DNA of 64,000 bases from Elusimicrobiota bacterium (lineage in GTDB: Bacteria > Elusimicrobiota > Elusimicrobia > UBA1565 > UBA9628): contig JBBTJN010000011.1 of assembly GCA_038059415.1 (NCBI GenBank), positions 7,150-71,149 of the forward strand. The letters are read 5' to 3'. Positions 1 through 64,000 of this stretch are shown piece after piece (within the stretch, counting starts at the first letter, position 1; every line of letters starts with the position of its first letter). The notes under the pieces are model-generated. The model did no database searches. It had not been told where the DNA came from and saw only the letters and a program-made list of their open reading frames with translations. Both the position numbers and the translations under genes were made by a program.

Positions 1-1
1 G

Positions 2-538
2 GATTTCGACGTCGTCGGTCTCGAGCCGTCCGAGTGGGCCGGCCGCATCGCGCGCGAGAGGTTCAAGCTCGACGTTTATCCGGAGTCTTTCCTCACGACG
101 CAGCGCTTTGCGCCCTGTAGCCTGGATTGCGTCGCGATGATCGACGTCATCGAGCACCTGCCAGACCCGGCCCGCGCCATGGCCCGCGCGGCGGAGCTTT
201 TGCGCCCGGGCGGCATTTTATATCTCGTCACCCCCGATGTGAGCAGCTTGTCGGCGAGGATCCTTGGGAGCTATTGGTGGGGACTGCGTCCCGCGCACAT
301 CTACTTCTTCGATGGACGAACGCTGGGCAAGATGCTCGATAAAGCGGGCTTTGAGGTGTTGCAAGTGGAATCGTTTGGGCGCATTTTTTCCTGGGGATAT
401 TGGGCCGGCAAGATGCGGCATTATCCCGCTTGGATTTATCAACCGTTACTTTGGATGATTCGTTCCTTGGGAATCGAGGAGAAAGTGTTGTACATCAACA
501 CGCGCGATTCGATGGAGGTATTGGCACGCAAACGTTGA
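2..538 (+). CDS. Class I SAM-dependent methyltransferase, C-terminal part (5' end outside window)
   Basis: The frame of the listed 137..538 ORF stays open back to nt 2 (DFDVVGLEPSEW...). DCVAMIDVIEHLPDP...LLRPGGILYLVTPD resembles the conserved core after the SAM-binding motif. Confidence 0.7.
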   Translation, partial: DFDVVGLEPSEWAGRIARERFKLDVYPESFLTTQRFAPCSLDCVAMIDVIEHLPDPARAMARAAELLRPGGILYLVTPDVSSLSARILGSYWWGLRPAHIYFFDGRTLGKMLDKAGFEVLQVESFGRIFSWGYWAGKMRHYPAWIYQPLLWMIRSLGIEEKVLYINTRDSMEVLARKR

Positions 539-584
539 GACGATTGCTTTCCCCCGGCGTTGCGGCCCACATGACCTGCGGCCG

Positions 585-2414
585 TCAGTCTCCCGACCAG
601 GAACTAAATCCGCCATCGAGCACGGGTGCGTCGGCGCTCAGCCGGTCGAAGAGAGCGAGCTGGGACTGGGTCGCCCCATCGATTTCGAGGCTCGTGCGAG
701 TCTCAGAGAGATACTCGTTATACGCGCTCTCAGCCCATGGCTGACCCTTCCTGGCGGCCGCGCGCTTGGCGGCATCGCGGATGCTATTTTCGCTGAGCGT
801 GCCTACCGCAACGCCCTTCTCGACGAGATTGGTCGCAAGCAGAGCCTTGAGTGCGTCGAGTTTCCCCGTCCCCGACGGGGCCTGCAGGCGGTAGTAGCGG
901 GAACCGTAGTCTGCGACGACCTGCAGGCCGCCATGGGTCAAGACATCGGCGATATCGTCATCGCCGATCTCGTTTTCGACATGTATGCCGCCGAGATCGA
1001 CCAAGATTTTCTTCTTGAATTTAACGACGACCTGTCGTTCTTCCGACTTCGCGAAGCGCAGCGGCACGCTATAGAGCACGACGCCGGAGGCCGCGAGCTT
1101 GGCTGCGGCCGCTTCGGCGTCAACGCCGTCATAGACCCCGAGTCTCCATGGCCCGTATTGATCGCTGGCTAGAACGAGCAGGCCCGCCTCACGCAAGGTC
1201 TTGGCGATCGCAGCGTCGTCGACGACCGTCTCAACGGGAATTCCCATATCCACGACGGTCTTCTTCTTGAACATCGCCAAGATCTGTCTCGATTCGGGGA
1301 TATCGACCTTGACGGGGGTGGCGAAGAGAACCAGCCCCTCTCCGGATAATTCGCGGGAGACGACGTCGGCCCGGGCCTCGCCGGTGACGGCGACAAGCCA
1401 GGTGTGCGCCTCAGGCTTGGCGAGCACACGCAAGCCGCGCTCTTCGAAGAATTCTGCGATCATCTCCGACGTCACTTCCACGTCGACGGGGAATTTTTCG
1501 CTTACGATAATACTGCGCAATCGGACGAGGATCTGTTTGTCTTGGGGTGCGTTCGGAGTCGACGGATGGGAAAAGGTCAACCGCATGTCCTTGAGACGGA
1601 TGGTCACCTTAAAGGAGCCGAGATGCGTTTTTGACTGGGACCACTCGACGGTGAATCGGACCTCGCTGACGTCGGCGGCCATCTTTGGCTTGAGGCCCTC
1701 GGCGGACTTCACTCTCAATACAGGCCCGACACTCTCGGGATTCTTGACATCCATCCTGGCGAGGCCCCGGAGCCAGCCCGCCTTGCGGCGGCGCAGCGTT
1801 TGGGCAAAGAGGTCGCGGTGGGCCGGGGTAACGACATCGGCGTAGGAGACCTGGGAGACGACGGGAAGCGCGCGCGAAATCCCGCTGGAAGGCGGCACCG
1901 CAACGAGAACGGCCGATCCTCTCTCGTTGGTGCCGATGAGCGAGTTCATCACGTTTTGGCCGACGTCCCTCACCGCGTCCGGGGCGCTAGATGGGTTCCC
2001 CAGTTCCCTGAGCGCGGGCGTGATAGCCGTCAAAACTTCCCGCAATCGCTGCGTCTGCCCGGTCTGCGCCTTTGGAGACGTCGCTCCAGGATTTGCAAGG
2101 TCCCAGACGATCCTGTTATCCCGCAGAGAACCCGGAACGGCCCCGCCGACCTCCCCAGATAGATCCTTGGACGTGTAGACCGCCGGCGCAGCCGAGACCG
2201 GAAACGATAACGCCGGCGTCGGCAATAGCCCAGTGAGGATGAGGCGTTCGTTTATGACGCCGATCTCCCCCATGCCCACGGCGCCGTGAATTTGGGCGCC
2301 GTTGAGGACTGGGCCGACGCGGGAGACGGGGGCCTTAACGACCTGGGCGCAGACCGTCAAACCGGCCTGCGCCCAGTAGAAGAAGCTGACGCCAAACACG
2401 CTGAGATACCGCAT
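585..2414 (-). CDS. Exported hypothetical protein with three tandem ~80-aa repeats
   Basis: 609-aa ORF with a hydrophobic N-terminus. Residues ~297-537 form three repeats (EKFPVDVEV..., KKKTVVDMGIPVE..., KKKILVDLGGIHVE...). It starts 18 nt downstream of the metallopeptidase gene on the same strand. Confidence 0.6.
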   Translation of the reverse strand: MRYLSVFGVSFFYWAQAGLTVCAQVVKAPVSRVGPVLNGAQIHGAVGMGEIGVINERLILTGLLPTPALSFPVSAAPAVYTSKDLSGEVGGAVPGSLRDNRIVWDLANPGATSPKAQTGQTQRLREVLTAITPALRELGNPSSAPDAVRDVGQNVMNSLIGTNERGSAVLVAVPPSSGISRALPVVSQVSYADVVTPAHRDLFAQTLRRRKAGWLRGLARMDVKNPESVGPVLRVKSAEGLKPKMAADVSEVRFTVEWSQSKTHLGSFKVTIRLKDMRLTFSHPSTPNAPQDKQILVRLRSIIVSEKFPVDVEVTSEMIAEFFEERGLRVLAKPEAHTWLVAVTGEARADVVSRELSGEGLVLFATPVKVDIPESRQILAMFKKKTVVDMGIPVETVVDDAAIAKTLREAGLLVLASDQYGPWRLGVYDGVDAEAAAAKLAASGVVLYSVPLRFAKSEERQVVVKFKKKILVDLGGIHVENEIGDDDIADVLTHGGLQVVADYGSRYYRLQAPSGTGKLDALKALLATNLVEKGVAVGTLSENSIRDAAKRAAARKGQPWAESAYNEYLSETRTSLEIDGATQSQLALFDRLSADAPVLDGGFSSWSGD

Positions 2415-2432
2415 TAGGGTGCCGCCCCCCTA

Positions 2433-4919
2433 CTAGTAGCCGAGGTTGCCGTCTTTGAGCGTCTTCGTGATGTTCTCGATCGCTCGGCTATTGCCGGTCA
2501 TCGAGAGCGTGTACTTGGCGTCGTTGCCGCTGATCTTGTAGGTCACGCCGAAGTAGTCGAGGTAGCCGCGGATGTAGCTCAGCGTGTCGTCGCGCACTGC
2601 GCGCTCGACCGAGAATATCGCCTGGCCCCGTGCGATCTTGGCATCCTCCGCGTTCGAGACGCCGCTGCCCGCGTCCGCCGCTTCAGGAGCAAGTCGCGCA
2701 TTTGCACTCGAAATCTCCGTAATCGACGACGACTTAACCTTCACCGCCGGCGACGTCGTCACGACGTCCACCTGCGGGAGAGTGATGCCGTGAGTTTTAG
2801 CGGCCGCGCGGATTTCCGCCTCGTGCAGGATCGTGCCGTCCTTCTTCGTCGCGTTGACGAGGACCTGCATCATCGCGTTGGGAATGGTCGCGGCCTTGGC
2901 GAACATCGTCGGCATGATGAGGGACTCGGTTATCTCAGCGCCCTCTGCATCGCCGAGCTTCGCCATCAGCGCCTTACGAAGCTTCCATGCGAAGCCGCCC
3001 CACGCCAAGCCCTGATCGTGGACTCCGTCGTACTCGTTGTACTGATACGTGTTCTCGCCGTGGCGGATGTAGTCCACGCCGTCGCCGGGCCGCTTGAGGA
3101 AGTGCTCGCCGATGATCGGATTGTTCAGGCGGAACATCGAGAGGATGTCGCCCCAGCCTTCGGACAGGCCTCCGTTGAGGATGCCGCCAGTGAAGTCGTC
3201 CCAGAAATGGCCGTTCTCGTGCTCGGCGACGGTGTCGTACGCGGTGTTCACGCAGTCCCTGCTCGAGCGGAAGAAGTTAAGGCTCGGTCTTCCCGGCGTG
3301 TAGTAGGCGTTGCAGTCGTCGTCGATGTTCGTGCGAACCGGGAGCTGGGTCTTGTCCATGCGCTTGGTGGTGAGCTTGCGCTCACGCAAGAAGTTGAGCG
3401 ACATGTTCACCTTATGGAACGCATTGATCTGCGACAGTGTGTTCTCGTCTTCGATGCCGGTGCCGGTATTGAATACGACTTTATTCTCGCCGGGCTTGAC
3501 GATCACCTTGACCGACAGGGTCCTGCCCTGCTGGTCCTCGACTCGGACGTACGGTCCGGAGAGGGTCGCGGTGAGCTCGAGGCCGGCACCGATTTCCTCG
3601 CTGAGGCCGGCGGGCAGCGCGCCGGTCTTGTCCGTGACATAGGACTTAGCCCCGATCTTCACTTCCATGAAGGGCATCGGGACTTCAGTGACGACGGAAT
3701 CCTTGAGTATCGGGCCGCGATCGACGGTGTTGCCGCTCATCGTTCCGGACAGGCCGCCGGCGTTCTGCGCGGCGGGCGTCTGTTGGAAGCTCTTGAGGCC
3801 GGCGCGGTTGTCCCAGGCGAACACGAGGCCGCTGACGACGTCCACGGCGACCATAAACGGAAGGTTCTCCGCGACGTACAGCTTCACGTTGTGCCACGAG
3901 CCTTCAGCGTAGACGATTTTCTGCTCGGAAAACTCGAAGAAGGCGGAGACGTCGGCGGCCAGCATGCCGATGCGCTCTGAGATCTTGACCGCGATCTCGG
4001 CGTCGGTGAGCACCGTGTCGGTGTTGACGTCCACTTGCGGGAAGACCTGGCCGGTCTGCGCGACGATCGTCGGGTGGTTGTCGAGCGTCTTGATCGTAAA
4101 GGAAAGGGCCGAGCCGTGGACGACGAGGCCGTTCTTGGTCTGGAGGAAGTACACGAACAGCGTGTCGGCCTGTTCGCCCTTGCCCTCGAACTTCTGGGCG
4201 TGGATAAGGCGCAGATCGGCGCTCGACACGCCGTAGCGGTCCTTGTCGGCGTCGATCATCGCCTTGACGGCTTCCACGACGGCCGTGACGTTCGACGCAT
4301 CGGCAGAAAGAGCCTTGCGGGACTCGAATATGCCGCCGACGTCGCGGCTGCCGGGGAGGCCGTACGCCTCGACGCGCGTGGTCGGCTCGCTGTCGGGAGA
4401 AGGGATGGTCGGCTGCTCATCGGCGGCGCTGCCGTTGGGCAGAGGAAGCGGCTTCTGCTCTCTAAAGCCCCTGCGGCCGAAGATAGTCGAGGACTTCGCG
4501 CCGGCGCCGTCGAAGGCGATCTCCGCCGCGGGGCGGTGCAAGAGGGTGGCGAGTGTGCGTCCGTCGCCATCCTTGGAAACGAGTTCGACGGTCTTGCCGG
4601 CGTGAACCTCGGTTTTCTCGGCGGCTTGCCTGGCGCTGAGCCCCGCGACGGGGGTCGCAACCACGGACAGGAGGGGCGCGGGCGCGATGCTAGGCGCGAC
4701 GAGCGCGCCATTGAGACCGATCGGCGTCAGCGGGTTAGACCAGGCGCCGGCGCTTGGCACGATGCCGGCGCCGATCGCGAGCACGACGGGGACCACGGTG
4801 CCGGAGCCGGCGCCGAGTTGCGCGCGCATTTGCGCGGCGGCGGGCAGCGGGCCGGAGGCGAGGAAAAGAGACGCGGCGACGAACAGAGTTGAAAGGCGGC
4901 GCTGTTTTTTCATGCGCAC
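2433..4919 (-). CDS. Secreted zinc metallopeptidase (HExxH...EGWxD, gluzincin / M36-like)
   Basis: 828-aa ORF. Signal-like N-terminus MRMKKQRRLSTLFVAASLFLASGPLPAAAQ. Contains AEHENGHFWDDFTGGILNGGLSEGWGD, i.e. HExxH plus a downstream Glu motif. Confidence 0.7.
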   Translation of the reverse strand: MRMKKQRRLSTLFVAASLFLASGPLPAAAQMRAQLGAGSGTVVPVVLAIGAGIVPSAGAWSNPLTPIGLNGALVAPSIAPAPLLSVVATPVAGLSARQAAEKTEVHAGKTVELVSKDGDGRTLATLLHRPAAEIAFDGAGAKSSTIFGRRGFREQKPLPLPNGSAADEQPTIPSPDSEPTTRVEAYGLPGSRDVGGIFESRKALSADASNVTAVVEAVKAMIDADKDRYGVSSADLRLIHAQKFEGKGEQADTLFVYFLQTKNGLVVHGSALSFTIKTLDNHPTIVAQTGQVFPQVDVNTDTVLTDAEIAVKISERIGMLAADVSAFFEFSEQKIVYAEGSWHNVKLYVAENLPFMVAVDVVSGLVFAWDNRAGLKSFQQTPAAQNAGGLSGTMSGNTVDRGPILKDSVVTEVPMPFMEVKIGAKSYVTDKTGALPAGLSEEIGAGLELTATLSGPYVRVEDQQGRTLSVKVIVKPGENKVVFNTGTGIEDENTLSQINAFHKVNMSLNFLRERKLTTKRMDKTQLPVRTNIDDDCNAYYTPGRPSLNFFRSSRDCVNTAYDTVAEHENGHFWDDFTGGILNGGLSEGWGDILSMFRLNNPIIGEHFLKRPGDGVDYIRHGENTYQYNEYDGVHDQGLAWGGFAWKLRKALMAKLGDAEGAEITESLIMPTMFAKAATIPNAMMQVLVNATKKDGTILHEAEIRAAAKTHGITLPQVDVVTTSPAVKVKSSSITEISSANARLAPEAADAGSGVSNAEDAKIARGQAIFSVERAVRDDTLSYIRGYLDYFGVTYKISGNDAKYTLSMTGNSRAIENITKTLKDGNLGY

Positions 4920-5046
4920 ATCTTAACAACTCAGGATAAATATTTAAGGGCCGTTGGTCCCTACGGCGTGACGGGAGAGTGCCCGGTCTATGTTGGGCCC
5001 TTTGGCCCACGGATCCAGTCTGAACGCGCCGTCGCGGCCCGGGCGT

Positions 5047-6591
5047 TTAGTTTTGCGCTCGTTCGGAGAACATCTCGGGATCGTCCAGCTTGCCGAAAGC
5101 CTTTTCGATCAGCGGATATGCGTCGAGCCACTTGCGGTTGGCTTCTCGCATCGATTGCTTTGCTTGTTGCGCGAAGTGTCGCAAAATCCGTCTGCCCGCA
5201 TACGCCGCGCCGAGAATGCCTAGGCCGATGGGCCAATACCCCGCGGCGGCGAGCAGAATGGCGAACAACGCGGAGCTCGGGATATTGGCCGCCCAGCCGG
5301 CGATTCTTCCCATTATGCCCGGCCGATAAACGGGTTTGACGATATTGGCGGCTATTCCGCTGATCAAATCTTCGTGATCAACAGATTCCACCATTTGAAG
5401 CGCGGGGAGAAGCCAGTTGACGGGCAGCGCTTTATTAACGAGCAACGCAAGAGATTCGGCCTGCTCTTTGCGGGTCCATTCCAAAAGCGCCGCCACCTTG
5501 TCCGAGATTTGATAGTAAATCTTGCTGCTCAGCAATATGCGAAGCGCATCCAATTGTATGTCGTTCGAGAACAAGACGAGGCTCGACATCGAGGGCTTGA
5601 GCGCCCGATGATGCTCTATCATGGCGCCAATCGCCTCCACCGGAATCGGCCCATTAATCCTAGTGATGTCGCCGATCTTGTCGGAGATACGATACTCAGT
5701 GGGCGCGAGCCGGCCGACGGCGGCGGCCTGGTGGGCATTGTCGAATTTCACGATTTCGCCGAGCGCAGGCAGAATATCCCGACCGTTTTCGACCATGGCC
5801 TTGAGTGCGGAGACTTGATGTTCGTTGTCGAAACTCACGATGGCGGGCAGCTTGTCGTAGATTTGGTAGTCGTTATCAATCAGGGATTGGAGCGCGTCGA
5901 GCTGCAGTTGATTGGAAAAGCTCCTGAGGTTTCCAATGGAAGGGCGCATGTCTTTTCCTGCCCGCGCCATCATCTTCATTGCCTCTATTGCGAACGTATT
6001 CTCAGAGTTCATCGTGCCGGCCATGGCAGTCACCGCTTTGGCCGCCTGCGAAATGGAAGTAAAAGGGGCCAACTCCGAGGCGGCCTTGGACAGCGGCATC
6101 GCTTCCTGCCCGTTTTGATTGAACGCGGCTGAGATCTCATCTGCGCGGGATTGAACGGATGACATGATCGTCTTCTCGGCGGTCGGATACACGCTCACTA
6201 ATGTGCTCAAGACGCCCTCTAATTCGCGTGGGTTTCCGGGTTCAATCGCCTCTGCCAGCTGGGTTTCGAAATCGGGGGGTAAGCCCAAGGCGCCGACGAT
6301 TCGACGATGCGCCTCACTCTCCGGCTTCAACGTCTGGAAGGTTGTCATTGAAGGATACCGGGAGAGGAGTCCCTTTCCAGTGTCGGTGAGCAGAAATACT
6401 TTGAGGTTGTCCAGCATGCCCCGCGACACGAGGTTAAAAGGGACGTTCCAAGCGGGGATGGTGCCCCCGCCCGCGGGAATACGGGTCTCGGTAAACTGAA
6501 TGGCCTGGGCCAACCCGCTTATAGACATCAAAATGGCCGTTACCGGCGCAATCATCAATAGACTTGCTCGTTTTACGATTGATATTCCCAT
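5047..6591 (-). CDS. Exported/anchored repeat protein (29-residue periodic repeats, C-terminal TM segments)
   Basis: 514-aa ORF. AGGGGA sits 5 nt upstream of the ATG. Signal-like N-terminus ending ...SGLAQA. F/W-x-N/D-xxQ-xxAL units recur at residues 225, 254, 283, 312, 341 and 372. Hydrophobic stretch ALFAILLAAAGYWPIGLGILGAAYA near the C-terminus. Confidence 0.6.
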   Translation of the reverse strand: MGISIVKRASLLMIAPVTAILMSISGLAQAIQFTETRIPAGGGTIPAWNVPFNLVSRGMLDNLKVFLLTDTGKGLLSRYPSMTTFQTLKPESEAHRRIVGALGLPPDFETQLAEAIEPGNPRELEGVLSTLVSVYPTAEKTIMSSVQSRADEISAAFNQNGQEAMPLSKAASELAPFTSISQAAKAVTAMAGTMNSENTFAIEAMKMMARAGKDMRPSIGNLRSFSNQLQLDALQSLIDNDYQIYDKLPAIVSFDNEHQVSALKAMVENGRDILPALGEIVKFDNAHQAAAVGRLAPTEYRISDKIGDITRINGPIPVEAIGAMIEHHRALKPSMSSLVLFSNDIQLDALRILLSSKIYYQISDKVAALLEWTRKEQAESLALLVNKALPVNWLLPALQMVESVDHEDLISGIAANIVKPVYRPGIMGRIAGWAANIPSSALFAILLAAAGYWPIGLGILGAAYAGRRILRHFAQQAKQSMREANRKWLDAYPLIEKAFGKLDDPEMFSERAQN

Positions 6592-6832
6592 TTTCGTCCC
6601 CTGTATAATTTGATATTGCCCGTCATGACTTGAATATTATGCTTGACGGAGTGAGACTTGTCATGAGTCCTGTGGGTAACGGCGGGGCAGCGAGGACCCA
6701 GGGCTTGCCCTAGGTCTAAAGTCCTGTACGGCCAATGACTTGCTCTTCGCATACCCGGCAACCTGATAACATCATGCGGCGTGCGTTCTGCGACGCGGGG
6801 ACCCCGGAAGTTGGTCGTTATGTTGCGAAGTC

Positions 6833-6862
6833 TTGCACCTTGACCAACCGCTGTGTTAAACT
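6833..6862 (+). promoter_or_regulatory. Candidate sigma70-type promoter of the cox operon
   Basis: TTGCAC (6833-6838), an 18-nt spacer ending in TGT, then TAAACT (6857-6862), ~33 nt upstream of the coxB ATG. GAGAGGA lies 4 nt before the ATG. Confidence 0.25.
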
Positions 6863-6894
6863 CCTCTCCGACAGTTTTCTGGTGAGAGGAACGA

Positions 6895-7740
6895 ATGGGG
6901 AAATACGGCTGGTCGTTGCCGGTCGCCGCTTCGAGCTACGCTGGCCACATTGACTTCGGCATCTGGCTCCTTCATGCGGTGATGCTCAGCATCTTCGCGC
7001 TATGGGGCGCTTTCTTCGTCTATCTTCTCGTCAAGTTCCGCGCCCGTCCCGGCGTCAAAGCCGTGCGCGAAGACCACGACGACGCCCCGGCGCCCGACTC
7101 GTCCTCTAAGCTCCCCTTCGCCGCTAAGCTCTACCGGCATAAGGGCGAGCTGAAGTCCCTGATCCCGGACGCGGTCATCCTGACGTTCGAGATCGCGCTG
7201 ATCGCCTTCTACGCGATCCCGGTCTGGAGCCAGATCAAGATGAACGTGCCCGACACGAAGGATCCGGTCCGCGTCGAGATCGTCAGCGAGCAATTCGGAT
7301 GGAGCATCCATTACGCGGGCCCCGATGGGAAGCTCGGGCGGCGCAAGATGGACCTCATGCACTTCAGCAATCCGATCGGTCTCGACCGGGATGATCCGGC
7401 GTCCGCCGACGACGTCGTCATGGGCAACGAGCTGCGCCTGCCCATCAACAAGACCGTCCTGATTGATCTTTTCTCGAAGGACGTAATTCACAGCTTCTTC
7501 ATCCCCGAGTTCCGCATCAAGCAGGACGCAGTGCCCGGCCTTAAGATCCCGATGTGGATCACGCCCACCAAGATCGGGAAGTTTGAGATCACCTGCGCGC
7601 AGCTGTGCGGATTCGCCCACAGTCTGATGCGCGGCGACGTCTATGTTCAGACCCAGGATGAGTTCGACTCCTGGTACCGCAGCCGTCTCGCGACGATCCC
7701 CGCGTCGGCCCAGCCCACCAATCCCGCGGAGGCCTTCTAG
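6895..7740 (+). CDS. coxB: Cytochrome c oxidase subunit II (no fused cytochrome c domain)
   Basis: Two N-terminal TM helices and the CuA motif HSFFIPE...CAQLCGFAHSLM (C-x3-C-x3-H-x2-M). First gene of the oxidase operon. Confidence 0.9.
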   Translation: MGKYGWSLPVAASSYAGHIDFGIWLLHAVMLSIFALWGAFFVYLLVKFRARPGVKAVREDHDDAPAPDSSSKLPFAAKLYRHKGELKSLIPDAVILTFEIALIAFYAIPVWSQIKMNVPDTKDPVRVEIVSEQFGWSIHYAGPDGKLGRRKMDLMHFSNPIGLDRDDPASADDVVMGNELRLPINKTVLIDLFSKDVIHSFFIPEFRIKQDAVPGLKIPMWITPTKIGKFEITCAQLCGFAHSLMRGDVYVQTQDEFDSWYRSRLATIPASAQPTNPAEAF

Positions 7741-7742
7741 TC

Positions 7743-9473
7743 ATGTCGAACGACGAACACGGACACGGACACAACGAGCTGTCCTTTCAGGAGAAATATG
7801 TTTTCTCCGTCGACCACAAGGTCATCGGGCTTCAATATCTCATCACCTCGTTCATCTTTCTCCTCGTCGGCTTCGCGCTGATGGGGCTGATGCGCTGGCA
7901 GCTCGCGTTTCCCGGCACGCCGATCCCGTTTTTCGGACGGTTCTTCCCGGCCGACCTGGCTCCCAACGGCGTCATGAGCGGAGAGTTCTACAACGCGCTC
8001 GGCGCCATGCACGGCACGATCATGGTGTTCCTGGGGGTCGTACCCCTTGCGGTCGGCGCCTACGGCAATTACGTTTTGCCGCTGCAGATCGGCGCGCCCG
8101 ACATGGCGTTCCCGCGCATGAACATGATGTCGTATTGGCTCTATCTTCCGGGAGGCATCCTCATGCTGTCGTCATTCCTGATGCCCGGCGGCGCCGCGCA
8201 ATCCGGCTGGACCTCCTATCCGCCCCTGTCCATCATCAACCCCGGCCAGACGATGTGGCTCGTGTCGATGGTGGTGCTGATCACCTCGTCTTTGCTTGGC
8301 GCGATCAACTTTCTGGTCACAACGATCAATATGCGCGCGCCGGGCATGTGCCTGTGGCGCATGCCGGTGTTCTGCTGGGCCCAGTTCGTGACGGCGGTCC
8401 TGCTCCTGCTCGCCTTCCCTCCGCTCGAAGCCGCTTCAGTACTTCAGCTCATGGACCGCGTGTTCCACACCAGCTTTTACATGCCCAAGGACCTCGTCTT
8501 CCTCGGCAAGGCGTACGCGGGCTCGGGCGGCGGCCAGCCGCTGCTGTGGCAGCACCTGTTCTGGTTCTTAGCCCATCCCGAGGTCTATGTGCTCGTCCTG
8601 CCGCCCATGGGCATCGTCGCCGAGATCATCGCCAACAACACGCGCAAGCCCCTGCACGGCTACAAGACGATGGTGTTCTCGATGATCGCCATCGGCGTCA
8701 TGAGCTTCATGGTCTGGGCCCACCACATGTTCATCTCCGGGATGAGCGCATCGCTCAGCAACTTCTTCCTGGTCACGACGATGATCATCTCGGTCCCGTC
8801 GGTGGCCCTGATGACCTGCCTCGTGTTCAGCCTGAAGGGCGGCTCGATCCGCTTCAACGTGCCGATGCTGTTCGCTCTGGCGTTCATCCCGCTGTTCGCC
8901 ATCGGCGGACTGACCGGCCTGCCGTTGGGCCTGACGGTGACCGATATTTATCTGCACGACACCTACTACGTGATCGGACACTTCCACTTCGTGGTGGTCT
9001 CGGGCTCGATTATCGCGCTGATGGGCGGCACCTACTACTGGTTCCCGAAGTGGTACGGTCGCAAGATGAACGACACCTTGGGACGCATCCACTTCTGGGG
9101 CACGGTCGCCACCATGTGCGGCGTCTTCATGCCGATGTTGTTCATGGGCATGGCGGGCGCCTCGCGCCGCTTGTACGACCCGACGGCCCAACTCCACAAC
9201 CTCCCCGTCCAAGGCTGGAACGTGGTGAGCACGATCTCGGCCTACCTCCTGGCCGTGTTCCAACTTCCGTTCATTTACAACTTCTTCAACAGCATGTTCA
9301 ACGGCGAGAAGACGCCGGAAAACCCGTGGCAGGCCACGACGCTCGAGTGGGCGTGCCCGTCGCCTCCTCCGCACGGCAACTTCGAGATAACCCCCACGGT
9401 GTACCGCGGGCCGTACGAGTACTCCGTCCCCGGACGCGAGACGGACTTCTGGATGCAGACGGACAAGAACTAA
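7743..9473 (+). CDS. coxA: Cytochrome c oxidase subunit I
   Basis: 576-aa polytopic ORF with typical haem-copper oxidase subunit I sequence (GAPDMAFPRMN, WAHHMF, HDTYYVIGHFHF). Starts 3 nt after coxB. Confidence 0.95.
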   Translation: MSNDEHGHGHNELSFQEKYVFSVDHKVIGLQYLITSFIFLLVGFALMGLMRWQLAFPGTPIPFFGRFFPADLAPNGVMSGEFYNALGAMHGTIMVFLGVVPLAVGAYGNYVLPLQIGAPDMAFPRMNMMSYWLYLPGGILMLSSFLMPGGAAQSGWTSYPPLSIINPGQTMWLVSMVVLITSSLLGAINFLVTTINMRAPGMCLWRMPVFCWAQFVTAVLLLLAFPPLEAASVLQLMDRVFHTSFYMPKDLVFLGKAYAGSGGGQPLLWQHLFWFLAHPEVYVLVLPPMGIVAEIIANNTRKPLHGYKTMVFSMIAIGVMSFMVWAHHMFISGMSASLSNFFLVTTMIISVPSVALMTCLVFSLKGGSIRFNVPMLFALAFIPLFAIGGLTGLPLGLTVTDIYLHDTYYVIGHFHFVVVSGSIIALMGGTYYWFPKWYGRKMNDTLGRIHFWGTVATMCGVFMPMLFMGMAGASRRLYDPTAQLHNLPVQGWNVVSTISAYLLAVFQLPFIYNFFNSMFNGEKTPENPWQATTLEWACPSPPPHGNFEITPTVYRGPYEYSVPGRETDFWMQTDKN

Positions 9474-9476
9474 CCC

Positions 9477-10082
9477 ATGAGCCAACCCTATAGCTGCGCC
9501 GCAATTCCAGACGACTCCGACACGCACAGCGGCGTCAGCAACGCCAAGCTCGGCGTGTGGCTGTTCCTCGCATCCGAGATCATGCTGTTCGCGACCTTGT
9601 TTACAAGCTACATCGTCCTGCGCATGGCCTCACCCTCCTGGCCGTGGGGCTGGGATGTGCTCAACGTCCCGCTGGCGACATTGAACACGGTGATCCTGAT
9701 CACGTCGTCGGTCACCATCGTGATGGCGTACGTGAAGGCCTACGACAAGAACAAGGCCGGCTTCCAGATGTGGATGGCGGCGACCTTGCTGCTCTCGCTC
9801 GGGTTCCTCGTGGTCAAGGGATTCGAATACGGGCATGAGTTCGCGCTTGGCATCGGGCCGCATACGAGCGTGTTCTATGCGATCTACTTCACGATGACGG
9901 GTCTTCACGGCCTGCATATCCTGGGCGGCATCGCGGTCAACGGCGGGCTGCTGTACATGAGCGGCGTCGAGGCGCACTGGGAAAATCCGTTATTCCTCGG
10001 CCGCGTCGAGGGCGCCGGGCTGTACTGGCACTTCGTCGACATCGTCTGGATATTCCTGTTCCCGGCGCTGTACCTACTCTAG
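9477..10082 (+). CDS. coxC: Cytochrome c oxidase subunit III
   Basis: 201 aa. Contains LGVWLFLASEIMLFATLF and YWHFVDIVWIFLFP, typical of subunit III. Operon position supports the call. Confidence 0.9.
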   Translation: MSQPYSCAAIPDDSDTHSGVSNAKLGVWLFLASEIMLFATLFTSYIVLRMASPSWPWGWDVLNVPLATLNTVILITSSVTIVMAYVKAYDKNKAGFQMWMAATLLLSLGFLVVKGFEYGHEFALGIGPHTSVFYAIYFTMTGLHGLHILGGIAVNGGLLYMSGVEAHWENPLFLGRVEGAGLYWHFVDIVWIFLFPALYLL

Positions 10083-10091
10083 GAGATCATC

Positions 10092-10493
10092 ATGTCCTCA
10101 TCTCATGACGCCTCGCCCGATCCCCATCGGCCCAACGTCGCACTCTACGTCAAGGTTTTCGCCGCGTTGATGGTGCTGACTTTGATCACGGTCGCGATAT
10201 CCAAGCTCCATCTCCCCCGCCATCAAGCCATCGGCCTCGGCCTGTTCGTCGCTCTGATCAAGGCGGCCCTCGTCGGCGCGCTATTCATGCATCTGTGGGG
10301 CGAGAACAAGCTGGTCCACAATATGCTCTTCCTCACGGTCGCCGGCGCCGCGATCCTGGTTCTGCCGATGATCGACTTCATGATGGTCGCGCGCAAGGTC
10401 ACGAGCCCGGCCGACGTCGCCGCCCAGCATCCGAATGAAGGCGGCGAGGGCAAGCATGTTGAGATAAGGAAGTCCGCCAAGAAGGGGAATTAA
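10092..10493 (+). CDS. Cytochrome c oxidase subunit IV (prokaryotic CoxD-type)
   Basis: 133 aa with 3 TM segments. YVKVFAALMVLTLITV...ALIKAALVGALFMHL resembles bacterial subunit IV. Follows coxC. Confidence 0.75.
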   Translation: MSSSHDASPDPHRPNVALYVKVFAALMVLTLITVAISKLHLPRHQAIGLGLFVALIKAALVGALFMHLWGENKLVHNMLFLTVAGAAILVLPMIDFMMVARKVTSPADVAAQHPNEGGEGKHVEIRKSAKKGN

Positions 10494-10494
10494 C

Positions 10495-10689
10495 ATGTCA
10501 CTGCAAGCCTTCCACCGATTCTTCATCGTCCTATGTCTGGCCCTGTTCGCCTTCACCGGCTATTGGGCCTCGGGAGGCAACCCGACCGCTGTCGTGACGC
10601 CGTGGCTGATGTACGTCAGCGTCGCAGGTGCTTGCGCCGTCCTCTGCTACCTCTTCTGGCATATCCGCTCGGCGAGACTGCCCAAGTGA
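10495..10689 (+). CDS. Small two-TM membrane protein in the cox operon
   Basis: 64-aa ORF starting 2 nt after subunit IV. Two hydrophobic helices. No recognisable family. Confidence 0.45.
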   Translation: MSLQAFHRFFIVLCLALFAFTGYWASGGNPTAVVTPWLMYVSVAGACAVLCYLFWHIRSARLPK

Positions 10690-10907
10690 GAGCCCTGGGC
10701 CTTGCCGCCCTGCTCCCCTTGATGCCCGGTTGCGCTGCGGCGTGCGCGGTGTGCTTTGGAGGCGCTACGGGCAACAAGGGGCTCATCGACGGCATCTGGT
10801 GGGGCATCATCATTCTGTTGTCGGTGACAATGAGCATAGTCGGCGGCATCTGCTGGCTTCTGCATAAGGTCGAGAAGGACCGCCTCGCCCACGAGACGGC
10901 GAAATGA
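10686..10907 (+). CDS. Small Cys-rich membrane protein in the cox operon (GTG start)
   Basis: GTG at 10686 overlaps the preceding TGA (GTGA). Product VRALGLAALLPLMPGCAAACAVCFGG... plus one TM helix. Its stop overlaps the ctaA start. Confidence 0.45.
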   Translation: MRALGLAALLPLMPGCAAACAVCFGGATGNKGLIDGIWWGIIILLSVTMSIVGGICWLLHKVEKDRLAHETAK

Positions 10908-11788
10908 ACACCACTCCCGCAAGGCCGGTGCGATTAAATCTCCGTCCCCCCTCCGGAGATCCTCTGTTCACTTCCTGGGCCAAGGCCACGGTCTGCGCCG
11001 CCTTCTTTCTCCTGTTCGCCGGAGGAATGGTGACCTCGACGGGTTCGGGACTCTCGGTTCCAGACTGGCCCCTCTCCTTCGGCGGGATCAACCCTCCCAT
11101 GATCGGAGGGATCTTCTTCGAGCACGGACATCGTCTGTTCGCGGGCGGCACGGCGCTCATGACCTGGGCGCTCCTGATCCTCTCGTGGCGTCCCGGCGTG
11201 CCCTCCGGCGCGCGTACGGCGACCATGCTTGCCTCGGGCGGCATTTTGCTTCAGGCCCTGCTCGGCGGCCTGACCGTGCTGATGAAGCTACCCCCCCTCG
11301 TTTCAATCTCCCACGCCTGCCTCGGCCAGGGCGTGTTCTGTCTGCTGTTGGCCTGCGTGGTCCTCTCCGTTCCGAGGACCGTCTTCGGGCCCGGGTATTC
11401 CCGCGTGTTCCGCTTCGCGGCGCTGGGATTTTTCGCCGCCTATCTTCAGCTGGCGCTCGGCGCGCTCGCGAGACACACCGGCCAGGGCCTGGGCTGGCAC
11501 ATCCTGTGGGCCTGCGCCGTCATCGTTCTGGCGGCCCTGGCCTGTTTCACGGCTTTACGTTGCGACGCCGACGTCCTCAAACGTCCGGCTTTGCTGCTCG
11601 CAGTCGCGGTACCGGTGCAGCTCTGCTTGGGTTTGTTCGCGCTTCTTGTGCGGGTGGACTCGACGATGGTCCTCGGCTTCAAAGAGGCCGCCGTATGGCG
11701 CACCGCGCACCTCTCGGGCGGGGCTCTCACCTTGGCCGCCTTTCTCCTGTTGGCGCTCAGTTCGCGCCGGACCGCGGAGCCCGCATGA
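10904..11788 (+). CDS. ctaA: Haem A synthase (COX15/CtaA family)
   Basis: 294-aa polytopic ORF with GGMVTSTGSGLSVPDWPLSFG and EHGHR motifs typical of CtaA. Lies between the oxidase subunits and ctaB. Confidence 0.8.
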   Translation: MNTTPARPVRLNLRPPSGDPLFTSWAKATVCAAFFLLFAGGMVTSTGSGLSVPDWPLSFGGINPPMIGGIFFEHGHRLFAGGTALMTWALLILSWRPGVPSGARTATMLASGGILLQALLGGLTVLMKLPPLVSISHACLGQGVFCLLLACVVLSVPRTVFGPGYSRVFRFAALGFFAAYLQLALGALARHTGQGLGWHILWACAVIVLAALACFTALRCDADVLKRPALLLAVAVPVQLCLGLFALLVRVDSTMVLGFKEAAVWRTAHLSGGALTLAAFLLLALSSRRTAEPA

Positions 11789-12624
11789 AGAACTACCTCC
11801 AGCTCGCCAAGCCCCGAATCGCGCTGATGGTCGCACTCACCACGTGGCTCGGTTGGGAACTGGCCGGCGCAACGGCGACGGGGGCTTTGTTTTTCGTCGT
11901 GCTCGGGGCCACGCTCGCCGCCGGCGCTTGCGGCGCGCTCAACTCGCGCCTGGAGATCGTCGAGGATGGTCTCATGAACCGCACGAAAAACCGCCCCCTG
12001 CCGACAGGCCGCGTCGCGCCGCGGGCCGCGATGACTTTCGGCTTGATCCTCGCGACCGCCGGGACGGCGCTCGTCTGGGCCGCGGGGGGGGCCATGGCCG
12101 CCGGCCTCACGCTCGCGACGATTATTCTTTACGTGCTTGTCTATACGCCTCTCAAGAAGGTCACCCCGCAAACCACCTGGATCGGCGCCGCCGCCGGCGC
12201 CACCTCTCCGTTGATCGGCTGGGTCGCCGCGGGCGGGCCTCTCGACGCGCGCGCCTTCACCCTTTTCGCGATCCAGTTCCTTTGGCAGATCCCTCATTTC
12301 CTGACGCTGTTCTGGATCCACCGCGAGGATTACGCGCGCGCGGGCTTCAAGGTCATGCCCGTCGTGCACCCCAACGGAGGCACGACGGCCGTCCAGATCG
12401 CGCTCCATTCTTTCACGCTTCTTCCCGCCACGATCGCCCCGGCGCTGGTCGGACTTGCTCGGCCCGAGTACGCGATCGGCGCCTTCGCGGTGTCAGGTTC
12501 ATTTTTACTCCTTGGTCTGCGCGCGAGCTGGACGATGACCGTCGTCGACAACCGCCGCCTCTTTTTGGCCTCGCTCGCTTTCCTTCCGCTCATCTTCGGC
12601 ATGCTCCTTTTCGGAGGCGTCTGA
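11785..12624 (+). CDS. ctaB: Protohaem IX farnesyltransferase (haem O synthase)
   Basis: ATG at 11785 overlaps the ctaA stop (ATGA). MKNYLQLAKPRIALMV..., NRTKNRPLPTGR and YTPLKKVTP are UbiA-family CtaB/CyoE signatures. The listed 11185 start is a spurious upstream extension. Confidence 0.9.
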   Translation: MKNYLQLAKPRIALMVALTTWLGWELAGATATGALFFVVLGATLAAGACGALNSRLEIVEDGLMNRTKNRPLPTGRVAPRAAMTFGLILATAGTALVWAAGGAMAAGLTLATIILYVLVYTPLKKVTPQTTWIGAAAGATSPLIGWVAAGGPLDARAFTLFAIQFLWQIPHFLTLFWIHREDYARAGFKVMPVVHPNGGTTAVQIALHSFTLLPATIAPALVGLARPEYAIGAFAVSGSFLLLGLRASWTMTVVDNRRLFLASLAFLPLIFGMLLFGGV

Positions 12625-12625
12625 C

Positions 12626-13330
12626 ATGAATCGCCTGCTTATGCCCTCCCTGATTCTCGCCTTGGCCTCCTGCTCTCGGCAGGCGGAGCTGACGAATTCC
12701 ATCGCCCGCGGCGAACGGGATTTCAACGGCATCGGCTGCGTGAAGTGCCACGCCATTGGCGACAAGGGAGGCGACTGGGGCCCCAACCTGACCATGCTCG
12801 GTTTTCGAAAATCATCGGCTTGGATAGATGCCTGGCTCAAGGATCCCCACGCCTGGAACCCGAAGACGATCATGCCCAACTTCCACCTGAAGGACTCTAC
12901 ACGCGTCGACCTCGTCGCCTACCTGTCCGCGCAAAGGGGACAGACCTGGAAGGTGAAGCCCTGGCAAACCCCCGAAGCCGCCGCCCTGCCCGCCGCCAAA
13001 CGCGGCAAGATCATTTTCAACTCGGTCGGTTGCGACTCCTGCCACGCCCAGGACGGCTACGGCGGTTACCCGAACAACAACGTGGCGGGCGGCCTCGTCA
13101 ACTCCCTGGGCAAGGTCACGGAGGGCTACAGCAAAGCCGAGCTGCACGAGAAAATCAAGGCAGGCGCGGTCCCGATTCCCAGCGACTCGACGAAACCCGC
13201 GCCAATGCTCCAGATGCCGAAATGGGGCGATTATTTGGGCGCCAATGAAATCGACGCCGTCGTCGAGTATCTCTACTCTCTCGGGCAGACGATTGCCGCC
13301 GGCGCGAAGCCCTCCAAGAACGACTTCTAA
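12626..13330 (+). CDS. Dihaem c-type cytochrome, probable lipoprotein
   Basis: Two CxxCH motifs (CVKCH, CDSCH). N-terminus ...LILALASC is lipobox-like. Last gene of the cox operon. Confidence 0.8.
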   Translation: MNRLLMPSLILALASCSRQAELTNSIARGERDFNGIGCVKCHAIGDKGGDWGPNLTMLGFRKSSAWIDAWLKDPHAWNPKTIMPNFHLKDSTRVDLVAYLSAQRGQTWKVKPWQTPEAAALPAAKRGKIIFNSVGCDSCHAQDGYGGYPNNNVAGGLVNSLGKVTEGYSKAELHEKIKAGAVPIPSDSTKPAPMLQMPKWGDYLGANEIDAVVEYLYSLGQTIAAGAKPSKNDF

Positions 13331-13351
13331 ATACCGCTGTCGGCGGTCGTT

Positions 13352-14583
13352 TTATTCAACCCCACTCCTGTGCGAGAGCCGCTTGCGCAGGGCGTCGACG
13401 TAGGCGTTCGGTCCCACCGCGCGCAGCGCGGGCGTGTCCTGGCGCGCGAACACCTTGCGCGCGCGCTCAGGCCAGCCTGCCGCGAGCTCGGCCTCGATGA
13501 CGGACCATTGGTCGGCGGGCCAGTCGCTAAGCCCACCCGCCGTGCGCAGGACGCGACCATCATGCACGTAGCGCGTCTCGATCAAGTCGAGAGTACGCCG
13601 CGCGTGCGCCTTCTGCGCAAGCGAGGCGACCTTTGAGAGCAGGACGGCCCTGGCCATGTCGGCGTTGGGCCCTGCAAACAGGCGCCGGTCCACGGTGGGA
13701 AGCCCGGAGGCCCGCCTGCCGGCGTCATCCTTGGCGAAGTACGACGTCCCCTCTTCGATACGGCCGTCCGGAAGGTGAACGTCGCCGTTCACCGAGGAGG
13801 CATAGCCGCCGCCGGGCAAGGACATGAACTTCTCGACGAAGCCCAAAACGGCTTTTGCCCGCGCGGCGTCGGTGGACAGCGCAACGGAAGTTTGGTCGAT
13901 AAGCGTTTTTGCGTATTCGTTCGGACCGTGATAAGCTCCGCCCCACACCGCGTCGTCAGGCCCCGGGGCGGGCTCCGGGCGCCGCCGCACGGCCTCCAAA
14001 CGTCTGCGCGCGTCGGCCGCAAATCCGTCGGCCTTGGCCGGATCGGCCTGCAGCGTCTCGAGGATCAGCTTCGCCCACGGCAGAAAGAGCTTCGGCGTCA
14101 GGCGCGCGGCCCCGGCGAGGGCCCGCCCGTCCGGATCAATGAGCGCCGTCGTGGGCCAGGCGCCGACGCCATATAAAAAAACAAGGTCGGGACGTTCATC
14201 GGCGTCGGCCCGCGTCGCCACGAGATTGGCAGATATCCACTTCGCGACCCCTGCGTCGGCGTAGACGCTTTCTTCCATCAACCGCGCTTCGCGCGACCAG
14301 GCCGGAGACAGATGGAGGAGCACGATCTTGTGAGAGACCTTGGCGCGAGACAGCGCGCCGGAATCAAAATCCTCAAAAGGCGCCGGAGCCTTGCGCGCAA
14401 CGCGGTACGACGGGGTTTCGCGCTTGCCCCACCCTCCCATCATCCACGCCGGGAACACTCCCGGGCTCATCGCGATAAGACCGGAGGCCAACGCGCAGAT
14501 AGCCATGATCGCGCCGAGGATGATCATCACCATGGCGTGAACGCGTTTTGAGCGGGCTTTTTCTTCGTCGGAGCGTTCATCGG

Positions 14584-14587
<4 letters not shown>
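13352..14587 (-). CDS. Membrane-anchored YyaL-like thioredoxin-fold paralogue lacking the CxxC motif
   Basis: ATG at 14587 overlaps the upstream stop (ATGA). TM helix [36 protein letters not shown]...ERPDL aligns with [16 protein letters not shown]...ERPDV of the upstream gene. Confidence 0.6.
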
Positions 14588-16653
<2,066 letters not shown>

Positions 16654-16737
16654 CAGTGCGCGTCGAGCGCGGTCCCGCCCGTCAGCAGTTCGCCTATGCC
16701 GGAGATCACGCGGTATTCTATCATCCTCCGCGGACGA

Positions 16738-17739
16738 ATGGTACAATACAATGTGGCCGTCGATAAAACATTTCTCCTCACCGGCGCGAAACGAGTCGTG
16801 GACTCCCGCCCGATGTACGCGCAGGTTGTCGTCACCGACGACTGCAACCTGACCTGCTCCTACTGCGACGAGTACGCCCCGGGCTCTCCTATCGTCCCGC
16901 TTGAGACGATGACGGCCAGGATCGACAAACTCGACGAGCTCGGCGTGCTCGTCTACGATTTCCTCGGCGGCGAGACGATGATGCATCCGGACATCGCGCA
17001 GCTTGTCAAGCGCGTGAAATCCAAGCGCGGCGGATCCAACCTGGCGACAATCATCACCAACGGCTTTTTGCTGACGAAGAAAAATATTTTAGACCTCAAC
17101 GAAGCCGGTCTTGATTTCATGCAGGTCTCGGTCGACACTCTCCATCCGACGGATTGGTCGGACAAGTCGCTTAAATCCGTTTTGCCGAAATTAAAACTCT
17201 TGGCCGAAACCGCGAAGTTCCAGGTAGAGATTCAGTCGGTACTTAACGAAGAGAACCTCAACAACTACGACGAGTTCCGCGCTGCTTTAGAAGAACTGCC
17301 CTTCGCCTTTGGATTCTCGATTATGCACGGCAAGGGCGGCCGGATCGCGATCAAGGGCGAGAAATACCTGGCCTTGCTCGACAAGTACGGCGTATTCGAA
17401 GGCGTCAACTTCTACGGCGAACACCTCAAAGAGATGCTGGCGGGCGATTTCTCCCGTCCCTGGAAATGCCTCGGCGGCTTCAAATTCCTCTACATCACCG
17501 CCGCCGGCTCGATCCAGTGGTGCGCGCAGCAGCGCGGCGTCGCCTTCGAGTTGATGTCGGCCACGCCCGAACGCCTGCAGACAAACAACGTGCACAAGCC
17601 CTGCGAGGCCGGCTGCTCGCTGGGCTGCGTGCGCATGGTGTCCCATACGCTCGGCGAGCCGCTCAAGACCTTTGGCGCGAGCGTTAAGCTCGCGATAGGC
17701 ATGAGCAAGCCGAAGCCGAAATCCGGGGCGGCCTGTTAG
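16738..17739 (+). CDS. Radical SAM protein with a C-terminal Cys-rich (SPASM/twitch-like) region
   Basis: CNLTCSYC (CxxxCxxC) lies near the N-terminus. The C-terminus has WKCLGG...WCAQQ...CEAGCSLGC. The start is ambiguous, with ATG candidates at 16696, 16738 and 16813. Confidence 0.75.
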
Positions 17740-17774
17740 CCTTTCCGTCCTATGAACGTCGCCTTCGCCGCCGC

Positions 17775-18341
17775 ATGATGAGCAATCTCGCGAACGTCGG
17801 TCGGCTCGTCATGGCGTTCATTCTATGCGGTTGCGCCACGATGAGCGGTAAAACCCCGCAAGAAAAACGCAAAACCATCCTCTCCATGAGAAACGAGGTG
17901 CTGGCGGATCTTTACAAAGTGCGCCCCGAGGCAAAGGCTCGGATCGCCGCGGCGCCGGGTTATGCGGTTTTCAGCAACGCCAGCGTCAACATCATCTTCG
18001 CAAGCTTCGGCGGCGGTTATGGCGTCGCCACCGACAATAAAACCAACAAGCCCATTTTCATGAAAATGGCGGAGATCGGCATCGGGCTGGGGGTGGGAGC
18101 CAAGGATTTTCGAGCGATCTTTATTTTCAATACCCCCGCAGCCCTGGAACGGTTCGTCGACTACGGGTGGGAAGCCGGCGGACACGCCAATGCGGCGGCG
18201 AAAGCCGGCGACAAAGGCGCGTCTGCGGGCGGCGAAGTCTTGATCGAAGACATGACCGTTTATCAGTTGACGAAAACCGGGCTGGCCCTTGAGATAACGG
18301 TTAAAGGGAACAAGTACTGGAAAGACGTAAACTTAAACTAA
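17775..18341 (+). CDS. Lipoprotein, SYLF/DUF500 (Ysc84-like) domain
   Basis: N-terminus ...AFILCGC is lipobox-like. YAVFSN...FGGGYGVATD...IGIGLGVGAKDFRAIFIF...GWEAGGHA resembles the SYLF lipid-binding domain. Confidence 0.55.
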   Translation: MMSNLANVGRLVMAFILCGCATMSGKTPQEKRKTILSMRNEVLADLYKVRPEAKARIAAAPGYAVFSNASVNIIFASFGGGYGVATDNKTNKPIFMKMAEIGIGLGVGAKDFRAIFIFNTPAALERFVDYGWEAGGHANAAAKAGDKGASAGGEVLIEDMTVYQLTKTGLALEITVKGNKYWKDVNLN

Positions 18342-18384
18342 CGAGCGCGAAGTTGTGCCTGAGCGCGTATCTTGATGCGCCCCG

Positions 18385-19002
18385 CTATTTCGCGGCATCC
18401 TGCGGCTTGAGAACGGCCTCGATGTCGAGGGAGATCGCGACGTCCTCGCCAAGCAACAGCCCGCCGGCATCGAGCGTCCTGTTGAAGCTGATTGCGAAGT
18501 CCTTGCGATTGAGCGTGCCGGTCGCCGAGAAGCCCGCGCGCGTGTTGCCCCACGGATCCTTCGTCGTGCCGCCGAGCATGAGGTCGAGGACGACGGGCTT
18601 GGTCACGCCGTGCATGGTGAGGTCCCCATGCAGCTTCGCCGTCTCGCCCTTGATGCCGGTGACCTGTGTGGACTTAAAGGATATCGCCGGGTACTTCGCG
18701 ACATCGAAGAAGTCCGGGGTCTTGAGGTGGCTGTCGCGCTTCTCGTTGTCGGTGTTGATCGAGGCGGGATCGATGGTCGCGTCGACCTTCCAGGATTCCG
18801 GCTTGCCGGGAGTAAAAGCGATCGTGCCCGTGAAATTCGTGAAGCGACCGGGGACTTTCCCGACGAGATGCTTGATGCGAAAGCCGACTGAGGAGTGCGC
18901 CGCGTCTATTACATAAATCTCCGCGCGCAGCGACGACGCGGCAACGGCGAGCATGGCGGTCAGAACGACGATCATCCGCATGGAACCTCCCTCCCCTTTC
19001 AT
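18385..19002 (-). CDS. YceI family periplasmic protein
   Basis: Signal peptide followed by YVIDAAHSSVGFRIKHLVGKVPGRF...DNEKRDSHLKTPDFFDVAKYP, typical of YceI. Confidence 0.85.
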   Translation of the reverse strand: MKGEGGSMRMIVVLTAMLAVAASSLRAEIYVIDAAHSSVGFRIKHLVGKVPGRFTNFTGTIAFTPGKPESWKVDATIDPASINTDNEKRDSHLKTPDFFDVAKYPAISFKSTQVTGIKGETAKLHGDLTMHGVTKPVVLDLMLGGTTKDPWGNTRAGFSATGTLNRKDFAISFNRTLDAGGLLLGEDVAISLDIEAVLKPQDAAK

Positions 19003-19036
19003 AGCGACGAGCGACGAACTGATATAACAGGATCGC

Positions 19037-20287
19037 TTATCTCGTTGTCAAGCGCCGCAAGAAGAAGCCGACCGCGAGAACGGCGGCTGCCGCCGCGACC
19101 TGAAGCCAGCCGCCCTGCGCGCCAAGCCAAAGAGTGGCGCAGATGCCCGCGAGCGGAATCAAGGCGCCCGGCAATACGCGTCGGCCTCCCCCGCATCGGC
19201 GCGCGCGGCGCACAAGAACGACGGCGCAGGTGGACAAGAACTGAGCCCCGATGACGACGTTGGAGAAGTCCACGAGCCCGTTGAAATCAAGAAGCAACGC
19301 TGCCATCAGGGCGACCACGGTCGACCCCAGAATCGCCGACGAGGGCGTGCCGAAGCGCGGATGGACCGCAGCGAGCGCTTTGGGAAAGTGCCCCTCCTCG
19401 GCCAAAGCCACCAGGTAGCGGGGACCGCCCAAGGCCGAACCGGCCACGAAGCCGGTCATCGAAATCACCGCCCCAGCCGTGAGGAGGGCCTCGCCCCAAG
19501 GCCCCATCAAGACGGCCGCGGCGTCGGCGAGCGGGCGCTGGGATGAGGCCAGATCCGGAACCAACGAGAGCGCGCCGATCTGCACCAATATGTATAGCAC
19601 CGCCGAGCCGAGCAGGGCCGTCAGAATGGCGAAGGGTACGTCGCGCTGGGGATCGCGGGCCTCGCCCGCCGGAACGGGCACGGTCTCGAACCCTTGATAG
19701 GCGAAATACGCGAGGAAACAGGCCTCCCCGAGAGGCCGCCAGCCCGCCGGCGGAAGCGCCGGACGCCAGGCGGGCAAAGCGTACGCCCCCGCCAGTGCGA
19801 TCAACGCGATCGCGCCGAGCTTGGCAACCGTGAAGAAATCCGTCGTCCACGCTCCCAGCCGCACGCCGCGCCAGTTCAGGGCGCCGAAGGCGGCTATCGC
19901 GAGGCATGCCACAGCCTTGCCGATCGCGGGCCGGGCTGCGATCCACGGAAGATAGGACGCGATGCCGTTGGCGACCGCGGCCCAACTAACGATCATCGTA
20001 ATCCAGCACAGCCACCCGATCGCAAATCCCCAATTCGGCCCGAACTCCGTGTGGGCGTATAGGGTCGGGCCGCCCGCGCGGTCGTGTTCCGAGGACGCCT
20101 CCGCAAAACAGATCGCCACGGGGGCCAGAAGCAAGGCGGTCAGCGCGTAGGCCGCAGGAGAAGCCGACCCCAGGTGTCCGGCTAGGCGGCCTGGGAACAG
20201 AAATATGCTCGAGCCGACCACGGCATTGACGCCAAGGCAGACCAGGTCGAAGCGAGTCAGCGGGCGGCGGGACGCAGAACGCGTCAA
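19037..20287 (-). CDS. Amino acid/polyamine (APC superfamily) permease
   Basis: 416-aa ORF with ~12 predicted TM segments. The N-terminal FDLVCLGVNAVVGSSIF motif and FETVPVPAGEARDPQRDVP are typical of the APC family. Confidence 0.8.
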   Translation of the reverse strand: MTRSASRRPLTRFDLVCLGVNAVVGSSIFLFPGRLAGHLGSASPAAYALTALLLAPVAICFAEASSEHDRAGGPTLYAHTEFGPNWGFAIGWLCWITMIVSWAAVANGIASYLPWIAARPAIGKAVACLAIAAFGALNWRGVRLGAWTTDFFTVAKLGAIALIALAGAYALPAWRPALPPAGWRPLGEACFLAYFAYQGFETVPVPAGEARDPQRDVPFAILTALLGSAVLYILVQIGALSLVPDLASSQRPLADAAAVLMGPWGEALLTAGAVISMTGFVAGSALGGPRYLVALAEEGHFPKALAAVHPRFGTPSSAILGSTVVALMAALLLDFNGLVDFSNVVIGAQFLSTCAVVLVRRARRCGGGRRVLPGALIPLAGICATLWLGAQGGWLQVAAAAAVLAVGFFLRRLTTR

Positions 20288-21066
20288 GGTTTAGCGCTCA
20301 TCGCAAGCACGATCTTCGTGCCGACAAAGCTCTGCGTGTACAAGCGGCGCGCGACCGGCAGCGGCAGAGAGAGGCACAGGTGCGCAAAGGCCTCGTGCTC
20401 GGCCTCTTTGAGCGGCGGGCCGTGGAGCACGAGACCCTCTCTCGTGAACAGGACGAACTCGCCCAGCGCGCTCGCGCGCACGGAGGTGCCGACTTGGGGC
20501 GGCTCCCAATGGAGTTGGCCGCCGACCTGCTCGAACTTAGGGCGCTCGGTGCTGGCGAAGCGCTCCTTGGTCAAGATCGTCGCGAAACGCGGCAGCGGGC
20601 GAGTCTCCGCGCCGACAACGCGCGGCCGGGCGCCCGCGAGGAGCAGGCTCTCGACGATCTGCTCGCCTCGAAAGAGCTGGACCTTGCCGGCCTCTTCGTC
20701 GAGGCGGATCCAAAGGCTCATAATCTCGAGTTGCTTTTCGAGCAGGCGTTTCTCCTCGGACAGCGCCATCCCCCCCTCGAACAGGACTTTGCGGGAGCGC
20801 GACAGCGTCGTCGCACTCTCCTTGGCACGCGCGAAATCGCGGGACACGAGCGCGATCAGCGCCTCGCGCTCCGCCAGGTCGAGATCAAGGTTCTCGCGCG
20901 CCACCGCGAGTGCTGCACGCCGATCGACGGCGATGGCGACGTGCGCGGACACCCAGCGGCCCATCAGCCACAGGCACGCGAGCACCGCGCCGCCGGCGGC
21001 GGCAAGGCCGAGGGCGCCGACCCGGCAATCGAGCGCGCGCAGACGGCTCTGCAGTGTCGCGCTCAT
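20284..21066 (-). CDS. L,D-transpeptidase-like paralogue with altered catalytic motif
   Basis: ATG at 21066 overlaps the upstream stop (ATGA). N-terminal TM segment plus a coiled-coil-like region. The C-terminal LVLHG...AHLCLSL aligns with FLIHG...SHGCVRV of the upstream gene. Confidence 0.55.
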   Translation of the reverse strand: MSATLQSRLRALDCRVGALGLAAAGGAVLACLWLMGRWVSAHVAIAVDRRAALAVARENLDLDLAEREALIALVSRDFARAKESATTLSRSRKVLFEGGMALSEEKRLLEKQLEIMSLWIRLDEEAGKVQLFRGEQIVESLLLAGARPRVVGAETRPLPRFATILTKERFASTERPKFEQVGGQLHWEPPQVGTSVRASALGEFVLFTREGLVLHGPPLKEAEHEAFAHLCLSLPLPVARRLYTQSFVGTKIVLAMSAKP

Positions 21067-21845
21067 TCGAAGATAAACACCCGCGTTCCGTTCGGCACGG
21101 AGACATAGAGCTTCTCGAGGTCGGCGGCGCCGACCCGCACGCAGCCGTGAGAGGCAGGGTGCCCGAGAAGCTCCTCGCGCTTGGTGCCGTGGATCAAGAA
21201 GCCATCGCCGAGGTTCATGACGAAGGCCCCGAGTTCGCCGGACACCATGCGCGAGGGATCGCCGGGAGGCGGCACGGGTTCGCCGTTCTCGACATAGGCC
21301 CAGTCGGGCTTGCGCCACTGAGGATTGAACGCCTTGCCGATGACGCGGAACTCTCCACGCGGCGTGACGAACTCCCATTTACGGCCGCTCATGGCGTCCA
21401 TGAGGATGCCTCCCCGGCCCACGGAGACATCGGCCTGCCATAGCAACTTGACGCCATTTTTGACGTAGAGCGTATTAGCCTTCGCGTCGATGACAAGATG
21501 GAGCTGCCCCCTCAGGCGCTTGGAGACCCTCGCGCGCAGGAGGCGAACCTCCCCTTTGATGGCCTCCTGCGTTCTTAAGTACCCCTTGTCCTCGGGAAGA
21601 ATATTTGGGATGTCCTGCAGGAAGCGCGCGTCGCGGGCGCGTTCGCTGTAATCGCGCACGAGCAAGCGCAGACGGCGCGCGCCCGAGTCGAGCGCTCGCG
21701 ATTCGTCCTCGAGGCGGCCCGCTTCGAGGTTCATCACCGACACGTCGCGAGAGATCGCGCAGGCGCGCCAGCCGAACGCGCCTGTCCACAGCACGAGCGC
21801 CAGCGGATACACGGTCCTGCCGAACGTGTTCTCGCTCACGATCAT
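21063..21845 (-). CDS. L,D-transpeptidase (YkuD domain), membrane-anchored
   Basis: GFLIHGTKREELLGHPASHGCVRVGAADLEKLY is the YkuD catalytic His/Cys motif. An N-terminal TM helix is present. Confidence 0.8.
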   Translation of the reverse strand: MIVSENTFGRTVYPLALVLWTGAFGWRACAISRDVSVMNLEAGRLEDESRALDSGARRLRLLVRDYSERARDARFLQDIPNILPEDKGYLRTQEAIKGEVRLLRARVSKRLRGQLHLVIDAKANTLYVKNGVKLLWQADVSVGRGGILMDAMSGRKWEFVTPRGEFRVIGKAFNPQWRKPDWAYVENGEPVPPPGDPSRMVSGELGAFVMNLGDGFLIHGTKREELLGHPASHGCVRVGAADLEKLYVSVPNGTRVFIFE

Positions 21846-21946
21846 ATTTTACGAAATCTAAGGGAGCGGCATGTCGTCTGCCCTGACGTCGGGGCAGGCC
21901 TCGTGTCGCGGCGACGGCAACGGTCCGGGCGTCCAGTCCCGGGATG

Positions 21947-22432
21947 CTACCAACCGTCGTTGTCCTCGTCGTGGCCTTTGTCGCCCTTTTTACCGCCCTT
22001 AACTCCCTTCTTTTCAAAGCCTTCGCCGCGGGGCTTCTTCTTATTGTCGTAGCGGTTCTTTCGGTCGGAAAAGGCCTTGCTGTCTGCGCCGAAATTGGGG
22101 TTACGTTCGCCAAACCCGCCCGCGGTCAGCCTAGGCGCGCCGCCGGAACTGTCCCGAGGCGGCAATCCACCCGCCGGGCGCGGCGCCATCGGGCGCGCCT
22201 CATTGACCATGATGCGGCGCGTGCCAAGAGTGAAATTATTGAACTTTAATAACGCGGCCTGCGCCTGATCGTCAGTCGTCATCTCAACGAAGCCGAACCC
22301 TTTCGACTTGTTGAGGGCCCGGTCGATAATCACTTTCGCGCTTACGACGGTTCCACAGGCGCCGAACAACTCCTTGAGCTGAGCATCGGTCATCTCGTAC
22401 GGCAGGCCGCCCACGAACAGCTTCTTACCCAT
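21947..22432 (-). CDS. RRM-type RNA-binding protein with a basic/acidic C-terminal tail
   Basis: RNP-2 (LFVGGL) and RNP-1 (KGFGFVEM) motifs lie within the first 80 aa. AAGGAG sits 8 nt upstream of the ATG. Confidence 0.85.
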   Translation of the reverse strand: MGKKLFVGGLPYEMTDAQLKELFGACGTVVSAKVIIDRALNKSKGFGFVEMTTDDQAQAALLKFNNFTLGTRRIMVNEARPMAPRPAGGLPPRDSSGGAPRLTAGGFGERNPNFGADSKAFSDRKNRYDNKKKPRGEGFEKKGVKGGKKGDKGHDEDNDGW

Positions 22433-22467
22433 TTCTCAATCGCTCCTTGCATTTTTACTGACGATTA

Positions 22468-22476
22468 ATTATAACA
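22468..22476 (-). promoter_or_regulatory. Extended -10 promoter (TGTTATAAT) of the RRM gene
   Basis: The minus strand reads ...TTTTAGTGTTATAATTAATCG..., with a perfect TATAAT preceded by TGn. It lies ~30 nt upstream of the ATG in an unusually AT-rich spacer. Confidence 0.4.
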
Positions 22477-22581
22477 CTAAAAGTTCTCCCGCGTTCGCAT
22501 GAGGCGCCCGGAGAGCGCCGGCCTCTGTATGTGTCGTATCATGCCGTAGGATAGAAAGGGAAGCCGCGCGAGGAAACCACT

Positions 22582-23082
22582 ATGCAAGCCAAGGACATCA
22601 TGCAGCGCAAAGTCATCAGCGTGGAAGCGGATATGAGCGTACGGGACGCGGCCAAGCTCTTCCTCGAAAAGAAAATTTCTGGAGCTCCCGTGCTTGACCA
22701 CGGCGAACTCGTCGGGATGGTTTCCCAAACAGACTTAGTGCGGCGCAATTCCAGGGCGCCTGAGACGTCGTCGCAGCAGCAGCAGCAGCAGACGGACGAC
22801 GACAAAAGTTCGCGTCCCGCATTCTACTCACATGATCTCCCGGATTTCCATCATGTCATCGACGTCATGACACCCTCCGTCATTGCCTCGGAAGAGACGA
22901 CCCCGGTCAGGGACCTGGCGCGTCTCATGCTGAAGAAAAATATTCATCGCATCATCATCACCCGCGCCGGCAAGTTGGCGGGAATCGTGACGACGACGGA
23001 TTTTATGAAAATAATCGCGCAGGCGCGGCCCCCAAAGAAGCCCGCCTCTCGTCGCGCTCATCGCACCCCGTCTCGACCCTAG
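22582..23082 (+). CDS. CBS-pair domain protein with a poly-Gln/Asp linker
   Basis: Two CBS-like units (IMQRKVISV...GAPVLD...GMVSQTDL and VMTPSVIAS...HRIIITR...GIVTTTDF) are separated by SSQQQQQQTDDDKS. Confidence 0.8.
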   Translation: MQAKDIMQRKVISVEADMSVRDAAKLFLEKKISGAPVLDHGELVGMVSQTDLVRRNSRAPETSSQQQQQQTDDDKSSRPAFYSHDLPDFHHVIDVMTPSVIASEETTPVRDLARLMLKKNIHRIIITRAGKLAGIVTTTDFMKIIAQARPPKKPASRRAHRTPSRP

Positions 23083-23142
23083 AAAAACGACGCCCCCCCC
23101 CGAACCGCTTCGACTTACGACCGTGAGGCACTGTCGAGGGGG

Positions 23143-24141
23143 CTACGTAGAGGGGGTTCGGCAATCCGCCACTTTCATTTCACGGTACAAGCGTTCCATT
23201 TTTTCGCTCATCCTGGAGGGAATGTCGACGCGCAGTACGGCATAGAGGTCGCCCCGCGAGCCGTCTTCCTTGCCCAAGCCCTTGCCGGGAATGCGGGAAG
23301 GTCGCCCGGCGTGGGTTCCCGCGGGTATCTTAATGCGGATCAAGCCGTCCAAAGCGGGCACCGAGACCTCCCGCCCAACGCCGCCATCCAAGGCATAACC
23401 GTGACGCTGGTTTCCAGATCGTCTCCGGAGACCTTGTACATTGGATGAGGCAGCAGCCGCACCCTGAGAAAGAGATCACCCGACTCCTTACGATTTAGGC
23501 CGGGAGAGCCCTGCCCGGAAAGCCTCAGCTTGACGCCGTCGCGGACATGCCTGGGCAGGCGCACCGTGATATGTTTCTCGCGCCGCTCTTCACCCACACC
23601 GCCGCATCGAGAGCAAAACCCGCGCCCGCGATGACCGGCGCCGCCGCAGGAGACGCAGAGAACCGGAACCACGAGCGATACCCTTTTCTCGCCCCCGCCG
23701 ACGGCATCTTCCAGGGACAGCGGCAACTCCGCTTCCACGTCCTGCCCTTTGATCGAGCCTACCGTGTCCGCATCCTCGACGCCGAAGCCGTGCCGGCCCG
23801 CGTCCCCAAATAATTCCTCGAAGAAGTCGCTGAAGCCGCCCCCCCCTGCGCCTCGCGGAATTCCCGGGGGGATTCTCCCCGACCGCGTCCATATCGCGGC
23901 TCATGTTCCGACTCCCGGTATGGGCCGAGTTGGTCGTACTTCCCTCTCTTCTCCTCATCGGAGAGCACTTGGTACGCCTCGTTGATCTCCTTGAATCTCT
24001 CCCCTGCCGAGGCGCCTTGCCGCGCTCGGGATGCAGGTCCGGATGGTGCTTCTTGGCCAGCACACGATACGCGCGCCTCACCTCCTCGCTAGAGGCGCTC
24101 GTCTTTATCTCCAAAACCGAGTAATAGTCTTTATAGCCCAT
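23143..24141 (-). pseudogene. dnaJ/cbpA-like co-chaperone gene disrupted by at least three frameshifts
   Basis: The J-domain start (YYSVLEIKTSASSEEVRRAYRVLAKKHHPD) is in one frame. FKEINEAYQVLSDEEKRGKYDQLG is in a second frame. GGGGFSDFFEELFG...EAELPLSLEDAVGG...CGGAG is in a third. EVSVPALDGLIRIKIPAGT...GDLYAVLRVDIP is in a fourth. Confidence 0.7.
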
Positions 24142-24197
24142 CGCCCCGGCCCCAAAAGGCGGGTGAGGTTTCCCCCCGCCCGCCCCACGGCGCGCCC

Positions 24198-24695
24198 TCA
24201 GTCGACCCTAACGCTCACGCCTCGCCTCTTGACCTCCGCGGGCTTGCGCATGGTCAACGTCAGTACGCCTTCCTTGCAGGACGCCTTGACGTCCTCGGTG
24301 TGCAGGCCTTCCGGGAGGACGAAACTCCTCTGGAAGGAACCGTAGGACGACTCGCGCCGCAGCCAGGTCTTGCCCTTCTCCTCCTTCTCGGTCTTCTTCT
24401 CGCCCGAGATGGTCAGGACACCATCTTTGACCTCCACCTTCACGTCCTCTTTCTTCACTCCCGGAAGCGAGAGGTCGAGGATGTACTCCTTCTCCGTCTC
24501 CCGGATGTCCACTCGAGGCATCCACGCAGTCGGCAGCGCGGGTAGACTCGTCCGCATGGGCGAGAATATGTCCTCGAGACCACCGAACGGCAATCGCCGG
24601 AACTCCCGCAGTTGGTTGAGTATCCGGAACGGATCCAACGTCTCGAGTTCGTTCTCGACCTCCCTCTCCACCACCGCCATCTTCTTGTCGACCAT
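24198..24695 (-). CDS. Hsp20/alpha-crystallin small heat-shock protein
   Basis: VDIRETEKEYILDLSLPGVKKEDVKVEVKDGVLTISGEKK...SYGSFQRSFVLPEG is an alpha-crystallin domain. GAGGAGGG lies 7 nt upstream of the ATG at 24695. Confidence 0.85.
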   Translation of the reverse strand: MVDKKMAVVEREVENELETLDPFRILNQLREFRRLPFGGLEDIFSPMRTSLPALPTAWMPRVDIRETEKEYILDLSLPGVKKEDVKVEVKDGVLTISGEKKTEKEEKGKTWLRRESSYGSFQRSFVLPEGLHTEDVKASCKEGVLTLTMRKPAEVKRRGVSVRVD

Positions 24696-24759
24696 GCTAT
24701 TGCCCTCCTCACTTGCTTGATAGTGGTGCAACTAAAACGCCAAGAAATGCGCCGCCGTC

Positions 24760-25749
24760 ATGGCAATATCGTTGCTTCTCTCCAGTCTGGCTCCCTCCAA
24801 TATGACTCCGGCAAAAATAGCGAAGGGCAAGGGCAGGGAACGCTGGTTGGTGACGGCTTGGCCTGGAATGGGCAATGTGGCCGTCACGGCGGTTGTCTAC
24901 CTGCTGTCCAATCTGAGGATGAAGCAAATCGGCGAGTTCGACGCGCGGGACCTTTTCGAACTTGAGGCGGCCGACGTTGAAGGCGGCCTGGTCCACGCCG
25001 TCCATTTGCCGCGCAGCCGCCTATTCCTGGCCGAAGATGTCGCGCCGAACCTCGATATCGTCGCCTTCCTGGGTGAAGCTGAGCCGCCGAAGGGCAAACT
25101 GGCCTTATGCCAGCGCCTCCTGACCATAGCGCGCGGTCTCAATGTGACCCACGTTTGCTGCTTTGCCGCGTGGGCGTCGAATATGATGGCTTCCGACCGT
25201 TCCCGCGTACACGGCATAGCGACCGATGAGGGCGGCCTGAGCGCACTGCGTCGCCGGGACGTCACCATCGTCGACAGCGGTCGAATCTCAGGCCTCAGCG
25301 GGGTGCTGCTCGCGGTTGCCGCCGAACAGGGTCTACCCGGCGTGGGGCTGCTCGGCGAGATGCCCGCGCTGGCGCTCCATCTCCCCTACCCTTCCGCGTC
25401 GGCTGCGGTCCTGCGCATATTCTGCACGATGACCGGCATGACACTCGATCTCGACGAATTGGAACGTTACGGACGCCAAATGCAGGAGCAGTTGTCCGAC
25501 GCTTATCAGCAGGCCATAAAGGCCCTGCGTGACGCCGGTCCCGCGCAGGCGCAAGAGGAAGAGGCCCTGCGTCCAGTTCTCGAGGCGGACGAAGGCTCCT
25601 CCTCGGAGGACGCGCAGCGCGTCGAAAAGTTGTTCCTTGAAGCTGCCAAAGATCGCGCCAAGGCCTTTGAACTCAAGTCTGAACTCGATCGTCTCGGCAT
25701 GTTCCGTCAATATGAAGACCGTTTCCTCGGCCTGTTTAAGGAGCGCTAG
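24760..25749 (+). CDS. PAC2-family (proteasome-assembly-chaperone-like) protein
   Basis: WLVTAWPGMGNVAVTAVVYLLSNL plus a second GLPGVGLLGEMP region resemble PAC2-family proteins. The acidic/helical C-terminal tail is unassigned. The start could also be the ATG at 24802. Confidence 0.5.
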   Translation: MAISLLLSSLAPSNMTPAKIAKGKGRERWLVTAWPGMGNVAVTAVVYLLSNLRMKQIGEFDARDLFELEAADVEGGLVHAVHLPRSRLFLAEDVAPNLDIVAFLGEAEPPKGKLALCQRLLTIARGLNVTHVCCFAAWASNMMASDRSRVHGIATDEGGLSALRRRDVTIVDSGRISGLSGVLLAVAAEQGLPGVGLLGEMPALALHLPYPSASAAVLRIFCTMTGMTLDLDELERYGRQMQEQLSDAYQQAIKALRDAGPAQAQEEEALRPVLEADEGSSSEDAQRVEKLFLEAAKDRAKAFELKSELDRLGMFRQYEDRFLGLFKER

Positions 25750-26948
25750 CCTCCAATTGTCAGGCTTTGTCTGGTCGCGCGCACGAGAGCGGAACCGAGG
25801 CGGGGAATCCTGGAAATCAGGCGCACGGCCGCTTCCCCCCCGGGCGCCCAAAGTAAGGTCGATTGGAGAAGGCGTCCGCGTTTCAGGCGTTTGACGAATC
25901 GACTCTTCCATATCTCGTCCCAACCCTTGCTCAGTGCGGCAATGTCACTGTCGTCCATGCGCCGGGGGTGGCCCCCAATCAACTCGGCAAGATGAATCGC
26001 GGACTCAAGCGCCATCGCCTGGCCATCGCCGCAGAGGGGCGCGATCATGCCCGCGGCGTCTCCAACGAATATCACGCGTCCTAAACTCGTCTCCTTGGGA
26101 GAAAAACCCAGTCCCGCCACGGCATGAAACCCGTCTTCGGCAGGCACCAGCGCCGAGAGGCGACCGCGCAGGCTGGCGCTGCGTGCGCGCATGGCCGAGC
26201 AGACCTCGTCCCAGCTTGGGGCGGCCAATCTCTTGAGAAAGGATTTTTCAACCAGGAGGCAGACATTGACGAGCCCCCCTTCGACGCGGCTCAGGCCGCA
26301 ATAACCATCCTCAAAGAGATGTATCTCCACGCCTCCCGTCAATTCGCGCAGCAGAAGCCGTCCCGTCTCGGTATCGGCCGGACGATGGTGACGTTTGAGT
26401 CCGAGCGCGGAGGGCGAATCCTCCAGGATGGGCCGCCCGAGCTGGGCGTCTAGCGGGGAACGTCTGCCGTAGGCCGCCACGACCAGGCGCGCCTCGACGA
26501 CGGTCCGCCTCCCGTCCTGCCACTCCAGGTTGAGTCGTATACCGCCCGCAATCGCCACGATGCCGATGACTTTAGCCCTTTCGTGAGCCGACGCCCCCGA
26601 ACGGCCGGCGTGACGGAAGAGCGTCTCGTCGAGAGACCAGCGGCTGATCCCCAGCGCCACTCCGTTCAGGTCGAAGACAGCTTCATGGCCGGAAGGGGAG
26701 AAGAATCGCCCCTGAGTGATGCGGGCGGGCCCCAGGGCGAGCACCCCCCCCAGACAGCCGACGCGCTGGAGCATCTGCTGCGATTCCGCGGACAGAAACT
26801 CTCCGCACAGCTTATGACGAGGCAAGCCGTCCTTCTCGAAAAGAAGAACGTCGCGACCGGAGCGCGAGAGCAGCGCCGCCAAAGCGCTTCCCGCGATGCC
26901 GCCGCCGATCACCGCGATCTCGCAGCGCCCGTCTGGACCGGCGCTCAT
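25746..26948 (-). CDS. FAD-dependent oxidoreductase/monooxygenase (geranylgeranyl-reductase-like, SrsC-like position)
   Basis: The ATG at 26948 overlaps the methyltransferase stop (ATGA). Contains VIGGGIAGSALAALLSRSG (GxGxxG) and GDAAGMIAPLCGDGQAMAL. Confidence 0.75.
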   Translation of the reverse strand: MSAGPDGRCEIAVIGGGIAGSALAALLSRSGRDVLLFEKDGLPRHKLCGEFLSAESQQMLQRVGCLGGVLALGPARITQGRFFSPSGHEAVFDLNGVALGISRWSLDETLFRHAGRSGASAHERAKVIGIVAIAGGIRLNLEWQDGRRTVVEARLVVAAYGRRSPLDAQLGRPILEDSPSALGLKRHHRPADTETGRLLLRELTGGVEIHLFEDGYCGLSRVEGGLVNVCLLVEKSFLKRLAAPSWDEVCSAMRARSASLRGRLSALVPAEDGFHAVAGLGFSPKETSLGRVIFVGDAAGMIAPLCGDGQAMALESAIHLAELIGGHPRRMDDSDIAALSKGWDEIWKSRFVKRLKRGRLLQSTLLWAPGGEAAVRLISRIPRLGSALVRATRQSLTIGG

Positions 26949-27658
26949 TTGCGGACAACCATGAGCCAGCGGAAGGCCCATCGCCAGGAGATATCCGCGT
27001 CGGGCAGGCCGGCACGGCGCGCGAGATCCTCAAGCTCGCCGCGGCGAAAGGCGCGAAGGACCGAGAGCGGGGCGTCGTGGCGGATGAGGCGGTTTTTCGA
27101 GAGCGCGGAGGTCAAGCCGTTGATGACGAAGTAGGCCGCCGGGTGCCGGTGGAGGTCGTTGATCACGATCCCCCATCGGCTCAGCTCGAACATCTTCGCC
27201 AGGGCCCGCACCGCCGCCTCATCGGAAAAGTGGTGGAGGAACAACGCCGCGTGGACGACGTCATACTTGCGCGTCGTCGGCAGGTCGAAGAGGTCGGCGA
27301 CGGTGAATTCCAGGACGGATAGGCCGGCATTCGTCCGGCGCGCGCAGGCGACGGCCTCCGGCGATAGATCGATGCCCTGGACGCGCGCGCTCAGGCCCCG
27401 GCGGCTCGCCCGCTCCACGATGCATCGCGCCGTGTCGCCCCCGCCCGAACCCACGTCCAGGACGTCGAACTCAGCGCAGTCCGGCGCCATGAGTTGGGCC
27501 AAGCCATCCAACGTCGCGTCGTGGCCGCCCAAGGTTTTATTGATAAAGGCGAGCTCCCCCAAGGTTTCGGCCAACTCGGCGGGGTCGAGGCCGTGCTCGT
27601 CGATCAGTTCGTGAGCCGTACTGCGCGAGTTGAAGGCGGATAGGGCGGGCGCGCTCAT
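26945..27658 (-). CDS. SAM-dependent methyltransferase (SrsB-like position)
   Basis: The ATG at 27658 overlaps the PKS stop (ATGA). VLDVGSGGGD is SAM motif I. The listed 509-aa ORF is a spurious Arg/Pro/Gly-rich 5' extension. Confidence 0.75.
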   Translation of the reverse strand: MSAPALSAFNSRSTAHELIDEHGLDPAELAETLGELAFINKTLGGHDATLDGLAQLMAPDCAEFDVLDVGSGGGDTARCIVERASRRGLSARVQGIDLSPEAVACARRTNAGLSVLEFTVADLFDLPTTRKYDVVHAALFLHHFSDEAAVRALAKMFELSRWGIVINDLHRHPAAYFVINGLTSALSKNRLIRHDAPLSVLRAFRRGELEDLARRAGLPDADISWRWAFRWLMVVRK

Positions 27659-28785
27659 GGCCGGAAAAGGACGGCTCCCTCCATGGTGAGGCCCGGTCCA
27701 AATCCCATGGCCGTGACGACGCGGCCGGACGCTCGCCGCAGTTCCCGGTCCAGAACGAAGAGGATGGTCGCGCTCGACATGTTGCCGCAGGTTTTTAAGA
27801 CTTCTCGCGAAGCGAGAACCTGCGAGTCCGTCAGGCGCAGGGCGGCCTGAACCTCGTCGACAATTTTGCGGCCCCCGGGGTGGATGGCCCAAGCGCTCTC
27901 CTCGCGCTTGAGACCCGCTTTCTCCAGGAGCGCTGCTACAAAACCCGGGGCGGCGGCCTTGAGCCGCGCGGGCACCTCTCGGTTCAGACGCATCTCGAAG
28001 CCCGAGGGGCCAATGCGCCAGGACATATGGTCGAGGCTGCTGTTTTCGACGCAGCTGTGTGTCGCGACGAGATCTCCCAAGCCCTTTTTGAGGCGCTCCG
28101 GCCGGGCGTAAACGGCAGCGGCGGCGCCGTCGCCGAAGAGGCTGTTGGCCACGACGAAATCGGGAAGGGGCCTCTTCTGAAAATGCAAAGTGCAGAGCTC
28201 GACGCAGACCTGAAGGACCACGGCCTCCGGCTCGGCGGCCAGAATCTGTCCCGCCACCCTCATGCCGTTGAAGCCCGCGTAGCAGCCCATGAAGCCCAGC
28301 ACCGTCCGGTGGACCTGGAGCCCCAGTCCCAGACGGCCGAGCAGAAGGATGTCGGGGCCGGGCGCGAAAAGCCCGGTGCAGGTCGTGAAGACGAGGTGGG
28401 TCACCTCGGCGGGACGGGCGCCCGATTCGCGCAGGGCTTTCCGGCAGGCCGCCTCCGCCAGGTCGACGCTCCATTTTTCATACAGCTTCATGCGAGCCGC
28501 CGTGGTCGGGAAGGGCTCGAGCGCCCAGTTGGCCGGGTAGAAATCAAAATCTTCCGGGGCGTCCTTGGCATAGTCGCCCAGCACGCTGTGCCGCTTCTCG
28601 ATGCCCGAAGAGGCGTATATCCCGTTCAAAAATTCGAGCGTGACCGCGCGCCGCCGGCCCGTAAGCGTGGCCCCAGCCAAAGAATCCATAAACCGTTTCG
28701 CCGCTGGCTGCCCCACCCTATGCGGGGGCAACGCCGTCCCTAAACCGTAGAGTCGGGCATGGCGGCGCATCAACGAGGCGCTCAC
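27655..28785 (-). CDS. Type III polyketide synthase (chalcone/stilbene synthase family)
   Basis: 376 aa with a GTG start. Cys/His/Asn triad context: FTTCTGLFAPG, IHPGGRKIVD, GNMSSATILF. Confidence 0.9.
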   Translation of the reverse strand: MSASLMRRHARLYGLGTALPPHRVGQPAAKRFMDSLAGATLTGRRRAVTLEFLNGIYASSGIEKRHSVLGDYAKDAPEDFDFYPANWALEPFPTTAARMKLYEKWSVDLAEAACRKALRESGARPAEVTHLVFTTCTGLFAPGPDILLLGRLGLGLQVHRTVLGFMGCYAGFNGMRVAGQILAAEPEAVVLQVCVELCTLHFQKRPLPDFVVANSLFGDGAAAAVYARPERLKKGLGDLVATHSCVENSSLDHMSWRIGPSGFEMRLNREVPARLKAAAPGFVAALLEKAGLKREESAWAIHPGGRKIVDEVQAALRLTDSQVLASREVLKTCGNMSSATILFVLDRELRRASGRVVTAMGFGPGLTMEGAVLFRP

Positions 28786-28862
28786 GGCGAGCTCATCTCA
28801 GACATGGCCGGAGCGACGCGTCTGCCGGAATGCCGCCATTATTCATTTCCCCTCCATTGTAG

Positions 28863-29007
28863 TCAATCCGGCACGCCGCCCGAGCGGGCATATTCTCGCC
28901 ACGAAGCCGTAGAGGTCTGCTGGCCCGCCACGGTTGTCGTCGCAACGATCTTCATGGTCTCCCGCGGAGACAGCCCATGCTCGTTGAAAAAATCATATCT
29001 TGCTACC
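28863..29007 (-). pseudogene. Degenerate copy of the ferredoxin 3' segment (copy A), frameshifted
   Basis: The minus strand encodes ETMKIVATTTVAGQQTS, 12/17 identical to ETIKMVPTTTLAGHQTS of the 40275..40727 gene. It is preceded by the same ATGATTT...GGTAGCAAGAT junction as copy B, but 2 extra nt break the frame. Confidence 0.5.
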
Positions 29008-29189
29008 TAGCTCGCATTCCTTGCCGAGCAAGGAAGAGGTGCTGGAGCGGCGGGCCAAGATCAAGCTAGAGACGATGGCTCGGCATTATGCGTACAATAT
29101 GGCACGGACGCCGGAACCGCAAACGAATTCAGGCCAATAAAATTCCCGAAATCGCTGAAGACGTGCAATGTTCACTAAAAGGGTAACAC

Positions 29190-31889
29190 ATGCCTAAACA
29201 CTTCCAAAAACTCGGGACGATCGCCTATCTCATCCTCTTCGTGGGGCTGGGCTTTTTTAACAAGATCGTGGGACTGGCATCTGATTATCTTTGGTTCAAG
29301 GAGATGGACCTCCTCTCGGTCTTCACGGTTACATTCCTCTCCAAATGGGGCCTGGGAATCCTGAGTGCCGTGGCCGCGTGGCTGGCAATATTCATCAACC
29401 TTCGCCTGGCTCAAAGATGGGCCAAACGCGGAGTGATCGTAGTCAGCAAGGATGAGATCGCAACCATCCCCCAGCTACATGAAATCCGAGAAAAGGCCGG
29501 CCCCCTTCTTCTTCTCGGCAGCGCGGCCGCTGCGTTCTTCATCGGTTCATGGTCCGCCTCGCACTGGGACAACATCCTTATGTTCCGCCATGCCGTGCCC
29601 TTCGGTTCGCAGGACCCGATCTTCAACAAGGACATAGGCTTCTATGTATTCTCCCTGCCCTTTTACAGGTTCGTCCATGGTTTCTTTCAAGGGACGGTTC
29701 TCTTGTCGGGCCTTGTCACCCTCGTCCTCTACGTCCTAGAGGGCAAACTGGTTCTGACAGGCAGAGGCCTCAAAACCACTCCCTGGGTCAGAAACCACCT
29801 GGCCTTCCTCGGGGCGCTGATCTGTCTTTTGACGGCCTTCCACTTCCAGCTCAAGATTTATGGTCTCTTGAACATCCAGCGGTCGGTCGCGCCCGGGCCG
29901 GGCTACGCGGACCTGACCGCCTATCTTCCCGCTCTCAAAGGCTTGAGGTTCGTCGCGATAGTCTCCGCCCTGCTCCTCTGGGCCAGCCCGTTCTTCCAAA
30001 GCGCTAAGTTGGTGCTGGCTGGAACGGGCCTATTGGTTATGGGAAGCCTTTTGTCCGGTTTGTTCAGCGGCGTCGTCCAACGCTTCATCGTGGCTCCCAA
30101 CGAAATCGTCAAGGAAACACCGTATATACGATGGGCTATTGAATTCACCCGCAAAGCTTACGGGATAGATCAAATCCAAGAACTCGAGTTTGAACCGACC
30201 GAGAACCTGACGCCGCAGGTCCTCAAGCGCAACGACCTCACCGTCAAGAATATCCGCCTTTGGGATCATGCGCCCCTGCTGACGACCTATGGCCAGCTCC
30301 AGGAGATCCGCACCTACTACGATTTCATGGACGTGGACAATGACCGATACTACGTCAACGGCGAGTACCGCCAGGTGATGCTTTCTCCGCGGGAACTCAA
30401 TCCCGCCGCCCTGCCTAGCCGCATCTGGATCAACGAGAACTTGACCTACACCCACGGCTACGGCCTGACTCTGGGCCCCGTCAACCGCATATCGCCCGAG
30501 GGCCTACCTGAGTTCTTCATCAAGGACATCCCTCCCCAAGCCTCGACGAACCTCGAGGTCACGCGCCCAGAAATCTACTATGGCGAGGCCAAGGGAAACT
30601 ACGTCATCGTCAACACCGAGTCCAAGGAGTTCGACTACCCTTCCGGAGACGAAAACATCTACACCAACTACCAAGGGACAGGAGGGGTGTCCATCCATGG
30701 GTTCTTGAAGAAGCTCTTATTCGCCCTGCGCTTCAAGGAGCTCAAAATCCTTCTGTCCGGCGATATGACGCCGGCAAGTAAAATCCTATACCACAGAAAC
30801 ATCCAGGAGCGGCTGTCCAAGGCCGCACCCTTCCTGCGCTACGACCAGGACGCCTACCTCGTCCTCTCCGACAAGGGGAGACTTTTCTGGATCGTGGACG
30901 CCTACACGGCCACCGACAACTATCCCTATTCCGAAAGGATCAGGGGTGTGGGCAATTATATCCGGAACTCGGTCAAGGCCGTCGTGGACGCCTACAATGG
31001 GGACATTTCCTTCTATGTCACCGAGGACAGCGATCCAATCATTCAAACCTACGCAAATATTTTCCCAAATACCTTCAAGCCCATATCCGAGATGCCCCAG
31101 GACTTGAGGAGCCACATCCGCTATCCCCAGGACCTGTTCTCCATCCAGGCCCACATCTATGCCACCTACCACATGACGGACCCGCAAGTCTTCTACAACA
31201 AGGAGGACCTCTGGAAGATTCCAGAAAAGAGCGTCGGCAACCAGGTTCAAAGGATGCCTCCCTACTACACCATTATGAAACTGGCCTCCGTGGGCAAGCA
31301 AGAAGAGTTCATCCTGATGGCGCCCTTTACCCCGGCCCGCAAGGAGAACATGATCGCCTGGATGGCCGCTCGGTGCGACGCTCCCAACTACGGGAAGCTC
31401 CTGGTCTATAACTTCCCCAAACAAAAAATGGTCTACGGACCACAACAGATCGAATCGCGCATTGACCAGGACGCAGAAATATCCAAGCAGCTCAGCCTCT
31501 GGAATCAGGGCGGCTCCAAGGTCATACGAGGCAGCCTGCTGGTGATCCCGGTGGAAAGCTCGCTCCTCTATGTCCAGCCACTGTACCTCGAGGCGACGGG
31601 TGGCGGACTGCCCGAGCTCAAACGTGTCATCGTGGTCTACGGCAACGCCATCGCCATGGAAGAGAATCTCGAAAAGTCCCTCAACAAAATATTCGACGGG
31701 AGGACGCAGGGAGCCCCGGTCGATGCTTCGCCAGGCTCGCGCGATCCCGGTATCAAGAGCCTGATCCGGCAAGCCCAGGAACGCTTCAGTAAAGCGCAGT
31801 CTCGTCTAAAGCAAGGCGATTTGGCAGGGTACGGGCAAGAGATGAAAGAGGTCGAGCGGTTGATCCAAAAAATGGCGGAGGTACCATAG
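29190..31889 (+). CDS. UPF0182 family membrane protein
   Basis: 899 aa with an N-terminal multi-TM region and a large soluble part. YTHGYG, RYPQDLFSIQAHIYATYHMTDPQVFYNKEDLW and LYVQPLYL are typical of UPF0182. AAGGG lies 8 nt before the ATG. Confidence 0.85.
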   Translation: MPKHFQKLGTIAYLILFVGLGFFNKIVGLASDYLWFKEMDLLSVFTVTFLSKWGLGILSAVAAWLAIFINLRLAQRWAKRGVIVVSKDEIATIPQLHEIREKAGPLLLLGSAAAAFFIGSWSASHWDNILMFRHAVPFGSQDPIFNKDIGFYVFSLPFYRFVHGFFQGTVLLSGLVTLVLYVLEGKLVLTGRGLKTTPWVRNHLAFLGALICLLTAFHFQLKIYGLLNIQRSVAPGPGYADLTAYLPALKGLRFVAIVSALLLWASPFFQSAKLVLAGTGLLVMGSLLSGLFSGVVQRFIVAPNEIVKETPYIRWAIEFTRKAYGIDQIQELEFEPTENLTPQVLKRNDLTVKNIRLWDHAPLLTTYGQLQEIRTYYDFMDVDNDRYYVNGEYRQVMLSPRELNPAALPSRIWINENLTYTHGYGLTLGPVNRISPEGLPEFFIKDIPPQASTNLEVTRPEIYYGEAKGNYVIVNTESKEFDYPSGDENIYTNYQGTGGVSIHGFLKKLLFALRFKELKILLSGDMTPASKILYHRNIQERLSKAAPFLRYDQDAYLVLSDKGRLFWIVDAYTATDNYPYSERIRGVGNYIRNSVKAVVDAYNGDISFYVTEDSDPIIQTYANIFPNTFKPISEMPQDLRSHIRYPQDLFSIQAHIYATYHMTDPQVFYNKEDLWKIPEKSVGNQVQRMPPYYTIMKLASVGKQEEFILMAPFTPARKENMIAWMAARCDAPNYGKLLVYNFPKQKMVYGPQQIESRIDQDAEISKQLSLWNQGGSKVIRGSLLVIPVESSLLYVQPLYLEATGGGLPELKRVIVVYGNAIAMEENLEKSLNKIFDGRTQGAPVDASPGSRDPGIKSLIRQAQERFSKAQSRLKQGDLAGYGQEMKEVERLIQKMAEVP

Positions 31890-31953
31890 AGTCATGATCC
31901 CCGACACATATAGACGTTCAGATAGCAGATCCCGGACCCCAAAGGAGTCAGGC

Positions 31954-32082
31954 ATGCCAAAACACGCCAGGCTCATGACTGTCTTCGGTGTCATTTTTAT
32001 CCTTTGCGGGTTTCTCGGGTGGGCGTCCACCGGCTTTGAGGCGCGCGCTAAGACCGACGGGGACATCTCTCGTCATCTTTAA
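31954..32082 (+). CDS. Possible 42-aa single-TM peptide
   Basis: AAAGGAG lies 6 nt upstream of the ATG at 31954. Product MPKHARLMTVFGVIFILCGFLGW.... No recognisable homology. Confidence 0.3.
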   Translation: MPKHARLMTVFGVIFILCGFLGWASTGFEARAKTDGDISRHL

Positions 32083-32247
32083 ACTCGCCGGCGAGTCCTC
32101 GGCACTTGTCGATGAGATCGCCCTCGTCCTCGAGAAACCGAGCGAGGCCTGGATCTAGGCTGAAAATACGAGGCTGAGGCAGGTGAGTTCGCAGTCCGCA
32201 ATCACGTGGCTCGGCCAGCAGACCAACGCGATCATTTCAGGCGCGGC

Positions 32248-32496
32248 TTACTTCGGGCTCATCAGCCCCGGAACGACGGGGTTGTTCTTACCGAAGAGTT
32301 CTAGCACGACAGGATCGGTCTTCGGGGACTTATTGACGAAGCCACGGATCTCCTCGGGGACGAGCGCGGGATTCAGATAGACGGCGTGATCGTGGTCGAG
32401 CTGGCTGTCGAGCGAGGTCTGGTCGCCGGCGACCGTCGCGGTCGGAACCATCTTGATGGTCTCCCACGGACAGTCCATTATCGTCGAGGAAATCAT
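32248..32496 (-). CDS. Truncated ferredoxin paralogue (copy B): C-terminal tail only, no Fe-S cluster motifs
   Basis: 82-aa intact ORF MISSTIMDCPWETIKMVPTATVAGDQTSLDSQ.... Of 25 aligned residues, 22 are identical to the 40275..40727 ferredoxin. Nt 32440-32476 are identical to 40470-40506. Confidence 0.5.
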   Translation of the reverse strand: MISSTIMDCPWETIKMVPTATVAGDQTSLDSQLDHDHAVYLNPALVPEEIRGFVNKSPKTDPVVLELFGKNNPVVPGLMSPK

Positions 32497-32653
32497 ATCT
32501 TGCTACCCAATCTGCCACCCATCCAAGTGTCGCAGTCCCAATCACAGGCAACTTCTATCATCTTGCCCCTCGGCTAAACCCATAAAATCAACCCTTAACC
32601 GTATCAACGAACGCCTGTTTCATAACATCCGCGAGGGAAGCAAAGCAATTTTC

Positions 32654-32682
32654 GGGACAGGGACGCCAGAAATTGGCATAAT
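32654..32682 (+). promoter_or_regulatory. Candidate promoter of the phoB-like gene (leaderless geometry)
   Basis: GGGACA (32654-59), a 17-nt spacer, then TGgCATAAT (32674-82). The ATG at 32690 is 7 nt downstream and no SD is present. Confidence 0.35.
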
Positions 32683-32689
32683 AAAATAT

Positions 32690-33373
32690 ATGGCGGGCGA
32701 GAAGATCCTGATTGTGGAGGATGAGAAGCATCTGGTGAAGATCCTCAAATATAACCTTGAAAAAGAGGATTATCGGGTTTCGATCGCCGGGGATGGGGAG
32801 GCCGGGCTGGCACTGTGTCGTCATGAGAAACCCGATCTGGTAATCCTCGACGTCATGCTGCCCAAGCTGGACGGTTTTGAGTTCTGCAAAGCCGTCAGGC
32901 AATCCGCGAAAACCCCGATCCTAATGTTGACGGCAAAGACCGGCGAGATCGACAAGGTGCTGGGATTGGAGCTTGGGGCCGACGACTATGTAACCAAGCC
33001 GTTCAGCGTGCGGGAAGTATTGGCCCGCATCAAGGCCATCCTGAGACGCGTCGGTGATAAGGAATCCGACAAACCAGTGATTCTCATCGGCGGCCTTGAG
33101 GTCGATCTGGAAAGATACGTGGTTCGGGTGGAAGGCGCCCCGGTTTCTCTGAGCCCGAAGGAATTCGACTTCTTGAAGTGCCTCCTGCAAGCTGACGGTC
33201 GAGCGATGACACGGGACCAGCTCCTCGAAAAGGTCTGGGGCTACGACAAATCGATGGAGATCGACACCACCACCATCGACCAACACATCGCCCGCCTCCG
33301 GGGCAAACTGGGGAGCGAGGCCAGTCGGATCGTCACTGTGAAAAACGTCGGTTACCGCATTAATATGGATTGA
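32690..33373 (+). CDS. phoB: OmpR/PhoB-family response regulator
   Basis: Receiver domain (KILIVEDE...DLVILDVMLPKLDG) plus a winged-helix domain (LSPKEFDFLKCLL...VKNVGYR). Lies upstream of a PhoR-like kinase and pstSCAB-phoU. Confidence 0.85.
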   Translation: MAGEKILIVEDEKHLVKILKYNLEKEDYRVSIAGDGEAGLALCRHEKPDLVILDVMLPKLDGFEFCKAVRQSAKTPILMLTAKTGEIDKVLGLELGADDYVTKPFSVREVLARIKAILRRVGDKESDKPVILIGGLEVDLERYVVRVEGAPVSLSPKEFDFLKCLLQADGRAMTRDQLLEKVWGYDKSMEIDTTTIDQHIARLRGKLGSEASRIVTVKNVGYRINMD

Positions 33374-35166
33374 TCGTGGCTCACTGGGTCTTTCGCAAGT
33401 TCTCCCGCAAACTCTCCCTGATGGTCGGCGTGATCCTTGTGTGCGCCATGGCGCTGACCGACCTATTGCTGACCCGTGCACTGCGGCGACAATTCATCGA
33501 TGAAGTCGCATCGAACCTCTTGGTCCAGGCCGACCTCATTGAGATGCAGTTGCGGTCAAAAACCTTCTCAAAGAAAGCCGGCGGCGAACTCCAAAGCATG
33601 GCCAAACAGTATGACCGGACGTGCGACTGCCGAGTCACCTTCGTCAGCAAGGACGGGGCGGTGCTCGCGGATTCCAGCCTAACCACTGACGAGATCATCC
33701 GCATGGAAAACCATAAAGGAAGGCCGGAAATCAGCACGGCGCTTGCCGGTAGCCCGGGACATTCCATCCGGTACAGCGAAACCATCCGGCAGGACATGCT
33801 CTATGCTGCAACCCCGCTTCGTCTTAACGGCACGGTGCATGGCGTGGTACGCGTGGCCATGTCCCTGGCTCAAGTCGAGCAGAAAATCGCAGGCGTACGC
33901 AAGACCATCGCCACAATCACGATATTCATGATTCTTGCTGCGATACTGGCCTCCCTTTGGATGTCGCGTTCAATCAGCCAGCCCCTGGCAGAGATGTCCC
34001 GTATCGCCGAAAAACTGGCGCAAGGGGATTACAGCGCACGGGTCCGGCCCCGTTTGCCCGATGAGCACGGACAATTAGGGGCCACATTGAACCTCCTCGC
34101 GCAGAAGGTTCAATCAGCTATTCATGCCCTCTCCCAGGAAAAAGCCCATCTTTCCGCCATTCTCTCCAACATGACCGAAGCGGTGATCGCCGTGGACGAA
34201 ACCGGACATGTGCTTGCGGTCAACCCCGCCCTGACGCGTTTATTCGGCATCCAGCCTCAGGAGTGCGTCGGCAAGCCTTTCCTGGAAGTCATCCGCAACA
34301 ACAGGCTTAGCGCCCTGTTGAACATTGTCATCAAGGATTCCACGCGCCAGCAGGATGAAGTGAAGGTCTTGGCTCCAGAAGAAGCCGTCTTTGAAGCTCA
34401 GGCCGTTCCCCTGCTCATGGAAGAACGCTGCATCGGCGCTCTCCTGGTTTTGCATGACATAACGCGCCTGCGCCAACTCGAACAGATCCGCAAGGATTTC
34501 GTGGCCAACGTTTCCCACGAGATCAAGACGCCGCTGGCCTCCATCAAAGCCTTCGCGGAAACTTTACGCACCGGGGCCATCGACGATCCCGCGAACCGCA
34601 AGGAATTCGTTGAGATCATCGAGAAGGACGCAGACAGGATGATGCGGCTTGTAGACGACCTGCTTGAGCTTTCCTCTATCGAATCGGGCCGCAGAGCTCC
34701 CAATTTTGAGCCTGTCGCTCTGGCGGAATGCGCGATGGCAGTGGCCGCCAGCCTTGCGCCTCTTGCCGACCGTAAGCAGGTGCGTGTCGACATTCGGATT
34801 CCGGACAATCTCCCACTTCTCCGCGCGGACAATGGCCAATTGCGGCAGGTTCTCACCAATCTACTGGACAATGCCATTAAGTTCAACAAGGACGAAGGCA
34901 GCGTAACTGTTAAGGCATCGGCCAACCAGCGCATCGTCACCGTCGTAGTCCAGGATACCGGCTCGGGAATCACCGCCGAGAATCTGCCGCGCATATTCGA
35001 GCGCTTCTACCGCGTAGACAAAGCTCGTTCCTGCGAACTCGGTGGCACCGGCTTGGGCTTGGCCATCGTCAAACACATTATTGATGCCCATGGCGGCTCC
35101 GTCGGCGTCGAGAGCAAACCAGGCCAAGGCTCCACATTCCGCTTCACTCTGCCCACCGCCGCATAA
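33370..35166 (+). CDS. phoR: PhoR-like sensor histidine kinase (TM-HAMP-PAS-HisKA-HATPase)
   Basis: The TTG at 33370 overlaps the regulator stop. H-box FVANVSHEIKTPL. N, G1 and G2 boxes (NLLDNAIKF, DTGSGI, GGTGLGLAIV). Confidence 0.85.
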   Translation: MIVAHWVFRKFSRKLSLMVGVILVCAMALTDLLLTRALRRQFIDEVASNLLVQADLIEMQLRSKTFSKKAGGELQSMAKQYDRTCDCRVTFVSKDGAVLADSSLTTDEIIRMENHKGRPEISTALAGSPGHSIRYSETIRQDMLYAATPLRLNGTVHGVVRVAMSLAQVEQKIAGVRKTIATITIFMILAAILASLWMSRSISQPLAEMSRIAEKLAQGDYSARVRPRLPDEHGQLGATLNLLAQKVQSAIHALSQEKAHLSAILSNMTEAVIAVDETGHVLAVNPALTRLFGIQPQECVGKPFLEVIRNNRLSALLNIVIKDSTRQQDEVKVLAPEEAVFEAQAVPLLMEERCIGALLVLHDITRLRQLEQIRKDFVANVSHEIKTPLASIKAFAETLRTGAIDDPANRKEFVEIIEKDADRMMRLVDDLLELSSIESGRRAPNFEPVALAECAMAVAASLAPLADRKQVRVDIRIPDNLPLLRADNGQLRQVLTNLLDNAIKFNKDEGSVTVKASANQRIVTVVVQDTGSGITAENLPRIFERFYRVDKARSCELGGTGLGLAIVKHIIDAHGGSVGVESKPGQGSTFRFTLPTAA

Positions 35167-35177
35167 GCGCCACACCT

Positions 35178-35199
35178 CCGTCATTCAAAAGTCATTCGG
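35178..35199 (+). promoter_or_regulatory. Pho-box-like direct repeat upstream of pstS
   Basis: In CCGTCATTCAAAAGTCATTCGG, GTCATTC occurs at 35180 and 35191, an 11-bp period with an A-rich spacer. This resembles the E. coli CTGTCAT-N4-CTGTCAT Pho box. It lies 75-95 nt upstream of the pstS ATG. Confidence 0.4.
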
Positions 35200-35271
35200 G
35201 ATAGAGCCCGCTTCTATGGAGCGTGCTAATCGCAGCCGATATACTGAAAGTGGAAAAATGGGAAGAAATAG

Positions 35272-36141
35272 ATGAACACAAGAGCAATCAAGGCGGCTGC
35301 CATCCTGCTCAGCGCAGGTTTCATGACCGGCACGGCCTACGCCGCCGGCAAGACAGTGACGATCAAGGGCTCCGACACGATGGTCATCTTGGGCCAACGC
35401 TGGGCGGAAGAATACATGAAGGCGCATCCGGGCGTGATCATCCAGGTCACAGGCGGAGGCTCGGGGACCGGTATCGCCGCCCTCATCAACGGCTCGACCG
35501 ATATTGCCGAGGCTTCGCGCCCCATGAAGCCGGAGGAAAAGGCTTCTGTAAAAAAGAAGCACGGCAAGGACGTCGAGGAGATTCCTGTGGCCCAGGATAG
35601 TCTGGCCATTTATGTCCATCAGTCTAACTCCCTCAAGACCATCACCCTAGCCCAGGCCAAGGCCATCTATACAGGGAAGATGACGAAGTGGGACGAACTC
35701 GGGGTCAAGCTCGGCCAGATCATAGCCTACGGCCGCGAGAACAACTCCGGGACCTATGCCTACTTCAAGGAGCATGTACTCGGTAACCAGGACTTTGCCC
35801 CTGAGATACTTAGCTTACCCGGCACGGCCGCAGTCATCAACGCTATCAGCAAGGACAAGATCGCCATCGGCTACGGCGGCATCGCCTACGGCAAGGGCAT
35901 CCGGGAGCTCAGCGTCAGCAAGGACGAGAAGAGTCCGGCCATCACCCCGACCATGGCAAACGTGCTCAACGGCTCTTATCCCCTTTCCCGTGCCTTGTAC
36001 TTCTACACGGCAGGCAAACCCGAGGGCGAGGAGAAGCTCTTCATCGACTGGGTCCTCGGACCAGAGGGACAGAAGATATGCGACCAAGTGGGATACTATC
36101 CCCTCAAGCAGGCTAAGAAACCCGCAAAGAAAAAGTCATGA
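35272..36141 (+). CDS. pstS: Phosphate ABC transporter substrate-binding protein
   Basis: Signal peptide followed by GSDTMV...VTGGGSGTGIAAL...GTYAYF motifs typical of PstS. First gene of the pst operon. Confidence 0.9.
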   Translation: MNTRAIKAAAILLSAGFMTGTAYAAGKTVTIKGSDTMVILGQRWAEEYMKAHPGVIIQVTGGGSGTGIAALINGSTDIAEASRPMKPEEKASVKKKHGKDVEEIPVAQDSLAIYVHQSNSLKTITLAQAKAIYTGKMTKWDELGVKLGQIIAYGRENNSGTYAYFKEHVLGNQDFAPEILSLPGTAAVINAISKDKIAIGYGGIAYGKGIRELSVSKDEKSPAITPTMANVLNGSYPLSRALYFYTAGKPEGEEKLFIDWVLGPEGQKICDQVGYYPLKQAKKPAKKKS

Positions 36142-37145
36142 AAAGAGCGGAAGGCGTGCCTGTTGAAGCGACCGGACCAGTGGGGCCGACGTTGGCCCTG
36201 CCGGTTTCCGTCCGGGGCCGACCACGCAGACGCATTACGGAAGCAGTTATAGAAGGGATCATCCGCGCGAGCGCTTATTCCGCCATCATCGGACTTTTCC
36301 TCATCTTCGTGTTCATCGGAAAAGAAGCGCTGCCCATCTTCACCTCCTCGGAGGTGCGCAAGGAAGCCAACATCTCCAAACTGTTCCTGCCCCAGGATCA
36401 GGCCCATCCTTACTCCTGGCAGCCGGTTTCCGAGGTCCCGAAGTACTCCATACTGCCTCTTTTCATCGGGACTTTGAAGGTGACCTTAGTCGCCATCCTG
36501 TTCGCGATTCCGCTGGCCCTGGGCGCAGCCCTGTTCACATCGGAGTTTTCCCCGGACTGGCTCAAGGAATTCATCAAGCCGATCATTGAAATTCTTGCAG
36601 GAATCCCATCCGTGGTGCTTGGATTCTTTGCGCTCATGGTCATGGCGAGCTATGTACAGGATGCCTTTGGCATCGTCTATCGTCTCAACGCCATCAACGC
36701 CGGGATAGCCCTGGGCTTGGCGGTAATACCAATCGTCTACACGGTCGCCGATGACGCCCTGACAGCCGTCCCTAAGAGTTATCGGGAAGCATCCATCGCT
36801 ATGGGCGCTTCCTCGTGGCAGACCGCCTGGCTGGTCGTGTTCCCAGCTGCCCTTCCCGGCGTTCTGGCCGCCTGCGTGTTGGGCTTCGGGCGGGCCATCG
36901 GGGAGACGATGATCGTCCTTATGGCGTCGGGGAATGCTCCGATTATGTCCTTGGCACTAGCCAAACCGGTACGCAGCCTGTCTGCCACCATCGCGGCCGA
37001 GTTGGGTGAAGTCGTGATCGGCAGCGCACATTACCACGTCCTCTTCTTCATCGGCACTTGCCTCTTTATTTTCACGTTCGTCCTGAATATGTTCGCACAC
37101 TGGTTTATCACCCGGCTACAGAAGAGGATATTGGGGACGACATGA
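36138..37145 (+). CDS. pstC: Phosphate ABC transporter permease PstC
   Basis: Polytopic ORF with an EAS-loop-like YREASIAMGASSWQT. Its start overlaps the pstS stop. Confidence 0.9.
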   Translation: MKRAEGVPVEATGPVGPTLALPVSVRGRPRRRITEAVIEGIIRASAYSAIIGLFLIFVFIGKEALPIFTSSEVRKEANISKLFLPQDQAHPYSWQPVSEVPKYSILPLFIGTLKVTLVAILFAIPLALGAALFTSEFSPDWLKEFIKPIIEILAGIPSVVLGFFALMVMASYVQDAFGIVYRLNAINAGIALGLAVIPIVYTVADDALTAVPKSYREASIAMGASSWQTAWLVVFPAALPGVLAACVLGFGRAIGETMIVLMASGNAPIMSLALAKPVRSLSATIAAELGEVVIGSAHYHVLFFIGTCLFIFTFVLNMFAHWFITRLQKRILGTT

Positions 37146-38032
37146 TCGGGAAACTCTTCGTCGCATTGACTGCGTTTTGCTGCCTGATAATCGTGGTACT
37201 GGTGGCTGCCATCCTCGGGGACATCGCCTATTTTGGGTGGGAACGCCTGAGCCTGCAATTCTTGATAGCCGCGCCGCAGCAAGGCATGGCCGAAGGCGGT
37301 ATATTTCCGGCAATCTTCGGGACGTTCTTCCTGGTTCTCTTGATGACCATCGCGGTCATCCCACTGGGTGTCATGACCGCAATTTATCTTCATGAATACG
37401 CTCCAAAGAAGTCCGCCATGGTCCGCTGGATCAGGCTGGCCATAGAGAATCTCGCCGGTGTGCCGGCCATTGTCTTCGGGCTCTTCGGGCTGGGTTTCTT
37501 TATTGAATTCGTCGGCAGGGGCATGGACCGCATCTTCCTGAACGACCAGCTGACTTTTGGCCAGCCTGCCATCATTTGGGCGGCGATGACCCTGGCCCTT
37601 CTAACCCTCCCGACTGTCGTCGTGGCCACGGAAGAGGCGCTCCGGGCCATACCGGCCTCCCACAGAGAGGTGGCATATTCCCTGGGAGCCACACGCCTGC
37701 AGATGGTGCGCAGGGTCGTCCTGCCGCAATCCATCGGAGGCATCCTGACGGGCGGCATCTTAGCCATCAGCCGCGGCGCTGGAGAAGTTGCGCCGATCCT
37801 CTTTACCGGCGCGGCCTATTTCTTGCCATATCTGCCCAAGAAGCTCAACGACCAGTTCATGGAGCTCGGCTACCACATCTACGTGCTGGCCACCCAGTCG
37901 CCGGATGTCGAGAAGACCAAGCCCATCCTCTATTCGACCGTTTTCGTTCTGTTGGCGCTGACTTTCATGTTGAATTTCACGGCCATCTGGGTCAGGTCCA
38001 GAATCCGTCGCAAGTTGAGGATGGCAAAATGA
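37142..38032 (+). CDS. pstA: Phosphate ABC transporter permease PstA
   Basis: The ATG at 37142 overlaps the pstC stop (ATGA). HREVAYSLGATRLQM permease motif. The listed 37058 start is an upstream extension. Confidence 0.9.
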   Translation: MIGKLFVALTAFCCLIIVVLVAAILGDIAYFGWERLSLQFLIAAPQQGMAEGGIFPAIFGTFFLVLLMTIAVIPLGVMTAIYLHEYAPKKSAMVRWIRLAIENLAGVPAIVFGLFGLGFFIEFVGRGMDRIFLNDQLTFGQPAIIWAAMTLALLTLPTVVVATEEALRAIPASHREVAYSLGATRLQMVRRVVLPQSIGGILTGGILAISRGAGEVAPILFTGAAYFLPYLPKKLNDQFMELGYHIYVLATQSPDVEKTKPILYSTVFVLLALTFMLNFTAIWVRSRIRRKLRMAK

Positions 38033-38786
38033 AGGAGCCAAACAGGCTGCAAATCGAGCATCTCAGTATCCGAGCGGGTGAACAGGACATCCTGCGTTCT
38101 GTTTCTCTGCAAGTGAGCCTGGGTGAGATACTCGGCATCATCGGCCCGGCTGGAAGCGGGAAGACGACGTTCCTCCGGGCGCTTAACAGACTCATCGACC
38201 TCGACGAGGGGCTGGAAGTTTCCGGCGACATCCAGCTCAACGGAATATCCATCCTGGACAAGAGGGCCGACGAGGTCGACATCCGCAGAAAGATCGGCCT
38301 GGTCTTTTCGGTCCCAACGCCCCTCCCAATGTCCATCTTTGACAATCTTGCCTTCGGGCCAAGACTCAACGGCGTAATGAAGATCAGCGAACTGAAGCGA
38401 AGGATGGAGGCCAGCCTCAAATCCGCATATCTTTGGGACGAGGTCAAAGATCGGCTAAGCGAACCCGCCGTCAACCTCTCCGGCGGCCAACTACAACGAC
38501 TTTGCCTGGCCAGAACCCTCATGATGGAGCCCGCGGTACTGCTTCTGGACGAGCCCTGCTCCGGCCTGGACCCGATTTCCACCGCACAGATTGAGGAAGC
38601 CCTAAAAGTCCTCAAGAACGACATGGCCATCATCCTGGTCACCAACAACGTCAAGCAGGCCTCGCGGGTGGCCGACAAAACCGCTTTCCTGCTACTGGGA
38701 GAGTTGGTAGAGTTCGCCCCAACCCAAGTGATTTTCACCACACCCAAAGACAAGAGGACGGAGGATTACGTCACGGGGAGGTTCGG

Positions 38787-38790
<4 letters not shown>
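38029..38790 (+). CDS. pstB: PstB-like ATPase, divergent copy (Q-loop and H-loop substituted, signature intact)
   Basis: ATG at 38029 (ATGA overlap). Walker A GPAGSGKT, signature LSGGQLQR and Walker B LLLDEP are present. However it has VFSVPTP in place of VFQ.PNP and VTNN in place of VTHN. Confidence 0.85.
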
Positions 38791-39554
<764 letters not shown>

Positions 39555-39566
39555 GGGGGAGGATTT

Positions 39567-40247
39567 ATGCGCAGACAGTTTGAAGAAGCCGAAGGCGAAC
39601 TGAAGAATAAAATATTGTCGATGGGAAGTCTGGCCGAAGAGATGATCCATTCGGCCATCCAGGGACTTGCCGAAAGGAAGCGGGAGCCTTTGCAGAAGGT
39701 GACCACAAACGAGGACGAGGTCAACCGGCTCCACATCGACATAGACAACCGCTGCGTCAACCTGATAGCGTTACACCAACCCGCCGCGACCGACCTGCGG
39801 TTCATAATCGCGGCGATCAAGATCAACTCCGACCTTGAACGCATCGGCGACCAAGCAGTCAACATCTCGCAGACAGCCGCCCTATTGCTAGATCACCCCC
39901 AGCTCGAGAAGAAGTTACTGAATATCCCGCGGATGACGGAATTGGCGCAAAGCATGTTCAAGGATAGCCTGGATTCATTCGTCAAGAAAGACGTCGCGCT
40001 CGCACGAACAGTCCTGGCTAGAGATGCCGAAGAAGACCAGTTAAAGAGCGAGGCGTTCAACGAACTGATGCAGCTGATGCAATCAGACGCATCCACGATT
40101 CAACGGGCTTTGGGACTCATTCTCATCGCCCGGAACTTGGAGCGGATCGCCGATCACGCCACCAACATTGCGGAGGACGTGATTTTCATGACCCTCGGCA
40201 AGGACATCCGCCATCACGCGGAAGGGGTCAAAGATGCCAACTCTTGA
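39567..40247 (+). CDS. phoU: Phosphate signalling regulator PhoU
   Basis: 226 aa in two PhoU repeats, each with an ...LERIGDQAVNI / LERIADHATNIAED motif. Follows pstB. Confidence 0.9.
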   Translation: MRRQFEEAEGELKNKILSMGSLAEEMIHSAIQGLAERKREPLQKVTTNEDEVNRLHIDIDNRCVNLIALHQPAATDLRFIIAAIKINSDLERIGDQAVNISQTAALLLDHPQLEKKLLNIPRMTELAQSMFKDSLDSFVKKDVALARTVLARDAEEDQLKSEAFNELMQLMQSDASTIQRALGLILIARNLERIADHATNIAEDVIFMTLGKDIRHHAEGVKDANS

Positions 40248-40274
40248 TAAGAAAAGGCGTTTCGTGAGAAGCCA

Positions 40275-40727
40275 CTAGGGAAATCTTATGGAAGACGGCT
40301 TAGCGATCACGGCGGCCGGGGCCGCCACCGTCGGAGGAGCGACAGGCTTTTCCCCTCTGAGGACGAAGGGCGTCTTGACCTCTTCCGGAAGCAACTCGAG
40401 CTTCTCGAACACTGCGTGCTCGCGGTTGGGCTGGCTGTCCAAAGAGGTCTGGTGTCCGGCCAAGGTCGTGGTCGGAACCATCTTGATGGTCTCCCACGGA
40501 CAGTCCTTGGCGCAGAGCTGGCAGCCGATGCAGATGTCGTAGTTCACGAACACGCCGGTGTTCGACGGGTCCGTGCCGAACTTCTCGATGCACTGAGGCA
40601 CGGGGCACACGGCGACGCAGACTTCGCAGCCGGTGCAGGCGGAGAGATTGATAAGAGCCTTGATCTTGGCTTTCGACGCGCCCTTGACGAGGGCAGCCCG
40701 GCGCGCATCATTCTGGAGGGAGGGCAT
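40275..40727 (-). CDS. 2x[4Fe-4S] ferredoxin with a ~70-aa C-terminal extension (full-length copy C)
   Basis: CTGCEVCVAVCP and CIGCQLCAKDCP are both CxxCxxCxxxCP motifs. The start shares one nt with the bcp stop (TAATG). Confidence 0.85.
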   Translation of the reverse strand: MPSLQNDARRAALVKGASKAKIKALINLSACTGCEVCVAVCPVPQCIEKFGTDPSNTGVFVNYDICIGCQLCAKDCPWETIKMVPTTTLAGHQTSLDSQPNREHAVFEKLELLPEEVKTPFVLRGEKPVAPPTVAAPAAVIAKPSSIRFP

Positions 40728-41194
40728 TAAACGGTCTCCAAAATAGCTTTGGCATGTCCGGCGACGGACACCTTCCTCGCGACATGAACGATTCTACCGG
40801 TTGGTCCGATCACGAAGGTCGAACGCACGATCCCCATGAACTTGCGCCCGTAAAGCGTTTTTTCCCGCCACACACCGTACGCGCGGCAAATCGCCCTGTC
40901 CTCATCAACGAGCAAAGGAAACGGGAGGCCGTGCTTGGCCTTAAAGCCGGCGTGCGACTTCGCCGCATCGGGGCTCACGCCGAAAATGCGCGCTCCCTTT
41001 TTGACAAACGCGTCGTAGCAGTCGCGAAAGTCACAGGCCTCGGTCGTGCAGCCCGAGGTGTTGTCCTTCGGATAAAAATAAAGGACCACGGTCTTGCCTT
41101 TGAGCGCATTCAGCGACCAAGTGCGCCCGGTCTCGTCGGCGGCGGAGAAATTCGGAGCCCTGTCACCAACGATCACAGGCTTTATCTTACTCAC
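40727..41194 (-). CDS. bcp: Peroxiredoxin, Bcp type
   Basis: VGDRAPNFSAADETGRTWSLNALKGKTVVLYFYPKDNTSGCTTEACDFRD contains the peroxidatic Cys motif. I chose the GTG at 41194 (155 aa), because the listed ORF has an Arg/Pro-rich upstream extension. Confidence 0.85.
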   Translation of the reverse strand: MSKIKPVIVGDRAPNFSAADETGRTWSLNALKGKTVVLYFYPKDNTSGCTTEACDFRDCYDAFVKKGARIFGVSPDAAKSHAGFKAKHGLPFPLLVDEDRAICRAYGVWREKTLYGRKFMGIVRSTFVIGPTGRIVHVARKVSVAGHAKAILETV

Positions 41195-41204
41195 GGGCAC
41201 CGCG

Positions 41205-42356
41205 TTATTGTAACAGGAATTGGCGGGAGCGGTCAAACGCCAGAGAGCTGCTCGCGGACACGACGGCCGCCGCCGAGGACGGCCGTCCCGTCGAGGACGC
41301 GGCGGCGCGCAAGTTCGACAGCGCCCCCGGGCCGCGCAACAGGGCGGCCGCTGTCCGCGCAGCGCGTTCCGGCGCTCCTGCTTCAATCGCGGCGCCGGCG
41401 GCTATTAGGCGCCTGGCGTTGACCTCCTCCTGGCCCGGTAAAGGATTGATTAATACCATGGGCAGTCCCGAAGCGAGGCTCTCGGCCGCGCTGAGCCCTC
41501 CAGGCTTGCCGATATGAATGTCGGCCGCCGCCATCATGGCCGCGACAAGTTCCGGCGGCTGCGGCCCAAACACGCGCAGACGCCCGCCCGCCTCGCGGCG
41601 AGAGCAGAGCGCGGCACGAAGCCGGTCGTTGGCGCCGCACAGGATCAGCAGGTGTGCGCGCGGGCTTACGGCCAGGAGGGCGGCGGCCGCGCGATCGATG
41701 CCGCCAAGTCCCTTTCCCCCACCCGACAGAAGAGCGACCGGCGCGGCGGACGGCAGGGCGAGCGCTCGGCGGGCCTCCTCCCGGGAAGGTCGCGATTGGA
41801 ACGCAGGGTGAATTGGAATCCCGGTCGACTGAAGGCGCTCGCGCGGGACGCCGAGAGCGGCCAAAGCGTCCACGGCCGTATCGTCCGGAGCCAAAATGAG
41901 ATCCGCCGGCGGATCGGCCCAGAACGGGTGCACGCCGTAGTCGGTCAGGACTGAAACAACCGGGATGTCGAGCTCGCCTCGTCGTCGAGCCTCCGAGAGA
42001 ACAGCCGCAACCGTAGCCTGAGGGCAGACCACGACCTGGGCTCCCGAGCGGCGCATGCCCTCGCGCAGGCGCCGGGTGCCGCCAAGGTCAAGGTAAACGG
42101 CGCGCACCGCGCGCAGGACGCAGCGCGCCCAGGCGCCCCGGTACAACGCTCCATAGAAACCGGGCGCGGCACGCAAAAGCCCATGATAGCCCCGCGCCGC
42201 CGCTAGGCCGGCGGCCGGATGATAATCCGCGGCGATTTCCACCCGGGAAAAAAAGAGGCCGGCCTTTCGGCCGGCCTCCTCGATGGCGAACGCCGCCGCG
42301 GAGTGCCCGCTCGGCGCGTAACCGTAGACGAGCAGCGCCCGCGAGACTTCGCCCAA
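41205..42356 (-). CDS. GT28 glycosyltransferase, MGDG-synthase/UgtP-like
   Basis: LLVYGYAPSGHSAAAFAIEEA, LLSGGGKGLGGI and GKPGGLSAAESLASGLPMVLINPLPGQEEVNA are typical of diacylglycerol glycosyltransferases. The start is uncertain. I chose the TTG at 42356, just after the cytochrome c stop. Confidence 0.7.
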   Translation of the reverse strand: MGEVSRALLVYGYAPSGHSAAAFAIEEAGRKAGLFFSRVEIAADYHPAAGLAAARGYHGLLRAAPGFYGALYRGAWARCVLRAVRAVYLDLGGTRRLREGMRRSGAQVVVCPQATVAAVLSEARRRGELDIPVVSVLTDYGVHPFWADPPADLILAPDDTAVDALAALGVPRERLQSTGIPIHPAFQSRPSREEARRALALPSAAPVALLSGGGKGLGGIDRAAAALLAVSPRAHLLILCGANDRLRAALCSRREAGGRLRVFGPQPPELVAAMMAAADIHIGKPGGLSAAESLASGLPMVLINPLPGQEEVNARRLIAAGAAIEAGAPERAARTAAALLRGPGALSNLRAAASSTGRPSSAAAVVSASSSLAFDRSRQFLLQ

Positions 42357-42360
42357 TTGC

Positions 42361-42957
42361 TTAAAGGTCCTTCGCTTCCTGAAGCTCGGCGAAGCGCTTC
42401 GGGTCCTTTGTCTTGAGCTGCTCAACAAGACCTTTGCGATGCACGGCCCAGGCTGCCGCGTTGGCGCCGGTTTTGCGTTTGACCGAGTCGTACGAGAGGA
42501 ATTCGTAGATGGCCTTGCCGTCGGCCTTCTGCAGATTGCAGCCGGGCTTGTTCATCATCCGTTTGACATAGCGGCTCCAGACCTTGGTTTCGATCTGCCA
42601 GACGGACCCGTCCTTGAACAGCTCAGGCTGGTCTATCTTAAGTTTGGCGACCCAAGCGTTCTGCTTCGCTTCGTCCAACCCGCCTTCGGGTTCGACGAAG
42701 CGGCTGTTGAGAGGGCGAGCGGCCGAATGGCACTGCGCGCAGCCGCCCTTGGCGCCGATAAGCTTCGCGTAGCCCGTCTGAACGTTGGCCGGGTAGGTCT
42801 TGAGGAGGTCCGCGGGAAGCGTGTCCGGCCCGAAGTCGTTCGGGTACGGGTTCGTCATCGCTTTTTCCTTCTCGCTCATCTCGACCGCACGCACGGGCGA
42901 CGCATAGGCGCCACCCATCAAGGTTGCCGCGAGTATCAAAGTCAGTTTGCGATTCAT
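42361..42957 (-). CDS. Monohaem c-type cytochrome (exported)
   Basis: Signal peptide MNRKLTLILAATLMGGAYASPVRA and a single CAQCH motif. Follows the pentahaem gene. Confidence 0.75.
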   Translation of the reverse strand: MNRKLTLILAATLMGGAYASPVRAVEMSEKEKAMTNPYPNDFGPDTLPADLLKTYPANVQTGYAKLIGAKGGCAQCHSAARPLNSRFVEPEGGLDEAKQNAWVAKLKIDQPELFKDGSVWQIETKVWSRYVKRMMNKPGCNLQKADGKAIYEFLSYDSVKRKTGANAAAWAVHRKGLVEQLKTKDPKRFAELQEAKDL

Positions 42958-42975
42958 GTCATTGCCTCCTGGTAA

Positions 42976-44361
42976 TTAAAAGCCGCTGTCGTCCTTTTTC
43001 GCGATGCTGAGCAGCCAGGTCGCGAGGTCGTCGAGCTCCTGCTTCGAGATCTTCCCCCGCCACGCCGGCATATACACCATCGGCATGGGGCCTTTCAAGC
43101 TCCACCTCGTCGCGTCCGACGCCGGCACGCCCGCTTCAATCTTCTTGACTAGCTCCTCGTGCGTGTAGGTGCCCATCAAGTCGGGCAAGGTCGGCTCGGC
43201 GCCGATGTTCATCTGCTCGTACCGCTCGGTCTCGGACATCTTCTCGTCGTACGGCTTTTGAGCGTTGCTGGATCCGTTGAAACGACGGCGGCCCTGCTTC
43301 GCATCAAGGCCGTGGCAGCCCTGGCAGCCGTACTTCGCGTAGACGAACTTGCCGTGCGCGACAGCGCTGAGCGCAGGCTCCTTAACGGGCGCAGCCGCTA
43401 CATGATAGCGGTACGGGATGACCTCTTCCTTGGTCATGCCCGATAGGTAGGCCACGATCGCATCGGCCTCGGCGCGACTGATTTCCTTCGTAAAGTCGGG
43501 CATGCCCGACGGAGAGATCGGCTCCGAGTTAAGATGGGCGAACGGGTCGTTAGGCGTGACTTCCACCGGATCATTGACGAGATGGGCGAGAATCCAGTTC
43601 TGGATATTCCAATGGCTATCATGGTGCTCGTTGGCAAGCTCCTTGCCGTCGATGCGCACGCGCATGAAGTTGTAGCCGGAGATGCGCTCGAAGGGCTTGT
43701 CGGCGATGTCTCCGAGGTCCACCGAGGTAACGCCGCCCCGGCCGTTGATAGCATGGCAGCCCTGGCAGCCGTGCCGATTAAACAGCTTCTTGCCTGCGGC
43801 CGCCACTTCCGCGCCTTTGAGGGTCTCAAAGTTGTCATGGCACTTCACGCAGGAGCCCTGAATCGTGACGCCCTTGAGCATGGGCTTTTCCCAGTGCTTG
43901 ACCCAACCGTGCGCGGGCTCCACCTGCGTGGCGAGCCCCTGGCCGGAGTGGCACGAGGTGCAGCCGAATTTCGAGAACGGATGAGCCTTGATGAGCGCCG
44001 TGTCCACCTTCGGATGCGCCTTGTACGGGTTCTCCGTGAAGTCGTTCTTGAGCGTGGTGTTCGTGTACTCGTCCATGCCCACGTGGCAGGTCACGCAGCG
44101 GTCAAAGCGGCCGAGATCGACGGCGATGATTTGCTTGATCTCCATCGGAGAATGGCGCATTTTCCGGGCTTCGGCCATGAGATTCGAGGCTTTTGTAGGA
44201 TCCTTCTCGACCGCGGCCTGCTTCTCCATGACGTCAGCCGCCATCTGGTAGTACTTCGCCTGATACGGCCGCCACGGAGCGTAAAAGTCCTTGGCGAAGG
44301 CCCAAACGAAGGCCGCCAGCATCAGCGCATTGGAGACGATAAAGGCTTTCCGGTAGCTCAT
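42976..44361 (-). CDS. Membrane-anchored pentahaem c-type cytochrome
   Basis: N-terminal TM helix and five CxxCH motifs (CVTCH, CTSCH, CVKCH, CQGCH, CQGCH). Starts 2 nt after the cytochrome b stop. Confidence 0.8.
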   Translation of the reverse strand: MSYRKAFIVSNALMLAAFVWAFAKDFYAPWRPYQAKYYQMAADVMEKQAAVEKDPTKASNLMAEARKMRHSPMEIKQIIAVDLGRFDRCVTCHVGMDEYTNTTLKNDFTENPYKAHPKVDTALIKAHPFSKFGCTSCHSGQGLATQVEPAHGWVKHWEKPMLKGVTIQGSCVKCHDNFETLKGAEVAAAGKKLFNRHGCQGCHAINGRGGVTSVDLGDIADKPFERISGYNFMRVRIDGKELANEHHDSHWNIQNWILAHLVNDPVEVTPNDPFAHLNSEPISPSGMPDFTKEISRAEADAIVAYLSGMTKEEVIPYRYHVAAAPVKEPALSAVAHGKFVYAKYGCQGCHGLDAKQGRRRFNGSSNAQKPYDEKMSETERYEQMNIGAEPTLPDLMGTYTHEELVKKIEAGVPASDATRWSLKGPMPMVYMPAWRGKISKQELDDLATWLLSIAKKDDSGF

Positions 44362-44362
44362 G

Positions 44363-46018
44363 TCAGAAGTTCATGCTGATCGAGGGTATCGTCAGCACGT
44401 ATTTGATGTTGAACGCGAGACGAGCGCACATCTTCAGGAGGACGCTCATCGTGCTGATGACTAGGATCATTGTGACGAGATACCGAGGCCAGTCGAGCGC
44501 CCGTATGTGGCGCTGCGGCAGGACGAAGCCGAAGTAGAAAGACGCTCCGAGGAAGAACAGCAGAAATCCCCCTTCGGCCGCGCCCATCTTGCCCATCGCC
44601 AAGCCGGCCGCGGCGAAGACGGCGACGAGGCCAAGGAAGGCGCCCATCGTCTTCTTGCCGTCGAGCTCCTTTTGGATGAGCTTGGGCAGGAGCATCCAGG
44701 CAGCGGACACCGCACCCATCAGCGGGATGCCAATCAGCATGCTGTAAGAGCCGGCGCCCTTCGGTCCGAAGACGCTCCAGGTGGGCGCCGGCGCGGCCTT
44801 CAGCATGTACCAGGACTCCCACGGCCAGTACCAGGCGTAGTTCGGCCCGCGCAAGGAGTTCCCGATGTAGATCAGCACGAACCACATCACGACGCCAAGC
44901 ATGAACAAGGTGTTCGCGAACGGACGCTCTTTCCAGGCGTAGTAGCCGACGCCCTTCGGGTTCGTGTCGATGTATGGGATCGCGACCAGGCCGACGATGA
45001 TCAGGCCGGGCATGACGACGCCGGCGATCCACGGATCGAAGTACACGAGAAGCTCCTGCAGACCGACGAAGTACCACGGCGCCTTGGACGGGTTCGTGGT
45101 CACGTTGGGGTTGGCGATCGCCTCGAGCGGCGCGTTCTGAAGAATGGACCAGATCATGATAAATAAGGTGGTGCCGGCCGCGGCGATGTACTCGCGCTTG
45201 ACGAGATGCGGCCACACGTCTACCTTCTCCTCGGTCGCGGTGTAGGGCGCGGCCGAGAAGCTGTCCTTGCGGATGCGCCAGAAGTGGAGGATCAGCAGGA
45301 TGCCGACGAGGAGCGGAACTGCGACGCAATGCATGACGTAGAAGCGCAGGAGCGTGTTCTCGCCGACCATCGTGCCGCCGAGCAAGGTGAAGCGCACGTC
45401 GTTGTTGATGCGCATGCCGACAAGCGCGCCGAGGGGGCCCTCATTGCCGAGCACGGGGGTCGCACCCGCCATGTTCGTGCCTACGGTGACGGCCCATATC
45501 GCGAGTTGGTCCCACGGCAGCAGGTACCCGGTGAACGAAAGGAACAAGGTCAAAGTCAACAGCAAGACGCCGATGCCCCAGTTGAACTCCCGCGGCTTCT
45601 TGTACGCGCCGGTCAGAAACACGCGCACCATGTGCGCGATGACGGCGATGATCATCGCCTGCGCGGCCCATCGATGGGCGTTGCGAAGGAACATGCCAAG
45701 AGTAACCGCGAACTCCAGGTCCTTGATGTCGCGGTAGGCGAGGCCGATCGTCGGGCGGTAGTAGAACATCAGCGCCACGCCGGTGAGCGTCAGCAGCAGG
45801 TAGAGCGCAAACGAGATGCCGCCCATGCCCCAAGTGTAGGTCCACTTCAGCGCGCGCGGCCGCAGCTTCACGGGGTGGAGGTGCAGCCAGACGTTTCCGA
45901 TGATGTGGCCGGCGCGGTCACGCGGGGTGTCCTTCCAAACGCCTCCTCGGAAAACGGACCGCCACAGCTGGGAGTCTATGATCTCCTTCTTGATCTTCTC
46001 GAGGTCTAGAGTGGGCAT
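44363..46018 (-). CDS. Cytochrome b (fused b6 plus subunit IV type, with C-terminal extension)
   Basis: I chose the ATG at 46018 ([11 protein letters not shown]...). Contains WLHLHP..., [15 protein letters not shown] and [12 protein letters not shown] (PEWY-region equivalent). The listed 659-aa ORF carries a spurious Arg-rich extension that overlaps the Rieske gene. Confidence 0.9.
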
Positions 46019-46038
46019 TATTTTGATGGTCCTTAGGC

Positions 46039-46587
46039 CTAAACGTAGCTCACGAAGTAAGGCGCGTTCTCGCGCTTGCCGGGTTTGTTCTCGAGGACGG
46101 CCTTGTCGACGATCAGGTCGCCGGTCGGGGCCAAGTCCACCTTCGTGCGCCACAGCGGCATGGGCGCCGGGCCGGCGATCACGTCGCCGTCGAGCGTGTA
46201 GTTGGATCCGTGGCACGGACACTGGAAGCGGTTCTGGTCTCCCCACCAGTTCGGCGTGCAGCCGAGGTGGGTGCAGCGCGCCCACATCGCGTAAAAGCCC
46301 GACGGCGTGCGCACGATCCAGACGCGCTGCTCGTTGAGCCATTTCGTGGAGACGCCGAGATCGTAGCCGACGGCGGGTCCGGCATTGAACTTCTGAGACG
46401 GCTCGTAGATCACGTTCGGGAACATGAAGCGCGCGCCCGCGGCCGCGGAGGCGGCGAAAAAGGCGGCGAGCATGCCCCAGCCGGCCCAGAGGAAATCCCC
46501 CCTCGAGAGGTCGGCAGGTTTGACGAGCGGCTTCGGCGCGGCGGCTGGGCCGGAGACTGAAGACGGATTCGAATTGGATTCGCTCAT
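46039..46587 (-). CDS. Rieske [2Fe-2S] subunit
   Basis: CTHLGCTP...CPCHGSNY Rieske motifs and an N-terminal TM/Tat-like region. Confidence 0.9.
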
Positions 46588-46640
46588 TTTACCGTTCTTG
46601 CCTTTTCAAATTTTTTTAAAAAAATAACGCGAAGTCTCTC

Positions 46641-46670
46641 AAAATATCAATTAGCGTTCGGACCTGTCAA
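46641..46670 (-). promoter_or_regulatory. Candidate promoter of the Rieske/cytochrome b operon
   Basis: The minus strand has TTGACA (complement of 46665-46670), an 18-nt spacer, then TATTTT (complement of 46641-46646). It sits in a strongly AT-rich spacer (TTATTTTTTTAAAAAAATTTG). Confidence 0.35.
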
Positions 46671-46704
46671 ACACGCGAGGCGGGCAAGCAAATCTTCACT
46701 CATG

Positions 46705-47607
46705 CTATTTCCCCTGCTCTCCCGCCGCGGAGGCGGCCCGATCGAGGATCCAAGCGTCGAAGCCCGTGTGCGGCATCAAAGTTTTCCCATCCCAGGCGTA
46801 GTCAAGCCCGGCAAGGTCCTTGACGATCTTCTCTTCGATGCCGCCGCGGGCGATGAGCACCGGGAGCACGATGGCGCGGCCTTCCCGCGACTTCGCGCGC
46901 GCGACCGTCGAACGCAGGGCCGCCACCGCCGCGGCTCGGATCTCGGGCGCCGCGTCGTCGCGAAGAAGGCAGAAGCCGCAGTCCCGAAATCCCTTGAGGG
47001 CCTGGCACAGCGACATCATCGAGTCTCTCCAGGCCGGCACGGCCGCGTCGTCGACGGGGCCGTGCGCGACGAGGACGACGCTCTCCTTCGACGCGTCCTG
47101 ACTCAGCGCCTTGGCCCTCTTGTTGAGGATGCGTGCGACGAGTTCGTGGTCATCAAGCGCGCGCGACATCGCAATCGGCGCGCGCGCTTTGACGCGCTCG
47201 AGAGAGAACGACATCGCATGGACGTGGCCTGAGTGGCCGGCATGGGTCCGGGGCATGAGCGCGAGCCCGGCCCGAAAGGCCTCGGAAGGCTTCTGCGCGA
47301 GACCGAGCGCGTAGCGCGTCTGATCGAGCACCTCGGAGCGGCTCTGCACGAACAGGGGCACGGCGATGATGCGCGCCACGCCGCGTTTCTCGAGAATGTC
47401 CACGGCGGCCTGGAGGCTCTTGGTGTCGGCCATGCCGAGCGCGGTCTCGGTCGGGACCTGCTTGTCAACGCGCGCACGCAAGATCTCGATCTCGCGGTTC
47501 CACGAGGCGTCTCCGCCGTGCGCGAGCAGGAGGATGCCGTAGGGCGCCGTCGCCGCGCGCAGCGGAGCGCAGAGGAGGAGCAGCGCCAACGACGTCGCGA
47601 TTGTCAT
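46705..47607 (-). CDS. CbiX/SirB-type chelatase (two-domain) with a signal-like N-terminus
   Basis: LLLAHGGDASWN...IIAVPLFV and VVLVAHGPVDD...VLPVLIARG form duplicated CbiX-like halves. The N-terminus is MTIATSLALLLLCAPLRAATAP. The start overlaps the hemA stop (ATGA). Confidence 0.65.
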   Translation of the reverse strand: MTIATSLALLLLCAPLRAATAPYGILLLAHGGDASWNREIEILRARVDKQVPTETALGMADTKSLQAAVDILEKRGVARIIAVPLFVQSRSEVLDQTRYALGLAQKPSEAFRAGLALMPRTHAGHSGHVHAMSFSLERVKARAPIAMSRALDDHELVARILNKRAKALSQDASKESVVLVAHGPVDDAAVPAWRDSMMSLCQALKGFRDCGFCLLRDDAAPEIRAAAVAALRSTVARAKSREGRAIVLPVLIARGGIEEKIVKDLAGLDYAWDGKTLMPHTGFDAWILDRAASAAGEQGK

Positions 47608-48653
47608 TGCGGGTTCTCCGAATGTTTAAAGCTGCGTTCGCGTCCCGTCGACAGTGATTTCGCCCACGCGACGAACTCGGACGTCTTCGCGTCGACGATG
47701 CGGCGCGCCGCGGCGACGGCTTGCGCGCGCGAGGCCATGTTCTTGGCGACGATCGCCTCGAGGTCTTCAAGGCGATAAAGGTATACGCCGTCGATCTTAT
47801 GGACGGACTCTTCGATGTCGCGCGGCATGGCAATGTCGATGAGAAACAGCGAGCGCCCGCCGCGGCGGCGGACGGCGGCATGGACAATGCTGTGAGTAAG
47901 CACCACATTGGGCGCTCCGGTCGAGGAAATGACGACGTCGGCGCGCTCAAGCTCGGCCGGGAAAGCTTCCCATTTGACGGCTTCGCCCTGATAGCGCGCG
48001 GCCAACTGGTAGGCGCGCTCCCAGGTGCGATTGGCGACGGCAAGCTTGCTCACGCCGCGCTCGGCGAGGTGCTTGGCGGCGAGCTCGGCCATCGCGCCCG
48101 CGCCGAAGATCAGCACGGACTTGCCCTCGAGGCGGCCGAAGATCGTTTCCGCGAGTTGAACGGCGACGGACGGCACCGACAGCGAGCCGGCGGCGAGGGC
48201 GGTCTCCGTGCGGACCTTTTTCCCGACGAACAGCGCGCGCTGGAAGAGGACGTTGAGGCGCTTATCGGTCATGCCCGCGATCTTGGCCTTTTCATAGCCG
48301 GACTTCACCTGGCCAAGGATCTCGACCTCGCCGACGACGAGCGAGTCGAGGCCGGAGGCGACGGAGAAAAGATGGTCGACGGCGGCGCCATCATCGCGGA
48401 CCTCGGCCTTCTCCCCGAGCGGAATGCCGGCCAGTTCCTCGAGCGCGTCAATTAAGGCAGCCGCGCGGGGAGCTTGGTCCGGCGAGCCGGCGGCATACAG
48501 CTCAAAGCGGTTGCACGTAGACAGCACCGCGGCCTCCGTGAAGCCGCGCGCCTTCAGCTCGAGCAGCACGCGCTCGACGGGCACGCTCGACAGCGCCTCA
48601 CGCGCCGCGCAGGCGTGGTCGCGGTGGCTCCAGCTCAGGCAGACGAGCTTCAC
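47604..48653 (-). CDS. hemA: Glutamyl-tRNA reductase
   Basis: VLSTCNRFELY contains the catalytic Cys. LIFGAGAMAELAAKHL is the NADPH fold. FLIDIAMPRDIE is also present. I chose the GTG at 48653, which overlaps the upstream stop (GTGA). The product is rather short at 349 aa, so the start is uncertain. Confidence 0.8.
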   Translation of the reverse strand: MKLVCLSWSHRDHACAAREALSSVPVERVLLELKARGFTEAAVLSTCNRFELYAAGSPDQAPRAAALIDALEELAGIPLGEKAEVRDDGAAVDHLFSVASGLDSLVVGEVEILGQVKSGYEKAKIAGMTDKRLNVLFQRALFVGKKVRTETALAAGSLSVPSVAVQLAETIFGRLEGKSVLIFGAGAMAELAAKHLAERGVSKLAVANRTWERAYQLAARYQGEAVKWEAFPAELERADVVISSTGAPNVVLTHSIVHAAVRRRGGRSLFLIDIAMPRDIEESVHKIDGVYLYRLEDLEAIVAKNMASRAQAVAAARRIVDAKTSEFVAWAKSLSTGRERSFKHSENPQ

Positions 48654-49498
48654 TTCCCCCCCAGGAAGCCGTGGTGGCCGGAGCACAGCTCGGCGCCGAA
48701 AAAGGTCAGGAGCATGCACGCGAAGCCGGCCATGGAGACGTAGACGGGAATACGGCCGCGCTTGCCGCAGACATAGCGCAGCCACAGAAACTCGGCGTAG
48801 AACGCGGCCGTGATCAGCGACATGGTCTCCTTCGGGTCCCAAGACCAGGCGCGGCCCGAGGCCTGGTACGCCCAAACCGAGCCCATCACAAGCCCCACGA
48901 CGAGAATGGGAAGCGTGACGGCGATGATGCTACCGTTGAGCGCGTCGAGCTCGTCAAGCGAGGGCAGGCGGTAGCACAGCTCGCTCGGCTTTCGCGACTT
49001 GATCTGCCGCTCCTGGATCAGCAGCGCCAGGGCCACGCCGAATGCGTTGGTGAACGCCGCATACGAGGTCATCAGGACCATGGGATGAATGTTAAGCCAG
49101 TAACTGCGCAGCCTGGGGCCAAGCGGCGCAAGCGCCGGATCGGCCAAGAGCACCGCAAGACCAAGGCTCAGCGCGACCATCGGCAGCACGAACGCCCCGA
49201 GAATGCCCAGGCGCCTGCGCACCTCAATCGTGTAGAACGCCGCGGCCAGGGCAAAGGACATGTAGGAGAGCGCGCCGAAGAAGTTGTTCACCGGCAGGAA
49301 CCAACGATTCTCCGGGTAGGCCCAAAACGCGGCGAGGCGGATGCCGAAGGTCGGCAGGTGCGCGGCGAGACCGCAGCCGATGAGCGTCAACATGAAGCGG
49401 CTGGCGCGCGCGTTTTTGGTCAGCAGATAGAAGAAAGCCGCGGCGCACGCCGCGATATAAAGGAGGAACGCGCACCACGACAGAATAGACTCGACCAT
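48650..49498 (-). CDS. Cytochrome c assembly protein family (CcsA/HemX-like)
   Basis: 8-TM ORF with the Trp-rich motif WAYQASGRAWSWDPKE. Its position upstream of hemA matches that of Bacillus hemX. Confidence 0.8.
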   Translation of the reverse strand: MVESILSWCAFLLYIAACAAAFFYLLTKNARASRFMLTLIGCGLAAHLPTFGIRLAAFWAYPENRWFLPVNNFFGALSYMSFALAAAFYTIEVRRRLGILGAFVLPMVALSLGLAVLLADPALAPLGPRLRSYWLNIHPMVLMTSYAAFTNAFGVALALLIQERQIKSRKPSELCYRLPSLDELDALNGSIIAVTLPILVVGLVMGSVWAYQASGRAWSWDPKETMSLITAAFYAEFLWLRYVCGKRGRIPVYVSMAGFACMLLTFFGAELCSGHHGFLGGK

Positions 49499-49555
49499 AG
49501 CCCCTTATTTTAGCACGAGGTCGGGCACGATCGTCTGGAAGAACTCGCGCGAACC

Positions 49556-51079
49556 CTAATGACCGGAACCGGCGTTGCGGTCCTTCGACGCGACGGACTC
49601 GAGCACCTTTTGCGCGACCTCGGGCCCATTGCCGTTAAGCGCCCAGCCGTTGCGCGCGCGCGGATCCATCGCCGTGCCGACGCCGAGCGTCAGCACGCCG
49701 GGCAGCTTCTTCGCCATGTTCAGGTCGGTCTCGTTGCCGATCTTCACCTGCGGGCGGCCGCTGAGACGCTCGCCCAGTCGCGACAGCCAGCCGGCCTTCT
49801 TCGCCTCATGCGGGACGAACATCGCGTCGCCGATGACAAGAGCGTCTTTGGCCTCGATCTGAAGGGCACTCGCGATATACGCCGCCGCATCGGTCTTGGT
49901 GATAATCGAGAACATGATGTAGGGCGGGTTCTCCGGCTTCTTGGCGAAGCGCGCTTTGACCTCGACCTTGATGCCGCGTTTGGACAATTCCTCGGACAGG
50001 ATCGCGGCGGCGCCTCTCACCGAGTCCTCGGAGGAGCCGAGTGCGAGCATCATCGCGTAGCCGTAGTCGCTGTAGGATTCGGGGGGATTCCTGGTGTCGC
50101 CGCCATATTGCGCGGTGCCGACTTCTTGCAGGCGCGTCTTGGTAGCGGTCGCGGCGGCTGTGACGGCAGCGACCTTTTCTTTCGCCAGGGCGGGCGCCTC
50201 GTGTACCTTCTGGGGCACGCCCTGTGCATCGTAACGATACACCTTGCCGCCGCTGTTGGCGGCCACGTACATGCCGGCGCGGTCTGGAACCGGTAGCGAC
50301 GCGAGGGATTCGAACACGGTGAGTTGCGTGGAATTGGGATAGCTGACGTCGCCACGGTCGCTGATCACGGCGATGTGTTTGCCCGCGGCTCGAATTTTGA
50401 CAAACGCATCCACCTTGGGGCTGGGCAGGATCTCATTGTTGCCGGCCAACGTGTCGTCGAAATCCGAGAGCACGAGCGTCTTGTCCGCGGCGGAGGCGAT
50501 GATCTGGGCGGTGAGCGCCGGGCCGGCCTGGGGCAAAGTGAACACCGCGCCCGTGAGAGCGGCGATAACCATCAGCGCGAAGCGATGGGCCTTATAAGCA
50601 AAAACCGACTCGATCGACTTGAAAGGTGCCGGGGCTGCGGCGGGAACCTCGGCGCCCTTCCCAACTTGCGGCGTGGCCGATCGCGCCGAAAGGCCCGGGC
50701 CCCGGTCCGACGCGGCGCCGACGACGACGTTGGACATGCCTCCGGAAGGCCGGGCGGGAATATCCCCGGTCAAGGCAGCTTCGAGATTGCGGCCGGCGAT
50801 TGCCGCGCAGTCGACGGTTTTAGACTCGGTCAGCGCCTGAAGCGCGGGCATGGCGGCCGTGAGAGACGCGTCGATGCGCGTCAGCGCGACGGTTAAAGGA
50901 AACCCCAACGGAGTCGGCGCGTTCGTCATCCCGAGGCGGAGTTGGGGCATCGGGGAAACGGACGCGGCGCGTCCGGAAATGGTCTGCGCCGCGGCCCGCT
51001 GAGCATCGAGTCCGGCGGAGAGGACGACGAGCGCGGCGCAAAGAGCGATCGAGACGATGCGGTTGAGGCGTCGGGCCAT
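49556..51079 (-). CDS. Exported protein with a C-terminal HAD-superfamily phosphatase-like domain
   Basis: Signal-like N-terminus. HAD motif I LSDFDDTL (DxDxT). IAVISDRG resembles motif II. GNETDLNMAK resembles motif IV. Confidence 0.55.
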   Translation of the reverse strand: MARRLNRIVSIALCAALVVLSAGLDAQRAAAQTISGRAASVSPMPQLRLGMTNAPTPLGFPLTVALTRIDASLTAAMPALQALTESKTVDCAAIAGRNLEAALTGDIPARPSGGMSNVVVGAASDRGPGLSARSATPQVGKGAEVPAAAPAPFKSIESVFAYKAHRFALMVIAALTGAVFTLPQAGPALTAQIIASAADKTLVLSDFDDTLAGNNEILPSPKVDAFVKIRAAGKHIAVISDRGDVSYPNSTQLTVFESLASLPVPDRAGMYVAANSGGKVYRYDAQGVPQKVHEAPALAKEKVAAVTAAATATKTRLQEVGTAQYGGDTRNPPESYSDYGYAMMLALGSSEDSVRGAAAILSEELSKRGIKVEVKARFAKKPENPPYIMFSIITKTDAAAYIASALQIEAKDALVIGDAMFVPHEAKKAGWLSRLGERLSGRPQVKIGNETDLNMAKKLPGVLTLGVGTAMDPRARNGWALNGNGPEVAQKVLESVASKDRNAGSGH

Positions 51080-51201
51080 GCGAAGTTTTCTCCCTGCGTC
51101 CGGTCTGCCGTCCGCATTATTGTATCGTGACTAGACCCGCACGCTCTAGGCCGTACGGGAAGAGCGCGAAGGCATAAGGCCCGGACTGGCGAACTCGGAT
51201 T

Positions 51202-51260
51202 ATGGGCCTTTAGGCCTATACTAGCATGGGCCTTTAGGCCCTGACTTGGGCCTAAGGACC
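51202..51260 (+). repeat. Direct repeats ATGGGCCTTTAGGCC (two exact copies plus one degenerate) upstream of the S8 peptidase gene
   Basis: Exact 15-mers at 51202-51216 and 51226-51240. TGGGCCTAAGGACC at 51247-51260. Each contains GGCC-N4-GGCC. Confidence 0.5.
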
Positions 51261-51277
51261 CGGCTAATATCAGGTCC

Positions 51278-52516
51278 ATGAGCCCCCTCCCCCCCTCCTT
51301 CGTGATCCTCGCCGTTCTTCTCTCCTCCTCGGCCCACGCGCAGTTCTGCCCGCTCAACTCCGGCGACACCGTCCGAAAGATCGTGGCCTGCACGCCGGAA
51401 GTGACGACGAACGCCTGTCGCAAGCTCGCGCAAAGCGTGGGCTGCGCGGTCGTGCGCGAATTGCCTTCGATCAACGCAATCGTCGTCGAAATACCCGCCT
51501 TCCGTGCCGACGGCGCCGAGACCACGCTCAGGCGCGCGTTTCAAGTGGATTTTGTCGAAACCGATAAAATTATCAATTGGCTCAAGGCCGCAACCGTGGC
51601 GCCGCCGGCGCCGACCGCGCGTTTCGCCTTCGACGACGTCGCCCGCGACATCCTCAAACGAATGGCCGCCCTGAAGCCCGTCGCCGTCGCGGAGGGAGAA
51701 CAGCCGTGGGGCATCCGCCGCGTGAATGCCGCCGCCTCCTGGACCACGCCGCGCGGCCAGGGTCAGGGTTCGGCCGTCGCGATCATCGACACCGGCATCT
51801 CTCGGACGCATCCCGATTTGATCGGCGTCGTCATCGGCGGCTTCAACGCCCTCGACCCCAATAGGCCCGACGCGTGGGACGACGACGAGGGCCACGGCTC
51901 CCACGTCGCCGGCACGATCGCGGGCAAGCGCGACGGCAAAGGCGTCGTCGGAGTCGCACCTCTGGCCAAACTCTACGCGGTGAAGGTGCTCGACGCGAAC
52001 GGCAACGGCGGCTTCTCGAGCGTCATCGCCGGCATCGAGTGGGCCGCCAAACACGGCATCAAGGTCGCCAACATGAGCCTCGGCGCCGATGAGGGCAGCG
52101 AGGCGCTCAAACGCGCCGTCACGGCCGCGAACAAGGCCGGGCTCCTCATCGTCGCCGCGGCCGGGAACTCGGGCGGCTCCGTTGACTTCCCCGCCAACTA
52201 CCCGGAGACCATCGCCGTCGCCGCCTCCGACATCAAGAACAACGTCCCTGATTTCTCAAGCCGCGGGCCCGAGGTGGATTTTATCGCGCCCGGCGTGGAC
52301 GTGAAATCGGTCAAAATGGACGGCGGGTGGGTCGAGATGTCCGGAACCTCGATGGCGACCCCGCATGTGGCGGGCCTGGCCGCCCTCGCGGTCGCGCGCG
52401 GCGCGTCGACTCCTGCCGCGGTGCGCGCCGCGCTCAAGAAAGCGGCAACGCCACTTGCGGGCCTCGCGACGACCTTGCAGGGCATGGGCATGATCGACGC
52501 GGGCAATCTGCCTTAG
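51278..52516 (+). CDS. S8 family (subtilisin-like) serine peptidase, exported
   Basis: Asp/His/Ser triad motifs AIIDTGI, HGSHVAGTIAG and SGTSMATPHVAG, plus a signal-like N-terminus. Confidence 0.9.
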   Translation: MSPLPPSFVILAVLLSSSAHAQFCPLNSGDTVRKIVACTPEVTTNACRKLAQSVGCAVVRELPSINAIVVEIPAFRADGAETTLRRAFQVDFVETDKIINWLKAATVAPPAPTARFAFDDVARDILKRMAALKPVAVAEGEQPWGIRRVNAAASWTTPRGQGQGSAVAIIDTGISRTHPDLIGVVIGGFNALDPNRPDAWDDDEGHGSHVAGTIAGKRDGKGVVGVAPLAKLYAVKVLDANGNGGFSSVIAGIEWAAKHGIKVANMSLGADEGSEALKRAVTAANKAGLLIVAAAGNSGGSVDFPANYPETIAVAASDIKNNVPDFSSRGPEVDFIAPGVDVKSVKMDGGWVEMSGTSMATPHVAGLAALAVARGASTPAAVRAALKKAATPLAGLATTLQGMGMIDAGNLP

Positions 52517-52567
52517 AGAAACCCGCTGTGATGGCCTCCATTTCCTTAATATACTAGAATTCCAGGC

Positions 52568-53062
52568 ATGAACCGACGAGGATCGAAGACCGCCGCGTTC
52601 GCCGTTATCGTCGGGGTCGCCTTCGGCGGCCTGTTCGCCGTTCGTCACCTGAACAAGACGCGCGCCCGTCACGAGAGTGAGTGCCGCGCCCTGACCAAGG
52701 CCCTCGATAAGACCGTCCGCGCGCGCTCCCCCCGCTTCTTGGAGAGCATCGTCGAGCACCGCTATGATCGAACAGAAGGCCGCTGCCTCGCCGCGCTCGA
52801 GTACCATTACAAGCCTTGCGACGCCAAACTGCTCAAGAGGACTCCGTTGCTCTGCACCGGCCCCGACGCCGACGTCGCGATATACTCCTTCCACAACGCC
52901 GGCGCCAACCCGCTGTTCATCTGCGAGCGGTTCTACGCGACGGGCAAGGCCCGGTGCACCGAGTCGATGTACGGCGCCGACGGCAGACTCCTGTCCACCC
53001 GGGAATTCCCCCCCGATCGGTTCCCCGCCATTAAATCCGAACTCATCAACCCCAAGCCTTAA
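52568..53062 (+). CDS. Hypothetical N-terminally anchored Cys-rich protein
   Basis: 164-aa ORF with one TM helix (AAFAVIVGVAFGGLFAV) and six Cys in the soluble part. No recognisable family. Confidence 0.45.
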   Translation: MNRRGSKTAAFAVIVGVAFGGLFAVRHLNKTRARHESECRALTKALDKTVRARSPRFLESIVEHRYDRTEGRCLAALEYHYKPCDAKLLKRTPLLCTGPDADVAIYSFHNAGANPLFICERFYATGKARCTESMYGADGRLLSTREFPPDRFPAIKSELINPKP

Positions 53063-53121
53063 CGTTTAAACCCCGGCACCGCCGAATTGATGATGGTCAA
53101 TGACACATTCTCATATCGGCA

Positions 53122-53130
53122 TGGTAGAAT
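53122..53130 (+). promoter_or_regulatory. Extended -10 element (TGgTAGAAT) 6 nt upstream of the enoyl reductase ATG
   Basis: The sequence is CATGGTAGAATAAAGGGATG. The hexamer TAGAAT lies at 53125-53130 and the ATG at 53137. There is no correctly spaced SD. Confidence 0.3.
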
Positions 53131-53136
53131 AAAGGG

Positions 53137-54102
53137 ATGGATCAGAAAAATACGCTGGATTTTCACGGTTCCGGCCTTTGGGCGGTCATCCTCGGCGGCT
53201 CGTCGGGATTCGGTCTAGCGACGGCAAAAAGGCTGGCACGCGCCGGTTTCAACATCCTCATCGGGCACAAGGACAAGGAAGGCACAGTCGAGACGGTGAT
53301 CAAGCCCCATTTCGACGAAATTCGAGCTTCGGGCGTCAACCTCATAACCCACAACATCAATTTGTTCGATGAGGACGCAAGAGGCGAACTCTTCGAAAGC
53401 ATCCAGACCAACTGCGGGCCCGGCAAGGTTCATCTATTCATGCAGTCCATCGCAGCCGGTTCCTGCCGTCTGATGATCGACGACAAGACTCCCGATTTCC
53501 GCGGCAAGGCGATCAAGGGCCTGGCCGAGGCGCTGGGTCTGCCTCCCGAGAAGGTCAAGGCAGCCGTCAACGCCGCGTTCCACGACAAGGGCTGCGACGC
53601 ATTGCACACGCTTGCCGATTCGCGAATTCCGTACCGCGAGGAGCTGCTGACCCAGGAAGATTTCGAGAAAACCATCTTCATGATGGGCTACGATTATTTG
53701 CTGTGGGGCCGCGAGCTGTGCAAGGAAGGCCTCCTCACCAAGGACGCCCGTTTGGTGGCCATGACGTCCGAAGGCAACGAGGTCGCGTGGAAGGGCTATG
53801 CCGCCGTTTCTGCCGCGAAGACCGCGCTGGAAGCCTCATGCCGCGCGATGGCCGTCGAGCTCGCGCCTTACGGCGTGTCCTCGTACATCATGCAGGCCGG
53901 CATCACCGACACGCCCGCCGGCAACGCGATCCCGAACTTCGACCTGATGAAGGCCCAGGCCCGCATCCGCAACCCGTTCCATCGGCTGACGACGCCCGAG
54001 GATATCGCCGAGGCCATCCTCGGCATCTGCGGACCCGCCTTGCGGTGGGTCAACGGTTCCATAATCCGCGCCGACGGCGGGGAAGCGATATCAGGCCTGT
54101 GA
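53137..54102 (+). CDS. Enoyl-[acyl-carrier-protein] reductase-like SDR (FabI/FabL-type Y-x6-K)
   Basis: Rossmann motif VILGGSSGFGLATAKRLA and WKGYAAVSAAKTALEA (Tyr-x6-Lys, as in FabI). An insertion is present around residues 100-170. Confidence 0.65.
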   Translation: MDQKNTLDFHGSGLWAVILGGSSGFGLATAKRLARAGFNILIGHKDKEGTVETVIKPHFDEIRASGVNLITHNINLFDEDARGELFESIQTNCGPGKVHLFMQSIAAGSCRLMIDDKTPDFRGKAIKGLAEALGLPPEKVKAAVNAAFHDKGCDALHTLADSRIPYREELLTQEDFEKTIFMMGYDYLLWGRELCKEGLLTKDARLVAMTSEGNEVAWKGYAAVSAAKTALEASCRAMAVELAPYGVSSYIMQAGITDTPAGNAIPNFDLMKAQARIRNPFHRLTTPEDIAEAILGICGPALRWVNGSIIRADGGEAISGL

Positions 54103-54151
54103 CCGAGCATAGCGGGAGAATGGTCGCTTCGAAAGCCGCAGGAAAGCGACC

Positions 54152-55162
54152 ATGAGCAACCCCTTCAACATCTTGGGAATGGGCTGGGCCCTTCCGAAAA
54201 ACGAAATCGACAACGACTTCCTGCACAAGGAAGTGGGCCTGAAGAAGACACCCGAATGGTGCCTCTCGCGCCTCGGCATCCTGAAGCGCTACTCGGTTCT
54301 ATCAAGGAAATACATCGCCAAGACGCACAACAAGGACCCTCTGCAGGCGATCATCCACGCCCGCGCCAACGGCGAGACGCCGGTATCCTTGGCGGTGCGC
54401 GCGGCGCAACGGGCGATGGCCCATTGCGGCGTAAAGCCCGCGAGGATCGGCATGGTCGTCTGCAACTGCGACCTGCCCTTCGATCTCGTGCCCGGCACCG
54501 CGAACTACATCGCCAAGGCGCTCGGCATCGGCTCCGGGCCGCACATGGACCTCAACACCGCGTGCTCCTCGTTTGCTCGTCATATGCTGTACCTGGGAGA
54601 TCTGAGCGACCGCGCGTTCCCCGAGTTCGTACTGACCGTGCAGACCGCCTGCTACACGACGCGCACCGACTACTCCCCCGAAAACTTCGACGGCTACATC
54701 TGGGGCGACGGCGCGTCAGCCCAGATATGCTCGCTTAAGCATAAGGGCCGCATCAAGGTGGAGCCTCTGGTGTTCGCGACCGACCCCCAGGGCTGCGACG
54801 ACGTGAAGGTGGACGCCACGAGGCACTTCTGGCAGGACGGCGCGAAGATCCGCGAGTTCTCGATAAGACGGACCGTCGAAATGTTCGAGCAGATCGCCGC
54901 GGCGAAGAAACTCTTCGCGGAGGATGTCTACACCGTCACTCACCAAGCGAATTTCGTGATGCAGGAAAGCATCCTCGGTCATCTGAATCTGCCGAAGGAA
55001 CGCCATATCAGCAATGTGCAAGTCCAAGGCAACATCGCCTCGGCCGGCATGCCCTCGGCCATCGCCCAGCATTTGGATAAATTGAAGAAGGGCGACCAAA
55101 TCGTGTACGCCGTCCTCGGCGCAGGTCTCGCGTGGGGCGGCGGCCATATGGAGGTGCAGTAA
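54152..55162 (+). CDS. 3-oxoacyl-ACP synthase III (KAS III / FabH-like)
   Basis: Cys/His/Asn triad contexts NTACSSFARH, VTHQANFVM and QGNIASAGMP. Confidence 0.85.
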   Translation: MSNPFNILGMGWALPKNEIDNDFLHKEVGLKKTPEWCLSRLGILKRYSVLSRKYIAKTHNKDPLQAIIHARANGETPVSLAVRAAQRAMAHCGVKPARIGMVVCNCDLPFDLVPGTANYIAKALGIGSGPHMDLNTACSSFARHMLYLGDLSDRAFPEFVLTVQTACYTTRTDYSPENFDGYIWGDGASAQICSLKHKGRIKVEPLVFATDPQGCDDVKVDATRHFWQDGAKIREFSIRRTVEMFEQIAAAKKLFAEDVYTVTHQANFVMQESILGHLNLPKERHISNVQVQGNIASAGMPSAIAQHLDKLKKGDQIVYAVLGAGLAWGGGHMEVQ

Positions 55163-55887
55163 TGCCCGATATCGCGGTCGTGACCGGCGCCTCGGGCGGC
55201 ATCGGCGCCGCGACGGCGATAATGATCCACGCAAGATCCGAAGGATGCCTCCAGGTCTGCCTACACTGCAATGGGAACAAGGCCGCGGCTCAGGCGCTTT
55301 CCAAGGATATCCCGAATTCGTTTGTCGTGCAGGCCGATCTGTCCGCGGCCGAAGGTCGTAAAGCTCTCTTGGACGCCGTGCTTTCCGCGGGAACCCCTTA
55401 TTGTTTGGTCAACAACGCCGGCATCGACCGTCCCCACGAGCCCGCATTGATGGTGACAGAAGAGGCGTACGACAAGATTATGGACACAAATCTGAGGGCG
55501 CCATTATTTCTTATGCGCGACTTCGCCAAAGAGATGGCGCGCAACGAGGCGGGCGTGATCGTCAACGTCTCGTCAGTGTTGGCGCGCAAAGCCGTCGTCG
55601 GCTCGGCCATCTATCGCGCCTCCAAGGCTGCGGTCGAGGCATTAACCCGGCAGTTCGCCTCGGAATTGGGTCCGAAAGGAGTGCGCGTCGTCGCGATCGC
55701 CCCCGGCTTCATCGAGACGAGCATGACCGCCGCCATCCCCGAGGATCAGCGCGCCGGCATCAAAAAAGACGTCGCTCTCGGCGCGTTCGGCGCGCCCGAA
55801 GCCATCGCCGAGACCGTCTGGCACGCGATCGAGAACCAATATCTGACGGGCGCCGTCATCGCGGTGGATGGAGGCATGGCGTTGTGA
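55162..55887 (+). CDS. 3-oxoacyl-ACP reductase (FabG-like SDR)
   Basis: The ATG at 55162 shares a nt with the upstream TAA (TAATG). Contains VVTGASGGIGAATA, NNAG and SAIYRASKAAVEAL (YxxxK). Confidence 0.85.
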   Translation: MPDIAVVTGASGGIGAATAIMIHARSEGCLQVCLHCNGNKAAAQALSKDIPNSFVVQADLSAAEGRKALLDAVLSAGTPYCLVNNAGIDRPHEPALMVTEEAYDKIMDTNLRAPLFLMRDFAKEMARNEAGVIVNVSSVLARKAVVGSAIYRASKAAVEALTRQFASELGPKGVRVVAIAPGFIETSMTAAIPEDQRAGIKKDVALGAFGAPEAIAETVWHAIENQYLTGAVIAVDGGMAL

Positions 55888-56375
55888 GCGATCTCACCGC
55901 CGCCGAGGTGCTCAAGCTGGTACCCCAACGTCCGCCGATGCGCTTCATCGATCAGATTGTCGAGATCGACAAGGAGCACGTGCTCACCAAGTACACCTGG
56001 AAGGACGCGGACTGCGCGGGGCATTTCCCGGGCAACCCCGTCGTGCCCGGCGTGAAGATGGTGGAGATGGCGGTCCAGACATCGGTCGTCGCCTGGGCGA
56101 TCTATCTCATGAGCGCCAGGGCCCGCGAAGAGCGCTTGTCGAGCATGGTCAACCTCTTCACCCACCTCGACCGGGGCTCCTTCAAGAAGATGGTGCGCCC
56201 CGGCGACACTCTCGCCTGCCGCGCGGCGTTCGGCAAGGACGGATTTTTCCGCGACGGGAAGCTCGTGGCCGAGGCCGAGATCAATTTCCTCGGCGGACCC
56301 AAAGACGGCGAGGCCGCGTTTACCGGCGTCGTGTCCGGACTCTGGATGTCGAAGGACTCGGAGAAACTGAAATGA
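55884..56375 (+). CDS. 3-hydroxyacyl-ACP dehydratase (FabZ/FabA-like hotdog fold)
   Basis: The GTG at 55884 overlaps the FabG-like stop (GTGA). LVPQRPPMRFIDQIVE...HFPGNPVVPGVKMVE is the FabZ-type active-site motif. Confidence 0.8.
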   Translation: MSDLTAAEVLKLVPQRPPMRFIDQIVEIDKEHVLTKYTWKDADCAGHFPGNPVVPGVKMVEMAVQTSVVAWAIYLMSARAREERLSSMVNLFTHLDRGSFKKMVRPGDTLACRAAFGKDGFFRDGKLVAEAEINFLGGPKDGEAAFTGVVSGLWMSKDSEKLK

Positions 56376-57691
56376 GCACCCGCTACCCGAAGCGCGTCGT
56401 CATCACCGGCATCGGCGCCGTGGCCCCGAACGGCCTCGGCATCGCAAACTACCACGCCGCCTTGCTGGCCGGCAGGTCCGGCATCTCCCACCATGAAGAT
56501 CTCGCGACGCTCAACTTCGCCTGCCAGATCGGCGGCAAGCCCCCCGTCGGCCCGGATGAAGCCGAGGCCCTGCTCTCCGGTCCCGACCTAGCCAAGCTCA
56601 ACGAGGCGATGGTGTACGCGACGATGGCCGCCGTCGAGTGCGCGCGGATGTCCGGCGTAAACGTCGACTTAAAGAAGGGCTATAGCGACACTCCCGTGGA
56701 TTGGACGACGGGCGCGATCATCGGCTGCGGCATCGGCGGTATGGACACGATGTGCGAGGACATGGGGCCGGTGCTCGCGGCGGCGAGCGCGCAGGAACCG
56801 GGCATGGGCGTGCGCCCCATGGGAACGGATATCGTCCCCAAGATCATGGAGAGCTCGGTGTCGGTCGCCGTCGGAAAATTCCTGGGCTTGGGCGGGCAAA
56901 CGACGACGAACTCGTCGGCCTGCAACACGGGAACGGAAGCTATTTTCGAGGCCTTCAAACATATTCAGCTCGGCTTCTGCGATTCGATGTATGCCGGCGG
57001 AGCCGAAGGCACCCACCCCGGCACCTGGTCGGGCTTCGACGCGATGCGTGACGTGCTCTGCTCCAGGTTCAACGACCGCCCTGAGAAGGGCTCCCAACCG
57101 ATGGGCGCGGGCGCCTGCGGTTTCGTCCCGTCCGGCGGCGCGGGCGTATTGCGCCTGGAAACGTTGGAGTCGGCGCGCAAACGCGGCGCCAAGATTTTGT
57201 GCGAAGTCGTCGCGACCTACGTTAACTCCGGCGGCCAACGCGACGGCGGCACGATGACCTTCCCCAACCCGGACGGGGTCATGCGCTGCATAAGACAAGT
57301 CATCAAGGATGGAGATTTGGATCCCCGCCGGATTTCTTTAATCAACGGCCATTTGACGTCGACGGGCGCGGATCCGAAGGAAGTGGGCAGCTGGATCAAG
57401 GCTCTGGAACTGCCGCTGGAGAAGTTTCCTCTCATCCAGTCCACGAAATCCATGATCGGGCATGCGCTCGGCGCGGCGGGCGCTTTAGAATGCGTCGCCG
57501 TCGTCGACCAGATCGTCAACAGTTACGTGCATCCCTCGATCAACAGCGAGGACGTTCACCCCCAGATTCCCATCGGCGACAGCATCCCGCATCAGATGGT
57601 GAGAAAAGAGCTCGAGTACGTCATCAAAGCCAGTTTCGGCTTTGGCGACGTAAACGGATGCGTCCTCTTCAAACGCTGGGACGGAAAATAA
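56372..57691 (+). CDS. 3-oxoacyl-ACP synthase I/II type (Cys-His-His)
   Basis: ATG at 56372 (ATGA overlap). Contains RVVITGIGAVAPNG, NSSACNTGTEAI, NGHLTSTGADPKE and STKSMIGHALGAAGALE. Confidence 0.85.
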   Translation: MSTRYPKRVVITGIGAVAPNGLGIANYHAALLAGRSGISHHEDLATLNFACQIGGKPPVGPDEAEALLSGPDLAKLNEAMVYATMAAVECARMSGVNVDLKKGYSDTPVDWTTGAIIGCGIGGMDTMCEDMGPVLAAASAQEPGMGVRPMGTDIVPKIMESSVSVAVGKFLGLGGQTTTNSSACNTGTEAIFEAFKHIQLGFCDSMYAGGAEGTHPGTWSGFDAMRDVLCSRFNDRPEKGSQPMGAGACGFVPSGGAGVLRLETLESARKRGAKILCEVVATYVNSGGQRDGGTMTFPNPDGVMRCIRQVIKDGDLDPRRISLINGHLTSTGADPKEVGSWIKALELPLEKFPLIQSTKSMIGHALGAAGALECVAVVDQIVNSYVHPSINSEDVHPQIPIGDSIPHQMVRKELEYVIKASFGFGDVNGCVLFKRWDGK

Positions 57692-57725
57692 TAGAATCGC
57701 AGTTATCCTCGGAGGAACGAAGAAA

Positions 57726-58628
57726 ATGGCATTCATGCGAAAACAGTCGGTTGTCGAGGCGGTCGACGTGAGTACTCTCACCGCGGAAGAGGCCGAGAAG
57801 CGCATCACGGCGGGCGTCAAGAAATACGCCACCAACGAGGCCAACTACGCCGTGGCCGACGCGAATACACCCTACCTCGGGCACATCGTGGGCATGGGCA
57901 TCGAGTCCTCGAACCTCGCCGACATCACGATGTCCATTGAGCGCCAGTTCCTCACCAAGATGACCACAAAGGTTCCCCTGTCCGAAGGCTCCTCCGAATA
58001 CAAGTTCAAGGCGGGAGAACTCGGCAAGCTTCGCATCCTGGACGGCCAGGACGCTTTAGCCGCCACGCCGGGACTGTCGGTCAAGATGCTCATGGACCTC
58101 GGCCATCTACCGAGGAACGACGCCTATCTCGAGAAGGTCATGTCGTTTGCCTACGTGATGGCGACGGGCGACGGCTGGAAGATGGCCGACGCGCTCAAGA
58201 AGATGGCGGGCAAGGCCGATAAGTTGGCCGGTGCCGAACGAGGAGAAGCCATCGTCAACATGAAGACCCTCGTAGCACAGGCCAAGGACTACGATCTCCT
58301 TCTCGCCGACGCGGCCAAGCTCGCGGCCTCCAAGGCGAAGGCCTACGCCAACGACAAGGGCGGTTTCGACGCGCTGACCAGCGAGTTGAACCTGACCCTC
58401 GACAAGATCAAGGGCGTTTCCTCCGACGGCGATGCCGCGGCGCTCGCCAAGCTGCGCGGCGAGGAAGCCGAAATTCGCACGCGTCTCAAGATGAGCGCGG
58501 CCAAGCTTCGCGTCTCGCAGGAAGTCTCCGAGGCCGCCGGCAAGCGCCGCTCAATCGAGGGCAAGAAGGTCGACGAGGTTCGCGCCGCCCTTCAGGAAGC
58601 CGTTACGCTCGCCGAGAAGCTCTCCTAA
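57726..58628 (+). CDS. Hypothetical 300-aa protein: ACP-like N-terminal segment plus a long Ala/Lys-rich helical tail
   Basis: Residues 54-75, IVGMGIESSNLADITMSIERQF, align position-for-position with the ACP helix II region [20 protein letters not shown]. Ser61 falls at the phosphopantetheine site. Residues ~150-300 are A/K/E/L-rich and predicted helical. Confidence 0.5.
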   Translation: MAFMRKQSVVEAVDVSTLTAEEAEKRITAGVKKYATNEANYAVADANTPYLGHIVGMGIESSNLADITMSIERQFLTKMTTKVPLSEGSSEYKFKAGELGKLRILDGQDALAATPGLSVKMLMDLGHLPRNDAYLEKVMSFAYVMATGDGWKMADALKKMAGKADKLAGAERGEAIVNMKTLVAQAKDYDLLLADAAKLAASKAKAYANDKGGFDALTSELNLTLDKIKGVSSDGDAAALAKLRGEEAEIRTRLKMSAAKLRVSQEVSEAAGKRRSIEGKKVDEVRAALQEAVTLAEKLS

Positions 58629-58630
58629 CG

Positions 58631-60040
58631 ATGCCGCTGGATGCGGAGGAAGTCAAAGCCCTCCGCTTCCAGTGGCGCTTGAGCCGCGCGCTCGTGGTGC
58701 TCGTGTCGCTTGTGGTCACCGCGATCGCGCGGTTTCATTTCCAGTACCGCCTCGACGAGGACATCGACGAGTTGCGCGCGGACATATGGACCAAGCTCGA
58801 CGCGCACGACGGCCCCGTCATCTGGGCCGCCAACCACCTGACGCTCATCGACAGCTTCCTCGTCTATTGGGCGATCTTCCCCGTCAGCCGCCTCCTCGAT
58901 GAGCGGCGCATCCCTTGGTCCACGCCCGAGTACACGAATTACTACAGGCTCGGCGGGCCGGTGCAAAGCGCCCTCATCCGCGGCCTGCTCTATCTGTGCC
59001 GCTGCATCCCGTTCCTTCGGGGCGGGGAAGACGCGGCGTCTGAAATGTGGCGACGGAAGGCCTTCGACAAGTGCGTATGGGTTCTCAAAGAGGGCGGCGC
59101 CGTGTTCGTTTATCCGGAAGCCGGACGCTCGCGCTCGGGCTGGCTCGAGCCTCGGCGCCCGAAGGACTTCCTCGGCAAGTTGGCCATCGAGGTCCCTGCC
59201 TCGAAATTCCTTTGCGTGTATCTGCGTTCCGACCGCCAGATCTCGACGACCGCCTGCCCGCCGCGTGGCGACCGTCTACGCGTCGTGGCCGATCTTATCT
59301 CGGGCGTGCTCCCCGGCGAGACGAATCCCCGCGACATCAGCCAGCGCCTGTTCAACCGGCTCGCCGAGATGCAGCAGGAGTGGTGGAAGGGCTCCGAAAT
59401 GGCGCGCAACTGTGCTGGCAACGACATCGTAGACCTCAAGACGCCGCTGCTGCGCGAGAATTTCTCCGACGACCTGACCGAGGCCGATCAGGAGTGGCTC
59501 GAACGTCACCTGACAAAGAAGGAACTCGCCTATCTCCCCGAACAAGGGCCGACCAATCTCTTCCGCTGCTTCTGGCGCTTCTTCTGCGCGAAGGAAGCCT
59601 GCCACAAGGCGCTGGGCCGCGCCGTGATCGTGGTCCCCAACGGCGCGTTTCACGAGATCGAAATAGACCTTTTCCGCCGCAGGGCGACGCACATCCCGAG
59701 CGGCCTCCAACTCGACATCCGCTTCACCGACGACGACGAGGAGAAGCTCCATTGCGTCGCGGTCCTGCGCGGCGGCTACATCGGCGACGAGGAGACTGCG
59801 GGTGATATCCTCTGGACCGTGGGCGAGGTCCCGGCGGGAACCTCTGCCGGCGCCTTCGTCCGGGACTTAGCGCTCGACATGATCGCCTCGTCCAACGACG
59901 AGATCGCCACCGCCTCGCGCCTGGCCCTCACCGAAAATTCCGGCCTTCCCGGCGTGCTGTGGCGCGGTGCTCTCCAAGACTGGAGCCTGTCTCTGTCCCA
60001 CTCCGGCCGATTCGCGGCCGCCAGCTTCATGATCTCGTGA
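58631..60040 (+). CDS. Fusion protein: PlsC/LPLAT-type acyltransferase plus 4'-phosphopantetheinyl transferase
   Basis: The N-terminal half has AANHLTLID (NHx4D) and VYPEAGRSRSG (motif III). The C-terminal half has GNDIVDL, FCAKEACHKALG and SLSHSGRFAAA, typical of AcpS/Sfp-type PPTases. Confidence 0.7.
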   Translation: MPLDAEEVKALRFQWRLSRALVVLVSLVVTAIARFHFQYRLDEDIDELRADIWTKLDAHDGPVIWAANHLTLIDSFLVYWAIFPVSRLLDERRIPWSTPEYTNYYRLGGPVQSALIRGLLYLCRCIPFLRGGEDAASEMWRRKAFDKCVWVLKEGGAVFVYPEAGRSRSGWLEPRRPKDFLGKLAIEVPASKFLCVYLRSDRQISTTACPPRGDRLRVVADLISGVLPGETNPRDISQRLFNRLAEMQQEWWKGSEMARNCAGNDIVDLKTPLLRENFSDDLTEADQEWLERHLTKKELAYLPEQGPTNLFRCFWRFFCAKEACHKALGRAVIVVPNGAFHEIEIDLFRRRATHIPSGLQLDIRFTDDDEEKLHCVAVLRGGYIGDEETAGDILWTVGEVPAGTSAGAFVRDLALDMIASSNDEIATASRLALTENSGLPGVLWRGALQDWSLSLSHSGRFAAASFMIS

Positions 60041-60050
60041 GGAGAATCGC

Positions 60051-60983
60051 ATGAGCGATGCCATTTGCGCGCTGTTCGCCGGCCAGTCGGTTCAGGAGAC
60101 GGGCATGGGCGTCGAGTTGCTGAGAAACCCCGCCGCCCGCGCCGTCATCGATAGGCTGAAGCCCTCGCTCGGCGCCGATCTCGAGACTTTGCTGACGACG
60201 ATGCCCGATGAGTCCTTGGCGCTCACCTTCAACGCCCAACGCGCGATCCATGCCTCGCATGTCGCGCACTGGTTCGCCTACAAGTCGGCTCATCCCGGCA
60301 TCAAGCTCTCCGGCGCCGTCGGTCACTCGATGGGCGTGGTCGCCGCCCTGGTCGCCGCCGAAGCTCTGCTCCTCGAGGACTCCGGCCGCTTCATTGCCGC
60401 GCGCGCGAAGGCGTTCTCCGACTGCTGCAAGGCCTTCACCGAGCCGATGGGACTGGCCGCCGTCTCGGCGGACGATTTCAACGACGTCGTCCAATCCGCG
60501 GACGAGGTGCCCGGCGTCTGCGTCGCGTTGTGGAACACGCGCGGTCGCGGCACGCTCGGCGGGACGCTCGCCGCGCTCGAGGCCTACGCGGCCAAAGCCC
60601 GGGCCGAGGACTGGCCCGTGAAAATCAAGATTCTCAAGGTTGAGGGACCCTATCACACCGCGGCCTTCGCTCCCGCCAAAGACGCCCTCGCCGCAACGCT
60701 CGCGGCCCTCGAGGTGAAGGCGCCCAAGGTCCCCGTGTTTATGGGAACCTCGGGAAAGGCCGAGAACGACCCGGCGAGGATCAAGGCGCTGCTCGGCGAG
60801 CAGACCGTCGCCTGCGAGCGGCACCTCGACGCGGTGCGAGCGGCGCACGCGGCCGGCTGCCGTACCTTCGTCGAGGCGTCCTTCAAGCCCCAGCCTGTGA
60901 CCTGGCTGCCCGACCAGCTAGAGGCGGGTTCCTACAAGGCCATCGCGCTCACCACGGCGGAAATCACCGCGTCGACGAGATAG
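60051..60983 (+). CDS. Malonyl-CoA:ACP transacylase-like acyltransferase (FabD family)
   Basis: Contains FAGQSVQETGMG, GHSMGVVAAL (GHSxG nucleophile elbow) and YHTAAF. Confidence 0.8.
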   Translation: MSDAICALFAGQSVQETGMGVELLRNPAARAVIDRLKPSLGADLETLLTTMPDESLALTFNAQRAIHASHVAHWFAYKSAHPGIKLSGAVGHSMGVVAALVAAEALLLEDSGRFIAARAKAFSDCCKAFTEPMGLAAVSADDFNDVVQSADEVPGVCVALWNTRGRGTLGGTLAALEAYAAKARAEDWPVKIKILKVEGPYHTAAFAPAKDALAATLAALEVKAPKVPVFMGTSGKAENDPARIKALLGEQTVACERHLDAVRAAHAAGCRTFVEASFKPQPVTWLPDQLEAGSYKAIALTTAEITASTR

Positions 60984-61024
60984 TCGGCCCCTGCTCGATC
61001 GCGGCCTTATGTTAGAATAACCCC

Positions 61025-62365
61025 ATGCCCACCCGGCGCTACCCCGAGACCGGTGTTTTCTACCGCGCGCTCGATCGAGAGTTCCCCATGATCGTACGCG
61101 GCGAGGGTTGTTGGCTTGTCGACGACAAGGGCCGGCGTTACCTGGACGCCTGCGGCGGAGCCTACGTCGCGAACCTGGGGCACGGCGTTTGCGAGATCGC
61201 TGACGCGGTCGCCGAGCAAGTCCGCAAGGTCGCCTATGTCAATGGGACGGCCTTTACCAACGAGCCCGCCGAGGAACTGGCCGCAGAGTTGCGCACGCTC
61301 AACCCCCAAGGCCTCGACTTCGCCTACTTCCTTTCTTCCGGCTCGGAGGCCGTCGAGGCCGCGCTCAAGCTCGCCCGCCAGCACTGGATCGAGTCGGGAA
61401 AGCCCGGCAAGCACAAGATCATCGCGCGCGCGCCCGGCTATCACGGCAACACCTTGCTGGCGCTCTCCGCGTCAGCACGCGAAGAGTACAAGAAAATGTT
61501 CGCTCACTGGCTCGTGCCCGTGACCATGATTCCCGCTCCATACCCCTACCGTTGCATGCCGGACTCTCCCGCGATGACGGCCTCGGCCCTGGAGGACGCC
61601 ATCCTCAAAGAGGGTCCGGACTCGGTCGCCGCCTTCATCGCCGAGCCGGTCGGCGGCTCCTCGACCGGCGCGTCGGCGCCGCCGAAGGACTACTTCAAGC
61701 GGGTGAGAGATATCTGCGACAAGCATAGCGTGCTGTTTGTCGCAGACGAGGTCTTGTCCGGTTCCGGCCGCACCGGCAAATGGACGGCTCTCGAACACTT
61801 CGACGCGGCCCCGGACATCATGACGCTCGGCAAAGGTTTGTCGGGGGGTTATGTGCCGCTGTCCGCCGTCCTCGCGACAAGAAAAGTGATCGACCCGATC
61901 GCCAATGGATCGGGAACATTCAAACACGCCCAGACTTTTTCCCACTCGCCCGCCATTTGCGCCGCAGGGTTGGCCGCCGTCCGTCATATCAAGAGAAACA
62001 ACCTCGTCGACCGCTGCTCCAAGATGGGCGCCGCGCTTCAGCGCAAAATCTCCGTTTTGCTCGACCTTCCGTCCGTCGGCGACGTCCGCGGCCTCGGTCT
62101 TTTGGCGGGGATAGAGTTCGTCGCCGACAAAAAGACGAAGGCGCCGTTTCCCCGCGCGCTTAAATTCGCCGAGACCTTCGTCGCCTCGGCCCATAACGCC
62201 GGGCTCCTCGTCTGGCCCAACACCGGGCACGCCGACGGCGAGAACGGCGACCTCGTCGTGCTCGCCCCCCCATTCATCGTGACCGAGGCGGAGATCGACG
62301 AGATCGTCGTCCGCTTCAAGACCGCGCTCGAACGCACACTGGAGAAACTTCATGTCCACCGCTAA
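61025..62365 (+). CDS. Class III PLP-dependent aminotransferase
   Basis: Contains SGSEAVEAALKLAR, FIAEPVGGS, FVADEVLSGSGRTGKW and TLGKGLSGGYVPLSAV (PLP Lys). Confidence 0.85.
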   Translation: MPTRRYPETGVFYRALDREFPMIVRGEGCWLVDDKGRRYLDACGGAYVANLGHGVCEIADAVAEQVRKVAYVNGTAFTNEPAEELAAELRTLNPQGLDFAYFLSSGSEAVEAALKLARQHWIESGKPGKHKIIARAPGYHGNTLLALSASAREEYKKMFAHWLVPVTMIPAPYPYRCMPDSPAMTASALEDAILKEGPDSVAAFIAEPVGGSSTGASAPPKDYFKRVRDICDKHSVLFVADEVLSGSGRTGKWTALEHFDAAPDIMTLGKGLSGGYVPLSAVLATRKVIDPIANGSGTFKHAQTFSHSPAICAAGLAAVRHIKRNNLVDRCSKMGAALQRKISVLLDLPSVGDVRGLGLLAGIEFVADKKTKAPFPRALKFAETFVASAHNAGLLVWPNTGHADGENGDLVVLAPPFIVTEAEIDEIVVRFKTALERTLEKLHVHR

Positions 62366-63932
62366 CGCCGCTCCCGCCGCGAAGATCACCTACACCTCCG
62401 TGAACACGGACATGACCGCGTTCCACCGTTCTTTCGACGAGGCCCTGACGCTCGTGCGCGGCAAGGCCGGAAAGGAGCACCCGCTCTGGATCGACGGCAA
62501 GGCCGTGAAGTCGGCTTCCCCCCTTCTCGTCGACCTCTCGCCCATCGATACATCCTTCGTCCTCGGAAAGTTCGCGGCCTCGACCGCCGACCATGTGGAC
62601 CAGGCCGTCAAAGCCGCCCATCGCGAGCAGAAGCTCTGGCGCGCTCTCACGTGGCAGGAGCGCGTGAAGACGATGCGCAAGGCCGCCGTCGCCATACGCG
62701 AACGCAAGTTCGAGATCGCCGCCGTGATGAGCCTGGAAGTGGGCAAGAGCCGCCTGGAGGCCATGGGCGACGCCGAGGAGTCGGCCGACCTCATCGAATA
62801 TTACGCCAAGAACGTCGAGGACAATAACGGCTACATCGTGCCGCTGGGCAAGCTCCTGCCCAACGAAAACACGCGCTCGGTGCTGCGCCCCTTCGGGGTG
62901 TTTGTTTGCATCGCGCCCTTCAACTTCCCCATGGCGCTCTCGACCGGGATGTCCGCAGCGGCCCTGCTCGCCGGCAACGGCGTCGTCTACAAGCCCGCCC
63001 AGGACGCGCCCTGGACCGGCCTCATGCTCTACGAGTGCTACATGGCCGCGGGCATCCCGGCCGGGCTGTTCAATTTCGTGACGGGCCTGGGCTCGGTGAT
63101 CGGAGACGCGCTGTGGAAGAACCCGGGCGTCGACGGCATCGTGTTCACCGGCTCCAAGGAAATCGGAATGCGCATGGTCAAAGAGTTCTCCTCGGCCTAC
63201 CCCAAGCCCGCGCTCATGGAGCTGGGCGGCAAGAACCCGACCTACGTTTCCGAAACCGCCAACCTCGACGACGCCGCCTCGGGCGTCATGAAGTCCGCCT
63301 TCGGTCTGCAGGGACAGAAGTGTTCCGCCTGCTCGCGCGTGTACGTCCACGAGGAGATCTATGACGCCTTCGTGGCCAAGCTCGTCGAAAAGAGCAAGGC
63401 CATCGTCAGCGGCGACCCCACGCAGAAGGACGTATACTTCGGGCCGGTCATCAACGCCAAGTCGGCCAAGACCTTCGATCAAGCCATCGAGTCCGCGAAG
63501 AAGGGCGGCAAGGTTTTGCTCGGCGGAGAGCGCCTCAAGGGAGGGCTCTTCGACAAGGGGCACTTCTGCGCCGCGACCATCGTGGAGCTTCCTCTCGACC
63601 ATGAAATCTTCATGCGAGAACTGTTCGTGCCTATTCTCGCGGTGGGAAAGGTCAAGGACATGGATCAGGCCATCACGCAATCCAACCGTGCGGAGTACGG
63701 CCTGACCGCGGGAATCTTTACAGCCAGTCAAGAAGAGATACAGCGGTATTTCGATGAGATCGAGTCCGGCGTCTGCTACGCCAACCGCCCCTCGGGCGCG
63801 ACCACCGGCGCGTGGCCCGGCGTGCAGTCCTTCTGCGGCTGGAAGGGCTCCGGCTCGACTGGCAAGGGAGGCTGCGGGCCCTATTACGTCACGCAGTTCA
63901 TGCGCGAACAATCGCGCACCATCATGGAATGA
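62352..63932 (+). CDS. Aldehyde dehydrogenase, L-glutamate gamma-semialdehyde (P5C) dehydrogenase-like
   Basis: Contains MELGGKNP, FGLQGQKCSACSR (catalytic Cys) and EYGLTAGIFT. At 526 aa the length matches RocA/PruA-type enzymes. Confidence 0.8.
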   Translation: MSTANAAPAAKITYTSVNTDMTAFHRSFDEALTLVRGKAGKEHPLWIDGKAVKSASPLLVDLSPIDTSFVLGKFAASTADHVDQAVKAAHREQKLWRALTWQERVKTMRKAAVAIRERKFEIAAVMSLEVGKSRLEAMGDAEESADLIEYYAKNVEDNNGYIVPLGKLLPNENTRSVLRPFGVFVCIAPFNFPMALSTGMSAAALLAGNGVVYKPAQDAPWTGLMLYECYMAAGIPAGLFNFVTGLGSVIGDALWKNPGVDGIVFTGSKEIGMRMVKEFSSAYPKPALMELGGKNPTYVSETANLDDAASGVMKSAFGLQGQKCSACSRVYVHEEIYDAFVAKLVEKSKAIVSGDPTQKDVYFGPVINAKSAKTFDQAIESAKKGGKVLLGGERLKGGLFDKGHFCAATIVELPLDHEIFMRELFVPILAVGKVKDMDQAITQSNRAEYGLTAGIFTASQEEIQRYFDEIESGVCYANRPSGATTGAWPGVQSFCGWKGSGSTGKGGCGPYYVTQFMREQSRTIME

Positions 63933-63936
63933 TGCC

Positions 63937-64000
63937 ATGGCCAAGACGATCACGCCGGTGAAAGCGGAGTACCCTCGCATCGTCACGGCCCCTCCTGGAC
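63937..64000 (+). CDS. Start of a further ORF, possibly a GabT-like aminotransferase (3' end outside window)
   Basis: The ATG at 63937 lies 4 nt after the ALDH stop. MAKTITPVKAEYPRIVTAPPG resembles the N-terminal ...IVT.PGP of 4-aminobutyrate aminotransferases. Only 21 codons are visible. Confidence 0.35.
   Translation, partial: MAKTITPVKAEYPRIVTAPPG

Follow-up and report, generated by a model that had tools for sequence, protein, structure and literature searches.

The window, a 64,000-nucleotide stretch of an Elusimicrobiota genome, contains a gene whose single product joins an acyltransferase of the LPLAT (PlsC/GPAT) superfamily to a phosphopantetheinyl transferase (PPTase). Sequence comparisons confirmed that this apparent two-enzyme fusion is real and conserved, and it is confined to one family of uncultured Elusimicrobiota. 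In our overall reading, to which we assign a probability of about 0.6, the protein would be a membrane-anchored bifunctional enzyme in an alternative type II fatty-acid synthase that forms a module complete in itself, where it would both prime and unload a putative carrier protein, X300. The genes of the module in the window are as follows.

53137-60983, forward strand: whole operon, ER-KASIII-KR-DH-KS-carrier-fusion-MAT
53137-54102, forward strand: ER
54152-55162, forward strand: KAS III
55162-55887, forward strand: FabG
55884-56375, forward strand: DH, FabZ/ApeI-like (also ApeP-like)
56372-57691, forward strand: KS
57726-58628, forward strand: X300, a 300-aa ACP-like protein, recognised by its motif, its co-occurrence with the fusion, and its place in the ACP slot of the operon
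58631-60040, forward strand: whole fusion gene (469 aa plus stop), 2 nt downstream of the stop of the carrier-like gene and 10 nt upstream of fabD
60051-60983, forward strand: FabD

The fusion ORF runs from ATG to TGA, and its 469-aa translation is free of stops. The first-pass annotation, made from the sequence alone, had listed five motifs, all of which were found in the order claimed: AANHLTLID (residues 66–74), VYPEAGRSRSG (160–170), GNDIVDL (263–269), FCAKEACHKALG (318–329), and SLSHSGRFAAA (454–464). The two domains that it expected both scored above the curated Pfam cut-offs, with their catalytic residues retained: PF01553 (Acyltransferase) matched residues 60–188 with 31.5 bits (cut-off 23) and PF01648 (ACPS) matched residues 263–354 with 36.2 bits (cut-off 25), which places the halves in the acyltransferase and PPTase superfamilies, respectively. 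The switch between domains, which it had put at about residue 250, lies at about residues 253–260. The full chain was modelled with AF2 at a pLDDT of 90 and a pTM of 0.85, and the long N-terminal helix with the stretch LVVLVSLVVTAIA is probably a membrane anchor. The features of the fusion gene are listed below.

58643-58738, forward strand: N-terminal long helix, residues 5–36, with the hydrophobic stretch LVVLVSLVVTAIA (DSSP on the AF2 model; sequence)
58748-59386, forward strand: LPLAT (PlsC/GPAT superfamily) domain, residues ~40–252 (PF01553; alignment to stand-alone LPLATs; Foldseek; PDB sequence match)
58835-58852, forward strand: LPLAT motif I, HX4D, H69–D74 (invariance in orthologues and subfamily)
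59114-59140, forward strand: LPLAT motif III, PEAGRSRSG, P162–G170 (invariance in orthologues and subfamily)
59387-59410, forward strand: linker, residues 253–260, equivalent to the stop/start overlap between the separate LPLAT and PPTase genes of unfused operons
59411-59770, forward strand: AcpS-like PPTase core, residues 261–380 (PF01648, hhalign, Foldseek)
59417-59434, forward strand: PPTase motif GNDIVD, G263–D268 (invariant G263, D265, and D268; alignment to AcpS)
59591-59608, forward strand: PPTase motif KEAxxK, K321–K326 (invariant K321, E322, and K326; alignments to AcpS)
59807-60031, forward strand: extra C-terminal alpha/beta subdomain, residues 393–467, comprising a strand, a helix, and four strands (AF2 models, pLDDT 90–91)
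59990-60010, forward strand: invariant SLSHxGR motif inside the extra C-terminal subdomain (sequence comparison)

That assembly or gene calling merged two genes into this ORF is extremely improbable. Other lineages encode the halves in two overlapping genes that an error of one base might, in theory, join, but the same protein of 466–471 aa, full-length, with both Pfam domains and with the catalytic residues of both enzymes, was recovered as more than 150 orthologues with 55–93% identity from independent assemblies of several sources. In 31 orthologues, the conservation runs unbroken across the LPLAT/PPTase junction (QxEWW..RNCxGNDVVDL), the linker included. Of the 401 species genomes of the phylum, 43 carry the fusion at full length, 42 of them without an internal stop and one with a single TGA. 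Because of these same-length two-domain orthologues, the conserved junction, and the occurrence in 43 genomes, the fusion is not the result of a frameshift or missed stop, the possibility that the first-pass annotation had named as fatal to its claim. The search for the same fusion and its neighbours elsewhere, which it had proposed, thus found both, with the fusion beside X300, and its impression that this is not a standard architecture was borne out, as the fusion is rare and uncharacterised. A full-text literature search found no paper on an LPLAT–PPTase fusion or its operon type. The pfa-like clusters of Elusimicrobia are the subject of Shulse & Allen 2011 (PMC3098273), which does not cover the operon described here.

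Homologous, uncharacterised operons with the same gene order were found in Myxococcota/'Deltaproteobacteria' MAGs (L022, L043, and L044), where the genes run ER-KASIII-KR-DH-KS-ACP (81 aa)-LPLAT (250 aa)-PPTase (205 aa)-giant ACC. In contrast to the fusion operon, carrier, LPLAT, and PPTase are three genes, the ACP slot holds a recognisable 81-aa ACP instead of X300, and a giant ACC with several domains is present in place of FabD or in addition to it. The LPLAT and PPTase genes overlap by 11–14 nt in all three MAG contigs. The separate 250-aa LPLAT aligns with residues 3–252 of the fusion (30% identity, E 1e-30), and the separate 205-aa PPTase aligns with residues 263–463 (E 9e-9). These alignments and the shared gene order show that the fusion arose by the joining of two adjacent overlapping genes, the 250-aa LPLAT followed by the 205-aa PPTase. 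Unfused relatives of the LPLAT number more than 1400, which means that the underlying module is widespread as well as unstudied.

In the LPLAT half, H69 and D74 of the HX4D motif are invariant across the wider LPLAT subfamily as well as in the 31 orthologues, whose identity falls as low as 55%. In motif III, P162, E163, R166, and R168 are invariant and G165 is nearly so among the orthologues, and E163, R166, and S167 are invariant across the wider subfamily. The domain aligns end to end with the stand-alone 250-aa LPLATs. Its best Foldseek match was GPAT1 (8e4y), and the closest PDB entry by sequence, with an LPLAT-only profile, was PlsC (5kym, E 0.014); a whole-protein profile searched against PDB sequences retrieved nothing but AcpS at E ≤ 1, with LPLAT entries missing. 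The LPLAT half scored far under all NCBIfam equivalog cut-offs, those for PlsC and PlsB included (13.9–15.9 bits against 102.95 for PlsC proper, TIGR00530), and gave weak matches to the Aas model (30.6 bits against a cut-off of 1221) and to OlsA models. Because of this distance from the PlsC and PlsB cut-offs, its acceptor and donor cannot be read from homology. With the PlsC/GPAT-type LPLATs (T. maritima PlsC, 5KYM; human GPAT1, 8E4Y; E. coli PlsB), the fusion shares HX4D, an EGxRSRxG-type motif III, a helix N-terminal to the catalytic domain, and the PF01553 match, but it belongs to a distinct subfamily without a characterised member, with its own invariant motifs PW(S/N)xPE, KC(V/I)P, and YxRG..Q. 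Covalent links between an LPLAT domain and the machinery for carrier-bound acyl chains have precedents: E. coli Aas is an acyl-ACP synthetase fused to a 2-acyl-GPE acyltransferase, and an AGPAT domain is present on the myxobacterial PUFA synthase Pfa3. In those proteins, as would be expected of the fusion, the product goes straight into phospholipid; however, the partner of the LPLAT is there an adenylating enzyme or a megasynthase and here a PPTase.

The PPTase half had been called Sfp-type in the first-pass annotation, a class that the structural comparison did not support, because the core aligns end to end with AcpS, whereas Sfp-type structures align over one half only. With hhalign, the core matched residues 4–103 of B. 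subtilis AcpS from end to end (probability 92–94%), and with Foldseek it matched AcpS structures with a TM-score on target of 0.71–0.76 (0.76 for 1f7l, over ~125 columns), as expected of an AcpS fold. The B. subtilis residues D8 (Mg-binding), E58, and K62 align with D265, E322, and K326 of the fusion. D265, D268, K321, E322, and K326 do not vary among single-copy fusions with identities as low as 55% or within the stand-alone PPTase subfamily with identities as low as 25%, and all members of the 205-aa PPTase subfamily share S456, H457, and G459. The likeness to AcpS (group I; B. subtilis, PDB 1F7L/1F80) extends to the fold of residues 261–380, the motifs GxDxxE/D and KEAxxK, and the expected chemistry, namely CoA-dependent priming of an ACP. 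However, the fused PPTase has 213 aa rather than the about 120 of a single-domain AcpS, including an extra strand–helix–four-strand subdomain of ~85 aa (AF2) with SLSHxGR; it sits behind a membrane acyltransferase; the genome also encodes a genuine AcpS; and its score against the acpS equivalog (TIGR00516) was 17.9–20.9 bits, below the cut-off of 59.8. The extra subdomain is covered by no PDB entry (Foldseek TM-score on query only 0.42–0.44). The idea that this second lobe is a degenerate AcpS repeat is left with the order of secondary-structure elements and a weak match to AcpS 35–117 (E 0.07), because hhalign of residues 257–384 against residues 385–469 gave no signal of internal duplication (E 0.83).

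The Sfp-type (group II) PPTases (Sfp, 1QR0/4MRT; PcpS, 7BCZ; human AASDHPPT, 2C43) resemble the fused PPTase in total size (about 210–230 aa), in an xSHSG-like motif, and possibly in being a two-lobed monomer whose second lobe probably completes the CoA site. The order is nevertheless reversed: Sfp-type enzymes are two-lobed pseudo-dimers that carry the catalytic motifs in the C-terminal lobe, whereas in the fusion the first lobe has the catalytic motifs and the last lobe the SHSG motif. Foldseek could align just one lobe of Sfp, PcpS, and AASDHPPT, about 130 columns, with TM-scores on target of 0.30–0.40, and no Sfp-family sequence model was matched by the fusion. In the alpha subunit of fungal type I FAS, an AcpS-like PPTase domain (group III) is integrated into a 200-kDa megasynthase barrel. 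There too a PPTase is covalently linked to the fatty-acid synthesis machinery and primes the carrier of that machinery, but it is part of a megasynthase and has no membrane acyltransferase attached. A profile search of contigs with the stand-alone PPTase alignment returned at least three loci; the pattern FAAKEA..K was too generic for this purpose. At a Latescibacterota locus (L018), the PPTase occurs without a FAS context.

X300 appears to be the divergent carrier of the operon, as its motif and its position in the operon suggest. The motif GMGIES(61)-NLADITMSIERQF, which resembles the DSL/helix II region of AcpP, is invariant in 21 sequences, and Ser61 is retained in a distant homologue on contig L046. 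X300 matched neither PF00550 nor the NCBIfam ACP models, and no resemblance was detected between it and the 81-aa ACP encoded in the unfused operon. The fusion and X300 are present in the same 41 of the 401 genomes of the phylum and are always adjacent, and the two mismatches are cut contigs. The proposal of the first-pass annotation that carrier, PPTase, and acyltransferase work as a dedicated unit is backed by this adjacency, by the unfused triad, and by the separate canonical AcpS and AcpP in the same genomes.

Canonical AcpS was detected in all 20 genomes tested (64–74 bits in 19 and 49 bits in G092), as was canonical AcpP (57–63 bits), which in the window genome is 75% identical to E. coli AcpP. 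In the minimal genomes G302, G152, and G190, AcpS and the fusion are the only two PPTase matches, and a single PF00550 carrier accompanies X300. Because canonical AcpP and AcpS are kept in every genome tested, the most likely substrate of the fused PPTase is the carrier encoded in the operon itself. The operon KS is the only discrete KS in the fusion-bearing genomes and the only KS match of any kind in G301, G302, G152, and G190; a canonical FabF of about 200 bits was found in three of four fusion-free sister-genus genomes tested. The canonical cluster of the window genome has shrunk to plsX-fabG-acpP-rnc. In the fusion's Elusimicrobiota family, the module has replaced canonical fabH, fabD, and fabF, and gene content identifies the operon as the probable main fatty-acid synthase of the fusion-bearing genomes. 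Canonical AcpP is retained in genomes that have no KS but that of the operon, so the operon enzymes may act on AcpP. In all seven genomes of genera g4 and g6 (90–97% complete), the fusion is the only PF01553 match, and PlsY and PlsX were absent from all seven in a filtered search of these MAGs. Within the families searched in the MAGs (PF01553, PlsX, and PlsY), no glycerolipid acyltransferase other than the fusion was recognisable in these small-genome genera. Most fusion-bearing genomes, including that of the window, have a canonical PlsC that scores about 100 bits, and PlsX or PlsY is retained in some.

In the mechanism that we propose, the PPTase half would use an AcpS-like catalytic core with D265, E322, and K326, and its built-in extra subdomain would probably stand in for the adjacent subunit, which in trimeric AcpS supplies the rest of the CoA site. 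It would move phosphopantetheine from CoA onto Ser61 of X300, while the canonical AcpS of the genome, kept for canonical AcpP, presumably does not act on X300. The LPLAT half would then take the finished acyl chain from X300 and esterify glycerol-3-phosphate and/or lysophosphatidic acid at the membrane, and the carrier would be primed and unloaded by a single polypeptide docking the same partner. In the accepted view, bacterial phospholipid synthesis begins with one of two well-known routes, PlsB or PlsX/PlsY, followed by PlsC, and all of these routes use the near-universal AcpP, primed by AcpS. This free-living Elusimicrobiota family has an alternative FAS module with its own putative carrier, its own PPTase subfamily, and its own LPLAT subfamily, the last two joined into one protein, and in some genera no other means of acylating glycerol phosphate is visible. 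If biochemistry agrees, the module would provide a carrier and a PPTase that form a new specificity pair, a compact 'prime and unload' enzyme useful for lipid engineering, and a testable case of gene order, overlap, fusion, and later function splitting shaping a core pathway.

A bolder form of this proposal, which we put forward tentatively and consider rather unlikely, is that g4 and g6, and perhaps the whole family, make phosphatidic acid by a third bacterial route without PlsB or PlsX/PlsY/PlsC, in which the fusion LPLAT would transfer acyl chains straight from X300 to one or possibly both positions of glycerol-3-phosphate, and the fused PPTase would prime X300 and double as its permanent docking site. 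Because canonical PlsC is kept in most fusion-bearing genomes, the LPLAT half could have a narrower job there. Alternatively, the module might make a specialised lipid rather than bulk phospholipid, the LPLAT half acylating another lyso-lipid or polar head group (e.g., a lyso-aminolipid or glycolipid precursor) and canonical PlsX/PlsY/PlsC making the phosphatidic acid. We consider this alternative unlikely. The canonical acyltransferases of the window genome and most of its relatives would fit it, as would the ApeI/ApeP-like DH and the weak Aas and OlsA matches of an LPLAT half far below the PlsC and PlsB cut-offs; however, the operon supplies the only discrete KS, canonical fabH/fabD/fabF are gone, the seven g4/g6 genomes have no other PF01553 protein, PlsY, or PlsX, and the operon has a full saturating set (KR, DH, and ER) with no tailoring enzymes.

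The PPTase-like half might also serve mainly for docking or scaffolding, holding the carrier or stabilising the LPLAT, with X300 primed by canonical AcpS or by the genome's third PPTase. The presence of canonical AcpS in every genome tested would allow this, and with a pTM of 0.85 for the full chain, the two domains may form one rigid body. In two paralogues (P0131 and P0133), the PPTase half is clearly dead, with D265 replaced and the KEA helix and H374 lost, and yet the domain and its SxSHxGR end are kept. In contrast, the invariance of D265, D268, K321, E322, and K326, down to 55% identity in the fusions and 25% in the stand-alone enzymes, argues for catalysis, as does P0130, which has lost His457 of the docking end but none of the catalytic motifs. 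Contig L045 has two fusion paralogues side by side, one with an intact PPTase and a broken LPLAT motif III and the other with an intact LPLAT and a dead PPTase, and both retain the two-domain fold despite one dead site each. A dead-PPTase copy beside an intact one is expected if the activity is required, and because the pair divides the intact LPLAT and the intact PPTase between them, both activities seem to be needed. A mainly docking role for the PPTase half is quite unlikely, and we retain the prime-and-unload enzyme as our reading. The paralogue pair on L045 is adjoined by a gene for a CMAS-type phospholipid methyltransferase.

The ORF at 58631–60040 on the forward strand runs uninterrupted from ATG to TGA and encodes 469 residues, and all five motifs quoted in the first-pass annotation, which had described a PlsC-type acyltransferase (LPLAT) fused to an "Sfp-type" phosphopantetheinyl transferase (PPTase), were found in it (residues 66–74, 160–170, 263–269, 318–329, and 454–464). 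Both domains lie on this one ORF above their Pfam cut-offs, whereas the matches to the AcpS and PlsC models of NCBIfam were all sub-threshold, so that each half is a superfamily member without a named equivalog.

Parts of the fusion protein
Residues 5–36: long, partly hydrophobic N-terminal helix (AlphaFold2 model)
Residues 60–188: Acyltransferase (PF01553), 31.5 bits, Pfam cut-off 23
To about residue 252: alpha/beta LPLAT domain, followed by a short linker and the PPTase region (AlphaFold2 model)
Residues 263–354: ACPS (PF01648), 36.2 bits, Pfam cut-off 25
Residues 393–467: extra C-terminal strand–helix–four-strand unit, closing with the invariant SLSHxGR

Searching 5.8 billion proteins through a word index yielded 156 relatives. 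Nearly all of the 120 listed were 466–471 amino acids long (55–93% identity, both Pfam domains present), and every named source organism among these 120 belonged to the Elusimicrobiota. Two names are in use for the fusion in public annotation, "4'-phosphopantetheinyl transferase superfamily protein" and "1-acyl-sn-glycerol-3-phosphate acyltransferase". Across 31 aligned relatives, H69 and D74 (HX4D), E163, R166, and R168 of the LPLAT half were invariant, with G165 nearly so, as were G263, D265, D268, K321, E322, K326, H374, S456, and H457 of the PPTase half, and conservation was not interrupted at the junction. When 401 species genomes of the phylum were scanned in all six frames, the gene was detected in 43, free of internal stops in 42. 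These full-length orthologues and the conserved junction indicate a genuine single polypeptide rather than a missed stop or frameshift. The reading frame of the remaining orthologue (G327, C3:130364–131761) is broken by a single TGA, and another match overlaps it over residues 304–374; the locus may be a pseudogene, contain a local duplication, or be wrongly assembled.

The catalytic folds of both halves are classical. An AlphaFold2 model of the whole fusion, built on the orthologue alignment, reached a pLDDT of 90.2 and a pTM of 0.85, and the C-terminal 213 residues, modelled alone with stand-alone relatives, reached 91.3 and 0.89. In Foldseek searches against the PDB, the N-terminal part matched human GPAT1 (8e4y) best, and the C-terminal part matched AcpS structures best (1f7l, TM-score on target 0.76). 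The isolated C-terminal model shared about 125 aligned columns with AcpS (TM-score on target 0.71–0.76, with only about 0.43 of the query covered), whereas in Sfp, PcpS, and AASDHPPT only one lobe was aligned (0.30–0.40). With hhalign, residues 261–377 matched the entire Bacillus subtilis AcpS (residues 4–103) at a probability of 92–94%, D8, E58, and K62 of AcpS corresponding to D265, E322, and K326. The Sfp-type assignment is thus ruled out, and the PPTase half consists of an AcpS-like core with a second lobe behind it. For the unit at residues 393–467, similarity to the C-terminal half of AcpS was weak, and no solved structure covering it was found. In trimeric AcpS, the neighbouring protomer contributes CoA-binding elements; by analogy, the second lobe may stand in for these, in which case a membrane-tethered enzyme could act as a monomer.

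The fusion is the seventh of eight genes in a tightly packed same-strand run.

Genes of the operon (forward strand)
53137–54102: FabI/FabV-like enoyl reductase (ER)
54152–55162: KAS III
55162–55887: FabG
55884–56375: FabZ/ApeI-like dehydratase (DH)
56372–57691: ketosynthase (KS)
57726–58628: X300, an ACP-like protein of 300 amino acids without a family match
58631–60040: fusion
60051–60983: FabD

A 607-aa ORF at 55868 is the KS gene over-extended. After fabD, a class III aminotransferase and an aldehyde dehydrogenase form a gabT/gabD-like pair (61025–63932), which is probably unrelated to the lipid module because it was not found downstream of the operon at two other loci (L014 and L016).

The N-terminal 145 residues of X300 are extremely conserved, and its invariant segment GMGIES61-NLADITMSIERQF resembles AcpP in its LGADSLDTVELVMALEEEF region. 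Fusion orthologues of 57% and 79% identity had the same operon around them, with a 299–300-aa gene ahead of the fusion. In the 401-genome scan, the fusion was limited to one family (all sampled genera but g2) plus one sister-family genome, and X300 was found in the same genomes, always immediately upstream, the two mismatches (G324 and G381) being genes cut off at a contig end. This strict pairing, together with the adjacency of ACP, LPLAT, and PPTase in unfused operons, upholds the earlier proposal that carrier and fusion work as a dedicated unit; canonical AcpS and AcpP are also kept. None of the three partners (X300, LPLAT half, PPTase half) reached a curated equivalog model. We found no published description of the LPLAT–PPTase fusion or its operon type, in line with the first-pass view that the architecture is not standard.

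Only 227 relatives were found when 1.84 billion cluster representatives were searched exhaustively, among them stand-alone PPTases of about 205 amino acids (spanning fusion residues 259–467) and stand-alone LPLATs of about 250–295 amino acids (residues 10–254). The stand-alone LPLAT subfamily has >1400 members, and all the named ones are from Myxococcota or Deltaproteobacteria. Three loci (L022; L043, from a 5.8-Mb genome; and L044, from a "Deltaproteobacteria" MAG) shared the order ER–KASIII–KR–DH–KS–ACP (81–82 aa)–LPLAT (249–251 aa)–PPTase (193–208 aa)–giant multidomain ACC, with the LPLAT and PPTase genes overlapping by 11–14 nt. The separate LPLAT matched fusion residues 3–252 (30% identity, E = 1e-30), the separate PPTase matched residues 263–463 (E = 9e-9), and the 81-aa protein was a recognisable ACP (51 bits). 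Because the unfused genes are adjacent, overlapping, and in the same operon order, the origin of the fusion by the joining of neighbouring LPLAT and PPTase genes can be regarded as settled. A low-GC contig (L046:1718–16090; ENA ERZ21831094 contig_206) links the two operon types, with the order ER–KASIII–KR–x–KS–X300 homologue–fusion–FabD–giant ACC. Its X300 homologue (288 aa, E = 2e-18) retains the Ser, its 459-aa fusion has Asp in place of His457 of the SLSH motif (SFSDCGRY), and its ACC is a multidomain acetyl-CoA carboxylase of 1833 amino acids. The unfused operons also close with one ACC gene of about 1860 codons (L022:8624–14197, L043:9354–14942, and L044:9321–14903), which joins biotin carboxylase, BCCP, and carboxyltransferase in a single chain, an arrangement unusual in bacteria other than actinobacteria. 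An operon variant without an LPLAT or a separate carrier gene (L020:5926–8621; ENA ERZ25039551 contig_49511) encodes a 692-aa KS, about 250 amino acids over the usual size, followed directly by a 206-aa PPTase and then FabD, next to MGDG-synthase-like and radical SAM genes; the KS extension may house the carrier.

At one locus (L045:577–4233; JGI 3300075518 Ga0643893_0023575), an X300 gene truncated at the contig end is followed by a first copy of the fusion (copy 1), FabD, a second copy (copy 2), and a CMAS-type methyltransferase gene. Copy 1 (47% identity to the window's fusion) has intact PPTase motifs, but its motif III reads PEADLSPNGW, in which two arginines invariant in the family (Arg166 and Arg168) are lost, as is Gly165, which is nearly invariant. 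In copy 2 (P0131), HX4D and PEAKRSRSGW are intact; in its PPTase half, D265 is changed to Ala, KEA to RSA, and H374 to Val, and helices amounting to about 50 residues are missing, with the terminal SFSHSGRF retained. This PPTase half is evidently dead, as, judging from its residues, is that of a second fusion (P0133). The complementary decay of the two copies indicates that both activities would be required by the cell, and the retention of the two-domain body though one site is dead points to a putative structural or docking role of the partner domain.

Canonical AcpS and AcpP were present in all 20 genomes of the order tested. Among these, the operon's divergent KS (74–101 bits) was the sole discrete KS in fusion-bearing genomes, and in four (G301, G302, G152, and G190) the only KS match of any sort; in the fusion-free genus g2, canonical FabF (192–201 bits) was found instead in three of the four genomes tested. 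The module has therefore displaced the canonical condensing enzymes and, rather than being a side pathway, would be the cell's main fatty-acid synthase. In G302, G152, and G190, the leanest of the fusion-bearing genomes, AcpS and the fusion were the only two PPTases, and a single PF00550 carrier was present besides X300. In two genera (g4 and g6; seven genomes of 2.0–2.3 Mb, 90–97% complete), the fusion was the sole PF01553 match, and thus the sole recognisable LPLAT, in every genome, and neither PlsY nor PlsX was found in any of the seven.

The window's genome has a canonical PlsC, an AcpP with 75% identity to that of Escherichia coli, and three PPTase matches: canonical AcpS (74 bits), a 250-aa frame of Sfp size (C59:12505–12681, 39 bits), and the fusion. 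A canonical fab cluster normally includes fabH, fabD, and fabF; the canonical forms of these were absent from the remnant cluster plsX–fabG–acpP–rnc, which is followed by an acyl-CoA dehydrogenase (C91:2320–6336, outside the window), and were found nowhere else in the assembly, which is 77% complete. The genome also encodes, beyond the window, a megasynthase of the Pfa-like (PUFA/secondary-lipid) type (C47:26061–35507), whose genes have three KS matches and tandem ACPs in frames of 2027–2279 amino acids and which may be served by the Sfp-size PPTase.

We estimate a probability of about 0.6 for a joint mechanism in which the PPTase half would prime Ser61 of X300, and the LPLAT half, held by the N-terminal helix, would receive the acyl chain from holo-X300 and esterify glycerol-3-phosphate, lysophosphatidic acid, or both; the PPTase body may also assist carrier docking. 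X300 has a far less acidic helix II than AcpP, suggesting that it is probably a poor AcpS substrate. Canonical AcpP is kept despite the absence of any other discrete KS in fusion-bearing genomes; either the operon enzymes would serve both carriers or acyl groups would pass between them. Aas, the AGPAT domain of myxobacterial Pfa3, and the integrated PPTase of fungal FAS are precedents for the fusion's logic; to our knowledge, a PPTase and an LPLAT are joined in none of them.

In sister families, megasynthase frames of 2760–2970 amino acids (G078:C34, G092:C15, G144:C3, G315:C10, and G072:C12) contain a KS and several ACPs, with a PPTase match nearby on the same contig. No discrete FabF-sized KS was found in G144 or G078, and these megasynthases may correspond to the "Type R" cluster of Shulse & Allen 2011 and serve as the main synthase.
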